A program made the position numbers and the translations under genes. Below the pieces are notes generated by a model, which searched no databases, was not told where the DNA came from, and saw only the letters and a list, made by a program, of their open reading frames with translations. Positions 1 to 64,000 of a stretch of DNA of 64,000 nt are shown here, piece after piece. Source of the stretch: a bacterium. Its GTDB lineage: Bacteria > Electryoneota > Electryoneia > Electryoneales > Electryoneaceae. Positions within the stretch are counted from its first letter, which is position 1. Each line of letters begins with the position of its first letter. The stretch lies in the NCBI GenBank assembly GCA_963669175.1, contig OY769902.1:4640001-4704000 (forward strand), in the 5' to 3' direction.

Positions 1-400
1 AGGCTCGCAGACATTCTGGCGGACTGATCCACCCCGCCTTGTGAAAACTTTCGCCAACCTAAAAAGGCTCTCGCCACCACTCCTGCCAGCAACTGTATCA
101 TCACGGAGTCATGTTTCATAATATTTTGAAATTTGGTTTCACAATGGGCTCCTCGGGCCCATTTTGCCTATCCCCCTAGTATTGCATGCCCTATACCCGT
201 GTGTTAGAATTCAGTGAGATAACCGGACTTATCTGCTTTGCTGGATAGTAGACTTGCAGATAGACAATGGATAAGAGTATAATTTCGGTCTTGTTATGTG
301 AAAAGTTTCGCGATAACTTTGTTGTATTCAAAGGAAAAATGCCCTTATTTACAAGAAAAGACATGGGTGAATTTTGAAACATCAATTCGGGAGATTGGGT

Positions 401-1777
401 ATGCATGCCTATCGGTCGGTAACGATTTTATCGGCGATCATGGCGCTGTTTGCCTTGGGGTATTTCATCGGGTGTTCGGAGGAGGATGACAATCCGACTG
501 ACGTAGACCCGACCGATACCACCGGGTATCACGCGCTCAGTGAGGCGTCCTGCGCAGGGTGCCACACGAACGAAGCCATGTTGAAGGCAACGGTCGAAGA
601 GGACAGCGATGACACGCCGCCCTCTTCGGGCGAGGGCTGAGGCGGCAGTGTACCCGAGCTGGAAGCTTGGGAAAAAGTATTTATCGGTGATGATGGCGGT
701 GAAATGTTCCTGGCAGATGTACATGGCGCCCAGGGATGTGTTGCCTGCCACAGCGGGCAGGATGGTGAGCTGACCAAGGCGGACGCCCATGAAGGCATGG
801 TGAAGGATCCTTCGGTGGCGTACGAGGAAACCTGCGGCGCGTGTCATCCGGGAATAGCCTCGAACTTTGCCACCAGTTTGCATAGTTCTTTTCACGGCTA
901 CGAAACCCTGTTTGAGGCTCGTTCCGGCATCTCTTTCGAATCCCATCCGGAAATCGAAGAAGAGTTCGCCAATGAGTGCGGAGCGTGTCATACAACATGT
1001 GGTGAATGTCATGTAAGCCGTCCGCGTAGTGTAGAAGGCGGCCTGGTGCAGGGGCACCGGTTCATGCCGGTTCCGAGCCAGACGAATCAGTGTACCGCAT
1101 GCCATGGATCACGTGTCGGTGAGGAATACCTGGGCCAGCGTGATGGGTATGCCGCGGATGCACACTATGTCCCCATGGGCAAGAACTGCATGTTCTGCCA
1201 TGACGGACATGAGATGCACGGCACCGGGACAGAAGTTGGCACTCGTTACGAGCAGGCCAATATGCCGCGTTGTGAGGACTGCCATAGCGGTGTTGAGACT
1301 ACCAACGACTACCACACTCAGCACTGGGGCCAGTTGCAGTGCCAGGTATGTCACAGCCAGGACTACAAGAATTGTAACAAGTGTCATGTGGGCGGCACCG
1401 GCGTGCGTGAACCTTCATACATCACTTTCAAGATCGGCAAGAACCCGATTCCGGATGAACGTGAATATGAATATGTCGTGTTGCGTCATATCCCGATCGC
1501 TGAAGACACCTACGAGCCCTGGGGCATAACTGATCTGCCGGATTTCGCGGTGTTGCCGAACTGGAAATATGCCAGCCCGCATAATATCAGGCGCTGGACA
1601 GCACGCACTGACACTAGTGATGGCCTCGGCTGCGCATATGTGTGTCACAATTCAGCGGAAACAGATTCAACGGCCAACTGGTTCCTGCGCCAGGCAGACA
1701 TTGATACTCTGACTGCCGCTGAGCAGGAAGCGAACAGCCCGTATATCGTTCCCGACGGCCCGCCGCCGTGGAATTGA
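401..1777 (+). CDS. Selenocysteine-containing multiheme cytochrome c lipoprotein (458 aa, Sec80; 10 CxxCH + 1 CxxxCH)
   Basis: ORFs 374..640 and 704..1777 are in the same frame, separated only by TGA 638-640. The read-through gives SSGEG-U-GGSVPELEAWEKVF with no further stop. ATG 401 follows GGAGA. Lipobox ...LGYFIG|C. Heme motifs CAGCH, CVACH, CGACH x2, CGECH, CTACH, CMFCH, CEDCH, CQVCH, CNKCH and CAYVCH. SECIS-like hairpin 12 nt after the TGA. Confidence 0.85.
653..671 (+). promoter_or_regulatory. Bacterial SECIS-like hairpin of the multiheme cytochrome
   Basis: CCCGAGC-UGGAA-GCUUGGG, a 7-bp stem starting 12 nt after UGA 638-640. Same geometry as the selD hairpin. Confidence 0.75.
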
Positions 1778-1993
1778 TTTACATGATTCACGATTCGTTA
1801 TGCGGGACAGGCCGCTGGAAGAACTGTCCCGCTTTCATGTAAAGGATGGAATTTCACCTGCAACATTCTTGCGGGGTGAGCATCCAAAGCAGTATGTGTC
1901 AGCGAAATCTGACACAATTTGCACAGAGAAAAACGGGAATACCCATACAAACAAGACCGCCGAAAGGGGCGGTCCAACGAGAGGAAAGTGGAC

Positions 1994-2989
1994 ATGAAGC
2001 TATTGAAGTCGCTTACTTGGCTGATGGTAATGTTACTGGCCATCGGGATGGTAGGCTGTTCGGACGATGATGATGATGATGGTAACCCAACAGGCCCGAC
2101 CACGAAGGATTTTTACACCGACCTGTTTGATGCAGGAAACACCTACTACACAGGTGGCACCAAGAACATCCTGGCGGACTCGGTATTTGCGCACATGAAT
2201 GCCGGTGTGGACATGTTTATCATTGACTATCGTACCGCAGGTGATTTCTCCACACTCGGTCACATTGACGGCGCCGTAAACTGGTCCATTGCTGATCTGA
2301 CAGAAAACCTGTCCCAGATCCCGGCAGACGCTGAAATTGTCAATGTCTGCTATACCGGCCAAACCGCTTCCCAGGCGACAGCAGTATTGCGTTTACTGGG
2401 TTACAATGCCTACAACCTGAAGTTTGGAATGTGCGGCTGGACGGCTGATGAAACCATCAACCTTGGCAAATGGACTACAGGTCTGACGCCGGGTGGCCAG
2501 ACATTGGTTACTGAAGCCACAACCCCTACTGCGACGTATGATGTCCCGATGATCGAAGAAGATGAAGACATGACTGTCGATGAAATCCTTCTTGATCGTC
2601 TCGCTGCTTATGTGGATGTCGCCTCTACACATAATATCAGTGCAGCATCCCTGTACGAAAACCTGAATGATGGTGACACCTCCAACGATCCGTTCATCAT
2701 CAACTACTGGTCAGAAGCCATGTATGACATGGGTCATATCCCCGGCGCTGTCCAGGGTAGCCCGATTACCACGGAGCTTCTGTCTCATATCGAAGATGGC
2801 CAGCAGGTTGTTGTCTATTGCCACACCGGTATGACTTCCAGCCAGTTAATCGTATGGCTGAACGTCCTGGGCTACGATGCTTACAGTATGCTGTTCGGCA
2901 TGAATGCGATCGATCAGGATTCTTTCGGCGATGACCTGACAACCTACCATGCACCGAGCAGTAATTTCCCGGTCGTGACCGGTAACTAA
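1994..2989 (+). CDS. Tandem rhodanese-domain lipoprotein (sulfur/selenium transferase)
   Basis: Lipobox MVG|C followed by an Asp-rich linker. Two rhodanese domains (GHIDGAVN...VCYTGQTAS and GHIPGAV...YCHTGMTSS), both keeping the active-site Cys. ATG 1994 follows GAGGA. Confidence 0.9.
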   Translation: MKLLKSLTWLMVMLLAIGMVGCSDDDDDDGNPTGPTTKDFYTDLFDAGNTYYTGGTKNILADSVFAHMNAGVDMFIIDYRTAGDFSTLGHIDGAVNWSIADLTENLSQIPADAEIVNVCYTGQTASQATAVLRLLGYNAYNLKFGMCGWTADETINLGKWTTGLTPGGQTLVTEATTPTATYDVPMIEEDEDMTVDEILLDRLAAYVDVASTHNISAASLYENLNDGDTSNDPFIINYWSEAMYDMGHIPGAVQGSPITTELLSHIEDGQQVVVYCHTGMTSSQLIVWLNVLGYDAYSMLFGMNAIDQDSFGDDLTTYHAPSSNFPVVTGN

Positions 2990-3031
2990 GCTGGTTCGAC
3001 ATCCCGTGTTATCGGGATCGACTTTATTTGA

Positions 3032-3073
3032 ACAGGACCACGAGCTGACAGGCTTGTGGTCTTGTTTGTTTTT
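3032..3073 (+). terminator. Rho-independent terminator after the cytochrome-rhodanese pair
   Basis: ACAGGACCACGAGC/GCTTGTGGTCTTGT stem followed by a T-rich tail. Confidence 0.75.
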
Positions 3074-3076
3074 GGA

Positions 3077-3136
3077 GTTTGAAAGTTTAAAAGTTTGAAA
3101 GTTATAAAGTTATAAAGTTATAAAGTTGGAAAGTTA
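3077..3136. repeat. 8-nt-period microrepeat (AAAGTTAT-like)
   Basis: agtttgaaagtttaaaagtttgaaagttataaagttataaagttataaagttggaaagtt. Reverse-complement copies at about 28037-28074 and 31107-31152. Confidence 0.8.
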
Positions 3137-3262
3137 ACTATCTCTATTGGCCCCGCCGGCTTGAAAACGCCGTAGCTTGCGAAGGTGTTTGCCCGGCGGT
3201 GGTCTATTCTACTTCAAATTGAGCAGTCAGTCCTTCTGTTTTCATTCCATCTTGAGTATGGT

Positions 3263-3372
3263 CACAATCCCGACTTTGCCTATCAGATTCTGACGTGCGG
3301 AATGCACTTTTCTCTATTCATCAAATGTGACAATGACATCAACATCATCACAGGGCAAAATCGGGCCACCCG
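3263..3372 (+). repeat. Long-hairpin element family B (CAATCCCGA...TCGGGCCACCC), solo arm
   Basis: caatcccgactttgcc...ggcaaaatcgggccaccc, homologous to 17244-17347 and to 62782-62886 (minus strand). Confidence 0.85.
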
Positions 3373-3621
3373 GGTTCTCAGAAGTTGGAAAGTTGCGAGG
3401 TTATCCTTTCCCATTTTCCCCAGATCACAAATAGCAAATAGACATGAGACGATCTGCCTGCTTGTTCCTGAGTGAGGGTCGTTCACAGACTACGCATTGA
3501 ACGAACCCACACGAACACGTACATTATCAGGTTACAGTGCGCTGACTAATTCAGCAGAAATCCATAGTTATTGACGGGCTTAGGGGGCATTCTCCGGATC
3601 CCGCCAGAAGAGAAAGACAGC

Positions 3622-4935
3622 ATGCCAACTCCCATGATTGCCATAGTGGGCCGTCCCAATGTGGGCAAGTCCACCCTGTTTAACCGTCTGCTGCAACGTA
3701 GGCAGGCGATCGAAGATGACCAGTCCGGCGTTACACGTGACCGGATCAGCTCGGATATGGACTGGAATGGTGTCCATTTCACGCTTGTGGATACCGGCGG
3801 ATTGTTGCCGCGCGGTGGTGAAGCGTTGGACAACCTGGTTTCCTCCGCTGCCGAAGCTGCCATTGCAGAAGCGGACAAGGTGGTTGTGGTAGTTGATGGC
3901 CAGGTTGGACCATCCGAGCTGGATGTCGATGTCGCACGTATGGTTTTGCGTTCAGGCATCCCCGCCATCCTTGCCGTGACCAAGATTGATACACCGCAAC
4001 ACGAGATCAACGCCTACGAGTATTACAGCCTGGGCCTGGGTGATCCGATGCCGGTCAGCGGCATGAGTGGCATGAACAGCGGTGACTTGCTGGATGAAGT
4101 GGTAAGTGGTTTCGAGAAAAATCCGGACAAGGAAGTTGACGAGAACGAGATCCAGCTCGCCCTGGTTGGACGTCCGAACGTAGGCAAGTCTTCCCTGTTG
4201 AACAAGTTGATCGGGAAAGATCAGCAGATCGTATATGACAAACCCGGCACCACGCGAGATGCGATTGACTTCACCATGAAATATATGGGCAAGACAATTC
4301 GCATGGTCGATACGGCTGGGTTGAAGCGATCCAAAGAGCTGCATAAAGAATCGCTGGAGTATTATACTGCATTACGAACTCTCCGTGCGATTGATCGTTG
4401 CGGCGTCGCCTGTGTGCTGATGGATGCCACAGCAGGGTTGACCCAGCACGATCGCCGTCTTTTCGATGATGTGCGCAATCGTGGCAAAGGCCTCATCCTC
4501 GCTGTCAACAAATGGGACCTGGTAGAAAAGGATCACAAAACGGCGATTGAGTTTGAGAAGGAGATCCGTCTCCAGTTGCCCGACCTGTCATTCGTGCCGA
4601 TGGTATTCATATCCGCCAAGACCGGACAGCGCGCCCGTAAGGTGCTGGACATGGCGCTGGCAGTGCATGAACAGCGTATCAAGCGGATATCGACAGCACG
4701 TTTGAACGAGTTCGCAGAGAAAATTTTCGAACAGAAACCGCCGCCCGCGGTCAAGGGGAAGTGGTTGAAAGTGAAATACGTCAGCCAGGTACGTACTGCG
4801 CCGCCGTTGTTCGCGTTTTTTATGAACTATCCCAAGCTGATGCCGGACCATTACAAACGGTTCCTGGAACGTCGTATTCGAGAAGATTTTGGCTTTGAAG
4901 GTGTACCCTTAAAGATCGTATTCCGTCAGAAATGA
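3622..4935 (+). CDS. der: Ribosome biogenesis GTPase Der (EngA)
   Basis: Two G-domains (GRPNVGKS twice, DTGG/DTAG, NKWD) and a C-terminal KH-like domain. Confidence 0.97.
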   Translation: MPTPMIAIVGRPNVGKSTLFNRLLQRRQAIEDDQSGVTRDRISSDMDWNGVHFTLVDTGGLLPRGGEALDNLVSSAAEAAIAEADKVVVVVDGQVGPSELDVDVARMVLRSGIPAILAVTKIDTPQHEINAYEYYSLGLGDPMPVSGMSGMNSGDLLDEVVSGFEKNPDKEVDENEIQLALVGRPNVGKSSLLNKLIGKDQQIVYDKPGTTRDAIDFTMKYMGKTIRMVDTAGLKRSKELHKESLEYYTALRTLRAIDRCGVACVLMDATAGLTQHDRRLFDDVRNRGKGLILAVNKWDLVEKDHKTAIEFEKEIRLQLPDLSFVPMVFISAKTGQRARKVLDMALAVHEQRIKRISTARLNEFAEKIFEQKPPPAVKGKWLKVKYVSQVRTAPPLFAFFMNYPKLMPDHYKRFLERRIREDFGFEGVPLKIVFRQK

Positions 4936-7379
4936 CCAAACCTCAAACATACCTGCGTGTTGCCACCATACAGCCCGCAGATAAAGTTTTGACCTATCTC
5001 CCCGGTCCATTGGCCGGGGATGCTGCGCCTGTGGGCAAACGTGTGATGGTTCCCATTGGGAAGCGTACCGTGGCAGGTGTCGTTGTCGAGATTACCTCGG
5101 AGCAGCCACCGGGAACCGCTCGTCCCATTGAGGATGTGTTGGACAACCAGCCAATCCTCACCGAAGACATCCTGGCCCTGAGCAAATGGGTCGCGCAATA
5201 CTACCTCTGCGGCTGGGTGGAAGCGATTCGCGCCGCGCTACCGGCCGGTTTACTTCGCAATCCACGCCTGCTAATCGCCTGGACCGGCCCCGATCTGGAA
5301 ATGGGCTGGCCACCGGAAGTGCGTGAACATGCCACACTAGCACGGGTTGCACGCACAGTCCTGAGCGCAGGCCAGATTTCAGCGACAAGCCTTGCCAATC
5401 GGATTCGTATGCCCGGCCTGTTCGGTTATCTCCACCAGTTGGAAGACCATAACCTGCTGCGCATCACAGAACAAGCCGGTCTGAATGCTCAAACCGCTTT
5501 CACCGAAGAACTGGTAAAAGCAACCGTTCCACATGATCAGGCTGAGATTCCCGCGAAAGCAACCGCACGACAACGTCTTTGGGATACACTATGGGATAAG
5601 GGTGGACAGGCAACCTGGAAACAGCTTCGCGCCCAGGTTAATGCTGCTCGTCCCTTGTTGGATGCCTTGATCGAAGCTGACCTGGTCAAAACAGAACGAA
5701 TCACTTCACTGGCAACGGAAGGCGGATTTGATCCACGCGCAGCGGGACCATTACCGCCTCTCTCTGAAGATCAGGCAGAAGCGGTCAATGCTGTTATCCC
5801 TGTTCTGTCACAAGATCACTACCGTGGATTTCTGTTGACCGGACCGCCTGGTTGCGGAAAAACCCGGGTTTATGTGGAGCTGATCAAAAAGGCCGTCAGC
5901 CAGTCTAAAGGGGTTGTACTGCTGGTGCCGGAAATCGCTCTTACGCCCCAGGTAGTTGCACGTATCCATGCGGGATTGGATGTACCGGTTGCAGTGCTTC
6001 ATTCCGCGCTGACTCCGGCGCAGAGGGTGGCGGCATGGCGTGAAGTGCGGGAAGGACGCATCAAAGTAGTCGTAGGCGCACGTTCTGCTGTATTCGCCCC
6101 TGTGCAGAATCTCGGGCTGGTCGTAGTCGATGAAGAGCATGAGGAATCGTTCAAACAGGCCGATCCAGCGCCACGCTATCACGGACGTGATGTCGCCCTG
6201 ATGCGTGCTCGTTTAAATAACGCTGTCGCGGTTGTCGTCTCAGCCACCCCAAGCCTGGAAAGCCTGCGTTTGGCAGAAGAAGGCGGCTTGACCAGGCTTG
6301 TCTTGCGTGAACGCTTCGGCGCAGGTTGGCCGGAAATCAGTATTGTGGATCGCAGACGTGAGTCCGGCGACGCGCCGTTCATAGGGCCGGATTTGACACG
6401 CGAGCTGGAAGCCGCGCTGGAACGTGAAGAAGCGGTCATGCTGATGCTGACCCGGCGCGGGTTCGCCCCGGTACTGATCTGCAAGGATTGCGGTTATCGT
6501 GAAGAATGCGATCACTGCGCTGTGACCATGACCTATCATAACACTCGCGATGGTGCGTGGTTACGTTGTCATATGTGCGGGGCGAAGAAGAATGTACCGG
6601 AACAATGCCCCAAGTGCGGGTCGGCGGAACTGATCCCGGCCGGGGCCGGCACACAACGCATTGAAGAAGAAATTGCACGTCGTTTTCCTGCGCTTGCGCC
6701 CATACGGATGGACAGCGACACGACACGAAAAAGCGGGATGCATGAAGAATTATTGCGTCGCTTTTCCGGGGATGAATCCGCCCTCCTGATCGGCACACAA
6801 ATGGTCGCCAAGGGGCATGACTTCCCCAATGTCACCCTGGTTGGTATCGTAAACGCCGATCCTTCGCTGTACCTGCCGGATTTTCGAGCCTCCGAACGCA
6901 CCTTCCGTCTGCTGGTTCAGGCTGCCGGGCGCGCCGGACGTGGCGATAAACCGGGTAAAGTTGTGGTGCAATCGTTGACACCTGATCATGAGGTGCTGCG
7001 TTCACTGCATAAACCGAACATCGACGAATTCCTGAAGCAGGAACTGGAACGCAGACGAGCTTTTGACTATCCCCCGTTTGCGCGCATGGTTTTGCTCACG
7101 GTCGCAGCAGAAGATCATGACAAAGCGGCAGATGTCGCTTTTACAGCAGCGAAGAAACTTCGTGCTATCGGAAAACCTCTGCTTATCATGGGACCATCCT
7201 CGGCGCTGGTGGTAAAGGTGAAGCGTCAATACCGCTGGCGGGTGCTGGTGCGTACCCGGCGTGAAGATGACCCCTCCGGACGCATCCTCCGCAATGCTGT
7301 ACGGCGCGTCCATGAAGAGATCAAAATCCCGAACAAGGTATCCTGGCTTGTCGATGTCGATCCGCTGGAGGTGGCATGA
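4932..7379 (+). CDS. priA: Primosomal protein N' (replication restart helicase)
   Basis: GPPGCGKT, LVPEIALTPQ, DEEHE, Cys-rich zinc region, GTQMVAKGHDFP, QAAGRAGR. Confidence 0.97.
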   Translation: MTKPQTYLRVATIQPADKVLTYLPGPLAGDAAPVGKRVMVPIGKRTVAGVVVEITSEQPPGTARPIEDVLDNQPILTEDILALSKWVAQYYLCGWVEAIRAALPAGLLRNPRLLIAWTGPDLEMGWPPEVREHATLARVARTVLSAGQISATSLANRIRMPGLFGYLHQLEDHNLLRITEQAGLNAQTAFTEELVKATVPHDQAEIPAKATARQRLWDTLWDKGGQATWKQLRAQVNAARPLLDALIEADLVKTERITSLATEGGFDPRAAGPLPPLSEDQAEAVNAVIPVLSQDHYRGFLLTGPPGCGKTRVYVELIKKAVSQSKGVVLLVPEIALTPQVVARIHAGLDVPVAVLHSALTPAQRVAAWREVREGRIKVVVGARSAVFAPVQNLGLVVVDEEHEESFKQADPAPRYHGRDVALMRARLNNAVAVVVSATPSLESLRLAEEGGLTRLVLRERFGAGWPEISIVDRRRESGDAPFIGPDLTRELEAALEREEAVMLMLTRRGFAPVLICKDCGYREECDHCAVTMTYHNTRDGAWLRCHMCGAKKNVPEQCPKCGSAELIPAGAGTQRIEEEIARRFPALAPIRMDSDTTRKSGMHEELLRRFSGDESALLIGTQMVAKGHDFPNVTLVGIVNADPSLYLPDFRASERTFRLLVQAAGRAGRGDKPGKVVVQSLTPDHEVLRSLHKPNIDEFLKQELERRRAFDYPPFARMVLLTVAAEDHDKAADVAFTAAKKLRAIGKPLLIMGPSSALVVKVKRQYRWRVLVRTRREDDPSGRILRNAVRRVHEEIKIPNKVSWLVDVDPLEVA

Positions 7380-7469
7380 TGAGAAGTCACCGCTACACCA
7401 AGTATCGGGAAGCAGACCGGCAAGGACATACTGAAGCCGTATCATTCTCGGCAATGCTTGCGCAGCATT

Positions 7470-7692
7470 CATTCCCACGAAGAGCCTGTCCCCGAAAGCA
7501 GTGGTCGGGGATGGGAACCGAAGCTTGCGGTGTCCCCTCTTTTGGGGATAGCCGTGCATCCAGTCATGTTGCAATATTGCATCAAGTTTGGCATTTGTTG
7601 CAGGGCGCGGCACATAGTAATCCATTCTGGAAATTACCTTCTTATCATGTCGATACTTGCCTGGATCCCCATCTTCATGGGGATGAAAGTGT
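7470..7692 (-). repeat. Palindromic element family A, diverged copy
   Basis: Reverse complement reads cactttcatCCCCATgaagATGGGGatccaggcaagtatcgaca...aatattgcaacatgactggat, matching the ends of 9717-9873. Confidence 0.8.
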
Positions 7693-7729
7693 CGTGAGTT
7701 CTGCTTCAGCGTGGAAGGCGGGGATCTCG

Positions 7730-8743
7730 ATGTTTTCATCGTTGTTACTGGTAGTTCTCCTCTTCTGCTTCGCTATTACCCCCGCCTGGGGCGCATTTGT
7801 AACGGGAAAAAGCATGCCGCCGGGGGATTGGAACGAACTCCGTGACGGCGAGTTCAATATTTACTATGAAGGACCGGACCAGAAATACGCGGAACTTCTG
7901 GCCGGATGGTACAGCGAACAACTGGCTGATTTTGCTGCGAAACTTGGGGTTCGGACACCACGGAATGTCCGTGTCTTTATTGCACCGAATGAGGCGCGGT
8001 TCCGTTATCTGACACGTGGTTTGCCGGAATGGACCGGGGGCGCGGTGTATCCGCGAGAACGTGTCGTTGTACTGTTGTCACCTGATGCGAAGTACGGCAT
8101 CAACCAGTTCAAGGCGGTTGCGCTGCATGAAGGCGTACACCTGCTGACCGAGTTGGACGGTAATTCTCATCTACCCAAATGGATGGCCGAAGGGCTGGCG
8201 GTGTATATGAGCGGAGAGACCATTTTCCGACGTCCGTCCAAACTGGCGCGTGCTGTTGTCTTTGATAAAACGCTGACCCTGGAGCAAATCGAAGGGGTTC
8301 TGTTGCTTGGGCCGGAAGATGCACGGCTCGCGTACCTCGAATCGGTCAGTTTTGTTGAATACCTTGTCAACGAATACGGATGGCCTGCCATTGCACAACT
8401 TGTGAAAGGTTTTCGATCTGGAAAGGATGCGGAGACCCTGTTTCATGAGGTAACCGGAAGAGACTATTTTACTGTTGAAGCGGCTTGGCATGCCAAGCTG
8501 CGTTCAAAGTACAAATGGTGGGGTATTGCCTACTGGATTGACTTTGACAGCCTGCTCTGGATTGGCGCCGCTCTCCTGGTGGCGGTTACCGGGATTGTGA
8601 CCATTGTCCGGCGCAGGATGTATTATCGATCTGACCCCCGTTCCCCGGATGAATGGACCGTTTATGACTATTCCGGAGACAGCACGGGTGATGATCCCTG
8701 GACCTATACGGTAGACGATGAGGATGACGATGACCGGTACTAA
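7730..8743 (+). CDS. Peptidase MA-family zinc metallohydrolase (signal peptide, C-terminal TM)
   Basis: HEGVH (HExxH) and PKWMAEGLA motifs. Hydrophobic N-terminus from ATG 7730. Confidence 0.8.
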   Translation: MFSSLLLVVLLFCFAITPAWGAFVTGKSMPPGDWNELRDGEFNIYYEGPDQKYAELLAGWYSEQLADFAAKLGVRTPRNVRVFIAPNEARFRYLTRGLPEWTGGAVYPRERVVVLLSPDAKYGINQFKAVALHEGVHLLTELDGNSHLPKWMAEGLAVYMSGETIFRRPSKLARAVVFDKTLTLEQIEGVLLLGPEDARLAYLESVSFVEYLVNEYGWPAIAQLVKGFRSGKDAETLFHEVTGRDYFTVEAAWHAKLRSKYKWWGIAYWIDFDSLLWIGAALLVAVTGIVTIVRRRMYYRSDPRSPDEWTVYDYSGDSTGDDPWTYTVDDEDDDDRY

Positions 8744-9653
8744 GCGAATTGCCATTGCCGCTGCCCTGTTCCTGTTGGCAGCCTTTTCCACCGTGCAGGC
8801 AGATGGCGTGTATGATCTGCTGCGTAATGATGTGAGCCCACGTGGCGCCGCCCTGGGCGGCTTCCCTGTTGCCATCGCCGATGGGCAGGTAACAGCCGCG
8901 TTTCAGAACCCGGGCGCATTGACCACAGCAACCCGTCAGGCCACAGCAGCCTACGCCGATCACCCCCTCGACCTTTCAGCCGGAATGGGTTTTTATGGCC
9001 AGCCTTTCTATAAGGGCTATGCTGCGGTTGGCATGACCTATTTTAATTACGGCGAGTTTGATCAGTATACTTCGGTCAGTTCACCGGCTTCCGGCACGTT
9101 CAGCGCGTCCGACATGGTCCTGTCACTCAGCTATGCGCAACCGATCTGGCGCGGCTTGTCCGGTGGCGTGACTGCGAAGTATATCCGTGGCGAAATCAGC
9201 GATTATACTTCCAGCGGCGCGGCCATGGACCTCGGGCTTTATTATGATCCCAACTGGGATGGCGTAACGATTGGCGCAACTGTACAGAATATCGGCGCAC
9301 AACTGGAAGCATACAACGATACCAAAGAAGACCTTCCCCTGATCGCACGTTTCGGCGTGTCCAACAAGCTGGAACACCTGCCCCTCCGCATTACCGCAAC
9401 AGCACATTATGAACAGAACGAGGACATCTTCTTCACCGGCGCCGGTGAATTCACGGTGTCCGAACTGCTGCAACTTCGTGCCGGATACACCACTCTCGGC
9501 TCAGACTACCGTAATGGCGGCTCCGATGACAGCCTTGCCGGGCTAAGCGCCGGACTGGGCCTGACCTGGCGTGGCTACGGTTTCGACTATGCTTTCCTGT
9601 CACAGGGCGCATTGGGACAGGTACATCGGTTTGGAGTGAGGGCGGTGTTTTAG
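8718..9653 (+). CDS. PorV/PorQ-family outer-membrane beta-barrel
   Basis: Signal peptide, SPRGAALGG...NPGAL motif, beta-strand pattern, C-terminal Phe. Start may be 8724 or 8730. Confidence 0.85.
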   Translation: MRMTMTGTKRIAIAAALFLLAAFSTVQADGVYDLLRNDVSPRGAALGGFPVAIADGQVTAAFQNPGALTTATRQATAAYADHPLDLSAGMGFYGQPFYKGYAAVGMTYFNYGEFDQYTSVSSPASGTFSASDMVLSLSYAQPIWRGLSGGVTAKYIRGEISDYTSSGAAMDLGLYYDPNWDGVTIGATVQNIGAQLEAYNDTKEDLPLIARFGVSNKLEHLPLRITATAHYEQNEDIFFTGAGEFTVSELLQLRAGYTTLGSDYRNGGSDDSLAGLSAGLGLTWRGYGFDYAFLSQGALGQVHRFGVRAVF

Positions 9654-9716
9654 AACATGTATTACCCAAATATTTGCCTGGTGTGACAAGTACTTGTGTT
9701 GAAATAAAAATCAACA

Positions 9717-9873
9717 ACACTCTCATCCCTGCGAAGGCAGGGATCCAGGCAAGTATCGACATTACTAGAAGTTGGATTCTCGTTTTACTAATAATGTACA
9801 ACGCCTTGCGAGAGTTTTACACCTTTCATAATATTGCAGTATGACTGGATCCCAGCCTTCGTTGGGATGAGAG
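9717..9873 (+). repeat. Family A element, left direct repeat of the GIY-YIG gene (157 bp)
   Basis: Three mismatches to 10378-10534. Terminal hairpins CCCTGC-GAAG-GCAGGG and its inverted partner. Confidence 0.95.
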
Positions 9874-9974
9874 CTTCACTGATTCTGATACAAGCTGCTA
9901 TATTGCGATGAAAGTGGCAAAGTCTTGTCAATTCTGATAACTCGTGAATTCATTGTCTATTTAGAGGATCTTAC

Positions 9975-10292
9975 ATGCAAATCTGGTCTGTATATATCAT
10001 GGCAAGCAAACGTAATGGTACACTGTACGTTGGTGTGACCAGGAACTTGAAGCGACGAGTCTATGAACACCGTACAGGAGAAATAGAAGGCTTTACAAAA
10101 CAGTACAATATCAAACAGCTTGTTTATTATGAGACATTTTACAATCCGCGAGCTGCTATTGACAGAGAAAAACAATTAAAATGGTGGAAACGTGCTTGGA
10201 AAATACGATTGATTGAGACAATTAATCCAAATTGGGATGATTTATATGATCAGCTTTTTACGGATAGCTACGACAATCCCGCTGGTGTGTGA
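9975..10292 (+). CDS. Stand-alone GIY-YIG nuclease (UPF0213/YhbQ-like)
   Basis: SVYIMASKRNGTLYVGVT, RRVYEH, AIDREKQLKWWKRAWKIRLIE..NPNWDDL. RBS GAGG. Confidence 0.93.
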   Translation: MQIWSVYIMASKRNGTLYVGVTRNLKRRVYEHRTGEIEGFTKQYNIKQLVYYETFYNPRAAIDREKQLKWWKRAWKIRLIETINPNWDDLYDQLFTDSYDNPAGV

Positions 10293-10377
10293 ACCTTTTT
10301 GATCCAATGGTAAATCGAAGATATGCTTTTATTCACAGCTCACACACCGATACTCTCATTTGAAGTCATAGGATGCT

Positions 10378-10534
10378 ACACTCTCATCCCTGCGAAGGCA
10401 GGGATCCAGGCAAGTATCGACATTACTAGAAGTTGGATTCTCGTTTTACTAATAATGTACAACGCCTTGCGAGAGTTTTACACCTTTCATAATATTGTAG
10501 CATGACTGGATCCCAGCCTTCGCTGGGATGAGAG
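10378..10534 (+). repeat. Family A element, right direct repeat of the GIY-YIG gene (157 bp)
   Basis: Near-identical to 9717-9873. Confidence 0.95.
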
Positions 10535-10666
10535 TGTCGTTGATTCTTTTTTTAGTATTCACAATTCCTCTTGCATTCCGAGAATCGCTCAGAGGTATTG
10601 TCCATTATCTCATTCACCCTTATCCTCTATCCAGAACGTCAACGACAATCCAACAGCAAAGCGCTC

Positions 10667-11854
10667 ATGCACGAAGCCCTGATCCTCGACTCGGCCGGTA
10701 TCCTGTTTTTACTTGGTGGTAATGCTGCTTTCTGGTTTTTCCTTGAGAAGAAAACCGGATGGAAACTGTTCAACTTCATTCCGCCACTCCTTTTCATCTA
10801 CATCCTTCCGGCCTTCTTCTCCAATGTCCATTTTGGTGGTGTCAGCCTGATTCCGAACCATTCGCCGGTGTACTCATGGATGGGGGATTACCTGCTGCCC
10901 GTGTTTCTCGTCCTGATGTTGCTCAACGTGGACGTGGTCTCGACAGTGCGTGTTATGGGACGTGGTGTGTTTGTCATGCTGATCGGTACGCTGGGTGTGA
11001 TGGTAGGCGCTCCGGTTGCCCTGTTTATCGTGAAGGGCTGGCTCGGACCTGAAGCCTGGACCGGATACGGCGCCCTGGCGGGAAGCTGGATAGGTGGAAC
11101 CGGGAACATGGCAGCTATCCAGGAGATGGTCGGCACGCCCGGCGCAGAATTCGGGCTCGCGGTCATCGCGGACAACCTGGTCTACCTGGTCTGGCTGCCC
11201 ATTCTGCTGCAATCGAAGAACCTGGCAGGCTGGTTCAACAAGTTCACCGGAGTATCTGAGCAGAATCTGGAAAAGATGAAGGAGGAGGCGGAGAAGCTGG
11301 TCATCGACAAGGGCGCTCCCGCGATGCGTCACATTCTCTACCTGGTCGCGCTTGGTATGGGCGCAACATGGCTGGCCATCACGATCGCGAATGCCATCCC
11401 TACTATCGGCAATATTGTTACCGCATCGACCTATAAAATTCTGCTGGTCACCACCTTCGGGCTGGCGTTATCCTTCACCCCGGCACGCAAAATCCCGGCC
11501 TCCCACGAACTGGCCATGGCGCTGGTGTACCTGTTCGTGGCACGTATGGGCGCGAAAACCGATGTCGCCGGACTGGCCGGACAAGCGGTGCCATTTGTGG
11601 CGGGAGCGTATATATGGATCTTCATTCATGGCGCGTTCATCCTGCTCGCGGCCAAATTGTTCAAGATCGATATCCATACTGCGGCAATTTCCAGTGCAGC
11701 GAATATCGGTGGAGCGGCAAGCGCCCCGATCGTGGCGGCTTATCATAACGAGAAACTGGTGCCGGTAAGTGTACTGATGGCGCTGATCGGGTATGCTGTG
11801 GGAACCTATGCTGCGTATATCACAGCGTTACTTTGTCGATGGGTTTCACTATAG
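10667..11854 (+). CDS. DUF819-family integral membrane protein
   Basis: GSWIGGTGNMAA and SAANIGGAASAP motifs, many TM helices. Confidence 0.85.
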   Translation: MHEALILDSAGILFLLGGNAAFWFFLEKKTGWKLFNFIPPLLFIYILPAFFSNVHFGGVSLIPNHSPVYSWMGDYLLPVFLVLMLLNVDVVSTVRVMGRGVFVMLIGTLGVMVGAPVALFIVKGWLGPEAWTGYGALAGSWIGGTGNMAAIQEMVGTPGAEFGLAVIADNLVYLVWLPILLQSKNLAGWFNKFTGVSEQNLEKMKEEAEKLVIDKGAPAMRHILYLVALGMGATWLAITIANAIPTIGNIVTASTYKILLVTTFGLALSFTPARKIPASHELAMALVYLFVARMGAKTDVAGLAGQAVPFVAGAYIWIFIHGAFILLAAKLFKIDIHTAAISSAANIGGAASAPIVAAYHNEKLVPVSVLMALIGYAVGTYAAYITALLCRWVSL

Positions 11855-11861
11855 TCGACGA

Positions 11862-12182
11862 TCAGTGTCCACGAATCATGCCTTGAATGACGGCTGTTAC
11901 CAAGCTGATCATTCCAGCAGCAAACATCACAATACTGAATCCATGTAAGCACCCCAACAGGAAGCTCTCCGCAGTAATCGCCAGAAGCGCAATGCCGAGA
12001 GAAATACCGCCAAGGATAAAAGCGAGGCCCGATAATCGAACAGGCATTACGGCCCCCAACCTGATCGAACCGGCAAAAAGCAAGAGAAGTAAACCAATCA
12101 CAATGGTTAACCAGGGAAAGGCATATAGCATTTTATCCCCCTGAAGTATTATCGATAGATCCATGATAATCAATATTATCAA
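11862..12182 (-). CDS. Small hypothetical membrane protein (about 3 TM; start may be 12131)
   Basis: Strongly hydrophobic ORF filling the gap. Confidence 0.5.
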   Translation of the reverse strand: MIILIIMDLSIILQGDKMLYAFPWLTIVIGLLLLLFAGSIRLGAVMPVRLSGLAFILGGISLGIALLAITAESFLLGCLHGFSIVMFAAGMISLVTAVIQGMIRGH

Positions 12183-12198
12183 TCTTTACAAGGAAGAG

Positions 12199-12224
12199 AA
12201 AACCCGGACACGAAAGTCCGGGTT
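12199..12224 (-). terminator. Putative terminator after the SerA-like gene
   Basis: CCCGGAC/GTCCGGG stem with a T tract on the minus strand. Confidence 0.55.
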
Positions 12225-12295
12225 GTAATGCACTCTATCAGGTTCGAAAACGGGGCAGGTTGACACTGATCAGCCTCCTGTTTTCGCGTCAATCG

Positions 12296-13204
12296 TTACA
12301 TGACCGCGCCCTTACCGGCGAAGAAGTTGACAACCTTGGTCGCCAGTTCGAAGCCGACACGGTTCTGTGCTTCGACCGTGCTGCCACCGACGTGTGGGGA
12401 CAACGAGATCTTCGGATGGTTCAGCACCTTTTCGTTGGCGGCCGGTTCCTTGGCGAACACGTCCAACGCCGCGCCCCACAGCTTTTCGCTGTCCAGCGCA
12501 TCTACCAACGCATCCTCATCCACCACACCACCACGTGCGCAGTCGATCAGGAACGCGCCGTCTTTCATCTTCGCGATGAAGGCAGCGTCCACGACCGGGG
12601 CGCCGGTGAACGGTACATGCAGCGACAGGAAGTCACACTTCGGCAGCATGCTGTCGATATCTTTGGTGAATTCAAACTCGGTTTCGACATCAACGATGTC
12701 ATAGCCGATAACCTTCATGCCCAGCGCCGTGGCTTTCTTCGCCAGGGACTGACCGATACGGCCAAAACCGACGATACCGAGGGTTTTGCCAGCCAGTTCG
12801 ATGCCCTTGTACTGCTTTTTGTTCCACTCGCCGTTACGCATGGTCACGTTGGAGATGAATACCCAGCGACTCAGCGCGAACATGTGCGCCAATGCCATTT
12901 CCGCTACGCTATCCGAGGAAGCGGCGGGGGTGTTCACGATTTCGATGCCCTTTTCCCTGGCATAGGCGACATCGATGTTATCCAGGCCAACACCACCACG
13001 GCCGACCAGCTTCAGGTTCGGGGAGGCGTCGATATGCTCGGTACGGACTTTTGTCGCGCTACGGACCAGAATCGCGTCGTAGTTCTTCAGTTCGTTGATC
13101 AGGTTGTCCTGCTCGACCTTGGTCATCTGCAATTCATGACCGGCGTCGCGGAGGATCTGCTCGCCTTGCTTCGAAATACCGTCGTTGACAAGAATCTTCG
13201 CCAT
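12296..13204 (-). CDS. serA: D-3-phosphoglycerate dehydrogenase (short form, no ACT domain)
   Basis: GVGLDNID, GIVGFGRIG, DCARGGVVDE, SPHVGGST. Adjacent to serC. Confidence 0.85.
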   Translation of the reverse strand: MAKILVNDGISKQGEQILRDAGHELQMTKVEQDNLINELKNYDAILVRSATKVRTEHIDASPNLKLVGRGGVGLDNIDVAYAREKGIEIVNTPAASSDSVAEMALAHMFALSRWVFISNVTMRNGEWNKKQYKGIELAGKTLGIVGFGRIGQSLAKKATALGMKVIGYDIVDVETEFEFTKDIDSMLPKCDFLSLHVPFTGAPVVDAAFIAKMKDGAFLIDCARGGVVDEDALVDALDSEKLWGAALDVFAKEPAANEKVLNHPKISLSPHVGGSTVEAQNRVGFELATKVVNFFAGKGAVM

Positions 13205-13235
13205 GATCTCTTCCTCTCTTCGGTTACTCGCATGC

Positions 13236-13366
13236 TTAACAGGATATAAGGATGATAGGATGCCAAGGATAACTACTCAACATTTTGAAATGAAAAGATT
13301 TTGTATCACTTTGTCACTTCAAGAAATGTCTTTTATCCTTAATATCCTTTTATCCTATTATCCTGT
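13236..13366. repeat. Inverted pair of AGGAT/ATCCT microrepeat blocks
   Basis: caggatataaggatgataggatgccaaggat ... atccttaatatccttttatcctattatcctg. Confidence 0.75.
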
Positions 13367-13376
13367 GAGTCAATGA

Positions 13377-14474
13377 TCAACCGTTGTTGGCCATGAAGTC
13401 TTTCATGAACTCGACCAACGCCTTGATCGCTTCGGGCGAGGTGGCGTTGTACATCGAGACACGGCACCCACCGACACTGCGATGGCCCTTCAGACCGTTA
13501 AAGCCGGCTGCGCGACCATCCTTGATGAACTTGGCTTCGAGTTCTTCGTTCGGCAGACGGAAGCAGACATTCATGAAGCTACGGCTGTCTTCCGCGATCG
13601 GGCAGTTGTAATACCCATCGGACTCGTTCATGAAGCCGTAAAGAGTGTCCGCTTTTTCACGGTTCATCTTTTCCATACCGACCAGGCCGCCATTGGCTTC
13701 CACCCACTTCAGCACTTCACCCATGAAGTAAATACCGAAGGTGTTCGGGGTGTTGTACAGGCTGTCTTTTTCCGTATGGGTCGAATATTTCAACATGGTG
13801 ATCAGGCCGTCGGTCTTGGCGGTCTGGAGGAACTCGTCACGAAGCAGAACCAGGGTCACGCCTGACGGGCCGAGGTTCTTCTGGGCGCCGGCGTAGATCA
13901 TGGTGAACTTGTCCATGTCCAGCGGATGGCTCATGATATCCGAGCTGGCATCACAAAGCATCGGCACACCATTGGTCTCCGGGAAATCGAAGAACTGGGT
14001 GCCCTTGATGGTGTTGTTGCTGGTGATGTGGACGTACTTCGCATCGGCGGTCAGGTTCAGTTCGTCCTGCTTCGGCAGACGCTTGAACTCGACAGTGTTG
14101 CCGTCAAACGCGACGTTGACGTTACCGAACAGCTTGGCTTCCTTGATGGCCTTAGTGGACCAGGTGCCGGTGTTGATATAGTCGGCGGTGCCCCCCTGCA
14201 GGAAGTTCATCGGGATCATGCCGAACTGGGTGCTGGCGCCCCCCTGCAGGAACAGGACGTGCCAGGAATCATCCAAACCGAGCAGCTTCTTGATAAGCGC
14301 CTTGGTGTTGGCATGAATGGCATCGTACTCTTTGCCACGGTGACTCATCTCGAGCACGGCCATGCCCGCGCCTTCGTAGTTGAACCACTTCTCGTGAATC
14401 GCTTCCAAAGCTTCCAGCGGCACCGCTGCCGGGCCCGCGTTGAAGTTCCAAATCCGATCGTACTTCTGTGCCAT
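13377..14474 (-). CDS. serC: Phosphoserine aminotransferase
   Basis: NFNAGPA, EMSHR, LQGGAS, YAGAQKNLGPSG, GHRSVGG. Confidence 0.97.
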   Translation of the reverse strand: MAQKYDRIWNFNAGPAAVPLEALEAIHEKWFNYEGAGMAVLEMSHRGKEYDAIHANTKALIKKLLGLDDSWHVLFLQGGASTQFGMIPMNFLQGGTADYINTGTWSTKAIKEAKLFGNVNVAFDGNTVEFKRLPKQDELNLTADAKYVHITSNNTIKGTQFFDFPETNGVPMLCDASSDIMSHPLDMDKFTMIYAGAQKNLGPSGVTLVLLRDEFLQTAKTDGLITMLKYSTHTEKDSLYNTPNTFGIYFMGEVLKWVEANGGLVGMEKMNREKADTLYGFMNESDGYYNCPIAEDSRSFMNVCFRLPNEELEAKFIKDGRAAGFNGLKGHRSVGGCRVSMYNATSPEAIKALVEFMKDFMANNG

Positions 14475-14653
14475 GTAAAACCTCCCCAAATCTAGGGTTG
14501 ACGTTACTTTGTTTCGATCAGTTTATGTATCTGAATACTGCTGTACTGCCTTAATCACTCGCTCCGAAATCCTGCCTACTCCATCGAGCCATCACCGACT
14601 CAATGGCAATCATTCCAGAATACTGCAACTTGCCAACTTTTCAACTTCCAGAA

Positions 14654-14965
14654 TCAGCATATTTTCAGCCTGACAAACGAAGGATATATCGTAAAATAAA
14701 GAGAAAATACAACACCAAGAACCACAAGCTCCAGTACCAAATTCAAACCAAAACCGTCAAACAGGTTCAGCGCTTCGATCAACCTCCAGCTACCCTGAAT
14801 AACACCTATGGTGACGCTCACGTTGATTAAAAACAACCACCAACGGTTACTGATTTGCATCTTCGAACCGCATCCTTCACAACGTATGTTCGCGTCCCAC
14901 GTTGGCTTGGTCATCAACTCCAGATTGGATACGTTTTTACCGCATGACGGACATTTCGCGTGCAT
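14654..14965 (-). CDS. CxxC-x20-CxxC zinc-ribbon membrane protein (TIGR04104-like)
   Basis: CPSC-20 aa-CEGC followed by two hydrophobic helices. RBS GGGAG. Confidence 0.7.
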   Translation of the reverse strand: MHAKCPSCGKNVSNLELMTKPTWDANIRCEGCGSKMQISNRWWLFLINVSVTIGVIQGSWRLIEALNLFDGFGLNLVLELVVLGVVFSLYFTIYPSFVRLKIC

Positions 14966-15015
14966 TTTTGCTCCCTCTAGACCTGATAGAAGAACATGGA
15001 TTCTATGCGATACAG

Positions 15016-15339
15016 TTACTGCTGTTCAATTTCCTTCAAAGGCGCAATTTTGTTCCCCACAAGCTCGTACAATATTGCCAATAGAACTGCGATAATCAGC
15101 GCCGTCAAACCCAATTCCTGCCAGTAACCAACCGCAGGGTCCAGCATGTCGATTACAATTCTGCTGGTAAATCCTGTGAGAAGGGCTATCGAACCAGCAA
15201 ACCAGAATGACCGGCTGGGTTTAGCTTCCTCCAGATCAGCCCCGCAACTGCGACATGTATACTTCGGCTTGATAGCAAATGTGAGAAATGATTGTTTTAT
15301 CGAAAGCTGTGTGCCGCATTTCGGACATTTCGGACGCAT
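15016..15339 (-). CDS. CxxC-x20-CxxC zinc-ribbon membrane protein (TIGR04104-like), second copy
   Basis: CPKC-20 aa-CRSC followed by two TM helices. RBS AAGGAGG. Confidence 0.75.
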   Translation of the reverse strand: MRPKCPKCGTQLSIKQSFLTFAIKPKYTCRSCGADLEEAKPSRSFWFAGSIALLTGFTSRIVIDMLDPAVGYWQELGLTALIIAVLLAILYELVGNKIAPLKEIEQQ

Positions 15340-15550
15340 GATACCCTCCTTATCGACCTGCAACCATTGAAATTTCACAATTTCAAGGATCAACACCATT
15401 GTGTTCAAAATCTGTCAAGTCGCAGGGGGCGCCCCTCCCAGTGCGTTCCCCTGCAACTTCACAGCAAATCTATCATCTTCAAGATAAAGATCGGGTAACT
15501 ATTCCTTCTTTACCTTCTTTACCTTTTATACGTTCTTTACTTTCTTTACC

Positions 15551-16834
15551 TCATTCGCCGTCGTTCACCGGCGGTACATCGTCACGGTCGTCGATCAGGT
15601 GGCAGACAATTCCGCTACGCAGTTTCGGCTCGAACCAGGTTGACTTCGGCGGCATGATCATACCGGCATCGGCGATAGCCATAAGCTGCTCGATGGTGGT
15701 GGCGTGCATGCTGAAAGCAACAGTCATCTCGCCGTTGTTGACACGACGTTCCAGTTCTTCCAGCCCACGAATCCCACCGATGAAGTCGATACGGTCATCG
15801 GTACGTGGATCACCGATGCCCAGCACCGGGCTCAGCAGGTTGTTCTGCAGAATGGCCACGTCCAGGCTTTCAACCGGGTCGTTGGCATCGTATGTGGTCT
15901 CTTTTGCTTCCAGACGATACCACTGCTTGTCAAGATACATGCCGTTCAGCTTGGGACGTTCCGGATCAACCGGTTTGTCAGACTTGGACAGGTAGAACTT
16001 CTCTTCGACCTTCGCCAGGAATTCCTCTTTGCTCAAGCCGTTGAGGTCTGCAACTACACGATTGTAGGAGAGAATCTTGAGCTGGTCATGTGGAAAGAGC
16101 ACGGCCAGGAAAATGTTCCAGGGCTCGCTGCCATCCCAGTCCGGCTTGGCTTCACGACGGCGCTGGGCCAGGATATTGGCCGAAGCGCTACGGTGGTGAC
16201 CGTCGGCTACGTACAGCTCGGGAACCTGCTCGAACAGACGGGTGATCATCTCGATGCGCATCTTGGAGGAAATGACCCACAGGGTATGACGGATGCCGTC
16301 ATCCGCTTCGAAATCGTACACCGGGTCGGTTTCCATGATGGTCGCCAGTTCGGCGTCAATCTCAGGGCGAGCTTTGTAGGTAAGGAATACCGGGCCGACC
16401 TGGGCGCCCATGACGTCGATCAGCTTGATCCGGTCTTCTTCCTTGGCTTTACGAGTCAGTTCATGCTTCTTGATCTTGTCATCGATGTATTCCTGCACCG
16501 ATGCGCCGACCACGAGACCGACCTGCTTGTGATTGTATTTCACCCATTCCTGCGCATACAGATAAAAGCACGGGGCCGGATCACGACGTAGATGGCCGTC
16601 GGTGATGAACTTGTCCAGGTTTTCCCTGCCCTTATTATAGACAGCGTCATCATAAGGATTTGTTTCCGGGGGGAGATCTATTTCAGGCTTGTTGCAGTGC
16701 AGGAAAGATACCGGGTTGCCCTCTGCCATTTCCCGTGCTTCCTGGGAATTCAGTACATCATACGGCGGTGATGCGAGTTTTGCTGCGATATCTACGCGGG
16801 GACGTACCCCTTTGAACGGACGAATCTTCGCCAT
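15551..16834 (-). CDS. DUF1015-family protein
   Basis: SPPYDV, IKKHELTR, YVADGHHRSA, MPPKSTWFEPKL. Confidence 0.92.
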   Translation of the reverse strand: MAKIRPFKGVRPRVDIAAKLASPPYDVLNSQEAREMAEGNPVSFLHCNKPEIDLPPETNPYDDAVYNKGRENLDKFITDGHLRRDPAPCFYLYAQEWVKYNHKQVGLVVGASVQEYIDDKIKKHELTRKAKEEDRIKLIDVMGAQVGPVFLTYKARPEIDAELATIMETDPVYDFEADDGIRHTLWVISSKMRIEMITRLFEQVPELYVADGHHRSASANILAQRRREAKPDWDGSEPWNIFLAVLFPHDQLKILSYNRVVADLNGLSKEEFLAKVEEKFYLSKSDKPVDPERPKLNGMYLDKQWYRLEAKETTYDANDPVESLDVAILQNNLLSPVLGIGDPRTDDRIDFIGGIRGLEELERRVNNGEMTVAFSMHATTIEQLMAIADAGMIMPPKSTWFEPKLRSGIVCHLIDDRDDVPPVNDGE

Positions 16835-17094
16835 GATCAGTCTCCCTTTTCAATGGTACAACAAAGCCCACGCGCCTGTTGAAGTCCCCGCGAGGGCTAA
16901 GGTTCCGTTTTTCACAGAAAATCAGAATCGAACAGGCGTACCCATCCCTTTAAGGATCAACGGGTTCGCTGAAAAACCTTCCAAAGAGGGCAGAGTATCC
17001 CCTCAAGTGAGGAAAATACTTTGATTTGCGGGGTAGGGCAACCGTTCTCGAGCCCCCTTTTAGCGGTAACAAAAATAGCGCATGAAAACAGGCT

Positions 17095-17347
17095 GGGTGG
17101 CCCGACTCACAAGTGATGAAGTTGCCACTCTTGTTGCAGCAGAAATACTGTGATACGGTTACTTACAAAGACGCTACCTGGAGTGAGTCGGGATTGAGAC
17201 GCATCTCAAACTCTTCGCAAAGAAATAAAGCGATATCCTATCGCAATCCCGACTTTGCCTATCAACTTCTGATGGGAATGAAGATATGTTTCTTTTGCAT
17301 GTGTGATCAGGATATCCACATCATCACAAGGCAAAATCGGGCCACCC
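17095..17347. repeat. Family B composite double-hairpin element (253 bp)
   Basis: GGGTGGCCCGA...TCGGGATTG-47 nt-CAATCCCGA...TCGGGCCACCC, the same layout as 62782-63035. Confidence 0.85.
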
Positions 17348-17500
17348 GGGCAAAGCGAGTTCCAGTCGCCCTGTCCCGAAGCGCTCAAGAACTTCATGTG
17401 AATCCCCAATGCGGTGAGAGTATTGATGCTGAAGCGATAGCGGAAGTTGCATCATTTGCGGTTCGGGCCACCCTGACTGGGTTCATTTATAATGGTCGTT

Positions 17501-17674
17501 TGGCCCGACTGCTTGCTGTCGGGTGGTCATAGTCGCCTGGCCCGACTGCTTGCTGTCGGGTGTCATAGTCGCCTGGCCCGACTGCTTGCTGTCGGGTGTC
17601 ATAGCCGTTTGGCCCGACTGCTTGCTGTCGGGTGTCATAGCCGCTTGGCCCGACTGCTTGCTGTCGGGTGTCAT
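17501..17674. repeat. Tandem repeat, 5 copies of a 36-bp hairpin unit
   Basis: tggCCCGACtgcttgctGTCGGGtgtcatagYcgYY at 17501, 17538, 17574, 17610 and 17646, without spacers. Confidence 0.95.
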
Positions 17675-17702
17675 CAGGTCAGTCGTTTCAACAAAACCCA
17701 TC

Positions 17703-17726
17703 CCCGGGTGCCAGCACCCGGGCCAC
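17703..17726 (-). repeat. GTGG-type REP-like palindrome (family C)
   Basis: Reverse complement GTGGCCCGGGTGCTGGCACCCGGG. Relatives at 20384, 33215 and 33336. Confidence 0.75.
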
Positions 17727-17761
17727 GCGATCACGTAGTGGTTGCCCAACAAGACTGAATC

Positions 17762-20194
17762 CTATTCATCCCTCACCAGATTGGCCGGGTTCAAATGTGC
17801 GATTCGCCAGACCAGTCCACCTGCCACCAGCAGCGCCACAAACAGGGCCACAAATCCGGCTGATACAAACGGCACCGGGGTTAGCGAAACACGATAGGCG
17901 AAATTCTCGATCCAGCGATTCGCGATAATCCAGGCCACTGGCAAGGCGATCACATTTGCCAGGATAACAATCAAGGAAAGCTCACGTGTCAGCAGCGTCA
18001 TCAACTGCACCGTTTCAGCGCCAAGAACCTTACGGATGCCAATCTCCTTGGTCCGTTGTTCCACCTGAAGAAGTGTTACACCAAGCACGCCCAGCAGCGC
18101 AATCAAAATTGCCAATCCTGACGCCCAGTTCAGGATGCCATTCCAGCGGCGTTCTTCCCGATACATGGTATCGATGGAATCATCCAGGAACTGGAACGAA
18201 TACGGCCAGCGTGGGGATACTTCCGGCCACAGGTTTTCGATTCGTTGCATGGTTTCCACAATCCGGTCTGGCGCAAGACGTATGAAGATAAAATTGAGAC
18301 CGAATTCATAATTTGCCGCCAGACCAATTGTCACCGAAGTAAAGATGCTGTGATCCTGCACGATCGCAAGCGGGGCGATGGATTCATGCAGCGGGGCAAA
18401 ATGGAAATCTTTCACTATCCCGATGATCTCATTCGGCCCATACCCGGGTATGGTTTGCCCGATTACAGAATCCCAGCCGAATACTTCCGCACCCAGCTTT
18501 TTCGCGAATGTTTCATTAATAATCACGCCCTCGCTTTTATCGGTTGCGATGGAATCAGTAAAACCACGTCCTTCAACGATTTCCATATCAAAAGTCGAAA
18601 GAAAATCCGGGGCGACCATGGTGGCGCCCATCGCGTACATTTCACCATTGTAACTGCCGAAAATTGTGTTCCAGGATTCGTTAAACGGCGCTGTAGCGGC
18701 TGTAATGGATACAATCCCAGGGTCCGTACCAAGTTGGTTCATTATCCTCTCATATACGGCCGCCCCCTGGGATAATGCGGGAAAGACAACAACCTGATCG
18801 CCCTTGTAGCCAAGGTTCTTGCGAGCGATATAGCGTAACTGGCTGCCCATGACAAACGTAATCGCGACCAGTGAAATGGCGATGGTGAATTGCGCGAACA
18901 CCAGTACTTTGCGGATACGGCCACGCCCCCCGACCTTCAACGCCCCAATCAGGGAGCTGATGATCGGGAATCCGGACATGACCTGCGCGGGATATCCACC
19001 TGCCGCGAAAGTTAGGATCGCCCATAAAACAATAAGGGCAAGGTTGGTAATCCAATCATAATGGATAGCTAATTCCGTATCCGCCAGACGGCTGAATGAG
19101 GGCAGGAAGAGCTCCGACAAGACAATTCCGCACAACAGCGAGACACCAACAAGCAACCCGTTCTCTACCCAGAACTGATGCTTGAGTTGGGAACGGAATG
19201 CGCCCATCACCTTGCGTACTCCAATCTCGCGTGTTCGTCGTGACGCCACCCCGATTGACATCGTGGTAACATTGATACAAGCCAGCGCAAGAATGGCAAG
19301 GGTGATGCAGGCAAGGATGATCGATGCTGTAGAATCTGTATCATGGTATATGAAATGCACACTTTCTTCAAATGGCAGCCGCATATGAATGGCGTTCAAT
19401 GGTTGCAGGAAGAAATAGAGTTGCCGCCCCTTCTGCTCCGTAATTCCCAAGTCATCCAGCAAAGCCCGCAGACTCTTCTCCGCTTGTTCTGCGCTGACAC
19501 CCTGTTCCAGCAGGACATACGTTTGCAGTACTTGCGCTCCCCAGTGCTTCCACCCCCACTTGTCAAGGTAATAGGTCTGCATAAGATGCCACGGCAACAG
19601 CACATCCCCCTGCAACCTGCTGTTGGCCGGGAATGGTTTCATCACCGCGCCAATGGTGACAGGCACATATTCTTCCGCATACTGGATCTGGAAAGTCTTC
19701 CCGATAGCCTCGCTGTTGCTGCCAAAATGCTTTTCAGCGAAGTCCCTCGATACCACCACATGATTCGGCGTGGCAAGAGTGTGCATCCCGTCACCTTCCA
19801 GCACAGGAACGGTAAAAATGGAAAACAGCGATGAGTCGGCATAGATGACATTGGTATTGAACAGATCGTTATCCAGTTTCAGTATCTGTTCGCGCTTGTC
19901 CATACGTACCATCGCTTCGAAACCGGGCACCTGCCCTTCGACAGTCTGGTAAAAGAGTTCCGGGGTATTGCTGCTGTACATGGGGTCATAGTCGCCGTAA
20001 TGTGATTCCGTATTCACACGGCAAATACGGGAGGAGTTTTCATTAAAACGATCCCAGGTCCATTCAAAACGCAGGTATTGAAATAGAAGCAGACAACAGG
20101 CAATGGCAATGGAAAGACCAATCACATTCATCAGCGTGTTCAGCTTGAACCGCCACAGCATCCGTATCGCAACCACCAGGTGATTCTTCAGCAT
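17762..20194 (-). CDS. ABC transporter permease, duplicated MacB/FtsX type
   Basis: RTREIGVRKVMGA and RTKEIGIRKVLGA motifs, two periplasmic domains. Confidence 0.92.
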   Translation of the reverse strand: MLKNHLVVAIRMLWRFKLNTLMNVIGLSIAIACCLLLFQYLRFEWTWDRFNENSSRICRVNTESHYGDYDPMYSSNTPELFYQTVEGQVPGFEAMVRMDKREQILKLDNDLFNTNVIYADSSLFSIFTVPVLEGDGMHTLATPNHVVVSRDFAEKHFGSNSEAIGKTFQIQYAEEYVPVTIGAVMKPFPANSRLQGDVLLPWHLMQTYYLDKWGWKHWGAQVLQTYVLLEQGVSAEQAEKSLRALLDDLGITEQKGRQLYFFLQPLNAIHMRLPFEESVHFIYHDTDSTASIILACITLAILALACINVTTMSIGVASRRTREIGVRKVMGAFRSQLKHQFWVENGLLVGVSLLCGIVLSELFLPSFSRLADTELAIHYDWITNLALIVLWAILTFAAGGYPAQVMSGFPIISSLIGALKVGGRGRIRKVLVFAQFTIAISLVAITFVMGSQLRYIARKNLGYKGDQVVVFPALSQGAAVYERIMNQLGTDPGIVSITAATAPFNESWNTIFGSYNGEMYAMGATMVAPDFLSTFDMEIVEGRGFTDSIATDKSEGVIINETFAKKLGAEVFGWDSVIGQTIPGYGPNEIIGIVKDFHFAPLHESIAPLAIVQDHSIFTSVTIGLAANYEFGLNFIFIRLAPDRIVETMQRIENLWPEVSPRWPYSFQFLDDSIDTMYREERRWNGILNWASGLAILIALLGVLGVTLLQVEQRTKEIGIRKVLGAETVQLMTLLTRELSLIVILANVIALPVAWIIANRWIENFAYRVSLTPVPFVSAGFVALFVALLVAGGLVWRIAHLNPANLVRDE

Positions 20195-20266
20195 ACTTCC
20201 CCCGCACTGCTATTGGACCGGTACTCTCAGGAAAACCTGGATACTGCCTGTCTGGAATGAAGTGTC

Positions 20267-20366
20267 GGGTGGCCCGAGTCGCTTGTGATGTTGCTTCTCT
20301 TCTGCTCCGATTGCAGCACCATGTTAAACTAAGCGTTCAAACTGAACCACTGAGCGCCTCGGGATT
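20267..20366 (-). repeat. Family B arm, diverged
   Basis: gggtggcccgagtcgct...agcgcctcgggatt. Confidence 0.7.
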
Positions 20367-20383
20367 CCGATTTGCTGATCCGC

Positions 20384-20409
20384 GTGGCCCGGCGTGCTTG
20401 CACCCGGGC
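20384..20409 (+). repeat. Family C REP-like palindrome
   Basis: GTGGCCCGGCGTGCTTGCACCCGGGC. Confidence 0.8.
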
Positions 20410-20669
20410 AGAAATATTTTCCGATTTCACACGAATTACAGATCAGGACAGACTGTCTGGTTCCCCCGTAAGACTACCTGAACATTTTTCGGCTCCTGCA
20501 CGGGGTAAATCAATACAAAAGGTGTGACAACTTTTAGAATCGCTCGCAGCGCAACCCATACAAAGACAGAATCACTTGAGAATCTCACCTACGAATCATC
20601 CCACGCAGCAGGGTGTCGCAGAATGGGCATACTCTCATCCCAGCGAAGCAGACAGTTTCAGAATAGAAA

Positions 20670-20826
20670 ACACTCTCATCCCAGCGAAGGCTGGGATCCA
20701 GGCAAATATCGACAAAATAACAACTTGGATACTTAAACGGCTCTCAATGTACCGCGTATCTTGACAACACTTAACCTCTTGTAATATCGCACCATGACTG
20801 GATTCCTTCTTTCGAAGGAATGAGAC
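20670..20826 (+). repeat. Family A element, solo copy (157 bp)
   Basis: acactctcatCCCAGCgaagGCTGGGatccaggcaaatatcgaca...atgactggaTTCCTTCtttcGAAGGAAtgaga. Confidence 0.85.
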
Positions 20827-21208
20827 TATCAGACATTCTGATACAGTCAGGCAGGCTGGGACTTGTGCGCCGAGGCGTATCTACTCCTCTTCCACTCTAT
20901 CTAATTCTTATTCAATCTGTTACATCATCATTACTGCGACATGCGACAATTCTTTTCGTCTATAACACTTTCTTAATCACCACTGAAAGGTATACTTGTC
21001 AACTGTACGATTTTGAACACTTCTTGTTCAGGTATGAACAAAATGTCAGAATTCTTGCGATCAGACAGGGATTTTCATGTAACTGCCATCGTTGACAGCG
21101 CTGTTAGCGCAGCTTATTTTGGTGAGGGAAAGTTATGAAACAAAGATGCGCAGCTCTCTATATCGGGTGATTCAGGACTCAACTTTCAAGAACACAAAAG
21201 AGGAAGAC

Positions 21209-21796
21209 ATGAGAAAGCTGATGATCGTGTTATTGGGACTGCTGGCAGTGTTGTGTTTATCGGGTTGTTCGAACACAACAGAACAGGATGAGCCGCAGAA
21301 TGCGGATGCAACCCTGGTCGCCTCCAGTTTGGATGCGGCAGAACCGTCAGACCGGGAAATTTCAGAATTCGATCCGGATGATTATGATGTCATCTTGCGT
21401 GATGATGACGACTGGTATGTTCTGCTTAATTATGTTAGCTCAAGGCGTTGCAGGACGTATTTATATCAAGGATCTGTTTATATGATTTACCATGGCGAGG
21501 AGTATTGGCAAAATGCATGGATGCTCTACGATAATGATACCCAGAGCATGTCTATCAGCTTGATCGGCCCATATGACGAAACTGATTTGCTCTACTATAC
21601 AATGGTTTATAGTGAAGAATTAGAAGACGGATACGAGTTCAATGGATCTTACGGTTGGCGAGATGAGGGCTTTGGTAATAGCATTATGATAGATTTCGTA
21701 CAGGGTAGACTTGGTTCCTTAACTGCAGATGATGATCTTGACAACATCGAAGTCAAGGAGGCCCGCATAAAAACCACTGCCGATACAATCGATTAA
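21209..21796 (+). CDS. Hypothetical acidic lipoprotein
   Basis: Lipobox LSG|C after a hydrophobic signal. RBS GAGGA. Confidence 0.75.
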   Translation: MRKLMIVLLGLLAVLCLSGCSNTTEQDEPQNADATLVASSLDAAEPSDREISEFDPDDYDVILRDDDDWYVLLNYVSSRRCRTYLYQGSVYMIYHGEEYWQNAWMLYDNDTQSMSISLIGPYDETDLLYYTMVYSEELEDGYEFNGSYGWRDEGFGNSIMIDFVQGRLGSLTADDDLDNIEVKEARIKTTADTID

Positions 21797-21822
21797 GATC
21801 AGATACAGATAAACTGGACCAG

Positions 21823-21864
21823 AAAAACGGCGCATCACACAAGTGATGCGCCGTTCGTTTTTTT
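21823..21864. terminator. Bidirectional rho-independent terminator
   Basis: AAAAACGGCGCATCAC-acaa-GTGATGCGCCGTT followed by a T tract, between convergent genes. Confidence 0.85.
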
Positions 21865-21879
21865 ATCAATAAACTGATA

Positions 21880-23403
21880 CTACTCACCCAGATCAAACTT
21901 GATCCCCTGCGCCAGCGGCAGTTGATGGGAATAGTTGACGGTGTTGGTCTGGCGACGCATGTATGCCTTCCAAGCATCGGAACCGGATTCACGGCCACCG
22001 CCGGTTTCTTTTTCACCACCGAACGCACCACCGATTTCCGCACCGGACGTACCGATGTTCACATTGGCGATACCGCAGTCGGAACCACACGGACCCATGA
22101 AAGTATTCGCTTCGATCACGTCGTTGGTGAAGATGGCGGAACTGAGTCCCTGCGGGACTTCATTGTGCCACTCGAGAACCTCGTCGAAGGAATCGTACTC
22201 GATCAGGTACAGGATCGGGGCAAAGGTCTCGTGATGCACGATATCCCAATCATGCTCGGCCTTTACGATGGTCGGCTCGACGAAGAAACCGTCACGATCA
22301 ACACGGCCGCCGCCGATCAGGATCTCGCCGTTGTGTTCCTTGATCTTGTCAATCGCAGCCATCATATCATGAATCGCCGCTTCGTTGACTAACGGACCCA
22401 TCAGGGTGTTCGCATCGAGCGGATCACCGATGTTGACCTGCTTGTACGCATTCACCAGGCGTTCGGTGAACTGCTTCGCGATGCTCTTGTGCAGGAAGAC
22501 GCGACGTGTCGAGGTGCAACGCTGACCGGCTGTACCGACTGCGCCGAACAACACGGCCGGAATCGCCATTTCCAGGTTGGCGCTCGGGGTTACGATCACG
22601 GCATTGTTGCCACCCAACTCGAGGATGGTGTTGCCCAGACGTTCGTGAACCACACGACCGACACGCTTGCCCATCGCGGTGGAACCGGTGAAGGAAATCA
22701 ACGGAACACGTGCGTCGTTGATCATACGTTCGCCGACGACACGGCCCTTGCCAATGACCAGGCCAAAAATGCCGGACAGGTCATGCTTCGCCATGACATC
22801 GTTGGCGATCTTCTGTACCGCAATCGCGGTCAGCGGACAATCGGAAGAGGGCTTCCAGATCGTGGTGTCGCCGCAAATCGCTGCCAGCGCCGAGTTCCAC
22901 GCCCAGACCGCTACCGGGAAGTTGAAGGCAGTAATGACGCCAACATTGCCCAACGGCTGCCACTGTTCCATCATAAAATGCTGCGGACGTTCGGACTTGA
23001 TGGTGAGGCCGTAAAGCATGCGGCTCTGACCGACGGCGAAATCGCAGATGTCGATCATTTCCTGAACTTCGCCCCAGCCTTCCTGCGCAATCTTGCCCAT
23101 TTCAAGGCTGACCAGCTTGCCCAGGGCGTCTTTCTTTTCACGCAGTGCATCGCCCAGGTCACGTACGATCTGACCGCGTACCGGAGCCGGAACGTCACGC
23201 CAGGTCTTGAACGCTTCGGTTGTATGTGTCAGGACTGTTTCGTAGTCCTCTTCGTTCGCCTGCAACACGGTTGCAATCGGTTTGCCGGTGGTCGGGTTAA
23301 TCGAGACCAGCTTGTCACGATCCTCGCCACCAATCCAGCCGTCAGGGCCATAACACGCACCGTAATTTACTTCTTCAATGCCCAGTTCTTTAAGGAAATC
23401 CAT
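21880..23403 (-). CDS. Aldehyde dehydrogenase family 7 (aminoadipate-semialdehyde/piperideine-6-carboxylate dehydrogenase-like)
   Basis: TAFNFPVAV, LELGGNNA, GTAGQRCT, GAEIGGAFGGEKETGGGRESGSDAWK. Confidence 0.92.
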   Translation of the reverse strand: MDFLKELGIEEVNYGACYGPDGWIGGEDRDKLVSINPTTGKPIATVLQANEEDYETVLTHTTEAFKTWRDVPAPVRGQIVRDLGDALREKKDALGKLVSLEMGKIAQEGWGEVQEMIDICDFAVGQSRMLYGLTIKSERPQHFMMEQWQPLGNVGVITAFNFPVAVWAWNSALAAICGDTTIWKPSSDCPLTAIAVQKIANDVMAKHDLSGIFGLVIGKGRVVGERMINDARVPLISFTGSTAMGKRVGRVVHERLGNTILELGGNNAVIVTPSANLEMAIPAVLFGAVGTAGQRCTSTRRVFLHKSIAKQFTERLVNAYKQVNIGDPLDANTLMGPLVNEAAIHDMMAAIDKIKEHNGEILIGGGRVDRDGFFVEPTIVKAEHDWDIVHHETFAPILYLIEYDSFDEVLEWHNEVPQGLSSAIFTNDVIEANTFMGPCGSDCGIANVNIGTSGAEIGGAFGGEKETGGGRESGSDAWKAYMRRQTNTVNYSHQLPLAQGIKFDLGE

Positions 23404-23623
23404 GGTTCACCTCACCCGCTTCTTTTCTGTATCAAATGATCAGTTTCGTCGTTGCCCTCAAAAACCCGAGGGAGCCGTAAGATAGGTGAGGAGCGTTGCA
23501 CTGTCAACGATAAAATCGGGCCTCCCGGCCAAGGTAAATCATGACCACACATGTCAAACGAAAAACGGGACCAACCGTAAAGGCTCAGTCCCGGTTAAAC
23601 TCAACAGATCATGTCGTCGAGTT

Positions 23624-23664
23624 GTGTCAGGTCTTGCGCCGTAAAACGGCGAGTGACCTGACAC
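23624..23664. repeat. Family D palindrome (GTCAGGTC...GACCTGAC), short copy
   Basis: gtgtcaggtcttgcgccgtaaaacggcgagtgacctgacac. Confidence 0.7.
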
Positions 23665-23676
23665 TGTAATCACATT

Positions 23677-26334
23677 CTATTTCTTCAGAAACGCCCCTCG
23701 TACCGGACGATTCATATTTTCATGGTGGATCGCCTCGTCCATCTTCGCCGTATGACAGACCTTACAGTTGCCGTTGGACCCGATCGGCCAGGGCTCGCCG
23801 CCGTACTGATACGGCTGGATGTTGTCCAGGTTCTTGCCGTACGGGTTATCCTGCGCCGGATACAAGGCATGCGGGGATCCATGACAGGCCTCGCAACGAA
23901 TCTCAGCCATGCCGGTACGTCTGCGGAAGAGATCATCGAAACCGTCAACCCATTCATTGTACGCATTGGTCGCATGATCCGGCTTTTCATAATCGATATG
24001 ACAGGTCATGCAATCCGGTTCCTGTAGCCATGGTATCCGTGGATTGACCGCCTCTTTCGACTCGGCATGAGTAATCTCGAGGTTCGCCATCAGACGCCCC
24101 GCTGAAGGCTTCTCTTCCTCCTGCTTCAACAGCGCAAACGCATGTTCAGGCAACTCACCGTGACATTGCGTACACCCGATGTCCAACTGGTCATGCACAC
24201 CACGCAGGCAACGGGTAACACCGCCGGGATAGGACGGGTGGCACATGACGCAGGCGTTCATCCCTTCCAGATGCATGTAGTTTGCATGCCAGCCATGCAA
24301 TGCTGCGGATAACGACAGAACTCCATCCACTCCTTCAGCGCCGACAGCCGGGTCAGGATGGCAGCTCTGGCACAGACGCGGATTGCCGGCCATGGCGTCC
24401 TCATACAGGGTGGTTCCGTTCAAACGGTCATGCGCGGTAAGAATATTGCTCGCAGTTTCCCCGGATACCCCGGCGCCGTAATTGGTTGACCAGGGGCCGC
24501 CGTGACAGTTCAAACACCCCATTTCGGTTGAAGTCGGTGTGATAAACCCGGTTTCCGCAAGCAGTTCCCCGGTTTCCTCATCATGCGCCTGAACGGTAAA
24601 CAACGGGTAGGGATTAAAACCACCGCCGTCCGGGTAGGGCACCACTGGAATCAGGTGCGCGATAAAGTGATTCCGCCCTTCTTCCAGATCCAGTTCACCG
24701 GTCAAGCCTTTTCCGGCCAGGCCAACATTGTTCTCCAGCTCAACCCCGAAGTTCGACTTGCTGAAGTTCCAGAACTTGGAATGCTGCGAAGGATTCATAT
24801 TCTGCGCCGGGGCCGAATAGGTCAGCTTGATGCCCTCAGTCAGGATCTCAGGCGGATCACCGCGCTTGATCAACTGAGCTTCAATCGTGTTCGCCGGTGG
24901 CAGGATGACCAGGTAAGGATCACAATCGCTGATGCAGTGCATACCCAGGTCATTCCACGCCATCAGGACATACTCATTGTTATCCTTGAACTTGGGCAGT
25001 TCATCACTGGATTCAGGCGGTTTGTGCGTCGGCGGTTTGGCAACAACTTCTTTGCCGTGAAGATCACGGACGATATATGCGGCCAGGACATCACGCTCTG
25101 CATTTGTGCCTACATATGGCGGCATGAACGTCCGCACCTTGCCCTGGCCCGCCAGCGAAGCCTGCATCCCCATGTAGGTGAAATCCTTGGTCCTGACTAA
25201 CAGGTCATTCGGTCCACCCAGGGTATGACAGCTCATGCACTGCATGTAGAGCAGATCACGTCCCACAATCCCGAGTCGGTCCTTCTCTCCACCTTTAACC
25301 GGGGTAGCCCAGACCGCATCAGGAAGAATGCCGCGACGATTGTATTCGGCGACCTGATCAACCAGCATACCGTTGGAATACATGTAGTTCTGTATGATGT
25401 AGGGCTTCCGTGCGATTTCACGCATGTACTCAAAACCGCCCATCCACAAGAGGCCACAGATAGCGATTACAATTGCCAGCGCCTTGGATACCTTGGCTTG
25501 GCCTTTCAACAGGAAGAGCAATCCGGCGATAAGGATCAGTGGAGTAATCGCTGTGAAACCACCAACATAGGAAACACTTTCCGGGTTCATCTTGAATGCG
25601 GTGAAGCGCACATCCGCAGGGGTGGTCATGAGATACCAGAACCCGGTCGGAACCATCCCGATGAAGCCAACCAGCAGCCATTTCACCCCGAGACGGGACA
25701 CCTTGAAACGTGTCGCATCTTCTTTCTGCCACGCCCCGACCACAAAGGCGAATATCCCGGCAGTCATGACCGTGATGAAAGTCCGGAAGAACAACGACGC
25801 GAAATAACCGGGATTCAGGAAACCATCCCAGAAACCATGGGTGACCAGCCATTTGCCCGGCGTAAGCATGAACGACAGGATGCCGTTGATGATGAACAGG
25901 CTCAACCACGCAAACAGCGCGTAGAGAAACGCCATCACCAGGCGGTTTTTACGTGACAGCTTATCGAAGTAATAGTGGTATGCCAGCAGAGCAGCAATTT
26001 CACCTATGAAAAACACCCACTCAATCGCCCAGCCAAATACGAAGGAATGGATCAACGCGGAGGTGCCTGCCGGGGATACCAGCGCAATAGTCCACCAGAT
26101 TCCCACGCCGGACACCCCGCCGAACACCATGGTCACCAGCAGAAAAACCCAGTTGTAGCGTCGGAGGAAATCGTTCAGAATGGTGTCGTTGGTCTTGTAT
26201 GCTTTCCAGTCGGTCAGCCAGATGAACAGCCCACCGCCTACCGCAAGGTGAGAAACATACACATGTGTAATCGCTACCAGGGCAATCAGGCTGCCGCCGC
26301 CCCACTTGGTCAGTTCCCAGATCGGATAGTTCAT
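23677..26334 (-). CDS. CydA-like (bd oxidase superfamily) subunit fused to an octaheme cytochrome c region
   Basis: N-terminal membrane domain (HVYVSHLAVGGG, GVGIW, WAIEWVFF, REIARKPY) and 8 CxxCH motifs. Confidence 0.85.
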   Translation of the reverse strand: MNYPIWELTKWGGGSLIALVAITHVYVSHLAVGGGLFIWLTDWKAYKTNDTILNDFLRRYNWVFLLVTMVFGGVSGVGIWWTIALVSPAGTSALIHSFVFGWAIEWVFFIGEIAALLAYHYYFDKLSRKNRLVMAFLYALFAWLSLFIINGILSFMLTPGKWLVTHGFWDGFLNPGYFASLFFRTFITVMTAGIFAFVVGAWQKEDATRFKVSRLGVKWLLVGFIGMVPTGFWYLMTTPADVRFTAFKMNPESVSYVGGFTAITPLILIAGLLFLLKGQAKVSKALAIVIAICGLLWMGGFEYMREIARKPYIIQNYMYSNGMLVDQVAEYNRRGILPDAVWATPVKGGEKDRLGIVGRDLLYMQCMSCHTLGGPNDLLVRTKDFTYMGMQASLAGQGKVRTFMPPYVGTNAERDVLAAYIVRDLHGKEVVAKPPTHKPPESSDELPKFKDNNEYVLMAWNDLGMHCISDCDPYLVILPPANTIEAQLIKRGDPPEILTEGIKLTYSAPAQNMNPSQHSKFWNFSKSNFGVELENNVGLAGKGLTGELDLEEGRNHFIAHLIPVVPYPDGGGFNPYPLFTVQAHDEETGELLAETGFITPTSTEMGCLNCHGGPWSTNYGAGVSGETASNILTAHDRLNGTTLYEDAMAGNPRLCQSCHPDPAVGAEGVDGVLSLSAALHGWHANYMHLEGMNACVMCHPSYPGGVTRCLRGVHDQLDIGCTQCHGELPEHAFALLKQEEEKPSAGRLMANLEITHAESKEAVNPRIPWLQEPDCMTCHIDYEKPDHATNAYNEWVDGFDDLFRRRTGMAEIRCEACHGSPHALYPAQDNPYGKNLDNIQPYQYGGEPWPIGSNGNCKVCHTAKMDEAIHHENMNRPVRGAFLKK

Positions 26335-27431
26335 TGTGCCGCCCTCCTGCTGTCAGCCTGCACAACTGTGCGAATAATCCAGATCAACACCCCAATCCCC
26401 ACAACAAAAATGAGCAGGAATAACGCCAGCACCCCATATTGCGGGTTCAGGGCAAGGCTGTCCTGGGTGAAATTATCACGCAGGTACGCGAATTTCATGA
26501 CCATACGCATCAGGGCCATGACAATCACTGTCCCGACAAGATGATACAGGGTTGAGGTCACCTTGCCACGGAAGGCCATGACCAGAGCGCCGATTACCAG
26601 CAGGATTCCAAGAAAAAGGAGGGCTGTACCGAAGATATTCCGTCCCATGTACTGGAACATGATATCCTCCGGCAGGGCAATCAGCAGCCAGAATCCTGTA
26701 AGGATTTGTACGATGGTCGCATAGGCAAACACATTCAGGCCGCTTCGAATTTTAACAGGGGCCACTTCCTGCCCGCGCTTTTCCCTGATCTGCCATACCA
26801 GCGCTGAGAACAGACCGCCCGAAGCAAGCGCAGCCGGGAGGAAATGGAAATACTTCGGCCAGACAGTAGAGTCTGCAAGATTCAGAAAACTGCCGTCCCG
26901 ATGCGTGAAATAGGCGCCCCAGCGTTCCGGCTGCAACATCAGGCTCATATTATTAACGAACATGAAGCCGATATAGAGGAAGATTACCAGCGCCACTCCC
27001 AGCATGAAGGTAGCAGCGCCCTGCTTTGCATTGGCATGGATATAAATCCCGTAATAGGCGATGATCAGCAGCGGGATAATCCACATCCACCAGCTCGCCA
27101 TCAAAATGGAACTGGTATAATACAGGTGCCCGTACACCACCTGGATACATAACAGGGGAACAATCCCTGCATTGATCGCCAGTGCAAGCGTGCCCGGGAT
27201 TTTCCGTATGGATGGCCCGGCCAGTGTGGTTGGCATCGTATCGCCCGCCCCACGGATGCGTGACCAGAACAGCAACAGTCCGCCACCCACGACCACATTG
27301 ATCATGAGGATGTGCGCCACAAAGGCTAACTGTTCCAGGGCTTCGAAAATCCACCAGGGCGCCGGAATCGGATCAGGCGTCGGTATCAGAGCAGCAGGGT
27401 CCAAAACAACCTCCCTCAACATGGCTGTCAC
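26331..27431 (-). CDS. CydA-like partner membrane subunit
   Basis: AHILMINVVVGGG, GIVPLLCIQVVY, NNMSLMLQPERW, KYFHF. Its stop overlaps the start of the octaheme gene. Confidence 0.75.
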   Translation of the reverse strand: MTAMLREVVLDPAALIPTPDPIPAPWWIFEALEQLAFVAHILMINVVVGGGLLLFWSRIRGAGDTMPTTLAGPSIRKIPGTLALAINAGIVPLLCIQVVYGHLYYTSSILMASWWMWIIPLLIIAYYGIYIHANAKQGAATFMLGVALVIFLYIGFMFVNNMSLMLQPERWGAYFTHRDGSFLNLADSTVWPKYFHFLPAALASGGLFSALVWQIREKRGQEVAPVKIRSGLNVFAYATIVQILTGFWLLIALPEDIMFQYMGRNIFGTALLFLGILLVIGALVMAFRGKVTSTLYHLVGTVIVMALMRMVMKFAYLRDNFTQDSLALNPQYGVLALFLLIFVVGIGVLIWIIRTVVQADSRRAAQ

Positions 27432-27682
27432 AGCCAGTCGATGTTGTGGACTTGTAGATGGGTAAGTCTATGAATATAATCACTAATCGATTGAATATAG
27501 GCGGGAGTCGGACATTCTCCAACTTTCGCAAGGGATTCGAGCAAGTTTGGAGTGTCGAACCGCGCCCTGACCTGACCATAGTCTCAAGGGATTTACAGGA
27601 TGGACAGGATATGAAGGATGGACAGGATGACTGAAGTAATTAAGAATTAAGAATGGGGATGTTCAATTAGGAATTGCACGTT

Positions 27683-27937
27683 TCGTCAGGTCTTGACGTG
27701 ATGCTTTTTTCTTATTCTTCTACGTAATCACAAACACCTGTACGACTTCACACCTGCTATTTCGCACGATATATAGTCCAGGCATCACGTTGTGACCTGA
27801 CGATAGCGAGAGTGCTGACACCGGGGTGGCAGGTCACAACGCGACAATAACAGGACTAGAGGTGGTTTCAGTATCATCATGCATGCAAGAAAACATAGCA
27901 AAAGCCGAAAACGGAATGTCGCGTCAAGACCTGCCAC
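27683..27937. repeat. Family D, two long hairpins in inverted arrangement
   Basis: tcgtcaggtcttgacgtgatgc...gcatcacgttgtgacctgacga, then gtggcaggtcacaacgcgaca...tgtcgcgtcaagacctgccac. Confidence 0.8.
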
Positions 27938-28073
27938 AACATTGCAAATAGAAATTGACAAGAAATTAGGAATTAGAAATGAGGAATTGAAAGATACCAC
28001 CTGTCTTCGGCATGATAGGAGCTATTGCCTATAAGAATAACTTTGTAACTTTATAACTTTACAACTTTCAAAC

Positions 28074-30365
28074 TTATTTGACCAACATCACCTTCCGTAC
28101 TGCCGACCATCCCCCCGCCTGCACCCGGACGAAATAGGTGCCTGACGGCCCCTGAGCATGCCAGCCGATACGGCGCCAGCCTGCGTTCAATGGCCCCTGG
28201 TGCAGGGTTTCAACCTGACGCCCCAAGATATCAAACACATCCACACGAACGTCACTACGCTCAGGCACTCCGATTACCACATGCAGACGTGAGTTGAACG
28301 GATTCGGGTACAACGTGCCCAGCTCCCACGTTTCCGGGATGCCATCTTCGGTTCTCTCCGCCACACCGGTCAGGAAAAAGTCGAACGTCTGCCGGGAAAG
28401 GGTACGATGCCCTGCAAGATCCTCCGCGATCACACGCCAGCGGTAATGCTCGTCCCATTCAAACTGCGATTCATCCACGGTGAAAAAGGTGTCCAGCCCG
28501 GCATCATAGGTGATTGGATCATCAAACTGGTCCACCGGCGAGAGTTCCAGGACATACCGGACCGTATCACCACGAGTAAAATCCCAGGCACGGTTCCAGG
28601 TAAACGTCACCGGCACTTCGATCAGCAACTCGTCTTCCGTCGGGGAAAGCAGGTCAAAGGGTCGCGGACGCAAGTCTTCACTGGTAACATACAGTTCACG
28701 CACCTCACTGGTATCCATCAGCCAGACATCATCATAGGCGATCACTCGCCAATAATAGGTATTTTCATAGTCAAACCAGCTCACCACACGGCTCGGCTGG
28801 GGAATGAAATAATATCTGTCCGGGTCGGTAAACTCCTCATCCAGCGACAGTTCCAGGATGTAATGAACTGTATCCTCCGGGTTTGGGTCAGTAGCCTCCT
28901 CCCAGATGAACAGGATGGGTAGGGTGTCGTTTGTGGCCTGATCAGCCGGGAAAGACAATGATGGACCAACGGGATTTTGGAAATTGGTAAATGGGGTTTC
29001 TGAGAAAGGAATCACATCCAGTAAGGTACTGACCGTATCGCCTTGGCCGTTGGGATTTTGCTCTTCATGGTATGGTCCGGATGGATGTCCCCAGAAGTTG
29101 TCAACGACAGTCATTGTGCATTGATTTGCATGTTGTGGAATCAGTCCACATGCCATTGGACGATTCCTGTAAAAGTCATTCCCGCTTGCTTGTATTTCTG
29201 TAGAAGGTTTCGCATTTACGACACCATAGAAAGGAGTATTACATGTATCAGGGCAAGCATTATTACAAAGCATATTGCCATTCATTGTCACTGTGTAGTT
29301 ATTTCCATTAGACATAACGGACATTATAGCAGTAGCCTTTGGGCTTTGATTTCCTACTATTATATTATTCTCAACCATCATATTACTAAATGCTGCTATT
29401 CCGGCGGCCTCTCTTTCTGACGTATTATTACCTATATAATTCTCCTCTATAAGTGCGTTTTCCGCTATGGTTGAGATCAATATTCCACCTCCATAGCCTA
29501 CTTCTAATTCATAATCCACTACATTATTAGCAATATAGTTATTTTTAATTTCTATGCTATCAATATTACTTACACTCACTCCTCCGCCACCACCACTACT
29601 ATTATTTATAATCATATTACCAACTATTTCTATTATTCTCCCATCTATAACACTAAGTCCACCACCTTTAAAATGTGATATATTATTACCTATGATGTTA
29701 TTATTTATTATTCCGGATGATGCTGCTATATATATTCCTCCAGCCGACATTCCACTACTATTATTTACTATTCTACTGTTTTTAATATTAATTATAGAAT
29801 TTATTGCTGATATTGCTCCTGCCGAGTTACTTGAATTGTTTGATATAATAATACAATTTTCTATACCAATATTACCATCTATACAAGCTATTGCTCCCGC
29901 ATAATAACTATAATTATCATTTATAAAACAATATTTCATATTTATTGTGCTATTTCTCACATATATTGCACCCGCTTCTGAATACAAAGAATCTTCTCTA
30001 AAATTTTCAATTTTTATGCCTACAATATCAACTTCTATTGCTTGTTCAGTGTCAATTATGATAAATTTACCTCTTCCATTACCATTCATTACTGTATTAC
30101 ATATAATACTACTATCTCCCTCATCAAGATACATGCTAGCTATTGTTAAGCTTGCTTCCAAAAATAAATATTCTGTATACTCTCCAGGCATAATTAACAC
30201 TGTATCTGATGGTTGAGAAAGATCAATTGCATCTTGTATTGTTTCATGTTGCACAGGAACATATAATATATCTGCATAAATATTATTACTATAAACAAAT
30301 AAAAATATAACAAAAGGATAAAACCATGAATATCCTTTCCTTACAAAATACAATATTACCTTCAT
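28074..30365 (-). CDS. Secreted protein: right-handed beta-helix, FN3-like repeats, T9SS-type C-terminal sorting domain
   Basis: TIQDAID..DTVLIMPGEY, N-x-S-x-GGG repeats, YYWRVIA repeats, YPNPFN...KVMLVK tail. Confidence 0.85.
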   Translation of the reverse strand: MKVILYFVRKGYSWFYPFVIFLFVYSNNIYADILYVPVQHETIQDAIDLSQPSDTVLIMPGEYTEYLFLEASLTIASMYLDEGDSSIICNTVMNGNGRGKFIIIDTEQAIEVDIVGIKIENFREDSLYSEAGAIYVRNSTINMKYCFINDNYSYYAGAIACIDGNIGIENCIIISNNSSNSAGAISAINSIINIKNSRIVNNSSGMSAGGIYIAASSGIINNNIIGNNISHFKGGGLSVIDGRIIEIVGNMIINNSSGGGGGVSVSNIDSIEIKNNYIANNVVDYELEVGYGGGILISTIAENALIEENYIGNNTSEREAAGIAAFSNMMVENNIIVGNQSPKATAIMSVMSNGNNYTVTMNGNMLCNNACPDTCNTPFYGVVNAKPSTEIQASGNDFYRNRPMACGLIPQHANQCTMTVVDNFWGHPSGPYHEEQNPNGQGDTVSTLLDVIPFSETPFTNFQNPVGPSLSFPADQATNDTLPILFIWEEATDPNPEDTVHYILELSLDEEFTDPDRYYFIPQPSRVVSWFDYENTYYWRVIAYDDVWLMDTSEVRELYVTSEDLRPRPFDLLSPTEDELLIEVPVTFTWNRAWDFTRGDTVRYVLELSPVDQFDDPITYDAGLDTFFTVDESQFEWDEHYRWRVIAEDLAGHRTLSRQTFDFFLTGVAERTEDGIPETWELGTLYPNPFNSRLHVVIGVPERSDVRVDVFDILGRQVETLHQGPLNAGWRRIGWHAQGPSGTYFVRVQAGGWSAVRKVMLVK

Positions 30366-30403
30366 GGCCCTATCCTCCTGTTATACATTTAAACAGATTC
30401 TAT

Positions 30404-30805
30404 TTAATCAGAAATAGTTGTCTTAAAAAATGCTGTTCCTCCGTTACCAAAACCAATAGTAATATGGTGCGTAATTGTATTATTTTGTGTTGATGAAATA
30501 GAATAATCCACAGGACCTAAATTGCGTACACTTTCTCCCAAAGTACGATTAAGATCATGAAAACCAATAATACCATTTTCATCTCTAATCGTAATATCTG
30601 TCTCAATGTAGTTTATATTCCCTGTTACATTTGTTGTATTAATTACAGCTGTTGTTGGTATAGGCGTTGCATATGCATAATAACCATATGTTTCCGAATT
30701 GCCCGGAGCTAACACGTCAGTATACACAGTTGTTGCGTACGTAAGGACACACACGCCTAATACACCAAGTACCACAAAGATCGTACTAATCATCTTCTTA
30801 CTCAT
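30404..30805 (-). CDS. Hypothetical secreted protein (AT-rich)
   Basis: Signal peptide MSKKMISTIFVVLGVLGVC. RBS AGGAG. Confidence 0.65.
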   Translation of the reverse strand: MSKKMISTIFVVLGVLGVCVLTYATTVYTDVLAPGNSETYGYYAYATPIPTTAVINTTNVTGNINYIETDITIRDENGIIGFHDLNRTLGESVRNLGPVDYSISSTQNNTITHHITIGFGNGGTAFFKTTISD

Positions 30806-31211
30806 GTCACTCTCCTTTGCCTTTATTGCAAGCACCGTATCTCATTCTTTGAGATTGAAGGCGGCGCGAGCTTTTGATACATGCGGTTAATCCAGATATA
30901 ACTACTGGATGTAACCGTTGTTGCATTATCAAAATACTACCCCCCTCCCCGCCTGATGTCAAGCCTTTCCGAAAGAATTTGATCGTTTTTTTATTTCTCT
31001 TAGAGACGTTGCCACTTAATGAATTAGGAATTAGGAATTAGAAATTAGAGATGAGGAATTAAAACGACTCGTCAACACATCCAGCATCATCAAAAACTAT
31101 TAAAATTAACTTTACAACTTTGGAGCTATACAACTTTCAAACTATGGAACTTAAAAAATCCTTGATATCCTTATCATCCTGTTCATCCTGTAAATGAAAC
31201 CGACACAAAAA

Positions 31212-31961
31212 TCACAGTTTCACAATCGGCAATGAACGCACCAATTCCACACCACTTTGAGTCACTTTTGTCAGCATGGGGATCATCTCCACCCCGGCAT
31301 CACGCGCCCGTTGCCATTCCTTCGCATAGTCCGGATCAAAGGCGACTGCGGGTGTGAAGCGTTTACCGTCACTGCGCTGGATCGTGTACACCATCACAGC
31401 CCGTTCGCCCTGCTGCACACGTTCGGCCAGTTCTCGCAGGTGTTTCGCGCCACGTGTCGTCACGGCATCCGGAAACGCTGCAATGTCGCCTTCGTTCAGG
31501 CTGGCTTTGACTTTTGGATCAGGCAGCACCAGTGTCACATTCTTCACTTCCACCCAGCAAGGCGGCAAACCATCCTCTTCCAGAAACAGATCGATACGGG
31601 TATGATCGTTCAGCTTGACCTCGGTACGAACCTTCCGGTACGCTTCCAGACCGGGAATGATGCCGTTTTCGATTGCTTCTTTGGTCATATAATTCGGCAA
31701 GGCGGTATTCACCCCAACCCACACCTTTTCGCCATCGGGACGGGTGATCTGGATCTGTTCGAGGGTGAAGGGGTACTTCCGTGTCGGGGCATGAGGACCA
31801 CTGTAACGAACCGGGTTGCCTTCTTCGGTCAGTCCGGCCATGGAACCGGAGTTCGGGCAATGGACAGTAATCTTCTCCCCCGCTTCGGTTGTCACGTCAG
31901 CGAGGAATCGTTTGTAGCGACGAATCAATCGTCCGGGGAACACTTCGGTAGAATAGTTCAT
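31212..31961 (-). CDS. sfsA: DNA/RNA nuclease SfsA
   Basis: RRYKRFLADV, HCPNSGSM, WVEVKNVTL, FPDAVTTRGAKHLREL. Confidence 0.95.
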   Translation of the reverse strand: MNYSTEVFPGRLIRRYKRFLADVTTEAGEKITVHCPNSGSMAGLTEEGNPVRYSGPHAPTRKYPFTLEQIQITRPDGEKVWVGVNTALPNYMTKEAIENGIIPGLEAYRKVRTEVKLNDHTRIDLFLEEDGLPPCWVEVKNVTLVLPDPKVKASLNEGDIAAFPDAVTTRGAKHLRELAERVQQGERAVMVYTIQRSDGKRFTPAVAFDPDYAKEWQRARDAGVEMIPMLTKVTQSGVELVRSLPIVKL

Positions 31962-32075
31962 AGAAAAAAGGTAACCGCTCCCTGTAGGCGGAACAAGCTT
32001 GCCCGGACACGACATTTCCCGTATCGTGTAGGTTCGACGGTTTTTATTCACGTACAACCCAACTGAACTGGACGC

Positions 32076-33125
32076 ATGATCCGAAAACACTCTTTCATCC
32101 TCATCATCCTGATCCTGGTTGTGAGCAGCAGTTTTGCGGCGGATAACGATCGTCTACTTCCCGGCCTCTACGAATCGAATCGTCCGGTTTTATACGTCTC
32201 CCCCATGTTCAATGGTTCTGTCTGGAATCCTCGTGGATTGCAACCGTATGATTTAAGCGCATATCCTCGCTCATACCTTGGTGTGGAACTGAGTCTGCAT
32301 CATCCGTTGCGTGTTTTTCACCACAAGATGGATTACCTGCAGATTCCCAGCCTGTCCGTGGAAAGCAATTTCAGTGCGCATGAGTCAGACGGTACGATGC
32401 CGGTTCTGGAAGCGCGTCACAGCAGCCTCCCGGCAATCCGGACCGGTATCTGGGTGACCGCGCTGGATTTCCTCAGTTTCAGGTGGCAGGGGGAACAATA
32501 TAACGTAGAATTGTCGAATCCTACGGAGTTTTTCTACGCCCCCAGCGACGGCAGCAGCAGTGAAGAGGTTGACAGCTACCTGGCACGGGCGGAATGCACC
32601 TATCGCGACATCGAGATCGGCCTGTTTGGCACACCGGATGGCGAGGACTGGGATACGGTCATCGAGGGCGGTTATTTCAACATGAGGTGGGAACGTCCGG
32701 TGGTGATCCCGATCGGTGGAACAAATTCCGACCCCACGCTTTACCTGCCGGAACATGAAGTTCGTGGCTTTTACCTGTCGTTAAGCGCCGATCCGATAGA
32801 AAACCAGTGGCCTGTACATACCAAGCTGGCCGCACGTCTGGGCCGATCCAGCATACGTACATCATCCTACAGTGATAATTACAAGTTCCTGGACAAAGAG
32901 GCTATCGAGACCTCTTACTTGCAATTTGATTTAAAACTGACGTTCGAACGTCCGGTCACGCCCTGGCTGGAACTTGGCGGGGCCGCTTCCGCGCAATACA
33001 GGCTGATGTCCTATACCTATGAATCTGACCAGGATTTCGGCATCAATGAGTCGGAAACACGATTCGGTATTACTATCTTCAGCCGGTTTGAACTATCCTT
33101 GCCAGGCACGGGAATTTTTGATTAA
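32076..33125 (+). CDS. Hypothetical exported protein, probable beta-barrel (paralog 1)
   Basis: Signal peptide, colinear similarity to 33527-34609. Confidence 0.7.
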   Translation: MIRKHSFILIILILVVSSSFAADNDRLLPGLYESNRPVLYVSPMFNGSVWNPRGLQPYDLSAYPRSYLGVELSLHHPLRVFHHKMDYLQIPSLSVESNFSAHESDGTMPVLEARHSSLPAIRTGIWVTALDFLSFRWQGEQYNVELSNPTEFFYAPSDGSSSEEVDSYLARAECTYRDIEIGLFGTPDGEDWDTVIEGGYFNMRWERPVVIPIGGTNSDPTLYLPEHEVRGFYLSLSADPIENQWPVHTKLAARLGRSSIRTSSYSDNYKFLDKEAIETSYLQFDLKLTFERPVTPWLELGGAASAQYRLMSYTYESDQDFGINESETRFGITIFSRFELSLPGTGIFD

Positions 33126-33214
33126 GCGATTAATTTTCTTAAAACAATTCAAGATATTAATAAACCAAAGAAAGTCCTGGGCGTCTATAATGAGAATGTT
33201 TTATTGGAATTTGT

Positions 33215-33361
33215 GTGGCCCGGTGTGCTTGCACCCGGGCGGTTGTGCGCTTCAAATAACTGAGTGATAGCCAGTACTGAGAATTTTTGCGACAATTGAA
33301 TTCATCGTTTTTCTTTTCAGAAAGTATTTAATAATGCCCGGGTGCAAGCACACCGGGCCAC
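33215..33361. repeat. Inverted pair of family C REPs (REPIN-like doublet)
   Basis: GTGGCCCGGTGTGCTTGCACCCGGGC at 33215-33240 and its exact reverse complement at 33336-33361. Confidence 0.9.
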
Positions 33362-33526
33362 GCAATTTGTAAAACGCGATTTTCATAGAAAAGCAGTACC
33401 AAGAATAGTGACCCACATAATAGCGCTCAAGGAACATCGTGTTTACATACAACAGAATCGCTTGTAGCAATTTCTCCAATTTCATTGTATTTTAGAACTG
33501 GTGGGCATAACGGACGGGGCGCCGCG

Positions 33527-34609
33527 ATGGATTACTCTACCTCATCTTCACGGAACCGCAGTCTTGGCATCTTCCTCATTTTATCTCTTTGCTTGATTCT
33601 CCTTTCACCCTCGATATCACTTGCGCTTGGCTATCAGAGCATCGACCACGAACTGGCCATGCTGAGCCGTCCTTCACTGATCCTGACAGCAGGTTACACC
33701 GGCGCGAAATGGTCCCTGCACAATCTCGCTCCCTATAATATGACTTCTTACGGACGCAACCAGGCGTTTATCGACCTTGGTATTCACCATCCCTTGATTA
33801 CTCTCAGTGACGCTTTTGATTTTATTCAGATTCCCAGCATATACATATCGACAAACTTCGGGTATCGTGACCGGACCAGCGAGTACATCGAATACATCCC
33901 CGCCATGATTAAGGAAGTCCCCTACCTGCGTTCAAGCGCATGGGTGGAATTTTTTGATTATACTTCATTTCGATGGCGCGAAGAATACTACAATGTGAAT
34001 GTGCAGAATCCCTCTGCGATGTTCCATCCGGTTGGATTCAACAATAATGACTTCTATTCCGATATGGTCAGCAGTGTGGATATGGGATGTACCTTACGTG
34101 ATATAGAATTCGGGCTGATAGGATCACCGGATGGTGACGATCACCCGACCATGCTTGAAGTGGGCTATTTTTACAACTACTGGCAGCGTCCGCTTGCAGT
34201 CCCTGACGGCGGCTTTTTTGTAGATCCCACCTTGTTCCATCCTGAGTTCCGCATGCAGGGAGTCTACCTGTTCTTCAATACGGATCTTACCAATGGCGAG
34301 ATGCCGGTCTTTATTCAACTGGGGGGAAAGCTGGGATCAGGGAGCGTTCGAACAGCATCCCACCACGGGCATCACCGTTTCCTTTCCGGCGATGAAATGG
34401 AAACGAAGATGTTCGGACTGGATGCCCGCATCTCCATGGAGAGAAAGTTTCCGCAATTCGGTGAGAAGTTTCTGCTTGGATTAGCATTCCAGGCACAGAT
34501 CAGAATTCTTGACATGGCCTATGAATATGACAGAAATACGACAATCAGTCTGCGAGGTTCTGATTCACGACTTCGGCTACAATTGTTCTCGCGATACATT
34601 GTATTCTGA
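33527..34609 (+). CDS. Hypothetical exported protein, probable beta-barrel (paralog 2)
   Basis: Signal peptide, shared motifs (HHPL, QIPS, RDIExGLxGxPDG, PTLxxPE), C-terminal Phe. Confidence 0.7.
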   Translation: MDYSTSSSRNRSLGIFLILSLCLILLSPSISLALGYQSIDHELAMLSRPSLILTAGYTGAKWSLHNLAPYNMTSYGRNQAFIDLGIHHPLITLSDAFDFIQIPSIYISTNFGYRDRTSEYIEYIPAMIKEVPYLRSSAWVEFFDYTSFRWREEYYNVNVQNPSAMFHPVGFNNNDFYSDMVSSVDMGCTLRDIEFGLIGSPDGDDHPTMLEVGYFYNYWQRPLAVPDGGFFVDPTLFHPEFRMQGVYLFFNTDLTNGEMPVFIQLGGKLGSGSVRTASHHGHHRFLSGDEMETKMFGLDARISMERKFPQFGEKFLLGLAFQAQIRILDMAYEYDRNTTISLRGSDSRLRLQLFSRYIVF

Positions 34610-34800
34610 TTCTCCCCGGAACATCGCATCCCTGTCAAGACAGGTCTGGCAACTAGCCCGAATATTGCACCAATGCAATTTCAAATGTGGTATTTGATGG
34701 AACGGCCAGTACAAGAACCACGGCAGTGGTTCTCTGTATTAGCCCACCGTCCAGCGCCGTCTGTTTGGCGCTCACGGTGGGAATAGGATGTACGCTACTT

Positions 34801-34966
34801 GCCAACCCCGGCAGCGGGTTGCCTGAATATTACCACTGTATACTTTTGATATTTATCAGGTTACACCTATCGGAGTAAATAGAGGGTGCGCATTATCTCC
34901 TCGGGTAGCCGCCAAACTGACGGCGGCAGCCCTGGGCTAATACAGGTTGCCCCTGCCGGGGCGGTT
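34801..34966. repeat. Palindromic element (CCCCGGCAG...GCCCTGGGCT...CTGCCGGGG)
   Basis: Terminal inverted repeat ccccggcagcgg / cccctgccgggg with an internal gccgcc/ggcggc hairpin. Confidence 0.55.
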
Positions 34967-35127
34967 GCTGATACTCAGCCTCATCTTGCCAGCGAAACAG
35001 GTAATTGACACGCAAAGGGATACCGGAGCAAATTGTACCCTGAAAAATGCTGTATGAATCAGTTGTATTGTGCTGATATAAACTGTGTTAAGATGAATAT
35101 CCATGTTTCGTTCATGAAATATTCGGG

Positions 35128-38019
35128 CTAGTCGGATGTGCTTTCGTTCTCTTCAAAGCTGTCGTCCAACAGCAGTTTTACCTTTTTCAGCAATCCGTTC
35201 ACGGAAAACGGCTTCTGTATAAAATTTCTTTCCCTGTCGATAATACCATGATTGGCAATGATATCATTGGTGTAGCCGGACATATAAAGCACTTTCAGAT
35301 TCGGAAGCCCTTCCACGAGAGTATTGTAAAGTTCACGTCCATTCATCCCCGGCATAACAATGTCAGTAAGGAGCAAATCGAGTTCGATATTCTGGTCCAT
35401 AACCAGCGCTATCGCTTCCTCTGCATTCCTGGCGACATGAACATTGAACTGACGGGATTGCAAAATAGTTACAGCAACCTTGCGAACCAGCTCTTGATCT
35501 TCAACCACAAGAATGCTTTCTGCACCGGTATAATCCTGCATTTCAAGATTATTTTTGTTTTTATCAATTATTGCATTCCTTACCAGTGGCAAATAGATAT
35601 CAAATGTGGTTCCTTCGCCAAGTATGCTGGACACATTGATAAAACCACTATGTTGTTTCACAATCCCGTACGTTGTGGATAACCCCAGGCCGGTCCCCTG
35701 TCCTTCAGGTTTGGTCGTAAAAAAGGGATCAAATATCTTGTTCATCGTTTCCGGCGCCATTCCTTCTCCAGTATCCTGGATGCTGATATGGACATAGAGC
35801 CCCGGTTCAACGTCAGAATGAGTTTTCAGAAATTCCTCATCCAACGATACAGACTGTGTTGATAGAGTAATATGACCTCCATCCCGCATGGCGTCCTGTG
35901 CATTAACATAAAGATTCATAAGGATTTGTTCGATTTGTGAGATATCGACTTTCACCAAACCGTCCAGTTCAGCATAGGCCATCTCAAACTTGATATCTTC
36001 ACGAATCGTTCGCCGGAGAATTCTTCTGAAATTTGCAATGATCTCATTAATGTCAACCATTTTAATATCAAGAATTTGTTTTCTACTGAAAGCAAGGAGT
36101 TGACGAATCAGATCACTGGAACGTGCGGCTGCGTCATTAATGGCAAGCATCTCTTCATGATAAGGATCTGTTGGTTTCATTCTGAGCAGAGCAATCTCTG
36201 AATTGCCTAGAATCGGAGTAAGAAGATTGTTAAAATCATGTGCTATACCACCGGCAAGATGTCCAATGGCTTCCATCTTCTGTGATTGACGCAACTGTTC
36301 CTCTAGATTTTGACGTTCTTTATCTGCTCTTCTTCTTTCAGAGATATCTCGCAGTACAGCCATAGCGGCTTCTTCACCTTCAGAAGGCATTACAGTCACA
36401 GAGACATCAAATGGTATTATTTCTCCATCCTTTCTAAAATAATCCCACTCAAAACGATTCGTTTCCTGACTGAATGTATACTGATGTATTTCCATTTCTT
36501 TTTCAGAAGATAATATCCCATCCACCTGGTATTCTGGAGATAATTCTGATGGTGACAAGTTTACGATTTCGCTCAGATCATTATAACCTAATATTTTCAA
36601 GGTTGCAGGGTTGCAATCTACAATTCTACCCTTTTTCAACATTATAATCGGATCATACGAATTCTTGATAAAGGTTCGATATTTCTCTTCACTTTCCTCC
36701 AATGCTTTCTCTGCCTCTTTGCGCGCAGTAATATCTTGCACAGTGCCTTTCATCTTTGTCAGTGTACCTTCTTCGTCATAGAACCCTTGAAAGGTTGACA
36801 TATAGTAGCCGATGGACCCATCTGGACGTAAAAACTTCTGTTCATAAACACCTTGTTCACGAGTTTCAAGAGCTCTTTCCATTATTTCCATGTGCCGATT
36901 ATTCTCTTCTGGCCATGGCGACAAGTCCATGATGGAGTTGATCTGCGGAGTAAACTCATTGGGGTCTTGCTCAAAAATACGGAACACCTCTTCTGACCAT
37001 TCAACAGCGCCAGTTTTGATATCCCAGGTCCAGTAGCCCAGCTTTGCCATACGTTGTGTTTCGCGTAATTTGTTTTCGCTTTCTCGTAGAGCCTGCTGCG
37101 CCTGTTTTATTTCAGTGATGTCACGAGCAGAGGTAATCACCGAAATAACTTCCCCATCTTGCGAGAATTCTGGTATCAGTAGCCAATCCATCCACATTCC
37201 ATCCGGAAGACAGAATTCTACACGCTGTGATTTCCCAGATTCGAAAACTTTGTTGATGGCCGAATCCCACAGCTTAACAAGGTCTTTGGGAAAACCAATT
37301 TCTTCATGGGTTTTTCCGATAAACCCTTCAGGCTTTATCCCTACAAGCTTCTCCACAACAGGATTGACATACAAGTGCCGATGATTTTTATCGAAACGCA
37401 TAATCGCATCTTGCGAATGTTCAATCAGCGTTTTGAACTCAACATCACATCCACTGACTGCCTGTTTCAAGAGCAAATCAAGAAGCTTTCCATACTCTTC
37501 AACTGTCTTCAAATGCAGATCAGTAAACGCATTCGCTTTGCGATCCTGAAAACAGAGTACTCCGAAGATTTTTCCATCCGGCCAAAGCATAGGATGACCG
37601 AGAAAGGATCGCATGGCAGGTTGAGAATCATTTCCGGTTTGATTATTGACAATTACCTGCATATCAGGAATATATCGTAATTTATTATCATTTATCACTT
37701 TACCGCAGAAGCAACTGGTATATTCATCCAGGGGCGCTTCACTGTTGATTGGATTCTCTTCCGAATGATTTGTGACAAGAGTTTCTAACGCTGGCGATTG
37801 GATTCTGACAACTGTACATGAGTCTAAATGGAGGGTTGTTGCAATCAAATTCACCATTGACTGCCAAATCGGTGTGAGCCCGGGGGGGAATGTCACTTGA
37901 GTCTTATAGTGAGCATGAGTCGCGGAAGTCTGTGGGACTGATGAGTAGCTGCCACATCTATCATCGTCCATCCATATCTCCTTTCTTTTTTCCTCCCGGG
38001 AAACAGAAAGCGATTCCAA
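35128..38019 (-). CDS. Hybrid sensor histidine kinase (GAF, 3 PAS, HisKA, HATPase, REC); start uncertain
   Basis: AHDFNNLL, DTGEGM, FFTTK, GTGLGL, LLLTDIVMP, QKPF. Confidence 0.92.
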   Translation of the reverse strand: MESLSVSREEKRKEIWMDDDRCGSYSSVPQTSATHAHYKTQVTFPPGLTPIWQSMVNLIATTLHLDSCTVVRIQSPALETLVTNHSEENPINSEAPLDEYTSCFCGKVINDNKLRYIPDMQVIVNNQTGNDSQPAMRSFLGHPMLWPDGKIFGVLCFQDRKANAFTDLHLKTVEEYGKLLDLLLKQAVSGCDVEFKTLIEHSQDAIMRFDKNHRHLYVNPVVEKLVGIKPEGFIGKTHEEIGFPKDLVKLWDSAINKVFESGKSQRVEFCLPDGMWMDWLLIPEFSQDGEVISVITSARDITEIKQAQQALRESENKLRETQRMAKLGYWTWDIKTGAVEWSEEVFRIFEQDPNEFTPQINSIMDLSPWPEENNRHMEIMERALETREQGVYEQKFLRPDGSIGYYMSTFQGFYDEEGTLTKMKGTVQDITARKEAEKALEESEEKYRTFIKNSYDPIIMLKKGRIVDCNPATLKILGYNDLSEIVNLSPSELSPEYQVDGILSSEKEMEIHQYTFSQETNRFEWDYFRKDGEIIPFDVSVTVMPSEGEEAAMAVLRDISERRRADKERQNLEEQLRQSQKMEAIGHLAGGIAHDFNNLLTPILGNSEIALLRMKPTDPYHEEMLAINDAAARSSDLIRQLLAFSRKQILDIKMVDINEIIANFRRILRRTIREDIKFEMAYAELDGLVKVDISQIEQILMNLYVNAQDAMRDGGHITLSTQSVSLDEEFLKTHSDVEPGLYVHISIQDTGEGMAPETMNKIFDPFFTTKPEGQGTGLGLSTTYGIVKQHSGFINVSSILGEGTTFDIYLPLVRNAIIDKNKNNLEMQDYTGAESILVVEDQELVRKVAVTILQSRQFNVHVARNAEEAIALVMDQNIELDLLLTDIVMPGMNGRELYNTLVEGLPNLKVLYMSGYTNDIIANHGIIDRERNFIQKPFSVNGLLKKVKLLLDDSFEENESTSD

Positions 38020-38401
38020 TATAAGAAGGGACTAACATATGTACTTTCCAATCGTACAAGTCTTATCCGTATTCACAAATAATATACGAATTCGAAAAAA
38101 ATATCTGGCAGGACGAAGGGATTAAAATTCCTGAAGTGAGTCACATTCATCGTTCATTGCACAAGAAAATTGCCCCTGACGCCTGTAATGCCTCTCCTCC
38201 TCTCTTCCGTTATTACGCACTCTACTTCCTTTTCGAGTTTGAACTGGAGGTTTGTTAGCAAATTGTCAATGAGAATGGCTAAACCTGCCTTCTTCCCTTG
38301 TCAGACGGACACTTGCGAGTTAGATTAGCGGCACGGTTCGGATTTTCCTGTGACAGGCGAAAAACAAAACATCTCGGGACAGGGCAATGACCGCCAATGG
38401 C

Positions 38402-39451
38402 ATGAAAAACGGGTTCAGGCTGACTGGCTTTTCCCGTTGTGTCGGCTGAGCTTCCAAGTTGGATCCGGCGGTGCTGGATCGAATTTTAAAGGATCTGCCT
38501 AAATCGAATGATCCCAACCTGTTGGTTGGCACAATTCGCCCGGACGATGCCGGTGTGTACCGTCTGCAGGATAACCTTGCCCTCGTGCAGACACTGGATT
38601 TCTTCACGCCAATCGTGGACAATCCGTACGATTATGGACGAATCTCGGCGGCAAACAGCTTGTCGGATGTGTATGCCATGGGCGGACGTCCGATCACAGC
38701 CATGAACATCGTCTCCTATCCACATGGCGACCTGCCGGATGAGGTACTGGCAGATATTCTTCGTGGTGGATTTGACGCGTGTGAAGAAGCAAAAGTGGCC
38801 GTTTGTGGCGGGCATTCTGTTACGGATAAAGAACTGAAGTTTGGCCTGTCCGTGACTGGACTGGTAGATCCCGGGCAGATGTTGATCAAAGGCGGGGCGA
38901 AACCGGGCGACCTCCTGGTATTAACCAAGCCATTGGGATCAGGCCTGATTGCCAACGCGATGATGAATGATGCCGACGTGGATGAGGCTGTTAAAGCAGC
39001 CACAGCGATTATGGTACGTTTGAACCGTGCTGCCGCTGAAGCGGCGGTAAAGGTTGGCGCTCGTGCCGCAACAGATGTTACCGGGTTCGGTTTGTTGGGA
39101 CATGCACGGGAGATGGCGGAAGCGGCAGATGTAACTTTCCATTTCCAGGCATCGAAACTACCCGTCATTGAAGGCGCCATGTGGGTAGCAGAATCCGGGT
39201 CATACTACTCCGGTGGCGAACGTCGGAACCGGGATTTTGTCGACCCGACCCTTTCCATGGCGGAGGATATCCCGGAATCCTATCAGCGTATTATGGCGGA
39301 CCCGCAAACATCTGGGGGACTGTTGTTAGCTATCAATCCCGAATCTTTTGAAGTATTTCAAGACGAAATAAACAAAAAAGGCGAAGAATGCTGGTTGATT
39401 GGAACTGTAGAAAGTCGTTCTCCTGTCAGAGTTCGTGTTTCAAACGTGTGA
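38402..39451 (+). CDS. selD: Selenide, water dikinase (selenophosphate synthetase), Sec-containing
   Basis: MKNGFRLTGFSRCVG-U-ASKLDP, with TGA 38447-38449 at the catalytic Cys/Sec position. DDAGVY, DFFTPIVD, ANSLSDVYAMGG, TDVTGFGLLGH, DPQTSGGLL. Alternative ATG at 38387. Confidence 0.95.
38462..38480 (+). promoter_or_regulatory. SECIS-like hairpin of selD
   Basis: GAUCCGG-CGGUG-CUGGAUC, 12 nt after the UGA. Confidence 0.8.
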
Positions 39452-39640
39452 TGCAGCTAATAGTATTCTTGACAGACTGTTTGTAACCTCTTTCGAGTGT
39501 AGTATAACCCTGTGGGAGGGGTTGCAAGCTTGTCGGGGATTGGCGCAGATACAGATCCCCGGTAGTGAACCTGGTTAGCGATCGTGTGAACGTGCCGGTA
39601 TCGCCGCGGCTGGCATACTCCTGCAACCTTAGGGGGGTCT

Positions 39641-42600
39641 ATGTTACGGTTTTCCCATACCGTTCAGACCTGTATGATCATTTGTTTAGCTGTAGTGCTC
39701 CTCCCCGTTGTTTCCACGTTTTTACATCGATCTGATTCCTGTACGCTGTGGGCGCAACCTCCGGTCATGGATGTAGCGGAGCTGGATGAGACCCCGGTTT
39801 ATCATTACCCGGACCAGCCGGTCCCCGAAGTCATCAAGACCGGTGATAGTCAGGGAAATGAGAGGTGGACGCCGGACCAGAAGTATCGAATTAACGGTGA
39901 GTATGAGGTCTTCGATGGCGATTCCCTTGTGATTGAAGCTGGGACCTGGGTTGGTCTAAACACCGACGCCACCCTGAGAATCGGTGGCGCGTTGATTGTC
40001 AACGGCACCCCGGAAAACCCGGTCTATTTCACACGCGCCAATCCGGATTCTGCGTTTGCACGTATTCTGATCATGTCCTCTTGCACCGCACAATACACCG
40101 AAAAATGCGAGTATTGTAAAGGTTGCATTATACAAAATGCCATCATCGAAGGTGGCGGCGCTTATGGCGGTTTCTTCTCTGAAGGCCAGGTTCTTGTCAG
40201 TGAAGGCTCGCCATACCTGAAGAACCTGACCATCCGTTGGGGCGACGCCAGGAGCGGTGGTGGTATTGCGTTTGTGAGTCAGTCAGAAGCCAAGATGGAA
40301 GGTTGTCTGATTCATCACAACCATTCAAGCGGTAATGGTGGTGGTATCTATGTTGATCATAACACTCATCCCAAACTTGTTGATAATGTGATCATTTTCA
40401 ACAGCGCCGACACGGATGGTGGCGGTGTGTATATGGCCCACTCAAATGGTGTATTGTACAGGAACGTCATTCAATCCAATACAACAAAACGTGATGGTGG
40501 CGGTGTAACCATCACCGGTTCATCACCAAAGTTACGCTTAAACCTGATTCGTTATAACAACGCGGAAGGTGAGGGCGACAACCTGGTTGTTCATGCCGGC
40601 TCATCTCCCTTGATTCACAACAATGCCATCATCGCAAAGGAAAACGAGACAACAGCAGCGACAAAAACCCATACAGGCACCAGCAACGATATAGTCGCTG
40701 AAAACAACTACTGGGGTATCACCGACATGGTTCATGTCCGTGCCCAGAAGCTTGATTTCGAGCGTCAACCTTCACGTCCCAAACTGCTCGTAGATCCCAT
40801 CCTTGAAGCCCCGGTAGACAGTACCGCTGGCCATGCCGCTCGCATTGACACGGTGATGCTGTACGAAGATCCCGAGTATCAACTGGAACTTCAAACAGAC
40901 TATATCGGCCATGAAACCCAGATTTACCTCCGTATCCCCGGCGAGGGCGAAAACCCGGAGATCCTGGATTGGGCCATTGTGGATATGATTGCCGCAAACC
41001 GCGACACTGTGCGCCTCCTGGTCCCGGAAACTGCGCCCAACAGCAATGAGTTCAGGATGATGATACGGACCTCGAACAGGCGTGACCCGGACCGTTTCAT
41101 CGTGAACGCGATTGTTGGCGACCAGATAACCCTGCTTCCGGCCAATTTCAAGGATAAGGCTTTTACAACCGAAGTTCGTTTCCAGCAGCCTTTCGTCCGT
41201 AACCTGGAGCTTGTAGAGGTAAAAGACCTGCAACACATGATTGATGACAGCGTGGTGGCGACATGGTCCTTTGAAGAGCCGCAACGTCGTCCCCAGATGC
41301 AATTAAAGATGACGCTTCTCGACACCATGGAAAATGAATTCTGGGCATCAGGTGAAGTAGATGAGATGGAATCCCGGTTCAAGTATCACGGTCCTCCTTT
41401 CACGCCAGGTGAGAATTTCATTCTTCGGATAGAAACCACCAATGGAAAGATCTGGTCGGAACCGGCGGACATTCTGTTCCACCGGAATGCAATTCCGGCT
41501 ATCCCAAGCCCGGCAACACCTACTGACAACCAGGTTTTATTGACAGACAGACCCATCTTGCAGGTACGTGGCGAGGTTGATCCTGAAGGGGATTCTTTAT
41601 ATTCAACATTCCTGATTATGCCCGAGAAAGACCCGGGACGCATTATTCGCAACAGCGGTGAAGCTTTCCAGGATACCTTCAGAACCGCAACAGTGCAACC
41701 TGTCGATTTACCGAATGCTACCATCCCGGCGAGAAGCGCTCATGTCAGGCCACCCCAGATTGACACCGGACGTTATCCCATGACCACCTCGTGGATGGTT
41801 GATCCTCCGCTGGATGACAACTCGGTGTATATCTGGTCCGCATTTTCGACGGATCATTGGGAAACCACGGATACGTCACAGGCAGTACGTTTCATTGTAA
41901 ACCGCTTTAATGATCGTCCCGGTGAATACACTATTCAGTGGCCGGACTGGAACGATGAGATTTTACCAACGGACCGGATCACCTGGAGCCTGCCCCCTGA
42001 CCCCGACCCGGAAGAGGCGCTTACCTATACCATCACCCTTGGTGGCGCTACTCTCCAGACGTCGGAAACCAGCGTTGTTGCTGGCGAGATGCAGGGGATC
42101 AATGGGATAGGTGACGATGTTGAAGTCCCGCTGACCATTATTGTTCATGATCTCGAAGGCGCCTCACGCGTTGCGGCGGACAGCGCTCGCATGGTCGTAT
42201 ACAATGCGGTCAACGATACTCCTACTGTCCCGGTCGGGTTCAACCTGGTTGAAGGCCAGCGTGTCAGACCCTATCCGGCCAACCTGTCATGGACAGAATC
42301 GACCGACGAGGACCAGAGCGACCCGTCATCATCGTTGGTATACGATGTCGAGATTACTCGTTTGTGGGGTGAGAAGGTAGCAATCCTTCGTACCGATCCG
42401 GGCGTGACCAACATGGACCTCACTCCGATCCAGGACAACTGGCTGGCCTACTGGCGCGTACGCGCGGTGGACAACACCGAAGCCCCCTCGAACTGGAGTC
42501 CGTCTGTCATGCTGGAAGTCAACGCGGTCAATGACACACCGTCTGTCCCCACCGGGTTCAACCTTGAAGATGGTCAGATTGTCCGTGAAGTGCCTGCATA

Positions 42601-44476
42601 CCTTAAATGGGAAGCTTCAACGGATGCGGATGAAAGCGACTCGGCTGCCATCTTCATCTACGAAGTTGAATTGAAGCGTAAGAGCGGCGCTCTGCTTGGG
42701 GTGTTGACCACTGGACAGGGACAGACCGGAATCAGCCTGGACCCGGTTCAGGACAACTGGCTGGCCGACTGGCGGGTACGCGCTATTGATGATGAAGGCG
42801 CTGCTTCACCCTGGAGCCAGACGCGCATGGTGGAAGTCAACCGGGTGAATGACATCCCGACTACACCTGAAGGTTTCACCCTGACCGACAGCCAGCGTGT
42901 TTACCAGTATCCGGCGCCACTGGCATGGGATGCCTCGAGCGATATAGATGAAAGCGACCCGCCCTCATCCCTGATCTACCAGGTGGAACTTGTTCGGGAG
43001 AATGGGGATTCTGTCGCCGTACTGACCACTTCTCCAGGCCAGACAAGCATTACCCTCGATCCGGTCGAGGACAATAGCCGTGCACTTTGGCGAGTCAGGT
43101 CGGTTGACGATGAACAGGGCGCGTCACCGTGGTCCTCGCAGGGCATTATGGAAGTCAATGTGAAGGATGATCCGCCGAATGCCTTTGCGCTGATTACCCC
43201 CGAGAACAATGCCCGTCCCTACAGCCAGGGGCCAACGACATTCACCTGGGAAGAAGCGATAGATCCGGACCCGTTGAACACGGTCGAATACATCTTCTAC
43301 CTGTCCGAATCCAAGGGTTTCAGTGGACAGGACCTGGTTGTTCAGGACACGATCAAGGAAACCGAGTACACCTACGGCCCGGATCTGAAGCACCTTCACG
43401 ATTACTACTGGAAAGTCGAAGCGCTGGATAATACCGGTCTTTCAACCTGGTCGGATATCTTTACGCTTCGCGTCGTGTCAACACCAAGCACCCCGATCTG
43501 GGCTGGCGAATGGCCGATGGAAGTAACACCGGACTATTCAGTACAGTGGGAAACTTCCACCGACCCGGACCCGCGTGATGTGCTGGAATACCGCATTGAA
43601 ATTTCGGCTGCCGAATCGTTCGCTGAGAATGCGACAGCAGTGTTTGATCCGATTACCGGAACCTCTGTCAAGCTTAGCCAGATCCCGGGGATCAATGATG
43701 TCCTGTCCGACAACGGCCCGATGGTCATTCGCATCAAGGCGCGTGACGACCAGGGATTTGAAGGATTGTGGAGTGAGATTGCCGGGGCGTTCATGAACTT
43801 TGAAAATGATGCGCCGCAGCCACCGACCCTGATCTTCCCGAGCAACGACCGTCTCGATAACACACGACCGACATTCGAATGGCATGCGGGGAAAGATGAA
43901 GATCACACAGACCCGCAGAATTCGCTGCGTTATGAAGTCTTTATCGCCATGGCAGATGCTACGGATGCTGCGGTTCCGTTCGGCCAGCAGATGATTGCCG
44001 CCTCAAAGCAGACGGTTAATCCGAATGGGCTGCCGATCGCCGGTCTGTCGGAGACAAAGGGATTGACCTGGCGGCCCTCCGATCACCTGCCGGATAACAG
44101 TGAACTGGTATGGAAGATGCGCACCTTCGATGATGAAGACACCCCCTCAGTCTGGACCGATTGGGTCAACTTCAGCATTGACCGGAAACCGGAAGCGCCG
44201 AATACATTTGAATTGATTGAGCCGGTTCATGATGTTGCCATTGATCCCAACACGTCGATAACATTCAAGTGGAATGTGGCAATTGATCCGGATCTGGATT
44301 CGAAGGTTCACTACATGCTGAAGGTTGGCGACCAGGAATTCGGCCCCATGGATGAAACCAGCTTTACACTGGACGCAGGATTACCGGTAGGGAAGCACAA
44401 ATGGCGTGTTACGGCTGTCGATAATACAGGCATGACCAGGAATACTTCATACAATCGTATCCTGGTTGGCCAATAA
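39641..44476 (+). CDS. Large exported protein: beta-helix plus multiple FN3/Ig-like repeats (1611 aa)
   Basis: N-terminal hydrophobic segment, GGGIY/GGGVY beta-helix repeats, three ~106-aa tandem repeats (NDTP..GFNL..STD.D.SD..WRVRA.D). Confidence 0.8.
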   Translation: MLRFSHTVQTCMIICLAVVLLPVVSTFLHRSDSCTLWAQPPVMDVAELDETPVYHYPDQPVPEVIKTGDSQGNERWTPDQKYRINGEYEVFDGDSLVIEAGTWVGLNTDATLRIGGALIVNGTPENPVYFTRANPDSAFARILIMSSCTAQYTEKCEYCKGCIIQNAIIEGGGAYGGFFSEGQVLVSEGSPYLKNLTIRWGDARSGGGIAFVSQSEAKMEGCLIHHNHSSGNGGGIYVDHNTHPKLVDNVIIFNSADTDGGGVYMAHSNGVLYRNVIQSNTTKRDGGGVTITGSSPKLRLNLIRYNNAEGEGDNLVVHAGSSPLIHNNAIIAKENETTAATKTHTGTSNDIVAENNYWGITDMVHVRAQKLDFERQPSRPKLLVDPILEAPVDSTAGHAARIDTVMLYEDPEYQLELQTDYIGHETQIYLRIPGEGENPEILDWAIVDMIAANRDTVRLLVPETAPNSNEFRMMIRTSNRRDPDRFIVNAIVGDQITLLPANFKDKAFTTEVRFQQPFVRNLELVEVKDLQHMIDDSVVATWSFEEPQRRPQMQLKMTLLDTMENEFWASGEVDEMESRFKYHGPPFTPGENFILRIETTNGKIWSEPADILFHRNAIPAIPSPATPTDNQVLLTDRPILQVRGEVDPEGDSLYSTFLIMPEKDPGRIIRNSGEAFQDTFRTATVQPVDLPNATIPARSAHVRPPQIDTGRYPMTTSWMVDPPLDDNSVYIWSAFSTDHWETTDTSQAVRFIVNRFNDRPGEYTIQWPDWNDEILPTDRITWSLPPDPDPEEALTYTITLGGATLQTSETSVVAGEMQGINGIGDDVEVPLTIIVHDLEGASRVAADSARMVVYNAVNDTPTVPVGFNLVEGQRVRPYPANLSWTESTDEDQSDPSSSLVYDVEITRLWGEKVAILRTDPGVTNMDLTPIQDNWLAYWRVRAVDNTEAPSNWSPSVMLEVNAVNDTPSVPTGFNLEDGQIVREVPAYLKWEASTDADESDSAAIFIYEVELKRKSGALLGVLTTGQGQTGISLDPVQDNWLADWRVRAIDDEGAASPWSQTRMVEVNRVNDIPTTPEGFTLTDSQRVYQYPAPLAWDASSDIDESDPPSSLIYQVELVRENGDSVAVLTTSPGQTSITLDPVEDNSRALWRVRSVDDEQGASPWSSQGIMEVNVKDDPPNAFALITPENNARPYSQGPTTFTWEEAIDPDPLNTVEYIFYLSESKGFSGQDLVVQDTIKETEYTYGPDLKHLHDYYWKVEALDNTGLSTWSDIFTLRVVSTPSTPIWAGEWPMEVTPDYSVQWETSTDPDPRDVLEYRIEISAAESFAENATAVFDPITGTSVKLSQIPGINDVLSDNGPMVIRIKARDDQGFEGLWSEIAGAFMNFENDAPQPPTLIFPSNDRLDNTRPTFEWHAGKDEDHTDPQNSLRYEVFIAMADATDAAVPFGQQMIAASKQTVNPNGLPIAGLSETKGLTWRPSDHLPDNSELVWKMRTFDDEDTPSVWTDWVNFSIDRKPEAPNTFELIEPVHDVAIDPNTSITFKWNVAIDPDLDSKVHYMLKVGDQEFGPMDETSFTLDAGLPVGKHKWRVTAVDNTGMTRNTSYNRILVGQ

Positions 44477-44492
44477 CGGGTTAGGAAGTTTC

Positions 44493-45905
44493 ATGCAGGA
44501 AGCAAGACGGGCTTTTATCGAGATCGGTTCGAACACGGTAAAGCTCGCAGTTTTACAGAAAGATTCCGAGTGGATACATACAGTGTACCGGGACGAGCGC
44601 GTATCTCGTCTCGGTACTGCTGTTTCTGCCACGGATAATCTGGAATCCACAGCGATCCAGCATACGGTTGCATTGATCAGAGAAATGGTCAACCGGGCAG
44701 AAAAAGAGATATCCTGGGACAGTATTGATCTGTTTGGCACCTGGGCGCTTCGGACTGCGAAAAACAGCCCGGAATTCATTGAGCAACTTCACACCGTATC
44801 TGAAAAGCCAACCCGGATACTGACCGGCGAAGAAGAAGCAGTCGCGACCTTTCTGGCTGTTCGCAATGAAATAAAACAAGGCCCGCTTGCTGTAATTGAT
44901 CTTGGTGGCGGCTCAGTAGAAATATCCTATGGCGAGAACTTTACCCCGGAAAAGCTGATCTCATTGCCGCTGGGCGCACGAAGATTATTCGAGCGCTACC
45001 CTTTTCCTGATCCACCCAGTCATGAGAAAATTGAAGCTATCACTCATGACCTGCTGCATCGTATTCCGCCATTACCCCCAATAACATCGGGCGCTCAACT
45101 TGTGCTTACCGGCGGGGCGCGTGTGATAGCCGGGTATATCCGTGATAAGCACGGGATTGAACCCGATGCCCCGATCACTTCGCAGGTTTTCTCCAACGCT
45201 GCCGACGAGCTGATATTTGCGACCTCGGATCAGCTCAGGCAGATCGACCCGGAGCGCGCTGATATCCTGGCCCATGGCGCCCTGATACTGAAGCTACTGG
45301 TTCTAAAGACACAGGTTGCCAGCTTCCACGTTTCCGAAACATTCCTGTCACCGGGTGTCTATCTTGCGGAACAACGTGGCCACCCGCTTGAAAGCCAACC
45401 TTTGGTCAAGAAACTGGACCGGATTGATTTCCCACCCTTGACCAAACGGGATCGCATTGGAGAAGTTGTTTTCCTGTTGAGGCGTCCGGATGGCACTCTC
45501 TGGTTACAGACAAAAGCCAATTACCCGGAAGGTGAATACCGTCTCCCGGGCGGCGGGATGAAACCGGGTGAGGATCCGCTTGAAACCGTATTTCGTGAAG
45601 TAGAGGAAGAAACCGGCTTTACAGGCATTCGTCCCATGGCGCTGGCGAGGCTACGCTATACGGATGAGAACAACCATCTTATCCCGTTTACAACATGGCT
45701 TTTCCGTGTCGATTGCAGCATGGACACCCCGATAAACCAGGATCCATCTGAGCTGATCACAGACTGGAAAGCTGCCACGCATAAGGATTTGAAGGTTTAT
45801 GCACAAAAACTGGCTACCATAGGTGGCGCCAGGAAGGATTGGGGAGTGTTCCGGGCTACAGCGATACAGAAAACCCTGGAACTGCAAAAGCGTGGTGCGA
45901 TCTAA
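44493..45905 (+). CDS. Ppx/GppA-family phosphatase fused to a C-terminal Nudix hydrolase
   Basis: EIGSNTVKL, TWALR, GEEEA, DLGGGSVE. Nudix box GGGMKPGEDPLETVFREVEEETG. Confidence 0.85.
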   Translation: MQEARRAFIEIGSNTVKLAVLQKDSEWIHTVYRDERVSRLGTAVSATDNLESTAIQHTVALIREMVNRAEKEISWDSIDLFGTWALRTAKNSPEFIEQLHTVSEKPTRILTGEEEAVATFLAVRNEIKQGPLAVIDLGGGSVEISYGENFTPEKLISLPLGARRLFERYPFPDPPSHEKIEAITHDLLHRIPPLPPITSGAQLVLTGGARVIAGYIRDKHGIEPDAPITSQVFSNAADELIFATSDQLRQIDPERADILAHGALILKLLVLKTQVASFHVSETFLSPGVYLAEQRGHPLESQPLVKKLDRIDFPPLTKRDRIGEVVFLLRRPDGTLWLQTKANYPEGEYRLPGGGMKPGEDPLETVFREVEEETGFTGIRPMALARLRYTDENNHLIPFTTWLFRVDCSMDTPINQDPSELITDWKAATHKDLKVYAQKLATIGGARKDWGVFRATAIQKTLELQKRGAI

Positions 45906-46432
45906 ATCGCAATCAGGACAACAGTTCCCACTGCAATCAAACCGGCTGCAATGAGTGCGATAAGCTTCGTGGATTGTTGCGACTCGGAACGTGATTTTTC
46001 GATGCGAACCATCGGTTCGTTGTCCCCGGCTTCATACTTGCTGCCATCCATATATTCGATCCCGATCACACCAACATCAACATATTCTATCTTTTCTGTC
46101 GGCTGATAATAGGTTCCTGTCCCGCCGTTCAACAATACCTTATCATTGACAATAACCGGGCCGGTCAGCTTGATAAATACATCGCCATACGTTGGCGCCA
46201 TCAGGTCACCGACAGTATTATAGGCCAGCACTTTGATATATACGTATTTCACAATCTTCGTGCTGGTATTTCCGAAACTGCCATAGATTTCCAGCATCCC
46301 GGCTGTGTTCAGCTCGTAGCTGTTCAGGTCCAGATTGTACGGTTGCTGGCTCTGCGCTTCTGTCGCCAGGAAACTACCCAACACCAGTACGGTGATGATA
46401 AGAAAGCCGAATCTACCCGTGTTTCCACCCAT
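45902..46432 (-). CDS. Hypothetical exported protein with a C-terminal TM anchor
   Basis: Signal peptide, beta-rich core, hydrophobic C-terminus. Confidence 0.65.
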   Translation of the reverse strand: MGGNTGRFGFLIITVLVLGSFLATEAQSQQPYNLDLNSYELNTAGMLEIYGSFGNTSTKIVKYVYIKVLAYNTVGDLMAPTYGDVFIKLTGPVIVNDKVLLNGGTGTYYQPTEKIEYVDVGVIGIEYMDGSKYEAGDNEPMVRIEKSRSESQQSTKLIALIAAGLIAVGTVVLIAI

Positions 46433-46551
46433 GCCTGTTACCTGAAACTTTAGTCAAACATTATATGAAGTCGCCGAAAGGTAATGGATTGATATATTAA
46501 TTCCAACTCACTGTTGGTTAAGAAGTTCCTGCCTCTCGGGACACCTCCATG

Positions 46552-49500
46552 CTATTCCTTCCCTGTCGTCCCTTCGACAGAAAATGCACCAACCTCAACA
46601 ACCTCCCCCCCGGCATCCAACCTGCGAGTAACCTCCTGCACCTGCTGGCTACCTGTACCATACCCGGTAAACAGATGGATGGTAATTGTTGTTTGACCGG
46701 CCAGAGTCTGCCTGTGATTGCCGTAATAGTTCACCTGTACTCGGTAATCTCCGTTCAGCGCCTTGCGGATCACATACTCTTCCGGACCATATCCCATGGT
46801 AAAATCATTGGTCATGTATCCACCTGTACGTGTATCTCGATGCTGGTAGAAGCATTTTTCATTCGAGGGATCGGTAACCCATAAATCCATGTCACACTGG
46901 TCCGCATCCCATTCGAGAACAACACGCAGATCAAGGACCAGGTTACGTATAAACCTCTTGTCAATTCGTGACATATCAAGCTTTTCACCGCAAGTTCCCA
47001 GGATATTGTTCAGCTCGGTCAGAATGATTATTTCGATTCCGGGAAACCTGTCATCCCAGGGACGTTCTACAGCTACATACAAGGTGTCAATAGCCTGCTG
47101 GTATTGCCCCGCATCTGCATAGGCCAGCCCAAGATCACGGTAGGATTGCGGTTCTTCCGGTCTAATTTCCAGGACTTTTTCGAATATGGATATGGCCAAG
47201 TCATTCTGATCCAATTGTTGCAGACGTTTTCCGAGAATACGCAGCAGCTCATGGTTTTCCAGTTCCATTTCCGCCAGGTTGGACAGAACACGTAACCCCA
47301 GCTCGGGCTTGCCCAGCTTGACCAGGTGATCAGACACATCCAGGAAAAAGGCTGTACTGTTTACATTTTGCGACCTGAAAGACAGGTATGCGGCATACAC
47401 ATCATCCGGGTCAGCCTCTTTGATTGCATTCATGTAAGGAGAATCCGGTTGCCAGGGCGCCAGCTTGATGGTTGCAGTCGCATGCATTTCATCTTCGGCG
47501 GTTTCAGTCTGTCCACTAACCGAAGAGGCCCGTGAACCGCTTCCCCCGGTGGCGCTTCCCCCCAGTGAAGCCGCTCCTTCACGAGACATTCTGAGCGGCC
47601 TCACTTCATTATTGCCAGATCCCGGTCCGTCAAAGTCCTGCGATGTTGTAGAGATTCCCCCATCCTCCCCTGACCAGTACACAGCCTCAGCCTCTTCCTC
47701 CATAAGAGATTCGGCGAAAAGCGGATCATTCGGATCTCTTCCCAGGTGTTCTTTTTCCTCGGGATACATGGATACTTTGCTGGGGAATTCTGTTTCATAC
47801 CAGCGGATACGTTCCTGCCACATCGCAAACACATGTTCAAGATGCGCCTTTTTATCGTTTTCCTTTTCTCTTTTTTGACTGGCGATCAGCTCTTCGCAGG
47901 CATCTTTCAAATCATCCGGCGGTTTTACATCGAAACGGACATAGTCCTCTACACGGTCCAGTACCATCAATGATGTATGTTCCGTAACCAGGCCATATTC
48001 CTTCGCTATCCCGGTTATTACGCTACGATGATCGCCGGGCGTTGCCTCGAGACGTGCGATCTCCATCTGTGCCCAAGTCCGTACAACGGCGCCATGAACA
48101 TCAACGATATTGTCATCGGAAAGCGTATAAACCTGGTCAATAAGCTGACCATCTCCCGCAACAAAGCTGACTTCGATTTTCGCCTTGCCGGATTGAAGAA
48201 TACCTGAAAACGACAGTGTTCCGGAGATTTCCGAATCTGCGCCAAAAGTCAACCTGTCAACCTTTCCTGACTTTACTGAGGCGTTGTGTCGATGCGGATG
48301 AACCTCACGAAGTTGGTTCAGACATTCTTGTGTATTCGGGAATTTTGCCGACGTGAGCAGGCTACCGCCAGACCTGGCAGCGATGCGTTGTCCCGCAAGC
48401 GTATTGAATTGGGCGGTGGAAGCGATGACATGGACCGGATATCTGCTGTCCGGCATTTGCTCGGGACCAATTGTTGTAAACAGATCGCTGAACAGCAACG
48501 CTTCATCACATTCATAGGAATTGAATTTGATAGCGCCTGGGGTTGAGCCGCCATCATAAGCCGTGTTTCTGAGCCGTTTTTCGAATCCTTCCCATTCTGC
48601 ATACGTGTGGACCGGATAGTACTCAGCCGCTTCTACCTGGTTTCTGAACGGTACCAGGGTAAACCGGACATGCTCGAGGTCACGATAGTACGCTTTAAGC
48701 AGCGCAAGCTCCCATTCCAGATCACGTTCAGTCATGGAACCGGATTCATCCCACAGAATCAGAATATCGTGCGGCACTTCACGTTGCCCGGAAGGAAGCG
48801 AAACCGGTGTGCGGAAATAGAAGTACGTGTTCCCGTCCCCGCCTGTTTCAAGCAGACAGACAGGTTGATCCGGATTATCATTTACAACCTTGAAGCCATA
48901 CCGTGCATTTTTCAGGCTGAAATTCGTGTATTCCGCCTCGGCTACCCAGGCCTGTTGCCACTGGTTGAACAGTTGGCGATCAAATCCATTGGTCTCCTCA
49001 TGTGGAACAGGCAGTGTTTCGCCGCTGAACACTTCAGCACGAATTGAGCACTTCTTCATGACAATATCAGCGTCGAATGTCAGGAGATATTCGGTAGCAT
49101 TTTCACGAACGGTCAGCGCCTGGTCGAAACCGATTACAATCCGCTTGGAACCTTTCGCCGGGACAGGATAGATACGTGTCCTGAATACATTACCCTCAAC
49201 ATGCTCCACCAGTGCCGGGTCAATACCCTCACGCACCAGTGTTTCGAATACAACACGGCCTTTTTCTTTTTCCACAACGGAAGCTTCGCGCAGCACTCCG
49301 TCAATTTCGTAAGCCAGGTAATTAATAGTCTCCCCGGGGGCAAGCGGAAAAATCAATTCGCCTTCCAGAATCCGGTTGTTGGGGTTATAAAAAGTCATTT
49401 CAATCCGGGTTGTTGACAGGGGTGGCGCTACGGAAATATCTATCTTCATGTCGTTCAACAGGATATCGTCCAGCTTGCCGTCACCGTCTGTTACTTGCAG

Positions 49501-49587
49501 AGTTGGCGCTAACTGGCAGAACAGCATGGCGGGAAATATCAGGGCCATGACAAAGGAATAACAAAGAATGTTGGTAGAATTCCGCAT
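46552..49587 (-). CDS. VIT-domain / vWA-like / TPR / DUF2135 (YfaP-like) exported protein
   Basis: FYNPNNRILEGELIFPL, DPALVE, LWDESGSM, RPEEPQSYRDL, DMDLWVTDP, GYGPEEY. Confidence 0.85.
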   Translation of the reverse strand: MRNSTNILCYSFVMALIFPAMLFCQLAPTLQVTDGDGKLDDILLNDMKIDISVAPPLSTTRIEMTFYNPNNRILEGELIFPLAPGETINYLAYEIDGVLREASVVEKEKGRVVFETLVREGIDPALVEHVEGNVFRTRIYPVPAKGSKRIVIGFDQALTVRENATEYLLTFDADIVMKKCSIRAEVFSGETLPVPHEETNGFDRQLFNQWQQAWVAEAEYTNFSLKNARYGFKVVNDNPDQPVCLLETGGDGNTYFYFRTPVSLPSGQREVPHDILILWDESGSMTERDLEWELALLKAYYRDLEHVRFTLVPFRNQVEAAEYYPVHTYAEWEGFEKRLRNTAYDGGSTPGAIKFNSYECDEALLFSDLFTTIGPEQMPDSRYPVHVIASTAQFNTLAGQRIAARSGGSLLTSAKFPNTQECLNQLREVHPHRHNASVKSGKVDRLTFGADSEISGTLSFSGILQSGKAKIEVSFVAGDGQLIDQVYTLSDDNIVDVHGAVVRTWAQMEIARLEATPGDHRSVITGIAKEYGLVTEHTSLMVLDRVEDYVRFDVKPPDDLKDACEELIASQKREKENDKKAHLEHVFAMWQERIRWYETEFPSKVSMYPEEKEHLGRDPNDPLFAESLMEEEAEAVYWSGEDGGISTTSQDFDGPGSGNNEVRPLRMSREGAASLGGSATGGSGSRASSVSGQTETAEDEMHATATIKLAPWQPDSPYMNAIKEADPDDVYAAYLSFRSQNVNSTAFFLDVSDHLVKLGKPELGLRVLSNLAEMELENHELLRILGKRLQQLDQNDLAISIFEKVLEIRPEEPQSYRDLGLAYADAGQYQQAIDTLYVAVERPWDDRFPGIEIIILTELNNILGTCGEKLDMSRIDKRFIRNLVLDLRVVLEWDADQCDMDLWVTDPSNEKCFYQHRDTRTGGYMTNDFTMGYGPEEYVIRKALNGDYRVQVNYYGNHRQTLAGQTTITIHLFTGYGTGSQQVQEVTRRLDAGGEVVEVGAFSVEGTTGKE

Positions 49588-49854
49588 TGTATCCTCCCGC
49601 ACTATGTAGTCAGGGTAATCGGTTTATACCATATCAAGCAATCTGCGGTCCAGAATATTGACCACATGTAATCTATTAACAATCAAAATCTTACTTCTTT
49701 AAATTGCGCAACTTCAATGTGTAATCTATGATGAGTACTTTACACCCTGTCAACCACTGTCAACATCCTGCACCGAGAACAGGGTGTAGTCGCAATCTGA
49801 ATTCTTCAATATAAAGCAGTTCTCGATTTTATTCCGTCAAAATAGAGATTGTCG

Positions 49855-50045
49855 GGAAAAGGGGACGGGATCCTTTTCCTCTCACTTTTACGGAATACTC
49901 CTGAAGTATTCCTGGAAAAGGTAACTGTCCCCTTTTCCGTGTAATTCCTACCTGCTCTCAAGAAAAAGGGTATTGCCACCTTTCCCGGTTCATGCTCAGA
50001 CCGTAAAGGCTTTACCCCAGGGAAAGGAGGCAGTCCCCTTTTTCC
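49855..50045. repeat. Four palindromes of the GGAAAAGG...CCTTTTCC type
   Basis: Copies at 49855, 49914, 49961 and 50021. Confidence 0.75.
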
Positions 50046-50298
50046 ATATCCTTTATCCCAACTATATAGTTGAGCTTTTTACTGATATAGCACATGCCCC
50101 AATGACGGATTAATAATGGGAAGCGCTATAAGTCAGACAGAAGTGTCATATCTTCTTGACAGCAGGCAGCTTTCATTGTATGATCATGCACACATTTCTT
50201 TTGAATAGTTAAAAGTCTCTCGCAATTCCTGCTAAAGAATTGGGGTTTGTACATAAAATGCGCTATATTTGGCTTTTTGGTTTTCACTGGCAGGTACG

Positions 50299-51312
50299 AT
50301 GCAAAAACGTAAAGTCCTGATCGCAGAAGATGACGCCATGGTCGCCACGGTGATTGAGAAGACACTTCTCCTCAATGACTACGAGGTGAAAGTCTGTAGC
50401 GATGGACGCGAAGCCTTGACCACCATGCAGTTTTTCAAGCCAGATCTGGTTTTGACAGACTGGATGATGCCACGCATGGATGGTATTGAGCTGATGCGTC
50501 AGATTCGCCAGACATACAAACCATCCCCCATCATCGTCATGCTTACTGCGATCGGAACTCCGCAAGCTCGCCAGCATGCCCTGTCCTGCGGGGCGGATGG
50601 TTTCCTTTCGAAACCCTGCAAAGCCCGTGAACTGATTGACTGCCTGGCTGACTTGTTCACACGGAATGAACAAGCTGTACCCACGCTGGAAGATATTCAA
50701 CTGCCACCCAGATCAGCCAGCGTTCCTCCTTATGTATGTGTGGGGATCGTTACCAGCACGGGCGGTCCTACTGTCTTAAACAATCTGGTAAAAACACTTC
50801 CCGCATTACCCGATGCGGCCCTGGTTATTGTTGTGCATGCACCGAGCTGGGTGATTACAGAGCTACAGCACACCATGCAGCGTCGCACCTCCATGCGTGT
50901 AATCATGGCAGAACAGGACACAGAACTGCAACCTGGCACGATTTATCTTGCGCCCTGTACGGCAGAAGTTGTGCTTCAGAATTCTCCCCCAAGCTTTGAC
51001 CTGCGAATGGCCGTGGCTGAAGAAGAAGAATCATTTGTCCCCTCTGCTGATCCCCTTTTCAAGAGTATTGCGGAAATTTTCGGGCGGAACTGTATTGGCG
51101 TAGTCCTGACAGGGATGGGTAAAGATGGCGCGCATGGCAGCCGGTTTATTACTGCTGCGGGTGGAGAAGTTTATGTGCAGGATCCAGCCAGTACACCGGC
51201 ATCGGGAATGCCTGCAACTGTACTCGAAACCAACCCGGCAGCGATCTCATTGCCGGTAGCGGAGTTGCCGGAAGCCATTGCGAATCGTATTGATATGCTG
51301 GTCAACCGCTGA
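50299..51312 (+). CDS. REC + CheB-type methylesterase
   Basis: Receiver domain (EDD, TDWMMP, KP) and CheB triad TSTGG / VVH / LTGMGKDG. Confidence 0.85.
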   Translation: MQKRKVLIAEDDAMVATVIEKTLLLNDYEVKVCSDGREALTTMQFFKPDLVLTDWMMPRMDGIELMRQIRQTYKPSPIIVMLTAIGTPQARQHALSCGADGFLSKPCKARELIDCLADLFTRNEQAVPTLEDIQLPPRSASVPPYVCVGIVTSTGGPTVLNNLVKTLPALPDAALVIVVHAPSWVITELQHTMQRRTSMRVIMAEQDTELQPGTIYLAPCTAEVVLQNSPPSFDLRMAVAEEEESFVPSADPLFKSIAEIFGRNCIGVVLTGMGKDGAHGSRFITAAGGEVYVQDPASTPASGMPATVLETNPAAISLPVAELPEAIANRIDMLVNR

Positions 51313-51324
51313 GAATACCACTCA

Positions 51325-51780
51325 TCAGCCCCCGAAAAGCCGTGCAAGAACTTCACGCCTGTAGTCGAAGATATATTCAAGCTGTTTCCTGATATAGATG
51401 CGATGGACCAGATCTCCAATGATTCCAAATGGGAGCACGTAACGCACACGGTCCGTCATCATTGTCCCCCCACCGACCTCCATGAATGCATGGGTATGAT
51501 GCCACATCAGGTACGGCCCTTTCAACTGTTCATCGACGAACATGTTAGGGGGCTGGTACTCTGATATCAGCGTTCGCCAGTGCATCGGGACACCGGAAAG
51601 ACGAATGATATAATCAATCAGTCGTCCTTTGTGTATGGAAAATGGAAGAGGTGTCAGGATGGTAAACCGCATGGACGAAGGCGTAATTTTTCCCAGGTTT
51701 TCCGGAGCCTGAAAGAATGCGAACACCCTGTCTATCGGACGTGGAATGAACTGACGTCGTCGCAATGTATATACTCGCAT
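51325..51780 (-). CDS. SRPBCC-family protein
   Basis: FFQAPENLGKITP, FVDEQLKGPY..WHHTHAF, IFDYR. Confidence 0.85.
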   Translation of the reverse strand: MRVYTLRRRQFIPRPIDRVFAFFQAPENLGKITPSSMRFTILTPLPFSIHKGRLIDYIIRLSGVPMHWRTLISEYQPPNMFVDEQLKGPYLMWHHTHAFMEVGGGTMMTDRVRYVLPFGIIGDLVHRIYIRKQLEYIFDYRREVLARLFGG

Positions 51781-52009
51781 GATCAATCCCTCCATGTCTC
51801 TTTTTGAAACATCATCGTTCTGTGAAAGTAGAATAACAAATACTGTACCAGACTTCAAAAGTGGATTTTGCATTCTTTTGTAAAATGGGAACCCTCCGGC
51901 ATTCTCTTGCGTAGTAATATCATCTGATACTTTCATGATTTTACATTTTAGGTTGAGCCGGAAAAGCGAACCGGTGTATATTCTTCAGCCGGTATACGGG
52001 GAGGAGTGT

Positions 52010-54550
52010 GTGCTGAAGAAATTGTTCCAGGGTGTCATTGTAACCATTGGCGTCTTCCTTTTACTCTATCAATTGGTCTTCTTCACACGTGAAGCCACGA
52101 TGGTTATAGCGTGGCTCAACTCCGGTTCGATCGGGCTGCAAGTCAGGGCTACCACACCCCCTGAAAACCCAACGGATACGCTGTGGGCGATTTCAGATGT
52201 CGACACCACAGCATTCCCCTTTGATATTTATCCGGTAGTCGGTGATATCCTTCTCGCAGCTATTCCTGAAGAAGGTGATACACTTTCTCCGAACCAGTTT
52301 TCAACGACAATCCATCCACAGCATAAATCCTATACACTTATACTGGAGCGGAATGGCACGACCATACCTGTTTCAGCAACTGCCAGAACCCGTGAATTTA
52401 TTGATGTAGGTTCCACGGTTGCTGTTGAGGTGCTTCGTGTGCTCATTGCGATCAGTTATCTCCTGGTGGGAATGTGGGCGTTTTACAAAAGGCCGGATTC
52501 AGGAGGGGTGCGAGCGCTTGCTCTGTTCAGTTTTGGCATGTCTGCTTTTATGATCACCGGGGTTCAAGCCATGGGTGGGCTTTATGCAGCCTATGATATC
52601 CCCTTTGATCAATATCTCCGGATTCCGCTCACCATGCTTACAGTCTGTTTTGGCGGTTTCTGGCTCAACCTCCAATTCTATTTCCCGCGACCATTTCGAA
52701 TTATCCGGAAACATCCCCTGCTCGGACACCTGGTCATATATTCGCCCCAGATTGCGGCTGCCGTATACAGTACTGTCGGTTGGTTGCAGGACAAGCCAAT
52801 GCCCGGTCTTCTGTTTACAGCGACCATTGCAACCCAGATGGTCCTGGGATTCACTATCCTTGTTATTCGAAGGATACGTACCGAAACCCCGCTCGAAAGA
52901 CGTCAGATTACCCTGGTATTATATGGCAGCGGTTTCGGCCTTGGCATCCTCTTCCTGCTGATCCTGTTTAACCTTGCTTTCCCGGCCTTGTCTGACATGG
53001 TGCCAGGTCCGGTAATGCTGTTCCTGATCAATTTTATTTTCCTCGCACTGTTGCTGTCGCCGTTGTCTTTTGCCTATGCGTTCGGCCGATATCGCTTGAT
53101 GGAAGTTGAGGGGCAGCTTCGCCGTGGCACACGGAATGCCCTGATTTCATCCGTATTGCTGGTCATTCTTGTTCTGATCGTTTACGGCGTCAGCGAAACC
53201 CTGCTGCATACCTTGAGCGTGGAGAGTCGTACTGCAACCATGTTTGTCACACTGGTTCTCGCGCTGGGCTTTATTCCTGCACACCGGTTCAGCCGTACCC
53301 AGATCGAGCGCCGCTTATACCCGGAACGCAACCGCTTGAAAGAGCTGGTCAATGACTTCCTGCGCTCTACTGCATCCATGCCTGACCGTGCTACCCTGTG
53401 GCTTCGCCTGGAAGACCAGTTGCGTACAGCGATGGGAATCAACAGTGTCATTCCGATACTGAGACATGAAACAGGTGACGACATGACCTTGGCGCACGGC
53501 GAGCAGGTTCCTTTCTCCGTGAATGACTCTGTATGCCAGTTCATTGAACGGACCAAACGTCCACTCCTGGTGGATGAAATGCTCGCAGCAGGGAAAGTCG
53601 ATGTCAACCCTGAAACACGATTGTGGTTGCGAAAAAACGACATCGCTCTTCTTCTCCCGATGACTGTTCAATCAAAGCTGACCGGCTTGCTCGGTATCTG
53701 TTTCGAGGGTGGCCGTGAAGATATGGCGGCGGAAGACTTGAACATGTTGGCTTCCCTGGTTACCCAGGTTGGTTTGCAAAGTGAGAACCTGCGCCTGCTG
53801 GAAGAGAACTTTGACAAGAAGCGTCTTGAAGAACAACTCCATATGGCAAGGAAAGTACAGGAACGCTTTCTCCCCAGGGAATTACCGGATACGCCAGGCC
53901 TGGAAGTCTTCGCCCAATGCCAGTTTTCGCTGGAAGTTGCAGGCGACTATTATGATGTTATTGATCTTCCCGGAAACAGGACTCTGATGGCAGTCGGTGA
54001 CGTATCCGGCAAAGGCGCCGGCGCTGCCATGATCATGGCCAATATGCAGGCGGCGTTACGTACCCTGACCGGGCTGGATATTGACCTGTCCGATGTGGTC
54101 GCACGTGTCAACGACATGATCTGGCGCAATACGGACCCGGAACAGTACATCACGTTCTTCGTAGCCATTTTTAACCCGGAGAACTCGACCCTGACCTATG
54201 TAAATGCCGGTCACAATCCCCCTATGATTATTCATGCAGACCGAAGTGTAACTCTCCTGGAAACAGGTGGTCCGATCTTGGGCGCCATCCCTGAAATGCC
54301 ATACCAGGCAAGCCAGGAAATCATGCAAGCGGGCGACTTGATGGTGACCTACACGGATGGCGTGACCGAAGCGATGAATGAGCTTGACGTGGAATTCGGC
54401 GAGGAACGTCTGCTGGAATTGATCCTGGGAAACCGGACATCTGACCTGTCAGGTCTTGTTCAACTGATTCATCAACGAGTATCTGCGTTTACCAATTCAA
54501 AAGGACAGTTTGCCGACGATTTCACATTGCTGCTGGCAAGGAAGAAGTAG
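52010..54550 (+). CDS. Membrane PP2C/SpoIIE (RsbU-like) phosphatase with a GAF-like domain
   Basis: Multiple TM helices, VAGDYYD, GDVSGKG, NAGHNPP, YTDGVTE, DDFT. GTG start after GGAGGAG. Confidence 0.9.
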   Translation: MLKKLFQGVIVTIGVFLLLYQLVFFTREATMVIAWLNSGSIGLQVRATTPPENPTDTLWAISDVDTTAFPFDIYPVVGDILLAAIPEEGDTLSPNQFSTTIHPQHKSYTLILERNGTTIPVSATARTREFIDVGSTVAVEVLRVLIAISYLLVGMWAFYKRPDSGGVRALALFSFGMSAFMITGVQAMGGLYAAYDIPFDQYLRIPLTMLTVCFGGFWLNLQFYFPRPFRIIRKHPLLGHLVIYSPQIAAAVYSTVGWLQDKPMPGLLFTATIATQMVLGFTILVIRRIRTETPLERRQITLVLYGSGFGLGILFLLILFNLAFPALSDMVPGPVMLFLINFIFLALLLSPLSFAYAFGRYRLMEVEGQLRRGTRNALISSVLLVILVLIVYGVSETLLHTLSVESRTATMFVTLVLALGFIPAHRFSRTQIERRLYPERNRLKELVNDFLRSTASMPDRATLWLRLEDQLRTAMGINSVIPILRHETGDDMTLAHGEQVPFSVNDSVCQFIERTKRPLLVDEMLAAGKVDVNPETRLWLRKNDIALLLPMTVQSKLTGLLGICFEGGREDMAAEDLNMLASLVTQVGLQSENLRLLEENFDKKRLEEQLHMARKVQERFLPRELPDTPGLEVFAQCQFSLEVAGDYYDVIDLPGNRTLMAVGDVSGKGAGAAMIMANMQAALRTLTGLDIDLSDVVARVNDMIWRNTDPEQYITFFVAIFNPENSTLTYVNAGHNPPMIIHADRSVTLLETGGPILGAIPEMPYQASQEIMQAGDLMVTYTDGVTEAMNELDVEFGEERLLELILGNRTSDLSGLVQLIHQRVSAFTNSKGQFADDFTLLLARKK

Positions 54551-54552
54551 AA

Positions 54553-56670
54553 CTAAACCATTCCGGTCCTTGTACGGATAAACCATTCAATCCCCAGCAA
54601 CAGCGCAATAATCACCAGTGTCTGCCAGATTCCGAATGGTGTCCACGCACCTTTCACTGTTATCGTTCCAAACTTGCTGGGCAGCAGTTCATCCAGTTCG
54701 CCGATCCTGTCCGGTGTCAACATGCTACCATCGGTCGCTTGCGCCAGCGACCTCAGACGATCCGGGCGCATTCTTCGCTCCACCGTTTCCACATCAAAAT
54801 CGTCAACCACAAATGGCGCTGTCCTGCTAACAGATTCCGTTTGCGACAGGTTTATCGTAGCCTCGGCGGAATAGTCCCCAGTCCCCCAGGCGGGCAATGA
54901 AACACGATAGATCCCTTCGCCCTGCCCGACGAGAATGACTGTCCTGCTTTCGCTTCCATGAGTAACCTGCGCGGATACTTCCAGGCTGTCCAAGGGACGT
55001 AATGCAGAATCACGTACACGCGCCCGCAACTGAATCTCCTCGCCACCGGTGAAAAGATCCTTGACCGGTTCGAAGAGAACATTCTGCATATCTTCTTCCG
55101 CGGTCAGCCAGCGCAGGGTGCGATCCCACAGCATTTTATACCCATTCCCGCCCGGATCTGCCGAGCGACGTCCCAAATCCCATTTCCATAAATCTTCCGC
55201 AAGCCAGATCAGGGTCCGTGGCAGTGTTTCCGATTCAACCACCACCGGCCGTTCCGGATCACTCGATGCAGCGGCAATTGTTCGTCCACTTTTGGGAATA
55301 AGCGTTGCGAGACGTAGTGGCGGCGGTGATACTGCGCTTTCTTCGAACCACGTTCCATCCAGGGTAAAGAGCGGATGTCTGCTGATCGGCATGGGCACAA
55401 TATTGTCCATTGAACGTGCGCCCTTGATGCCATCGAACCGTGTTCCAAGCATGGCAATGCTCTGCATATCCGGGTTGGTCCCCGTGATAACTGCCAGGGG
55501 CAATCCAGATTCCACAACCTGGGTTACAGCCTGCCTGATTGCTGGCGACACACCCGGGAAGGGCAACACCACAGCAGCATCAAATTCGGAACGATTGATG
55601 ACGGCCGGAATTGCGCCCCGAATCATTTTCCTACCCGGACCACCACCGACAACAAGTACAGCATCCGTATCCGCGTCTTTTTCAAGGGTTCTGATCAGGA
55701 AAGAAGCGTCGGGGCTGGGACCGCCTGCCAGGAAAAGAATGCGTCTTTTCCGGTCTTCAATCTTGATAGTTGTCCGACGGCTGTTATTCCCGGTGTCAGC
55801 TTCTCTTTCCACACTTTCAACCTCAACAATGAAGCTCTGCAGCCCACCGGTTGCGGGTGTTGTCGCAAAGCGGACAACCTGTTCATCCCATTCACGAGTG
55901 AAATGAATCGTCTCTTCAGCTATACGGTTACCTTTGGCATCTTTCAGGTATACCTGAACCTGTTGGTTTTGAAGCTGCGATCCTCGAATCATCGCCTCGA
56001 GAACCACTTCTTCACCGGCATAGCCTCTTTCAGGCGCATCAACAGCGGCAATAACAACATCTCGTGGCGCAGAACTGTCCCCTATGGCGATAACATATAC
56101 CGGGCATCCCAGCCTCTTCGCATCCGTTTCCGGAGCTCCGCCATGGTTCACCGCACCGTCCGAAAAAAGTACAACGGCATCCGGAGCGCCACCCGGATCG
56201 TGGGCAAGTGTCTGGAATGCTTGTGAGAAATCTGTTCCCGGCCCATCGGCATCAGGAACATTGCCACGTTTCATACCTGTCGTTTCCAGGTCGAAAACGA
56301 AGCGTTTAATGTCTCGTTTTTCTTTAATCGTTTCCCAAACCGGGTGAGACAACGCCTCTTCAACCTGTTTGTATCGATTCCCGGACTGATCTGTCAATCC
56401 CATACTGGCGCTTTTGTCAACCAGAACAGATACCCGGCTCTTTCTCGGATATTCATTCTGCCAGCGAAGCTCAAATCCGGTGAGTAAAAACCAGATTCCC
56501 AGCAATGCCAATCCCCGTAAAACTGCCAGAATACCACGTACCCAGGCGGGCATGGGCGGGCGTGTCCAGCGATAGCTCCAAAGCGCCCCAGCGAAGAGTG
56601 CAACGGCTACCAGGACTGTCCAGCCGATACCGATTGTGGAATGCAGGGTAATTGACAGGGGGACAAGCAT
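54553..56670 (-). CDS. vWA-domain membrane protein
   Basis: Two N-terminal TM helices, VDKSASM, FSDG, C-terminal LLGIEWFIR. Confidence 0.75.
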   Translation of the reverse strand: MLVPLSITLHSTIGIGWTVLVAVALFAGALWSYRWTRPPMPAWVRGILAVLRGLALLGIWFLLTGFELRWQNEYPRKSRVSVLVDKSASMGLTDQSGNRYKQVEEALSHPVWETIKEKRDIKRFVFDLETTGMKRGNVPDADGPGTDFSQAFQTLAHDPGGAPDAVVLFSDGAVNHGGAPETDAKRLGCPVYVIAIGDSSAPRDVVIAAVDAPERGYAGEEVVLEAMIRGSQLQNQQVQVYLKDAKGNRIAEETIHFTREWDEQVVRFATTPATGGLQSFIVEVESVEREADTGNNSRRTTIKIEDRKRRILFLAGGPSPDASFLIRTLEKDADTDAVLVVGGGPGRKMIRGAIPAVINRSEFDAAVVLPFPGVSPAIRQAVTQVVESGLPLAVITGTNPDMQSIAMLGTRFDGIKGARSMDNIVPMPISRHPLFTLDGTWFEESAVSPPPLRLATLIPKSGRTIAAASSDPERPVVVESETLPRTLIWLAEDLWKWDLGRRSADPGGNGYKMLWDRTLRWLTAEEDMQNVLFEPVKDLFTGGEEIQLRARVRDSALRPLDSLEVSAQVTHGSESRTVILVGQGEGIYRVSLPAWGTGDYSAEATINLSQTESVSRTAPFVVDDFDVETVERRMRPDRLRSLAQATDGSMLTPDRIGELDELLPSKFGTITVKGAWTPFGIWQTLVIIALLLGIEWFIRTRTGMV

Positions 56671-57677
56671 TACGCCATCTCTCCGGTCAGTTCGAGGTTG
56701 GGGTTCGCTTCAAGGGTCAGCGGGTCACTGCCCTGTTCTGCCAGTTTCCGGGCGCCTAACCAAGCGATCATGGCTCCGTTATCCGTGCACCATTCAGACG
56801 GTGGGGCAATCAGTCTGATTCCGGCTTTATTGGCAATGGTAGCAGCTTTTTTCCGCAATAACTTATTGGCTGCCACTCCACCACCCAGAATCAGGCTCTT
56901 CGCTTCTACCTGTTTCAACGCCAGTTCAATACGTGAGGTCAACTGTTTCACAACTGCAACCTGGAACGAAGCAGCGAGGTCGGCTTTCCATTCTTTGCCG
57001 GATTCATTACGCATCTGCTCGACTTCACGAAGCGCGGCCGTTTTCAAGCCACTGAAAGAGAAATCCAGGGGACGGTCGGTCACTGCCACAGGCATACGGA
57101 ATCGTTTGGGATTTCCCTTTTCCGCCAGGCGTCCCATCTGCGCACCGGCAGGATAAGCCAAGCCAAGCAGGCCACCTACTTTATCAAAAGCTTCCCCGGC
57201 TGCATCATCCAATGTGCCGCCAAGATACTCATAGCGTCCAAATTCAAGAATATGAATCAGCTCAGTGTGTCCACCGGAAACCAGCACTGCCAGCGCCGGC
57301 AATGGCATCTCTTCTCCGGCAGCGGCCGATGCCCAGAGATGCCCTTCCAGATGATTTACGCCTATGAACGGAAGATGATTTGATACAGCCAGTCCTTTTG
57401 CGTAGCTGACCCCAACGAGCAAGGCTCCAATCAAGCCGGGACCATAGGTAACCGCGATGCCATCCAATTCAGAGAAGCTCCACCCGGAATCCTGCATAAT
57501 TTCGTCTACCATCCGTGACAGGGTTTTCTGATGCAGCCTTGAAGCGAGTTCCGGCACCACCCCACCCCACCGGGCATGGACTTCCTGGGTAGCAATCCGG
57601 GTTGCTACAACCTGACTAGCCTGAACCAGCGCAACGCCTGTTTCGTCACATGATGTCTCGATTCCGAGAACTTTCAC
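56670..57677 (-). CDS. tsaD: tRNA threonylcarbamoyltransferase TsaD
   Basis: GIETSCDET, VPELASR, NHLEGH, VSGGHT, DDAAGEAFDK, TDNGAMIA. Confidence 0.97.
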   Translation of the reverse strand: MKVLGIETSCDETGVALVQASQVVATRIATQEVHARWGGVVPELASRLHQKTLSRMVDEIMQDSGWSFSELDGIAVTYGPGLIGALLVGVSYAKGLAVSNHLPFIGVNHLEGHLWASAAAGEEMPLPALAVLVSGGHTELIHILEFGRYEYLGGTLDDAAGEAFDKVGGLLGLAYPAGAQMGRLAEKGNPKRFRMPVAVTDRPLDFSFSGLKTAALREVEQMRNESGKEWKADLAASFQVAVVKQLTSRIELALKQVEAKSLILGGGVAANKLLRKKAATIANKAGIRLIAPPSEWCTDNGAMIAWLGARKLAEQGSDPLTLEANPNLELTGEMA

Positions 57678-57766
57678 TACAACTCCCACTCTCGCAACAG
57701 CTTACTGCTGAATTGTGTTTACCTGTTTCCGGAAGGATGCGTTATTATGCCAGTCGATTCATTCGT

Positions 57767-58714
57767 TCAGGGTGTGTTCACTTCAACTACGATACGCACT
57801 TTTTCCGGATTCGATTGCACCCACTCGATACCTTCCGGAAGGTTGAACTCAGGAACACACTCTCTTGTTTCAGGATTCCATTTGGAGAAATCAACATAGA
57901 CCTGAATCGAATCTGCGGTCAATCGTGCCAGACGTTTGGCCGGTCCACTCACACGCATGTCCAGCTCGGGAGGGTCAATGGCGAGGTTACTGTCATGAGG
58001 CAAACGAATAACACCAATTTTAATAGTTTTAATGTCCCGCTCCGCAATCTTGTCCATTTCAGCAACCAGCGTTACCATCCCAGGTTGTGCAGACAAATGC
58101 AGTGAGTCCGGCAGGGACAGGGCAATCTCTTCACGAATTGATTTTTTTACATCCTTCGCTTTATAAGACTCGGTTGTGATAGTTTGCATACGCCGCACAA
58201 TGCTACGCGGACCTGTTATCGTACAGGTATCCGGCAACACATAGGGCTCGGTAGCAAACGTATACCCCGGGTGAGGATCTACATCAATATTCGGGACAAT
58301 ACGTACTCGTCGAACCAACATGTCTTCGAGAACGACCTTTACCGTTTCCGGGCTGATAACCGTCATCGGGATGGCTTCAAGATCAGGTGACAGAATGACC
58401 TGGTTGACCCGTAACGGGTAATCATAAAAATGCTGAATGGTCTCCATATTTAATTCCAGGCGAGGCTTTGATACATACTGCATCAGGATCAGATCCTTGC
58501 CGGTGCCTGTGAACCGCACTTTCACATGCTCCGGAATTTCGGATACAATCAGCTTCCCATCCTGAACATTGATAGGAATAAGATCAACACTTACAACAGT
58601 TTCATAGCTTTTATTGATAACAACAAATCCCCATAACAGCACAGCCAGAAAAAACAGGTACAGCTTGACCTGCCACTGGTGACTCAACCGTTTTAGAATT
58701 CGTTTGAAATCCAC
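57767..58714 (-). CDS. CdaR/YbbR-like protein
   Basis: N-terminal TM (LAVLLWGFV) and three YbbR-like repeats (V.V..GP). Confidence 0.8.
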   Translation of the reverse strand: MDFKRILKRLSHQWQVKLYLFFLAVLLWGFVVINKSYETVVSVDLIPINVQDGKLIVSEIPEHVKVRFTGTGKDLILMQYVSKPRLELNMETIQHFYDYPLRVNQVILSPDLEAIPMTVISPETVKVVLEDMLVRRVRIVPNIDVDPHPGYTFATEPYVLPDTCTITGPRSIVRRMQTITTESYKAKDVKKSIREEIALSLPDSLHLSAQPGMVTLVAEMDKIAERDIKTIKIGVIRLPHDSNLAIDPPELDMRVSGPAKRLARLTADSIQVYVDFSKWNPETRECVPEFNLPEGIEWVQSNPEKVRIVVEVNTP

Positions 58715-58788
58715 TTTCCTGCCTGAATGTTGTCCGAAATCATCTGTATTGTATGGTTCCGAAAAAGAACATCATCAATTGACCGGCA

Positions 58789-60552
58789 TCAGCGCCCGGT
58801 TTCCTCCGCCTGCATGGCATCAGATCCTGGCTCGCTCTGCGCTTCTTGTTCTCCCTGGTTCGGCATCAAACCATGCTTATAAGCCAGGTCTTTCCTGAGA
58901 TAAAGTCGAAAAAGATAAAAACGTCCCTGGTCGACAAAATATTCCAGCAACCGCAGATCACGACTGTCGTACTGACCAACATCAACATAATTATCCTGAA
59001 TAAACGCTTTAAGCTGCTGCTGGCGATCTATAGGATACTTTCCATAATACTGATAATCAGCTTCTGCACAATCAACAATCACCGCTGGCGGGGTTTCCGT
59101 AAGGTCATACCCCAAGTTAGGCCAACTGCCCTCGACAATATAAGGCGTAGTGTCAATTCGAGGGTCAACATTCACCCAGGGAATCAACCCAACAAGATAA
59201 TCACATTTTACAAAGCGAGTAGCACAATCACGCTGCGAAAATACATACAACTCGGGAGCGAATCCCCATACCCAGATTTTGGCATCTTTCGGTATCAGCT
59301 CATCAATTGTCTTTACCAGGTCAGGATAACGGCTCTTCAACGATTCACCGTTTTGAGTGATCAGGCGTTGATCACGATAAGCCGGACCGTGGAAATACGA
59401 CACCGGTAATAATATCCCCAGAACTGTCGCCACCATTGCTGTTACAGCAATCGTATCTTTCCAGTGGATTTGGTTTCGCCGCGCCTTTTGATACAGAAAC
59501 GCCATTCCTTCAGCGCCCATCCACGCCGAAAACGCGGCGGCAGGAACGAAGTAATGCCCGAACAGACGCCCCCCAAGGATTGCCACCAGGAACCCACCCC
59601 CAACACCGACGCCAAGAATGACTTTTCGAGCAAGGACAGCCTGATTGTCCTTCACAGGCAGCCACAGGAATGCGCCTGCCAGGGATACAACCAGGATCTG
59701 GGGCAACATCCAGTCCCACACCTTGTACCAGACACCTTGCAGAAACGCGAGATCGTATGATCCAGCTCCCGCATAGAACAGGTTATACTTGATATAAATG
59801 GTGAAGAAACCTTCGATACCGGAATCAAACAGAAGCGGGAACAACAGGAGCACATACCAGCCAGCGGAAATCAACAGGCTCAACACCGGAAACAGGAAGA
59901 AATATTGTTTCGTTTGAAAGCTCTTTATTCCCCATGCCGCCACCAACAGGATCACAGCAACGAAAAGACCGTGAATCTTGAACCATGCTGCCAGCGCTAT
60001 CCATAACGCTGTAACAACAAAATTCCCTTTGCCTGTCTCGGCCCAGCGCAGCAGGTTACGCGCCGCCAGCAGCAGAAAAGGAATCATGAAAGTTTCTGTT
60101 AGCGCTGCAATGGCATCTTGGGGAAGATACCCTCCCAATGCAATCGCGAGTAACATGGCCGCAAAAACACCTGGAATATCGCCATACCTGCGGCGGATTT
60201 CTGAGCCCAGGATCAGCGCGGCAGCCCAGTGCGCCAGAATCGCCACGTAACGAATGGCGAGCATGTTCCAGTCGCCGGCGATGGAAAATATAAATTTGTA
60301 GAGATAAAATATTCCCGGCGCTGCATGTTCAAACGCATTCTCATACAACACACCCCCCTCGGCCATAATACGTGCTACCGAGGCATACAGCCCTTCATCG
60401 GAATTGAGAATCTCCATACCGAAATAAGGCAGACGGCAAAGCAGAACAACTACCAGTGGGGCCAGAAACCGAATCCAGGCAGGAAGTTTAATCGTATCAG
60501 CGCCTGGTGCCTTTTCTATCCGTAAACGACTTGTCAACCGTTCAAGCATCAC
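58789..60552 (-). CDS. GT-C fold glycosyltransferase (ArnT/PMT-like)
   Basis: NSDEGLY after the first TM, many TM helices, IWVWG..PELY. Confidence 0.75.
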   Translation of the reverse strand: MMLERLTSRLRIEKAPGADTIKLPAWIRFLAPLVVVLLCRLPYFGMEILNSDEGLYASVARIMAEGGVLYENAFEHAAPGIFYLYKFIFSIAGDWNMLAIRYVAILAHWAAALILGSEIRRRYGDIPGVFAAMLLAIALGGYLPQDAIAALTETFMIPFLLLAARNLLRWAETGKGNFVVTALWIALAAWFKIHGLFVAVILLVAAWGIKSFQTKQYFFLFPVLSLLISAGWYVLLLFPLLFDSGIEGFFTIYIKYNLFYAGAGSYDLAFLQGVWYKVWDWMLPQILVVSLAGAFLWLPVKDNQAVLARKVILGVGVGGGFLVAILGGRLFGHYFVPAAAFSAWMGAEGMAFLYQKARRNQIHWKDTIAVTAMVATVLGILLPVSYFHGPAYRDQRLITQNGESLKSRYPDLVKTIDELIPKDAKIWVWGFAPELYVFSQRDCATRFVKCDYLVGLIPWVNVDPRIDTTPYIVEGSWPNLGYDLTETPPAVIVDCAEADYQYYGKYPIDRQQQLKAFIQDNYVDVGQYDSRDLRLLEYFVDQGRFYLFRLYLRKDLAYKHGLMPNQGEQEAQSEPGSDAMQAEETGR

Positions 60553-61649
60553 TCGCCCTGTTCGCTATCGCTGAAAATGCTACTTAACCAGTCAGCCAAA
60601 GCTACTACCATCTCATCACTGATATCATGATCATCCGGGGTTTCCAGGTATTGCACCTGCATTCCCGCTTCTCTCGCCAAGTCACGAATCTGCTGCCCCT
60701 GTTCACGGGTGACAATTCGATCACGCAATCCCTGGGCAATAAACAACTGAACATGCTTCTCTGCCGCCGCAGTGAACGATGCTGCAGAATCCTCGCCGAT
60801 AGGCAGGTATCCGGCCAGACACGCCATTCCAGACAACATTTCCGGCCTTTTCATGGCTGTCAGAAGTCCAGCGGAAGCGCCCTGGGCGTACCCGACAATT
60901 GCCACCTTCGACGTGTCCACATTCAGGTTCACCCCGGCATCGTGAATTACATTCACAATCCAGTCAACCGTGTACATCCGGGCCAGTTCATAGGCTTCCG
61001 ATTCATTATCAGCCACCAACGCACGTGGCCAATAGGCAAATCCCTCAACGCCCTTCCTGATCGTGTAAGGCGCACGGGGTAGCAAGTATACGATCCCAGG
61101 CAACGCCAGACGATCCGGCAGTTCATCCATGTCGTTCATATCGCCGCCACGCCCGTGGAGCAAAACGACTACCGGGCAAGGTGTTCCCTTTTCCTCGTAG
61201 TTATGCGGCAGGATTACCTGGTACGGTGCAAGCCTGGTTTGCACGGTGTAATAAGGGGCTCTGCGCTCCTGTTCCCCCTCAGCTTCAAGCTCATTCAGCT
61301 CTTCAATACGCGCCATGATGCGTTTGAAACCCGGCATGTCATGAATCAGAGCCATATCCGGGTCGCGTGGCGGCCAGTCTGCATCACGCCACCCCGCAGT
61401 CGCTGCATCATCCAACGCATTCAGGGATTCCTGCAGCTGGCCGGTCAACGAAAGAGCGCAGGCATAATTATACCACCCGACATAATCGCCGGGATTCGCT
61501 TCCAGCCATTTTTCATACAACTCGGCTGCCAGCACAGCATCGCCAGCCGAAAGCGCACGCTCCGCCTGTTCCCCCAGGGTAGGTCCGCCCGGTTGGACAG
61601 CCTCCCCTCTTTTCGCCATTCCGACTATCAGCATGAGCAGAGCAAACAT
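60549..61649 (-). CDS. TPR + alpha/beta-hydrolase (phospholipase/carboxylesterase-like) with GYAQG elbow; start uncertain
   Basis: WYNYACALS TPR, VLLHGRG, GYAQG, D and H positions kept. Confidence 0.75.
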   Translation of the reverse strand: MFALLMLIVGMAKRGEAVQPGGPTLGEQAERALSAGDAVLAAELYEKWLEANPGDYVGWYNYACALSLTGQLQESLNALDDAATAGWRDADWPPRDPDMALIHDMPGFKRIMARIEELNELEAEGEQERRAPYYTVQTRLAPYQVILPHNYEEKGTPCPVVVLLHGRGGDMNDMDELPDRLALPGIVYLLPRAPYTIRKGVEGFAYWPRALVADNESEAYELARMYTVDWIVNVIHDAGVNLNVDTSKVAIVGYAQGASAGLLTAMKRPEMLSGMACLAGYLPIGEDSAASFTAAAEKHVQLFIAQGLRDRIVTREQGQQIRDLAREAGMQVQYLETPDDHDISDEMVVALADWLSSIFSDSEQGE

Positions 61650-61903
61650 GCCGATTAATCCAAAGCGCCTACTCTTGGATACGGACAATTCTGCCACCTC
61701 GGTCAACGCGTTTCCCCGGAACCCTCTCCCCTCACTCTCCCGGTTGCAGGCAAGATAAGCATATAAACAAACAAATGCCTCCCCGCTCGCCCTTGAGAGT
61801 TGGAAAACAAGAAGCTGCGAAAGATCAGAGTCAATCAACTTGAACTTGGGATTATCCATGCTTATTTTTAGCATATGCTAGAAACAAAACAACTGGAGGA
61901 TTT

Positions 61904-62269
61904 ATGCCGGGATTTGATAGACGTGGTCCTTTGGGAAAAGGGCCGATGACCGGACGCGGGCTTGGACCGTGTGGAACGGGTAAAGCAACTCATTTTAATG
62001 ACGAGGGTTACGGCGTTGGACGTGGTGGTCGTCCCTGGGGCGGTGGCAACGGTCATTGCTGGGGCGGCGGACGTGGACACCGTCATGGTTTTCAAGCTGG
62101 CATGGGCAGACAGTTTCGCCATGGATTTCGTTTCAGGGATTACACGGATGCAGAAATGGATATCCGTGAAGAGATGGAATCCTATGCCGACTACCTGAAA
62201 AACGAGTTGGATCGTGTTGAAAAAGCCTTATCTTCAGGAAAAGGAAAACCGCAACAGGAAGAAGATTGA
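61904..62269 (+). CDS. DUF5320-family Gly/Arg-rich protein
   Basis: MPGFDRRGPLGKGPMTGRGLGPC and a C-terminal coiled coil. RBS GGAGG. Confidence 0.85.
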   Translation: MPGFDRRGPLGKGPMTGRGLGPCGTGKATHFNDEGYGVGRGGRPWGGGNGHCWGGGRGHRHGFQAGMGRQFRHGFRFRDYTDAEMDIREEMESYADYLKNELDRVEKALSSGKGKPQQEED

Positions 62270-62304
62270 TTCTCCCATTGCGGAAAAACTGAAGAGAAGT
62301 AATC

Positions 62305-62712
62305 ATGCCGAGACCGACAAAACCGCGGCGGGTATCTTTTCGCCCGCCGCATCAATTCTTTAAACCTGCCGGAGTGCCCAGCAAAGAACTGGAACAGGTA
62401 GCGCTCACCCTTGACGAACTGGAAGCGCTTCGCCTGGCACATCTTGAAGGCTATTACCAGGCTGCCATCTCCCGCCGGATGGGGGTATCACGCCCCACCG
62501 CCGGGATCATACTGGAAAATGCCCACCGTAAAATCACAGAATGCCTGGTAGAAGGCAAAGCTCTTGTCATTGAACAGGGCGCTACAGTGCATGACACCCA
62601 CCCGCCGGAAGACTGCCCCAAATGTGGCGAGGAAGTCAACGACGAATGGCAGGACCAATGTCCACGCTGCGGACGTGGACGCCGCCATCGTGGCCGTCAT
62701 GGCAAAGGATAA
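62305..62712 (+). CDS. DUF134 (UPF0251) DNA-binding protein with a C-terminal Zn ribbon
   Basis: MPRPTKPRRV, FFKPAG, ELEALRL, MGVSRPT, CPKC..CPRC. Confidence 0.9.
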   Translation: MPRPTKPRRVSFRPPHQFFKPAGVPSKELEQVALTLDELEALRLAHLEGYYQAAISRRMGVSRPTAGIILENAHRKITECLVEGKALVIEQGATVHDTHPPEDCPKCGEEVNDEWQDQCPRCGRGRRHRGRHGKG

Positions 62713-62781
62713 CCATTACCCTCTTGGAAGCTGTCTTCAGCCATTTGCCTGACACACACCTATGCCATCGAATCACTTGAC

Positions 62782-63035
62782 GGGTGGCCCGATTTTGCCC
62801 TGTGATGATAGTTGTCCCCTTGTCACACTTGATCGAGATACAGAGCTTCCACACGCATGGGAAGCTCACAGGCAAAGTCGGGATTGTGACAATAGCTACC
62901 AGTCAAGTATTGGTACGATACTAAACATATCCACAATCCCGACTTGCCTTCAGAAAAATCTCTGAGCCAACCCTGCTGGCAGCATACGTAAGCTTTCAAG
63001 GTATTCAGCAGAACGACATGGCAAATCGGCCACCC
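62782..63035. repeat. Family B composite double-hairpin element (254 bp)
   Basis: GGGTGGCCCGA...TCGGGATTG-47 nt-CAATCCCGA...TCGGCCACCC. Confidence 0.85.
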
Positions 63036-63071
63036 AGGCTCTCACAAAACCCGACTTGCTCATCATCAGAA

Positions 63072-63932
63072 TCACTTGACAAGAATAACCTTCCGGCTCA
63101 GGCGCTGGTTTCCTGCACGCATCTGTACGAAATACGTGCCTGAACAGAGTTGGTCCGCCTGGAAACTGAACGTGTGCTGTCCCGCGCTTACCATACCATC
63201 CGACAAGGTTGCCACGGTTTCACCCAACAGATTGCGAACTGTTATCTCAACAACCTGAGTCCTGGCAAGAGCAAACTCGATATTTACAGTACTGTTGAAT
63301 GGGTTTGGCCAGGTTTGCAACTCAAAATCATGTATGGTAGACGATTCCTGAGCCTCTACACCTGTCCCGGTGGCTTCGACCTGGAGAAACGGGTGCATGT
63401 CTGCGTCTGGCGACTCTTTCGAATAACATTTACTGAACTTGCTGTTCGACGCAATAATCACCAGGCCATGATTGGTGGTTTCACCGTTCACCCACGATTG
63501 CACCAGGCTGGTAATGTTAATCTCCTGCCAGCCGTTTACGCTAAAAACATAATTCGCCCAGACATTATCCCCATTGGCCACATGCTGGTTTTCCGGCCAG
63601 GAATCCTCACTCCACGCTTCTGTGATATGATAGATTGCAGTGGTGGTGGGATCACCTGAAGGACAACCGAAGAAACGGTACAGGTTCAGCGTAGCGCTTT
63701 CGACTGTCAAACCTTGCAGGGTACTCAGGTCAAACTTCATGATAATGCGCTGGTAGTTACTGGTCGGCGCCCAATCAGCGGTCCACAATTCGCTGGCGGA
63801 ATGTGTTCCGGGATTGTCCGGGTCTGTGTACATGTCATCGCTCGGCGTCAACGTGTAAGTCTCTGCCAGAACAGGAACGGCAAACAACAGCGCGACAACA
63901 GACAATACCAGTATTCTCGTAACGACTTTCAT
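63072..63932 (-). CDS. DNRLRE/CBM96-like domain protein with a T9SS-type C-terminal domain
   Basis: Signal peptide, IMKFDLS..SATLNLY..WSE..ITSLVQSW..NHG, WPNPFN..KVILVK. Confidence 0.85.
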   Translation of the reverse strand: MKVVTRILVLSVVALLFAVPVLAETYTLTPSDDMYTDPDNPGTHSASELWTADWAPTSNYQRIIMKFDLSTLQGLTVESATLNLYRFFGCPSGDPTTTAIYHITEAWSEDSWPENQHVANGDNVWANYVFSVNGWQEINITSLVQSWVNGETTNHGLVIIASNSKFSKCYSKESPDADMHPFLQVEATGTGVEAQESSTIHDFELQTWPNPFNSTVNIEFALARTQVVEITVRNLLGETVATLSDGMVSAGQHTFSFQADQLCSGTYFVQMRAGNQRLSRKVILVK

Positions 63933-64000
63933 CGCTTATCTCCTTTGCTTGCTTGCAGAGTGTTTTACTATTTGTTCTGCAGTAGCACTTCCATGTCAAT

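Follow-up and report, generated by a model that had tools for sequence, protein, structure and literature searches.

A probable selenocysteine-containing 11-heme lipoprotein cytochrome encoded beside a double-rhodanese lipoprotein

Introduction

To our knowledge, the functions of multiheme selenoenzymes were all obscure until August 2026, when MccSep showed selenocysteine (Sec) and heme at work in polysulfide respiration. In the Sud/Psr type of sulfur respiration, a rhodanese acts as sulfur supplier and the oxidoreductase is a molybdopterin enzyme. The idea that rhodaneses supply sulfur to enzymes of energy metabolism has also been cited (PMC6148476). MccSep itself (ExtKL, GSU2937-2936), from Geobacter sulfurreducens, is a proven Sec-containing multiheme polysulfide reductase that reduces selenite less well, has five hemes and forms a soluble periplasmic tetramer (PMC13510729). 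Its C-terminal Ig-like domain has a D-G-U-P loop that carries Sec325, next to a His/Cys-ligated heme (C239) (PMC13510729), and the MccSep gene adjoins the one encoding the rhodanese lipoprotein ExtH (PMC6148476). The other system of interest is octaheme tetrathionate reductase (OTR), a sulfur-compound reductase in whose family GenBank-annotated Sec members exist (PMC13188914).

The DNA considered here is a stretch of 64,000 nucleotides (the window) from a bacterium of the phylum Electryoneota, in which an earlier note had proposed that a Sec-containing multiheme cytochrome is hidden next to a rhodanese lipoprotein.

Organization of the cytochrome gene

The cytochrome gene (401-1777, forward strand) is open from ATG 401 to its terminal stop (TGA 1775-1777) except for a sole interruption in the ORF reading, an in-frame TGA at 638-640, and table-11 gene calling yields two ORFs in this region. 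The earlier note took these ORFs to be one frame split by a single TGA, which is what the otherwise open frame indicates. Read as one gene, it would encode a Sec-containing 11-heme lipoprotein cytochrome c of 458 residues. A signal peptide and lipobox (..YFIGC) could be read from the sequence at 401-475, with the lipobox Cys25 at codon 473-475 (Cys in 62/64 covering rows of alignment A3). Heme site 1 (C51-A-G-C54-H55, 551-565), whose C51, C54 and H55 are kept in all 68 covering rows of A3, lies 5' of the Sec codon, while heme sites 2-11 extend from C113 to H416 (737-1648), again as read from the sequence, their motif Cys and His being invariant or nearly so in the 116 rows of A3. The last site is a CxxxCH (C411-AYV-C415-H416, 1631-1648), which in many relatives is an ordinary CxxCH. 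The total of 11 sites claimed earlier was confirmed by counting, with ten CxxCH and one CX3CH, nine of the former and the latter being encoded after the TGA. The same single-gene architecture is present in 24/24 loci of the phylum.

Taken at face value, table-11 calling would describe two separate genes, one encoding a lipoprotein of 79 residues with a single heme and the other a decaheme protein of 357 residues. The TGA would then be either a true stop or the product of misassembly, and the fact that the genuine terminator is likewise a TGA is in line with this reading. However, attachment of c-type heme needs export, and the ORF downstream of the TGA has no signal peptide; the upstream half carries the lipobox and one CxxCH, as the earlier note had pointed out. 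Moreover, the 21 codons at 641-703, which as claimed contain no stop, read GGSVPELEAWEKVFIGDDGGE and are directly followed by ATG 704, are conserved as protein. An assembly error is also disfavoured by the contigs of two sequencing runs, which are identical over 401-2989, although these runs are possibly the assembly's own source and hence not independent. The prediction that gene callers would split this gene is borne out by the collection's call for this genome, which consists of the 357-aa downstream ORF alone (P0152).

Conservation of the selenocysteine codon

The in-frame TGA (638-640, forward strand) corresponds to residue 80 (U80), in the motif G-E-G-U-G-G. When 79 genomes of the phylum were searched, the aligned codon was found to be TGA in all 24 matching genomes (identity down to 41%), which exceeds chance. 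A further 584 relatives came from species genomes of other phyla, and the codon, hairpin energy and synteny were tallied on the best 80 of these loci. There, the aligned codon is TGA in 50/80, TGT/TGC in 28/80, CGG (Arg) in 1/80 and GGC (Gly) in 1/80, so that homologs with a TGA or a Cys codon at this site, which the earlier note had proposed to look for, do exist. Conservation on either side of the TGA was its other proposed check, and the flanks of position 80 do retain the pattern G-E/D-G-U-G-G-x-x-P/S-x-x-E-x-W-x-K-V, together with heme site 1 upstream. Position 80 is the sole conserved Cys/Sec beyond the heme motifs and the lipobox (A3, 116 rows). In the tree, a single clade of 54 unites 51 rows with Sec, drawn from many phyla, and shows just three losses, all nested. 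Some members have residues other than Sec or Cys at this position (Trp, Leu, Tyr, Met, His, Arg, Gly, Pro, Ala or Val).

A SECIS-type hairpin with an 8-bp stem and a GGA loop (CCCGAGCU-GGA-AGCUUGGG; 653-671, forward strand) begins 12 nt after the TGA, which puts its loop 20 nt past the UGA. Bacterial SECIS elements are described as having a UGA-to-loop distance of 16-37 nt and a small apical loop holding G (PMC13188914). The register of 653-671 is retained in 11/11 loci of the window's family-level group, one of its pairs occurring as A-U, C-G or U-A. Other lineages have a shifted helix (36 distinct sequences), in which both sides change in 6/9 pairs and 84.6% of cells pair, versus 38-51% when the partners are slid, and 0/500 shuffles attain the observed covariation values. 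The hairpin noticed earlier is therefore retained by relatives, in two covarying registers. The fold energy 3' of the codon has a median of -11.5 kcal/mol in Sec-type loci (n=50) versus -4.5 in Cys-type loci (n=28), in a Mann-Whitney comparison that ignores kinship.

The earlier note had reported selD in the window and had proposed to look for selA, selB and selC, and all four were found in the genome: selA (539.2 bits), selB (347.8 bits), a tRNA-SeC (selC) with anticodon tca, and selD. The latter, which encodes selenophosphate synthetase (38402-39451, forward strand; TIGR00476, 355.6 bits, with one TGA within the match), is Sec machinery located inside the window and outside the cytochrome-rhodanese operon. 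It is a selenoprotein gene too, with its Sec codon at 38447-38449 (translation CVG-U-ASK).

Altogether, the conserved TGA, the Cys homologs, the conservation of both flanks, the covarying hairpin and the presence of selA, selB, selC and selD lead us to conclude with great confidence that 401-1777 is one selenoprotein gene, in which the UGA at 638-640 would be decoded as Sec with the help of the downstream hairpin. Separate genes or an assembly error would be extremely improbable, this reading being contradicted by TGA at one codon in 24/24 and 50/80 loci with Cys codons in 28/80, by the conserved 21 codons that follow, by the covarying hairpin and by the complete Sec machinery.

The rhodanese partner

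The next gene (1994-2989, forward strand) encodes a lipoprotein with two rhodanese domains (Pfam PF00581, 82.5 bits, two stretches). Its lipobox (..MVGC) contains Cys22, which is present in 88/90 distinct partners, and its active-site loops are CYTGQT (Cys119, 2348-2350) and CHTGMT (Cys276, 2819-2821), with Cys119 found in 90/90 and Cys276 in 89/89 distinct partners. A terminator-like hairpin followed by a T-run (3029-3078, forward strand) closes the two-gene unit. The earlier description of a lipoprotein with two Cys-active rhodanese domains followed by a terminator is thus accurate, and the synteny that it proposed to examine extends across phyla: a double-rhodanese homolog is immediately 3' of the cytochrome in 24/24 loci of the phylum and within 3 kb of it in 74/80 loci of other phyla. 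The cytochrome and the tandem-rhodanese lipoprotein are a conserved two-gene unit. In two proteins, rhodanese and cytochrome are even fused (P0021, with Trp at position 80, and P0068, with Tyr), and since these have neither Sec nor Cys there, the link with the rhodanese is not strictly dependent on Sec/Cys.

Relationship to octaheme tetrathionate reductase

The AlphaFold model of the cytochrome has a pLDDT of 89.3, with values near the Sec of 65 for residues 71-80 and 87 for residues 81-90. The earlier note had placed the Sec on a flexible arm. The model instead locates it at the junction of a less ordered linker and an ordered segment, with no clearly free arm. The best match among solved structures is OTR (1sp3_A; Z 9.3, rmsd 4.2 Å, 270 residues aligned), the next having a Z of 4.2, and the likeness to the OTR fold is also seen with Foldseek (E 0.013, probability 0.95). 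Profile alignment by hhalign to the OTR paralog of this genome gave a probability of 96.3% (E 1.7e-9, 220 columns), a score that shared CxxCH motifs can inflate, and paired heme sites 1, 2, 3, 5, 7, 8 and 9 of the cytochrome with OTR sites 1-7.

This paralog is a true OTR encoded elsewhere in the genome (592.5 bits with TIGR04315), whereas the same model (cut-off 375 bits) has no match at the cytochrome locus even at E <= 10. No OTR with a full-length in-frame TGA was seen among 28 OTR-bearing genomes of the phylum. OTR has eight hemes and the cytochrome here 11 sites. In addition, 11 residues are inserted next to the Sec loop when compared with OTR, and the alignment is unreliable there. The OTR stretch linking heme sites 1 and 2 contains K56, which we take to ligate the active heme, and C64, which we take to be an active-site Cys; hhalign puts K56 opposite D97 of the cytochrome, in a variable loop where the alignment is unreliable. 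OTR is not known to have a lipoprotein anchor or to depend on a rhodanese partner. The cytochrome is therefore best regarded as a remote relative of the OTR fold, at the superfamily level.

Weak fold matches (Z 3.8-4.2) were also found with MtrA-type cytochromes, OcwA and an S-layer undecaheme cytochrome. They would suit a protein that is mainly an extracellular or periplasmic electron wire, with a non-catalytic, e.g. redox-sensing or structural, role for Sec/Cys80. With an estimated mature mass of ~48 kDa (434 residues x ~110 Da) for 11 hemes, the mass per heme is ~4.3 kDa, a low value within the range given for pure electron carriers (PMC7096707), and the members without Sec or Cys at position 80 point the same way. 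Such a role nevertheless seems very unlikely, because costly Sec has been kept in 51 rows from many phyla with three nested losses, which favours catalysis, because a near-obligate rhodanese partner is not expected of a plain wire, and because the closest fold is, by a wide margin, that of an enzyme.

The closest solved fold, being that of a tetrathionate reductase, would instead speak for Sec80/Cys80 as the sixth, axial ligand of a heme (His/Sec heme), in a TsdA- or SoxAX-like interconversion of thiosulfate and tetrathionate in which the ligand would leave the iron and be itself modified during catalysis, the rhodanese being an accessory. We know of no His/Sec-ligated heme. For 11 hemes, the conserved His outside the motifs number only nine (H108, H130, H161, H219, H255, H273, H305, H308 and H394), and two hemes hence need another ligand or are five-coordinate. 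Furthermore, position 80 is occupied in P0032 by His and in P0015 by Met, both classical heme ligands, and catalysis in TsdA and MccSep takes place at a His/Cys heme (PMC13510729). However, iron ligation is impossible for most of the non-Cys substitutes (Trp, Leu, Gly, Arg, Pro, Ala and Val), and axial ligation as the role of this residue appears unlikely.

Possible function in sulfur metabolism

On balance, we favour an explanation in which the Sec cytochrome and its rhodanese partner handle sulfane-type sulfur at the cell envelope, as MccSep would with ExtH. Their likely role would be in S-S chemistry of the sulfane, polysulfide or tetrathionate type, for which we infer the substrate, the direction and the Sec-rhodanese hand-over. 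In this scenario, the rhodanese would form a Cys persulfide with sulfur drawn from polysulfide, elemental sulfur, thiosulfate or tetrathionate. The S-S bond of this persulfide would then be attacked by the single conserved Sec of the cytochrome (Cys in some lineages) to give a Se-S intermediate, and electrons from the heme chain would reduce this intermediate, although the oxidative reverse direction would be possible as well. The pair would thus operate in the manner of MccSep with ExtH, on a different scaffold distantly related to OTR. The idea put forward earlier that Sec may ligate a heme, or act as an S/Se shuttle linking the rhodanese to the heme chain, is plausible.

A bolder proposal, which we make tentatively, is that the family may represent a second class of multiheme selenoenzyme, put together independently of the first, in which Sec on an OTR-like 11-heme lipoprotein would take the persulfide directly from the tandem rhodanese and the heme chain would reduce it. 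If true, a major way of respiring or oxidising sulfur in sediments, and a major demand for selenium there, would have gone unrecognised. Both lipoproteins have acidic stretches directly after the lipobox Cys (C-SEEDD and C-SDDDDDD), which are similar to the signal for surface export in Bacteroidota lipoproteins, and from these stretches the pair could be on the cell surface, acting on insoluble elemental sulfur.

The substrate might also be an oxyanion of a chalcogen or metalloid, such as selenite or tellurite, reduced for detoxification or respiration instead of sulfur compounds. The lesser activity of MccSep towards selenite than towards polysulfide (PMC13510729) and the ties of the Geobacter ext cluster to selenite and tellurite reduction (PMC5877670; PMC6148476) would be in accord with this possibility, as would matches of the rhodanese gene to ChrE-type chromate-resistance and selenouridine-synthase rhodanese models, which are weak and all under cut-off. 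Yet resistance or transport genes are absent beside the locus, and a wide spread in sediment and groundwater and two invariant rhodanese sites suit abundant sulfur better than trace Se/Te. Oxyanion reduction as the main role is hence quite improbable, and sulfane-type sulfur is the substrate that we favour.

Distribution and annotation of the family

A database search returned 1778 relatives at E <= 1e-20. Query coverage is 81% or less in 112 of the best 120 matches, and 29 of the 150 best representatives begin 4-11 residues past the Sec site; the matches fall short of the full query because gene callers halt at the TGA. Public gene calls are truncated and named 'hypothetical protein' or, wrongly, 'sulfurtransferase'. 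According to the labels of MAG records, the family occurs in at least 10 phyla, including Calditrichota, KSB1, Eisenbacteria, Krumholzibacteriota, Gemmatimonadota, Planctomycetota, Chloroflexota, Thermodesulfobacteriota, Ignavibacteriota and Bacteroidota, and it is widespread among sediment and groundwater lineages. An 11-heme Sec cytochrome family was found neither in the prokaryotic selenoprotein table of a 2026 review (searched by term match) nor in NCBIfam, and P0001 does not match the model of the GSU2204 family CXXCH selenoprotein (NF041027) at E <= 0.01. The comparison with existing selenoprotein models that the earlier note had called for thus leaves the cytochrome outside ExtKL/MccSep, the GSU2204 family and OTR alike.

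The family is therefore unseen by present annotation. Its recognition would mend gene models in hundreds of genomes and extend the prokaryotic selenoproteome by a large family, provide a testable candidate for the redox chemistry of sulfur compounds in poorly known sediment lineages, and offer a natural Sec/Cys pair for asking why selenium is retained.

Comparison with MccSep and Sud/Psr

The ExtKL model NF040886 (cut-off 250 bits) is unmatched by P0001 at E <= 0.01 and, in a search of the bacterium's own genome, reached only 28 bits, at another locus. No gene for a porin (ExtI) or ExtJ was found near the cytochrome. Since the two also differ in how many hemes they have and in where, and in which motif, the Sec lies, the cytochrome belongs to a different family from ExtKL/MccSep, as the earlier note had surmised for the Geobacter protein. 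The cytochrome described here is anchored as a lipoprotein and has 11 heme sites, and its Sec80, in G-E-G-U-G-G, falls between the first two of these, close to the N-terminus. It has no second conserved Cys (A3, 116 rows), whereas MccSep has the strictly conserved heme-ligating C239, and for want of this counterpart the MccSep mechanism is not transferable as such.

Nevertheless, the two have much in common. Both are multiheme c-type cytochromes with one Sec at an in-frame UGA where gene callers split them, a SECIS-like hairpin shortly 3' of this UGA and Cys-type homologs, and in both cases the neighbouring gene encodes a rhodanese-family lipoprotein. With Sud/Psr-type sulfur respiration, the locus shares the pairing of an exported active-Cys rhodanese with a terminal sulfur oxidoreductase, although here the oxidoreductase would be a heme and Sec protein rather than a molybdopterin enzyme and the rhodanese, a lipoprotein, has two domains in tandem, each with an active site. 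The association of Sec, a multiheme cytochrome and a rhodanese lipoprotein is thus the combination seen in MccSep, on another scaffold and in many more phyla.

Gene layout and selenocysteine machinery

The earlier note had joined two apparent ORFs into one frame broken by a single TGA, and this reading holds. The gene runs on the forward strand from ATG 401 to the stop codon TGA 1775-1777, the sole interruption of its frame is the TGA at 638-640, and the 21 codons from there to ATG 704 are open. With this TGA decoded as selenocysteine (Sec, residue U80), the product is a cytochrome of 458 residues. A signal peptide with a predicted lipobox (..YFIGC, Cys25) is followed by an acidic linker, heme site 1 (C51xxC54H55) and a Pro/Ser/Gly-rich stretch ending in G-E-G-U80-G-G; the residues around Sec read ...SSGEG-U-GGSVPELEAWEK. 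After U80 come nine CxxCH and a final CxxxCH (C411-AYV-C415-H416), in agreement with the eleven hemes counted from the sequence alone, and position 80 is the single conserved chalcogen residue. Table-11 ORF calling splits the gene into an 88/79-residue ORF and a 357-residue ORF from ATG 704 that has no export signal; as had been pointed out, lipobox and one heme site are supplied by the upstream half. Over 401-2989 the window is identical to contigs from two sequencing runs on a single sample, which may itself have supplied this DNA.

The predicted splitting by gene callers is apparent in protein collections. In a collection of 5.8 billion proteins, where 1778 match at E <= 1e-20, the gene of the window itself is entered as the 357-residue piece, and 112 of the 120 best matches span no more than 81% of the query. 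HMMER against 1.84 billion representatives returned 514 proteins at E <= 0.001, and 29 of the 150 best start 4-11 residues past the Sec position. Relatives in the collection go by 'hypothetical protein' or, in a single source, by 'thiosulfate/3-mercaptopyruvate sulfurtransferase'. On the cytochrome itself, Pfam finds only generic cytochrome c7, c3 and c554 domains, no NCBIfam model comes near a cut-off and the ESM Atlas assigns cluster names no more specific than 'multiheme c-type cytochrome'.

The genome (5.45 Mb, one contig) encodes the full Sec machinery, as anticipated: selA (539 bits), selB (348 bits), selC (tRNA-SeC, anticodon tca) and, inside the window at 38402-39451, selD. The latter is itself a selenoprotein gene, with an in-frame TGA at 38447-38449 (CVG-U-ASK), and also ends in TGA.

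Conservation of the Sec codon

When the joined protein was searched against 79 genomes of the window's phylum (E <= 1e-20), 24 matched, the window's own included, with identities from 100% down to 41%. All 24 have an in-frame TGA within the match, at the same aligned codon, in the motif [G/S/E]-[E/D]-G-U-G-G. A scan across bacteria with one genome per species found at least 584 stretches encoding relatives, and in the best 80 of these the aligned codon is TGA in 50, TGT/TGC in 28, CGG in one and GGC in one, related genomes in such counts not being independent samples. The residues to either side of the codon are conserved in the phylum loci and in these best 80, so that the earlier expectation of flank conservation and of TGA or Cys codons in homologs is borne out. 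The labels of the 80, as deposited and for some MAG records plainly unreliable, include Calditrichota, KSB1, Eisenbacteria, Krumholzibacteriota, Gemmatimonadetes, Phycisphaerae, Dehalococcoidia, Anaerolineae, Thermodesulfobacteriota, Ignavibacteria, Bacteroidota and Chloroherpeton, among others.

A maximum-likelihood tree of 81 rows divides in two. One (27 rows, SH-aLRT 100) holds only Cys forms with Bacteroidota, Ignavibacteriota and Chlorobiota labels; the other (54 rows) holds 51 Sec forms and three nested single losses, to Cys (locus L052), Arg (L045) and Gly (L109). At least four state changes at position 80 are required, and since the tree is unrooted no ancestral state, Sec or Cys, is claimed. 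The Arg codon of L045 (3001-4299), a close relative of a Sec form, is CGG, one base off TGA, and the locus has no rhodanese gene within 3 kb; L045 may be a copy in decay or one put to a new use.

The SECIS-type hairpin

A hairpin of 8 bp with a GGA loop begins 12 nt past the UGA and occupies 653-671. The fold of the 91-nt window segment is not exceptional by itself (z = -1.43), and the weight of the case for a putative SECIS rests on comparative evidence rather than on this fold alone. Its register is kept throughout the window's family-level group (11 of 11 loci), where 7-8 of the 8 base pairs form and one of them varies between A-U, C-G and U-A. In the remaining 13 phylum loci the helix sits about 2 nt away, and 5-6 of its 6 pairs form. 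Outside the phylum, 36 distinct Sec-type sequences have a shifted 9-bp helix in which 84.6% of cells pair, a value somewhat favoured by deriving the structure from the same sequences. Both sides change in six of its nine pairs, one pair being GC 21, CG 7, AU 4 and UA 2 times; none of 500 shuffles reaches any observed value and slid partners pair in 38-51%. At the set thresholds three of 50 distinct Sec-type sequences (loci L071, L087 and L117) match neither register. For the 36 nt 3' of the codon the median folding energy is -11.5 kcal/mol among the 50 Sec loci and -4.5 kcal/mol among the 28 Cys loci (Mann-Whitney p = 2.6e-7, a statistic that ignores kinship), and the hairpin is retained in one Cys subgroup (..LPEMEAW..) and in L052. 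The SECIS-like hairpin noticed originally is thus retained and covarying in homologs, albeit in two registers. The analysis shows 401-1777 to be one gene with Sec decoding signals.

The rhodanese partner and the gene neighbourhood

The next gene, at 1994-2989, encodes the lipoprotein with two Cys-active rhodanese domains described previously (Pfam 82.5 bits, two stretches) and is followed by a terminator-like hairpin and T-run at 3029-3078. A double-rhodanese homolog lies directly 3' of the cytochrome, on the same strand, in 24/24 phylum loci, and within 3 kb in 74 of the best 80 loci elsewhere (68 downstream, 6 upstream); two of the six others stop at a contig edge, and the Arg variant L045 is among the other four. 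A tandem-rhodanese partner is hence almost obligate for the cytochrome, and the synteny expected earlier is confirmed. Of 90 distinct partners, 88 have the lipobox Cys, and the active-site Cys are present in 90/90 and 89/89; both proteins carry predicted lipoprotein anchors. Among the database proteins, two relatives are natural fusions: in protein P0021 the rhodanese part is N-terminal, its C-terminus joined to the cytochrome, with Trp at position 80, and in P0068 the rhodanese domains are C-terminal, with Tyr at that position.

Past the operon terminator lie der and priA-like ORFs. The 5' genes, considered as possible operon parts, encode secretion-sorting-tail proteins, a transposase and an adenine deaminase and look unrelated; the cytochrome and rhodanese genes thus stand by themselves as a pair. 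The sorting tails are of the type-9-secretion kind, and the transposase gene, of the DDE type, lies among secreted-protein genes about 6 kb upstream (7378-8598 of locus L119; G000:C1:4633378-4634598 in the genome). Directly past the terminator is an A/T-rich tandem repeat (3076-3136; period 8, about 7.6 copies, consensus AGTTAGAA), for which periods 16 and 24 were scored as well. The spacer between the two genes (1778-1993) is unusually long at 216 nt, most related loci having 0-140 nt, and contains, immediately 5' of the rhodanese ribosome-binding site, a G+C-rich hairpin (about 1954-1975). Acidic runs follow the lipobox Cys in both proteins (473-500, C-SEEDD.., and 2057-2090, C-SDDDDDD..) and are common to many relatives; they resemble the surface-export signal of Bacteroidota lipoproteins.

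Remote kinship with tetrathionate reductase

Solved structures gave only weak NrfA matches by sequence (E 0.009 or worse). AlphaFold reached a pLDDT of 34.2 with an 8-row alignment and a usable model with 116 rows (pLDDT 89.3, pTM 0.83; 65 for residues 71-80 and 87 for 81-90, near U80). The sole clear solved relative of this predicted model, which has a tetrathionate-reductase-like core, is the octaheme tetrathionate reductase OTR (1sp3; VIA-align Z 9.3, rmsd 4.2 A over 270 residues, model 105-459), the second-best match having Z 4.2; Foldseek found nothing at E <= 0.001 and 1sp3 at E 0.013. The genome has an OTR gene of its own without in-frame stop (L120, G000:C1:4823982-4825241; TIGR04315, 592 bits), outside the window and about 183 kb from the Sec cytochrome, and the TIGR04315 family occurs in 28/79 genomes of the phylum. 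Comparing the profile of the cytochrome family with that of this paralog gave a probability of 96.3% (E 1.7e-9, 220 columns), values that CxxCH-rich profiles can inflate, and paired cytochrome heme sites 1, 2, 3, 5, 7, 8 and 9 with OTR sites 1-7. TIGR04315 does not match the Sec cytochrome locus even at E <= 10, and a search for Sec-type OTR in the 79 phylum genomes met a lone in-frame TGA, in one split, half-length match. The Sec cytochrome is remotely related to the tetrathionate reductase family in structure but does not belong to it.

OTR has, between its heme sites 1 and 2, K56, a lysine that ligates the active heme, and C64, an active-site Cys. U80 falls in the corresponding part of the cytochrome, next to an insertion at which the alignment cannot be relied on; this is a hint, and nothing more, that Sec may lie near the catalytic heme. 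A rival reading has such a heme His/Sec-ligated; the cytochrome has eleven heme sites and nine conserved free His.

Possible function and comparison with ExtKL

We propose instead that the rhodanese would take on sulfane sulfur as a persulfide, that U80 would attack this persulfide to form a Se-S bond and that the heme chain would reduce it, unless the reaction runs in reverse. The rhodanese Cys would be the natural second thiol, because the cytochrome lacks a second Cys like that of MccSep (ExtKL of Geobacter sulfurreducens). Against persulfide handover is that relatives without Sec or Cys keep their rhodanese links, as is the low protein mass per heme, about 4.3 kDa by our estimate, a property that a review links to electron carriers (PMC7096707). 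Another rival reading would make the cytochrome a plain electron wire.

Literature searches on selenoproteins, multiheme cytochromes and rhodaneses found no description of this family, though supplementary selenoprotein lists may mention its loci. Excerpts of a May 2026 review name three cytochrome-related selenoprotein families, ExtKL (NF040886), GSU2204 (NF041027) and tetrathionate reductase (TIGR04315), none of which, as described there, matches the 11-heme Sec cytochrome, and their sole 'GUG'-type motif is that of a selenobacteriocin (PMC13188914). The three models likewise gave no match to the cytochrome.

MccSep was published on 26 August 2026 and is a periplasmic tetramer with five hemes, whose Sec325 lies in the D-G-U-P loop of an Ig-like domain at the C-terminus and which has a His/Cys-ligated heme (C239); it is a proven polysulfide reductase that reduces selenite more weakly (PMC13510729). 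Its structure entries, 9WT8-9WTC, came up in none of the structure searches, which carries no weight in either direction. Reduction of selenite or tellurite by the present pair is a further rival to persulfide handover. As the earlier note had suspected, the family is distinct from ExtKL: membership failed because heme number (eleven here, five in MccSep), Sec site (G-E-G-U80-G-G against D-G-U-P) and second Cys (C239 having no counterpart) all differ. Both have a rhodanese lipoprotein encoded alongside, ExtH in the MccSep gene cluster (PMC6148476) and the tandem rhodanese here. The Sec cytochrome looks like a functional analogue of ExtKL.
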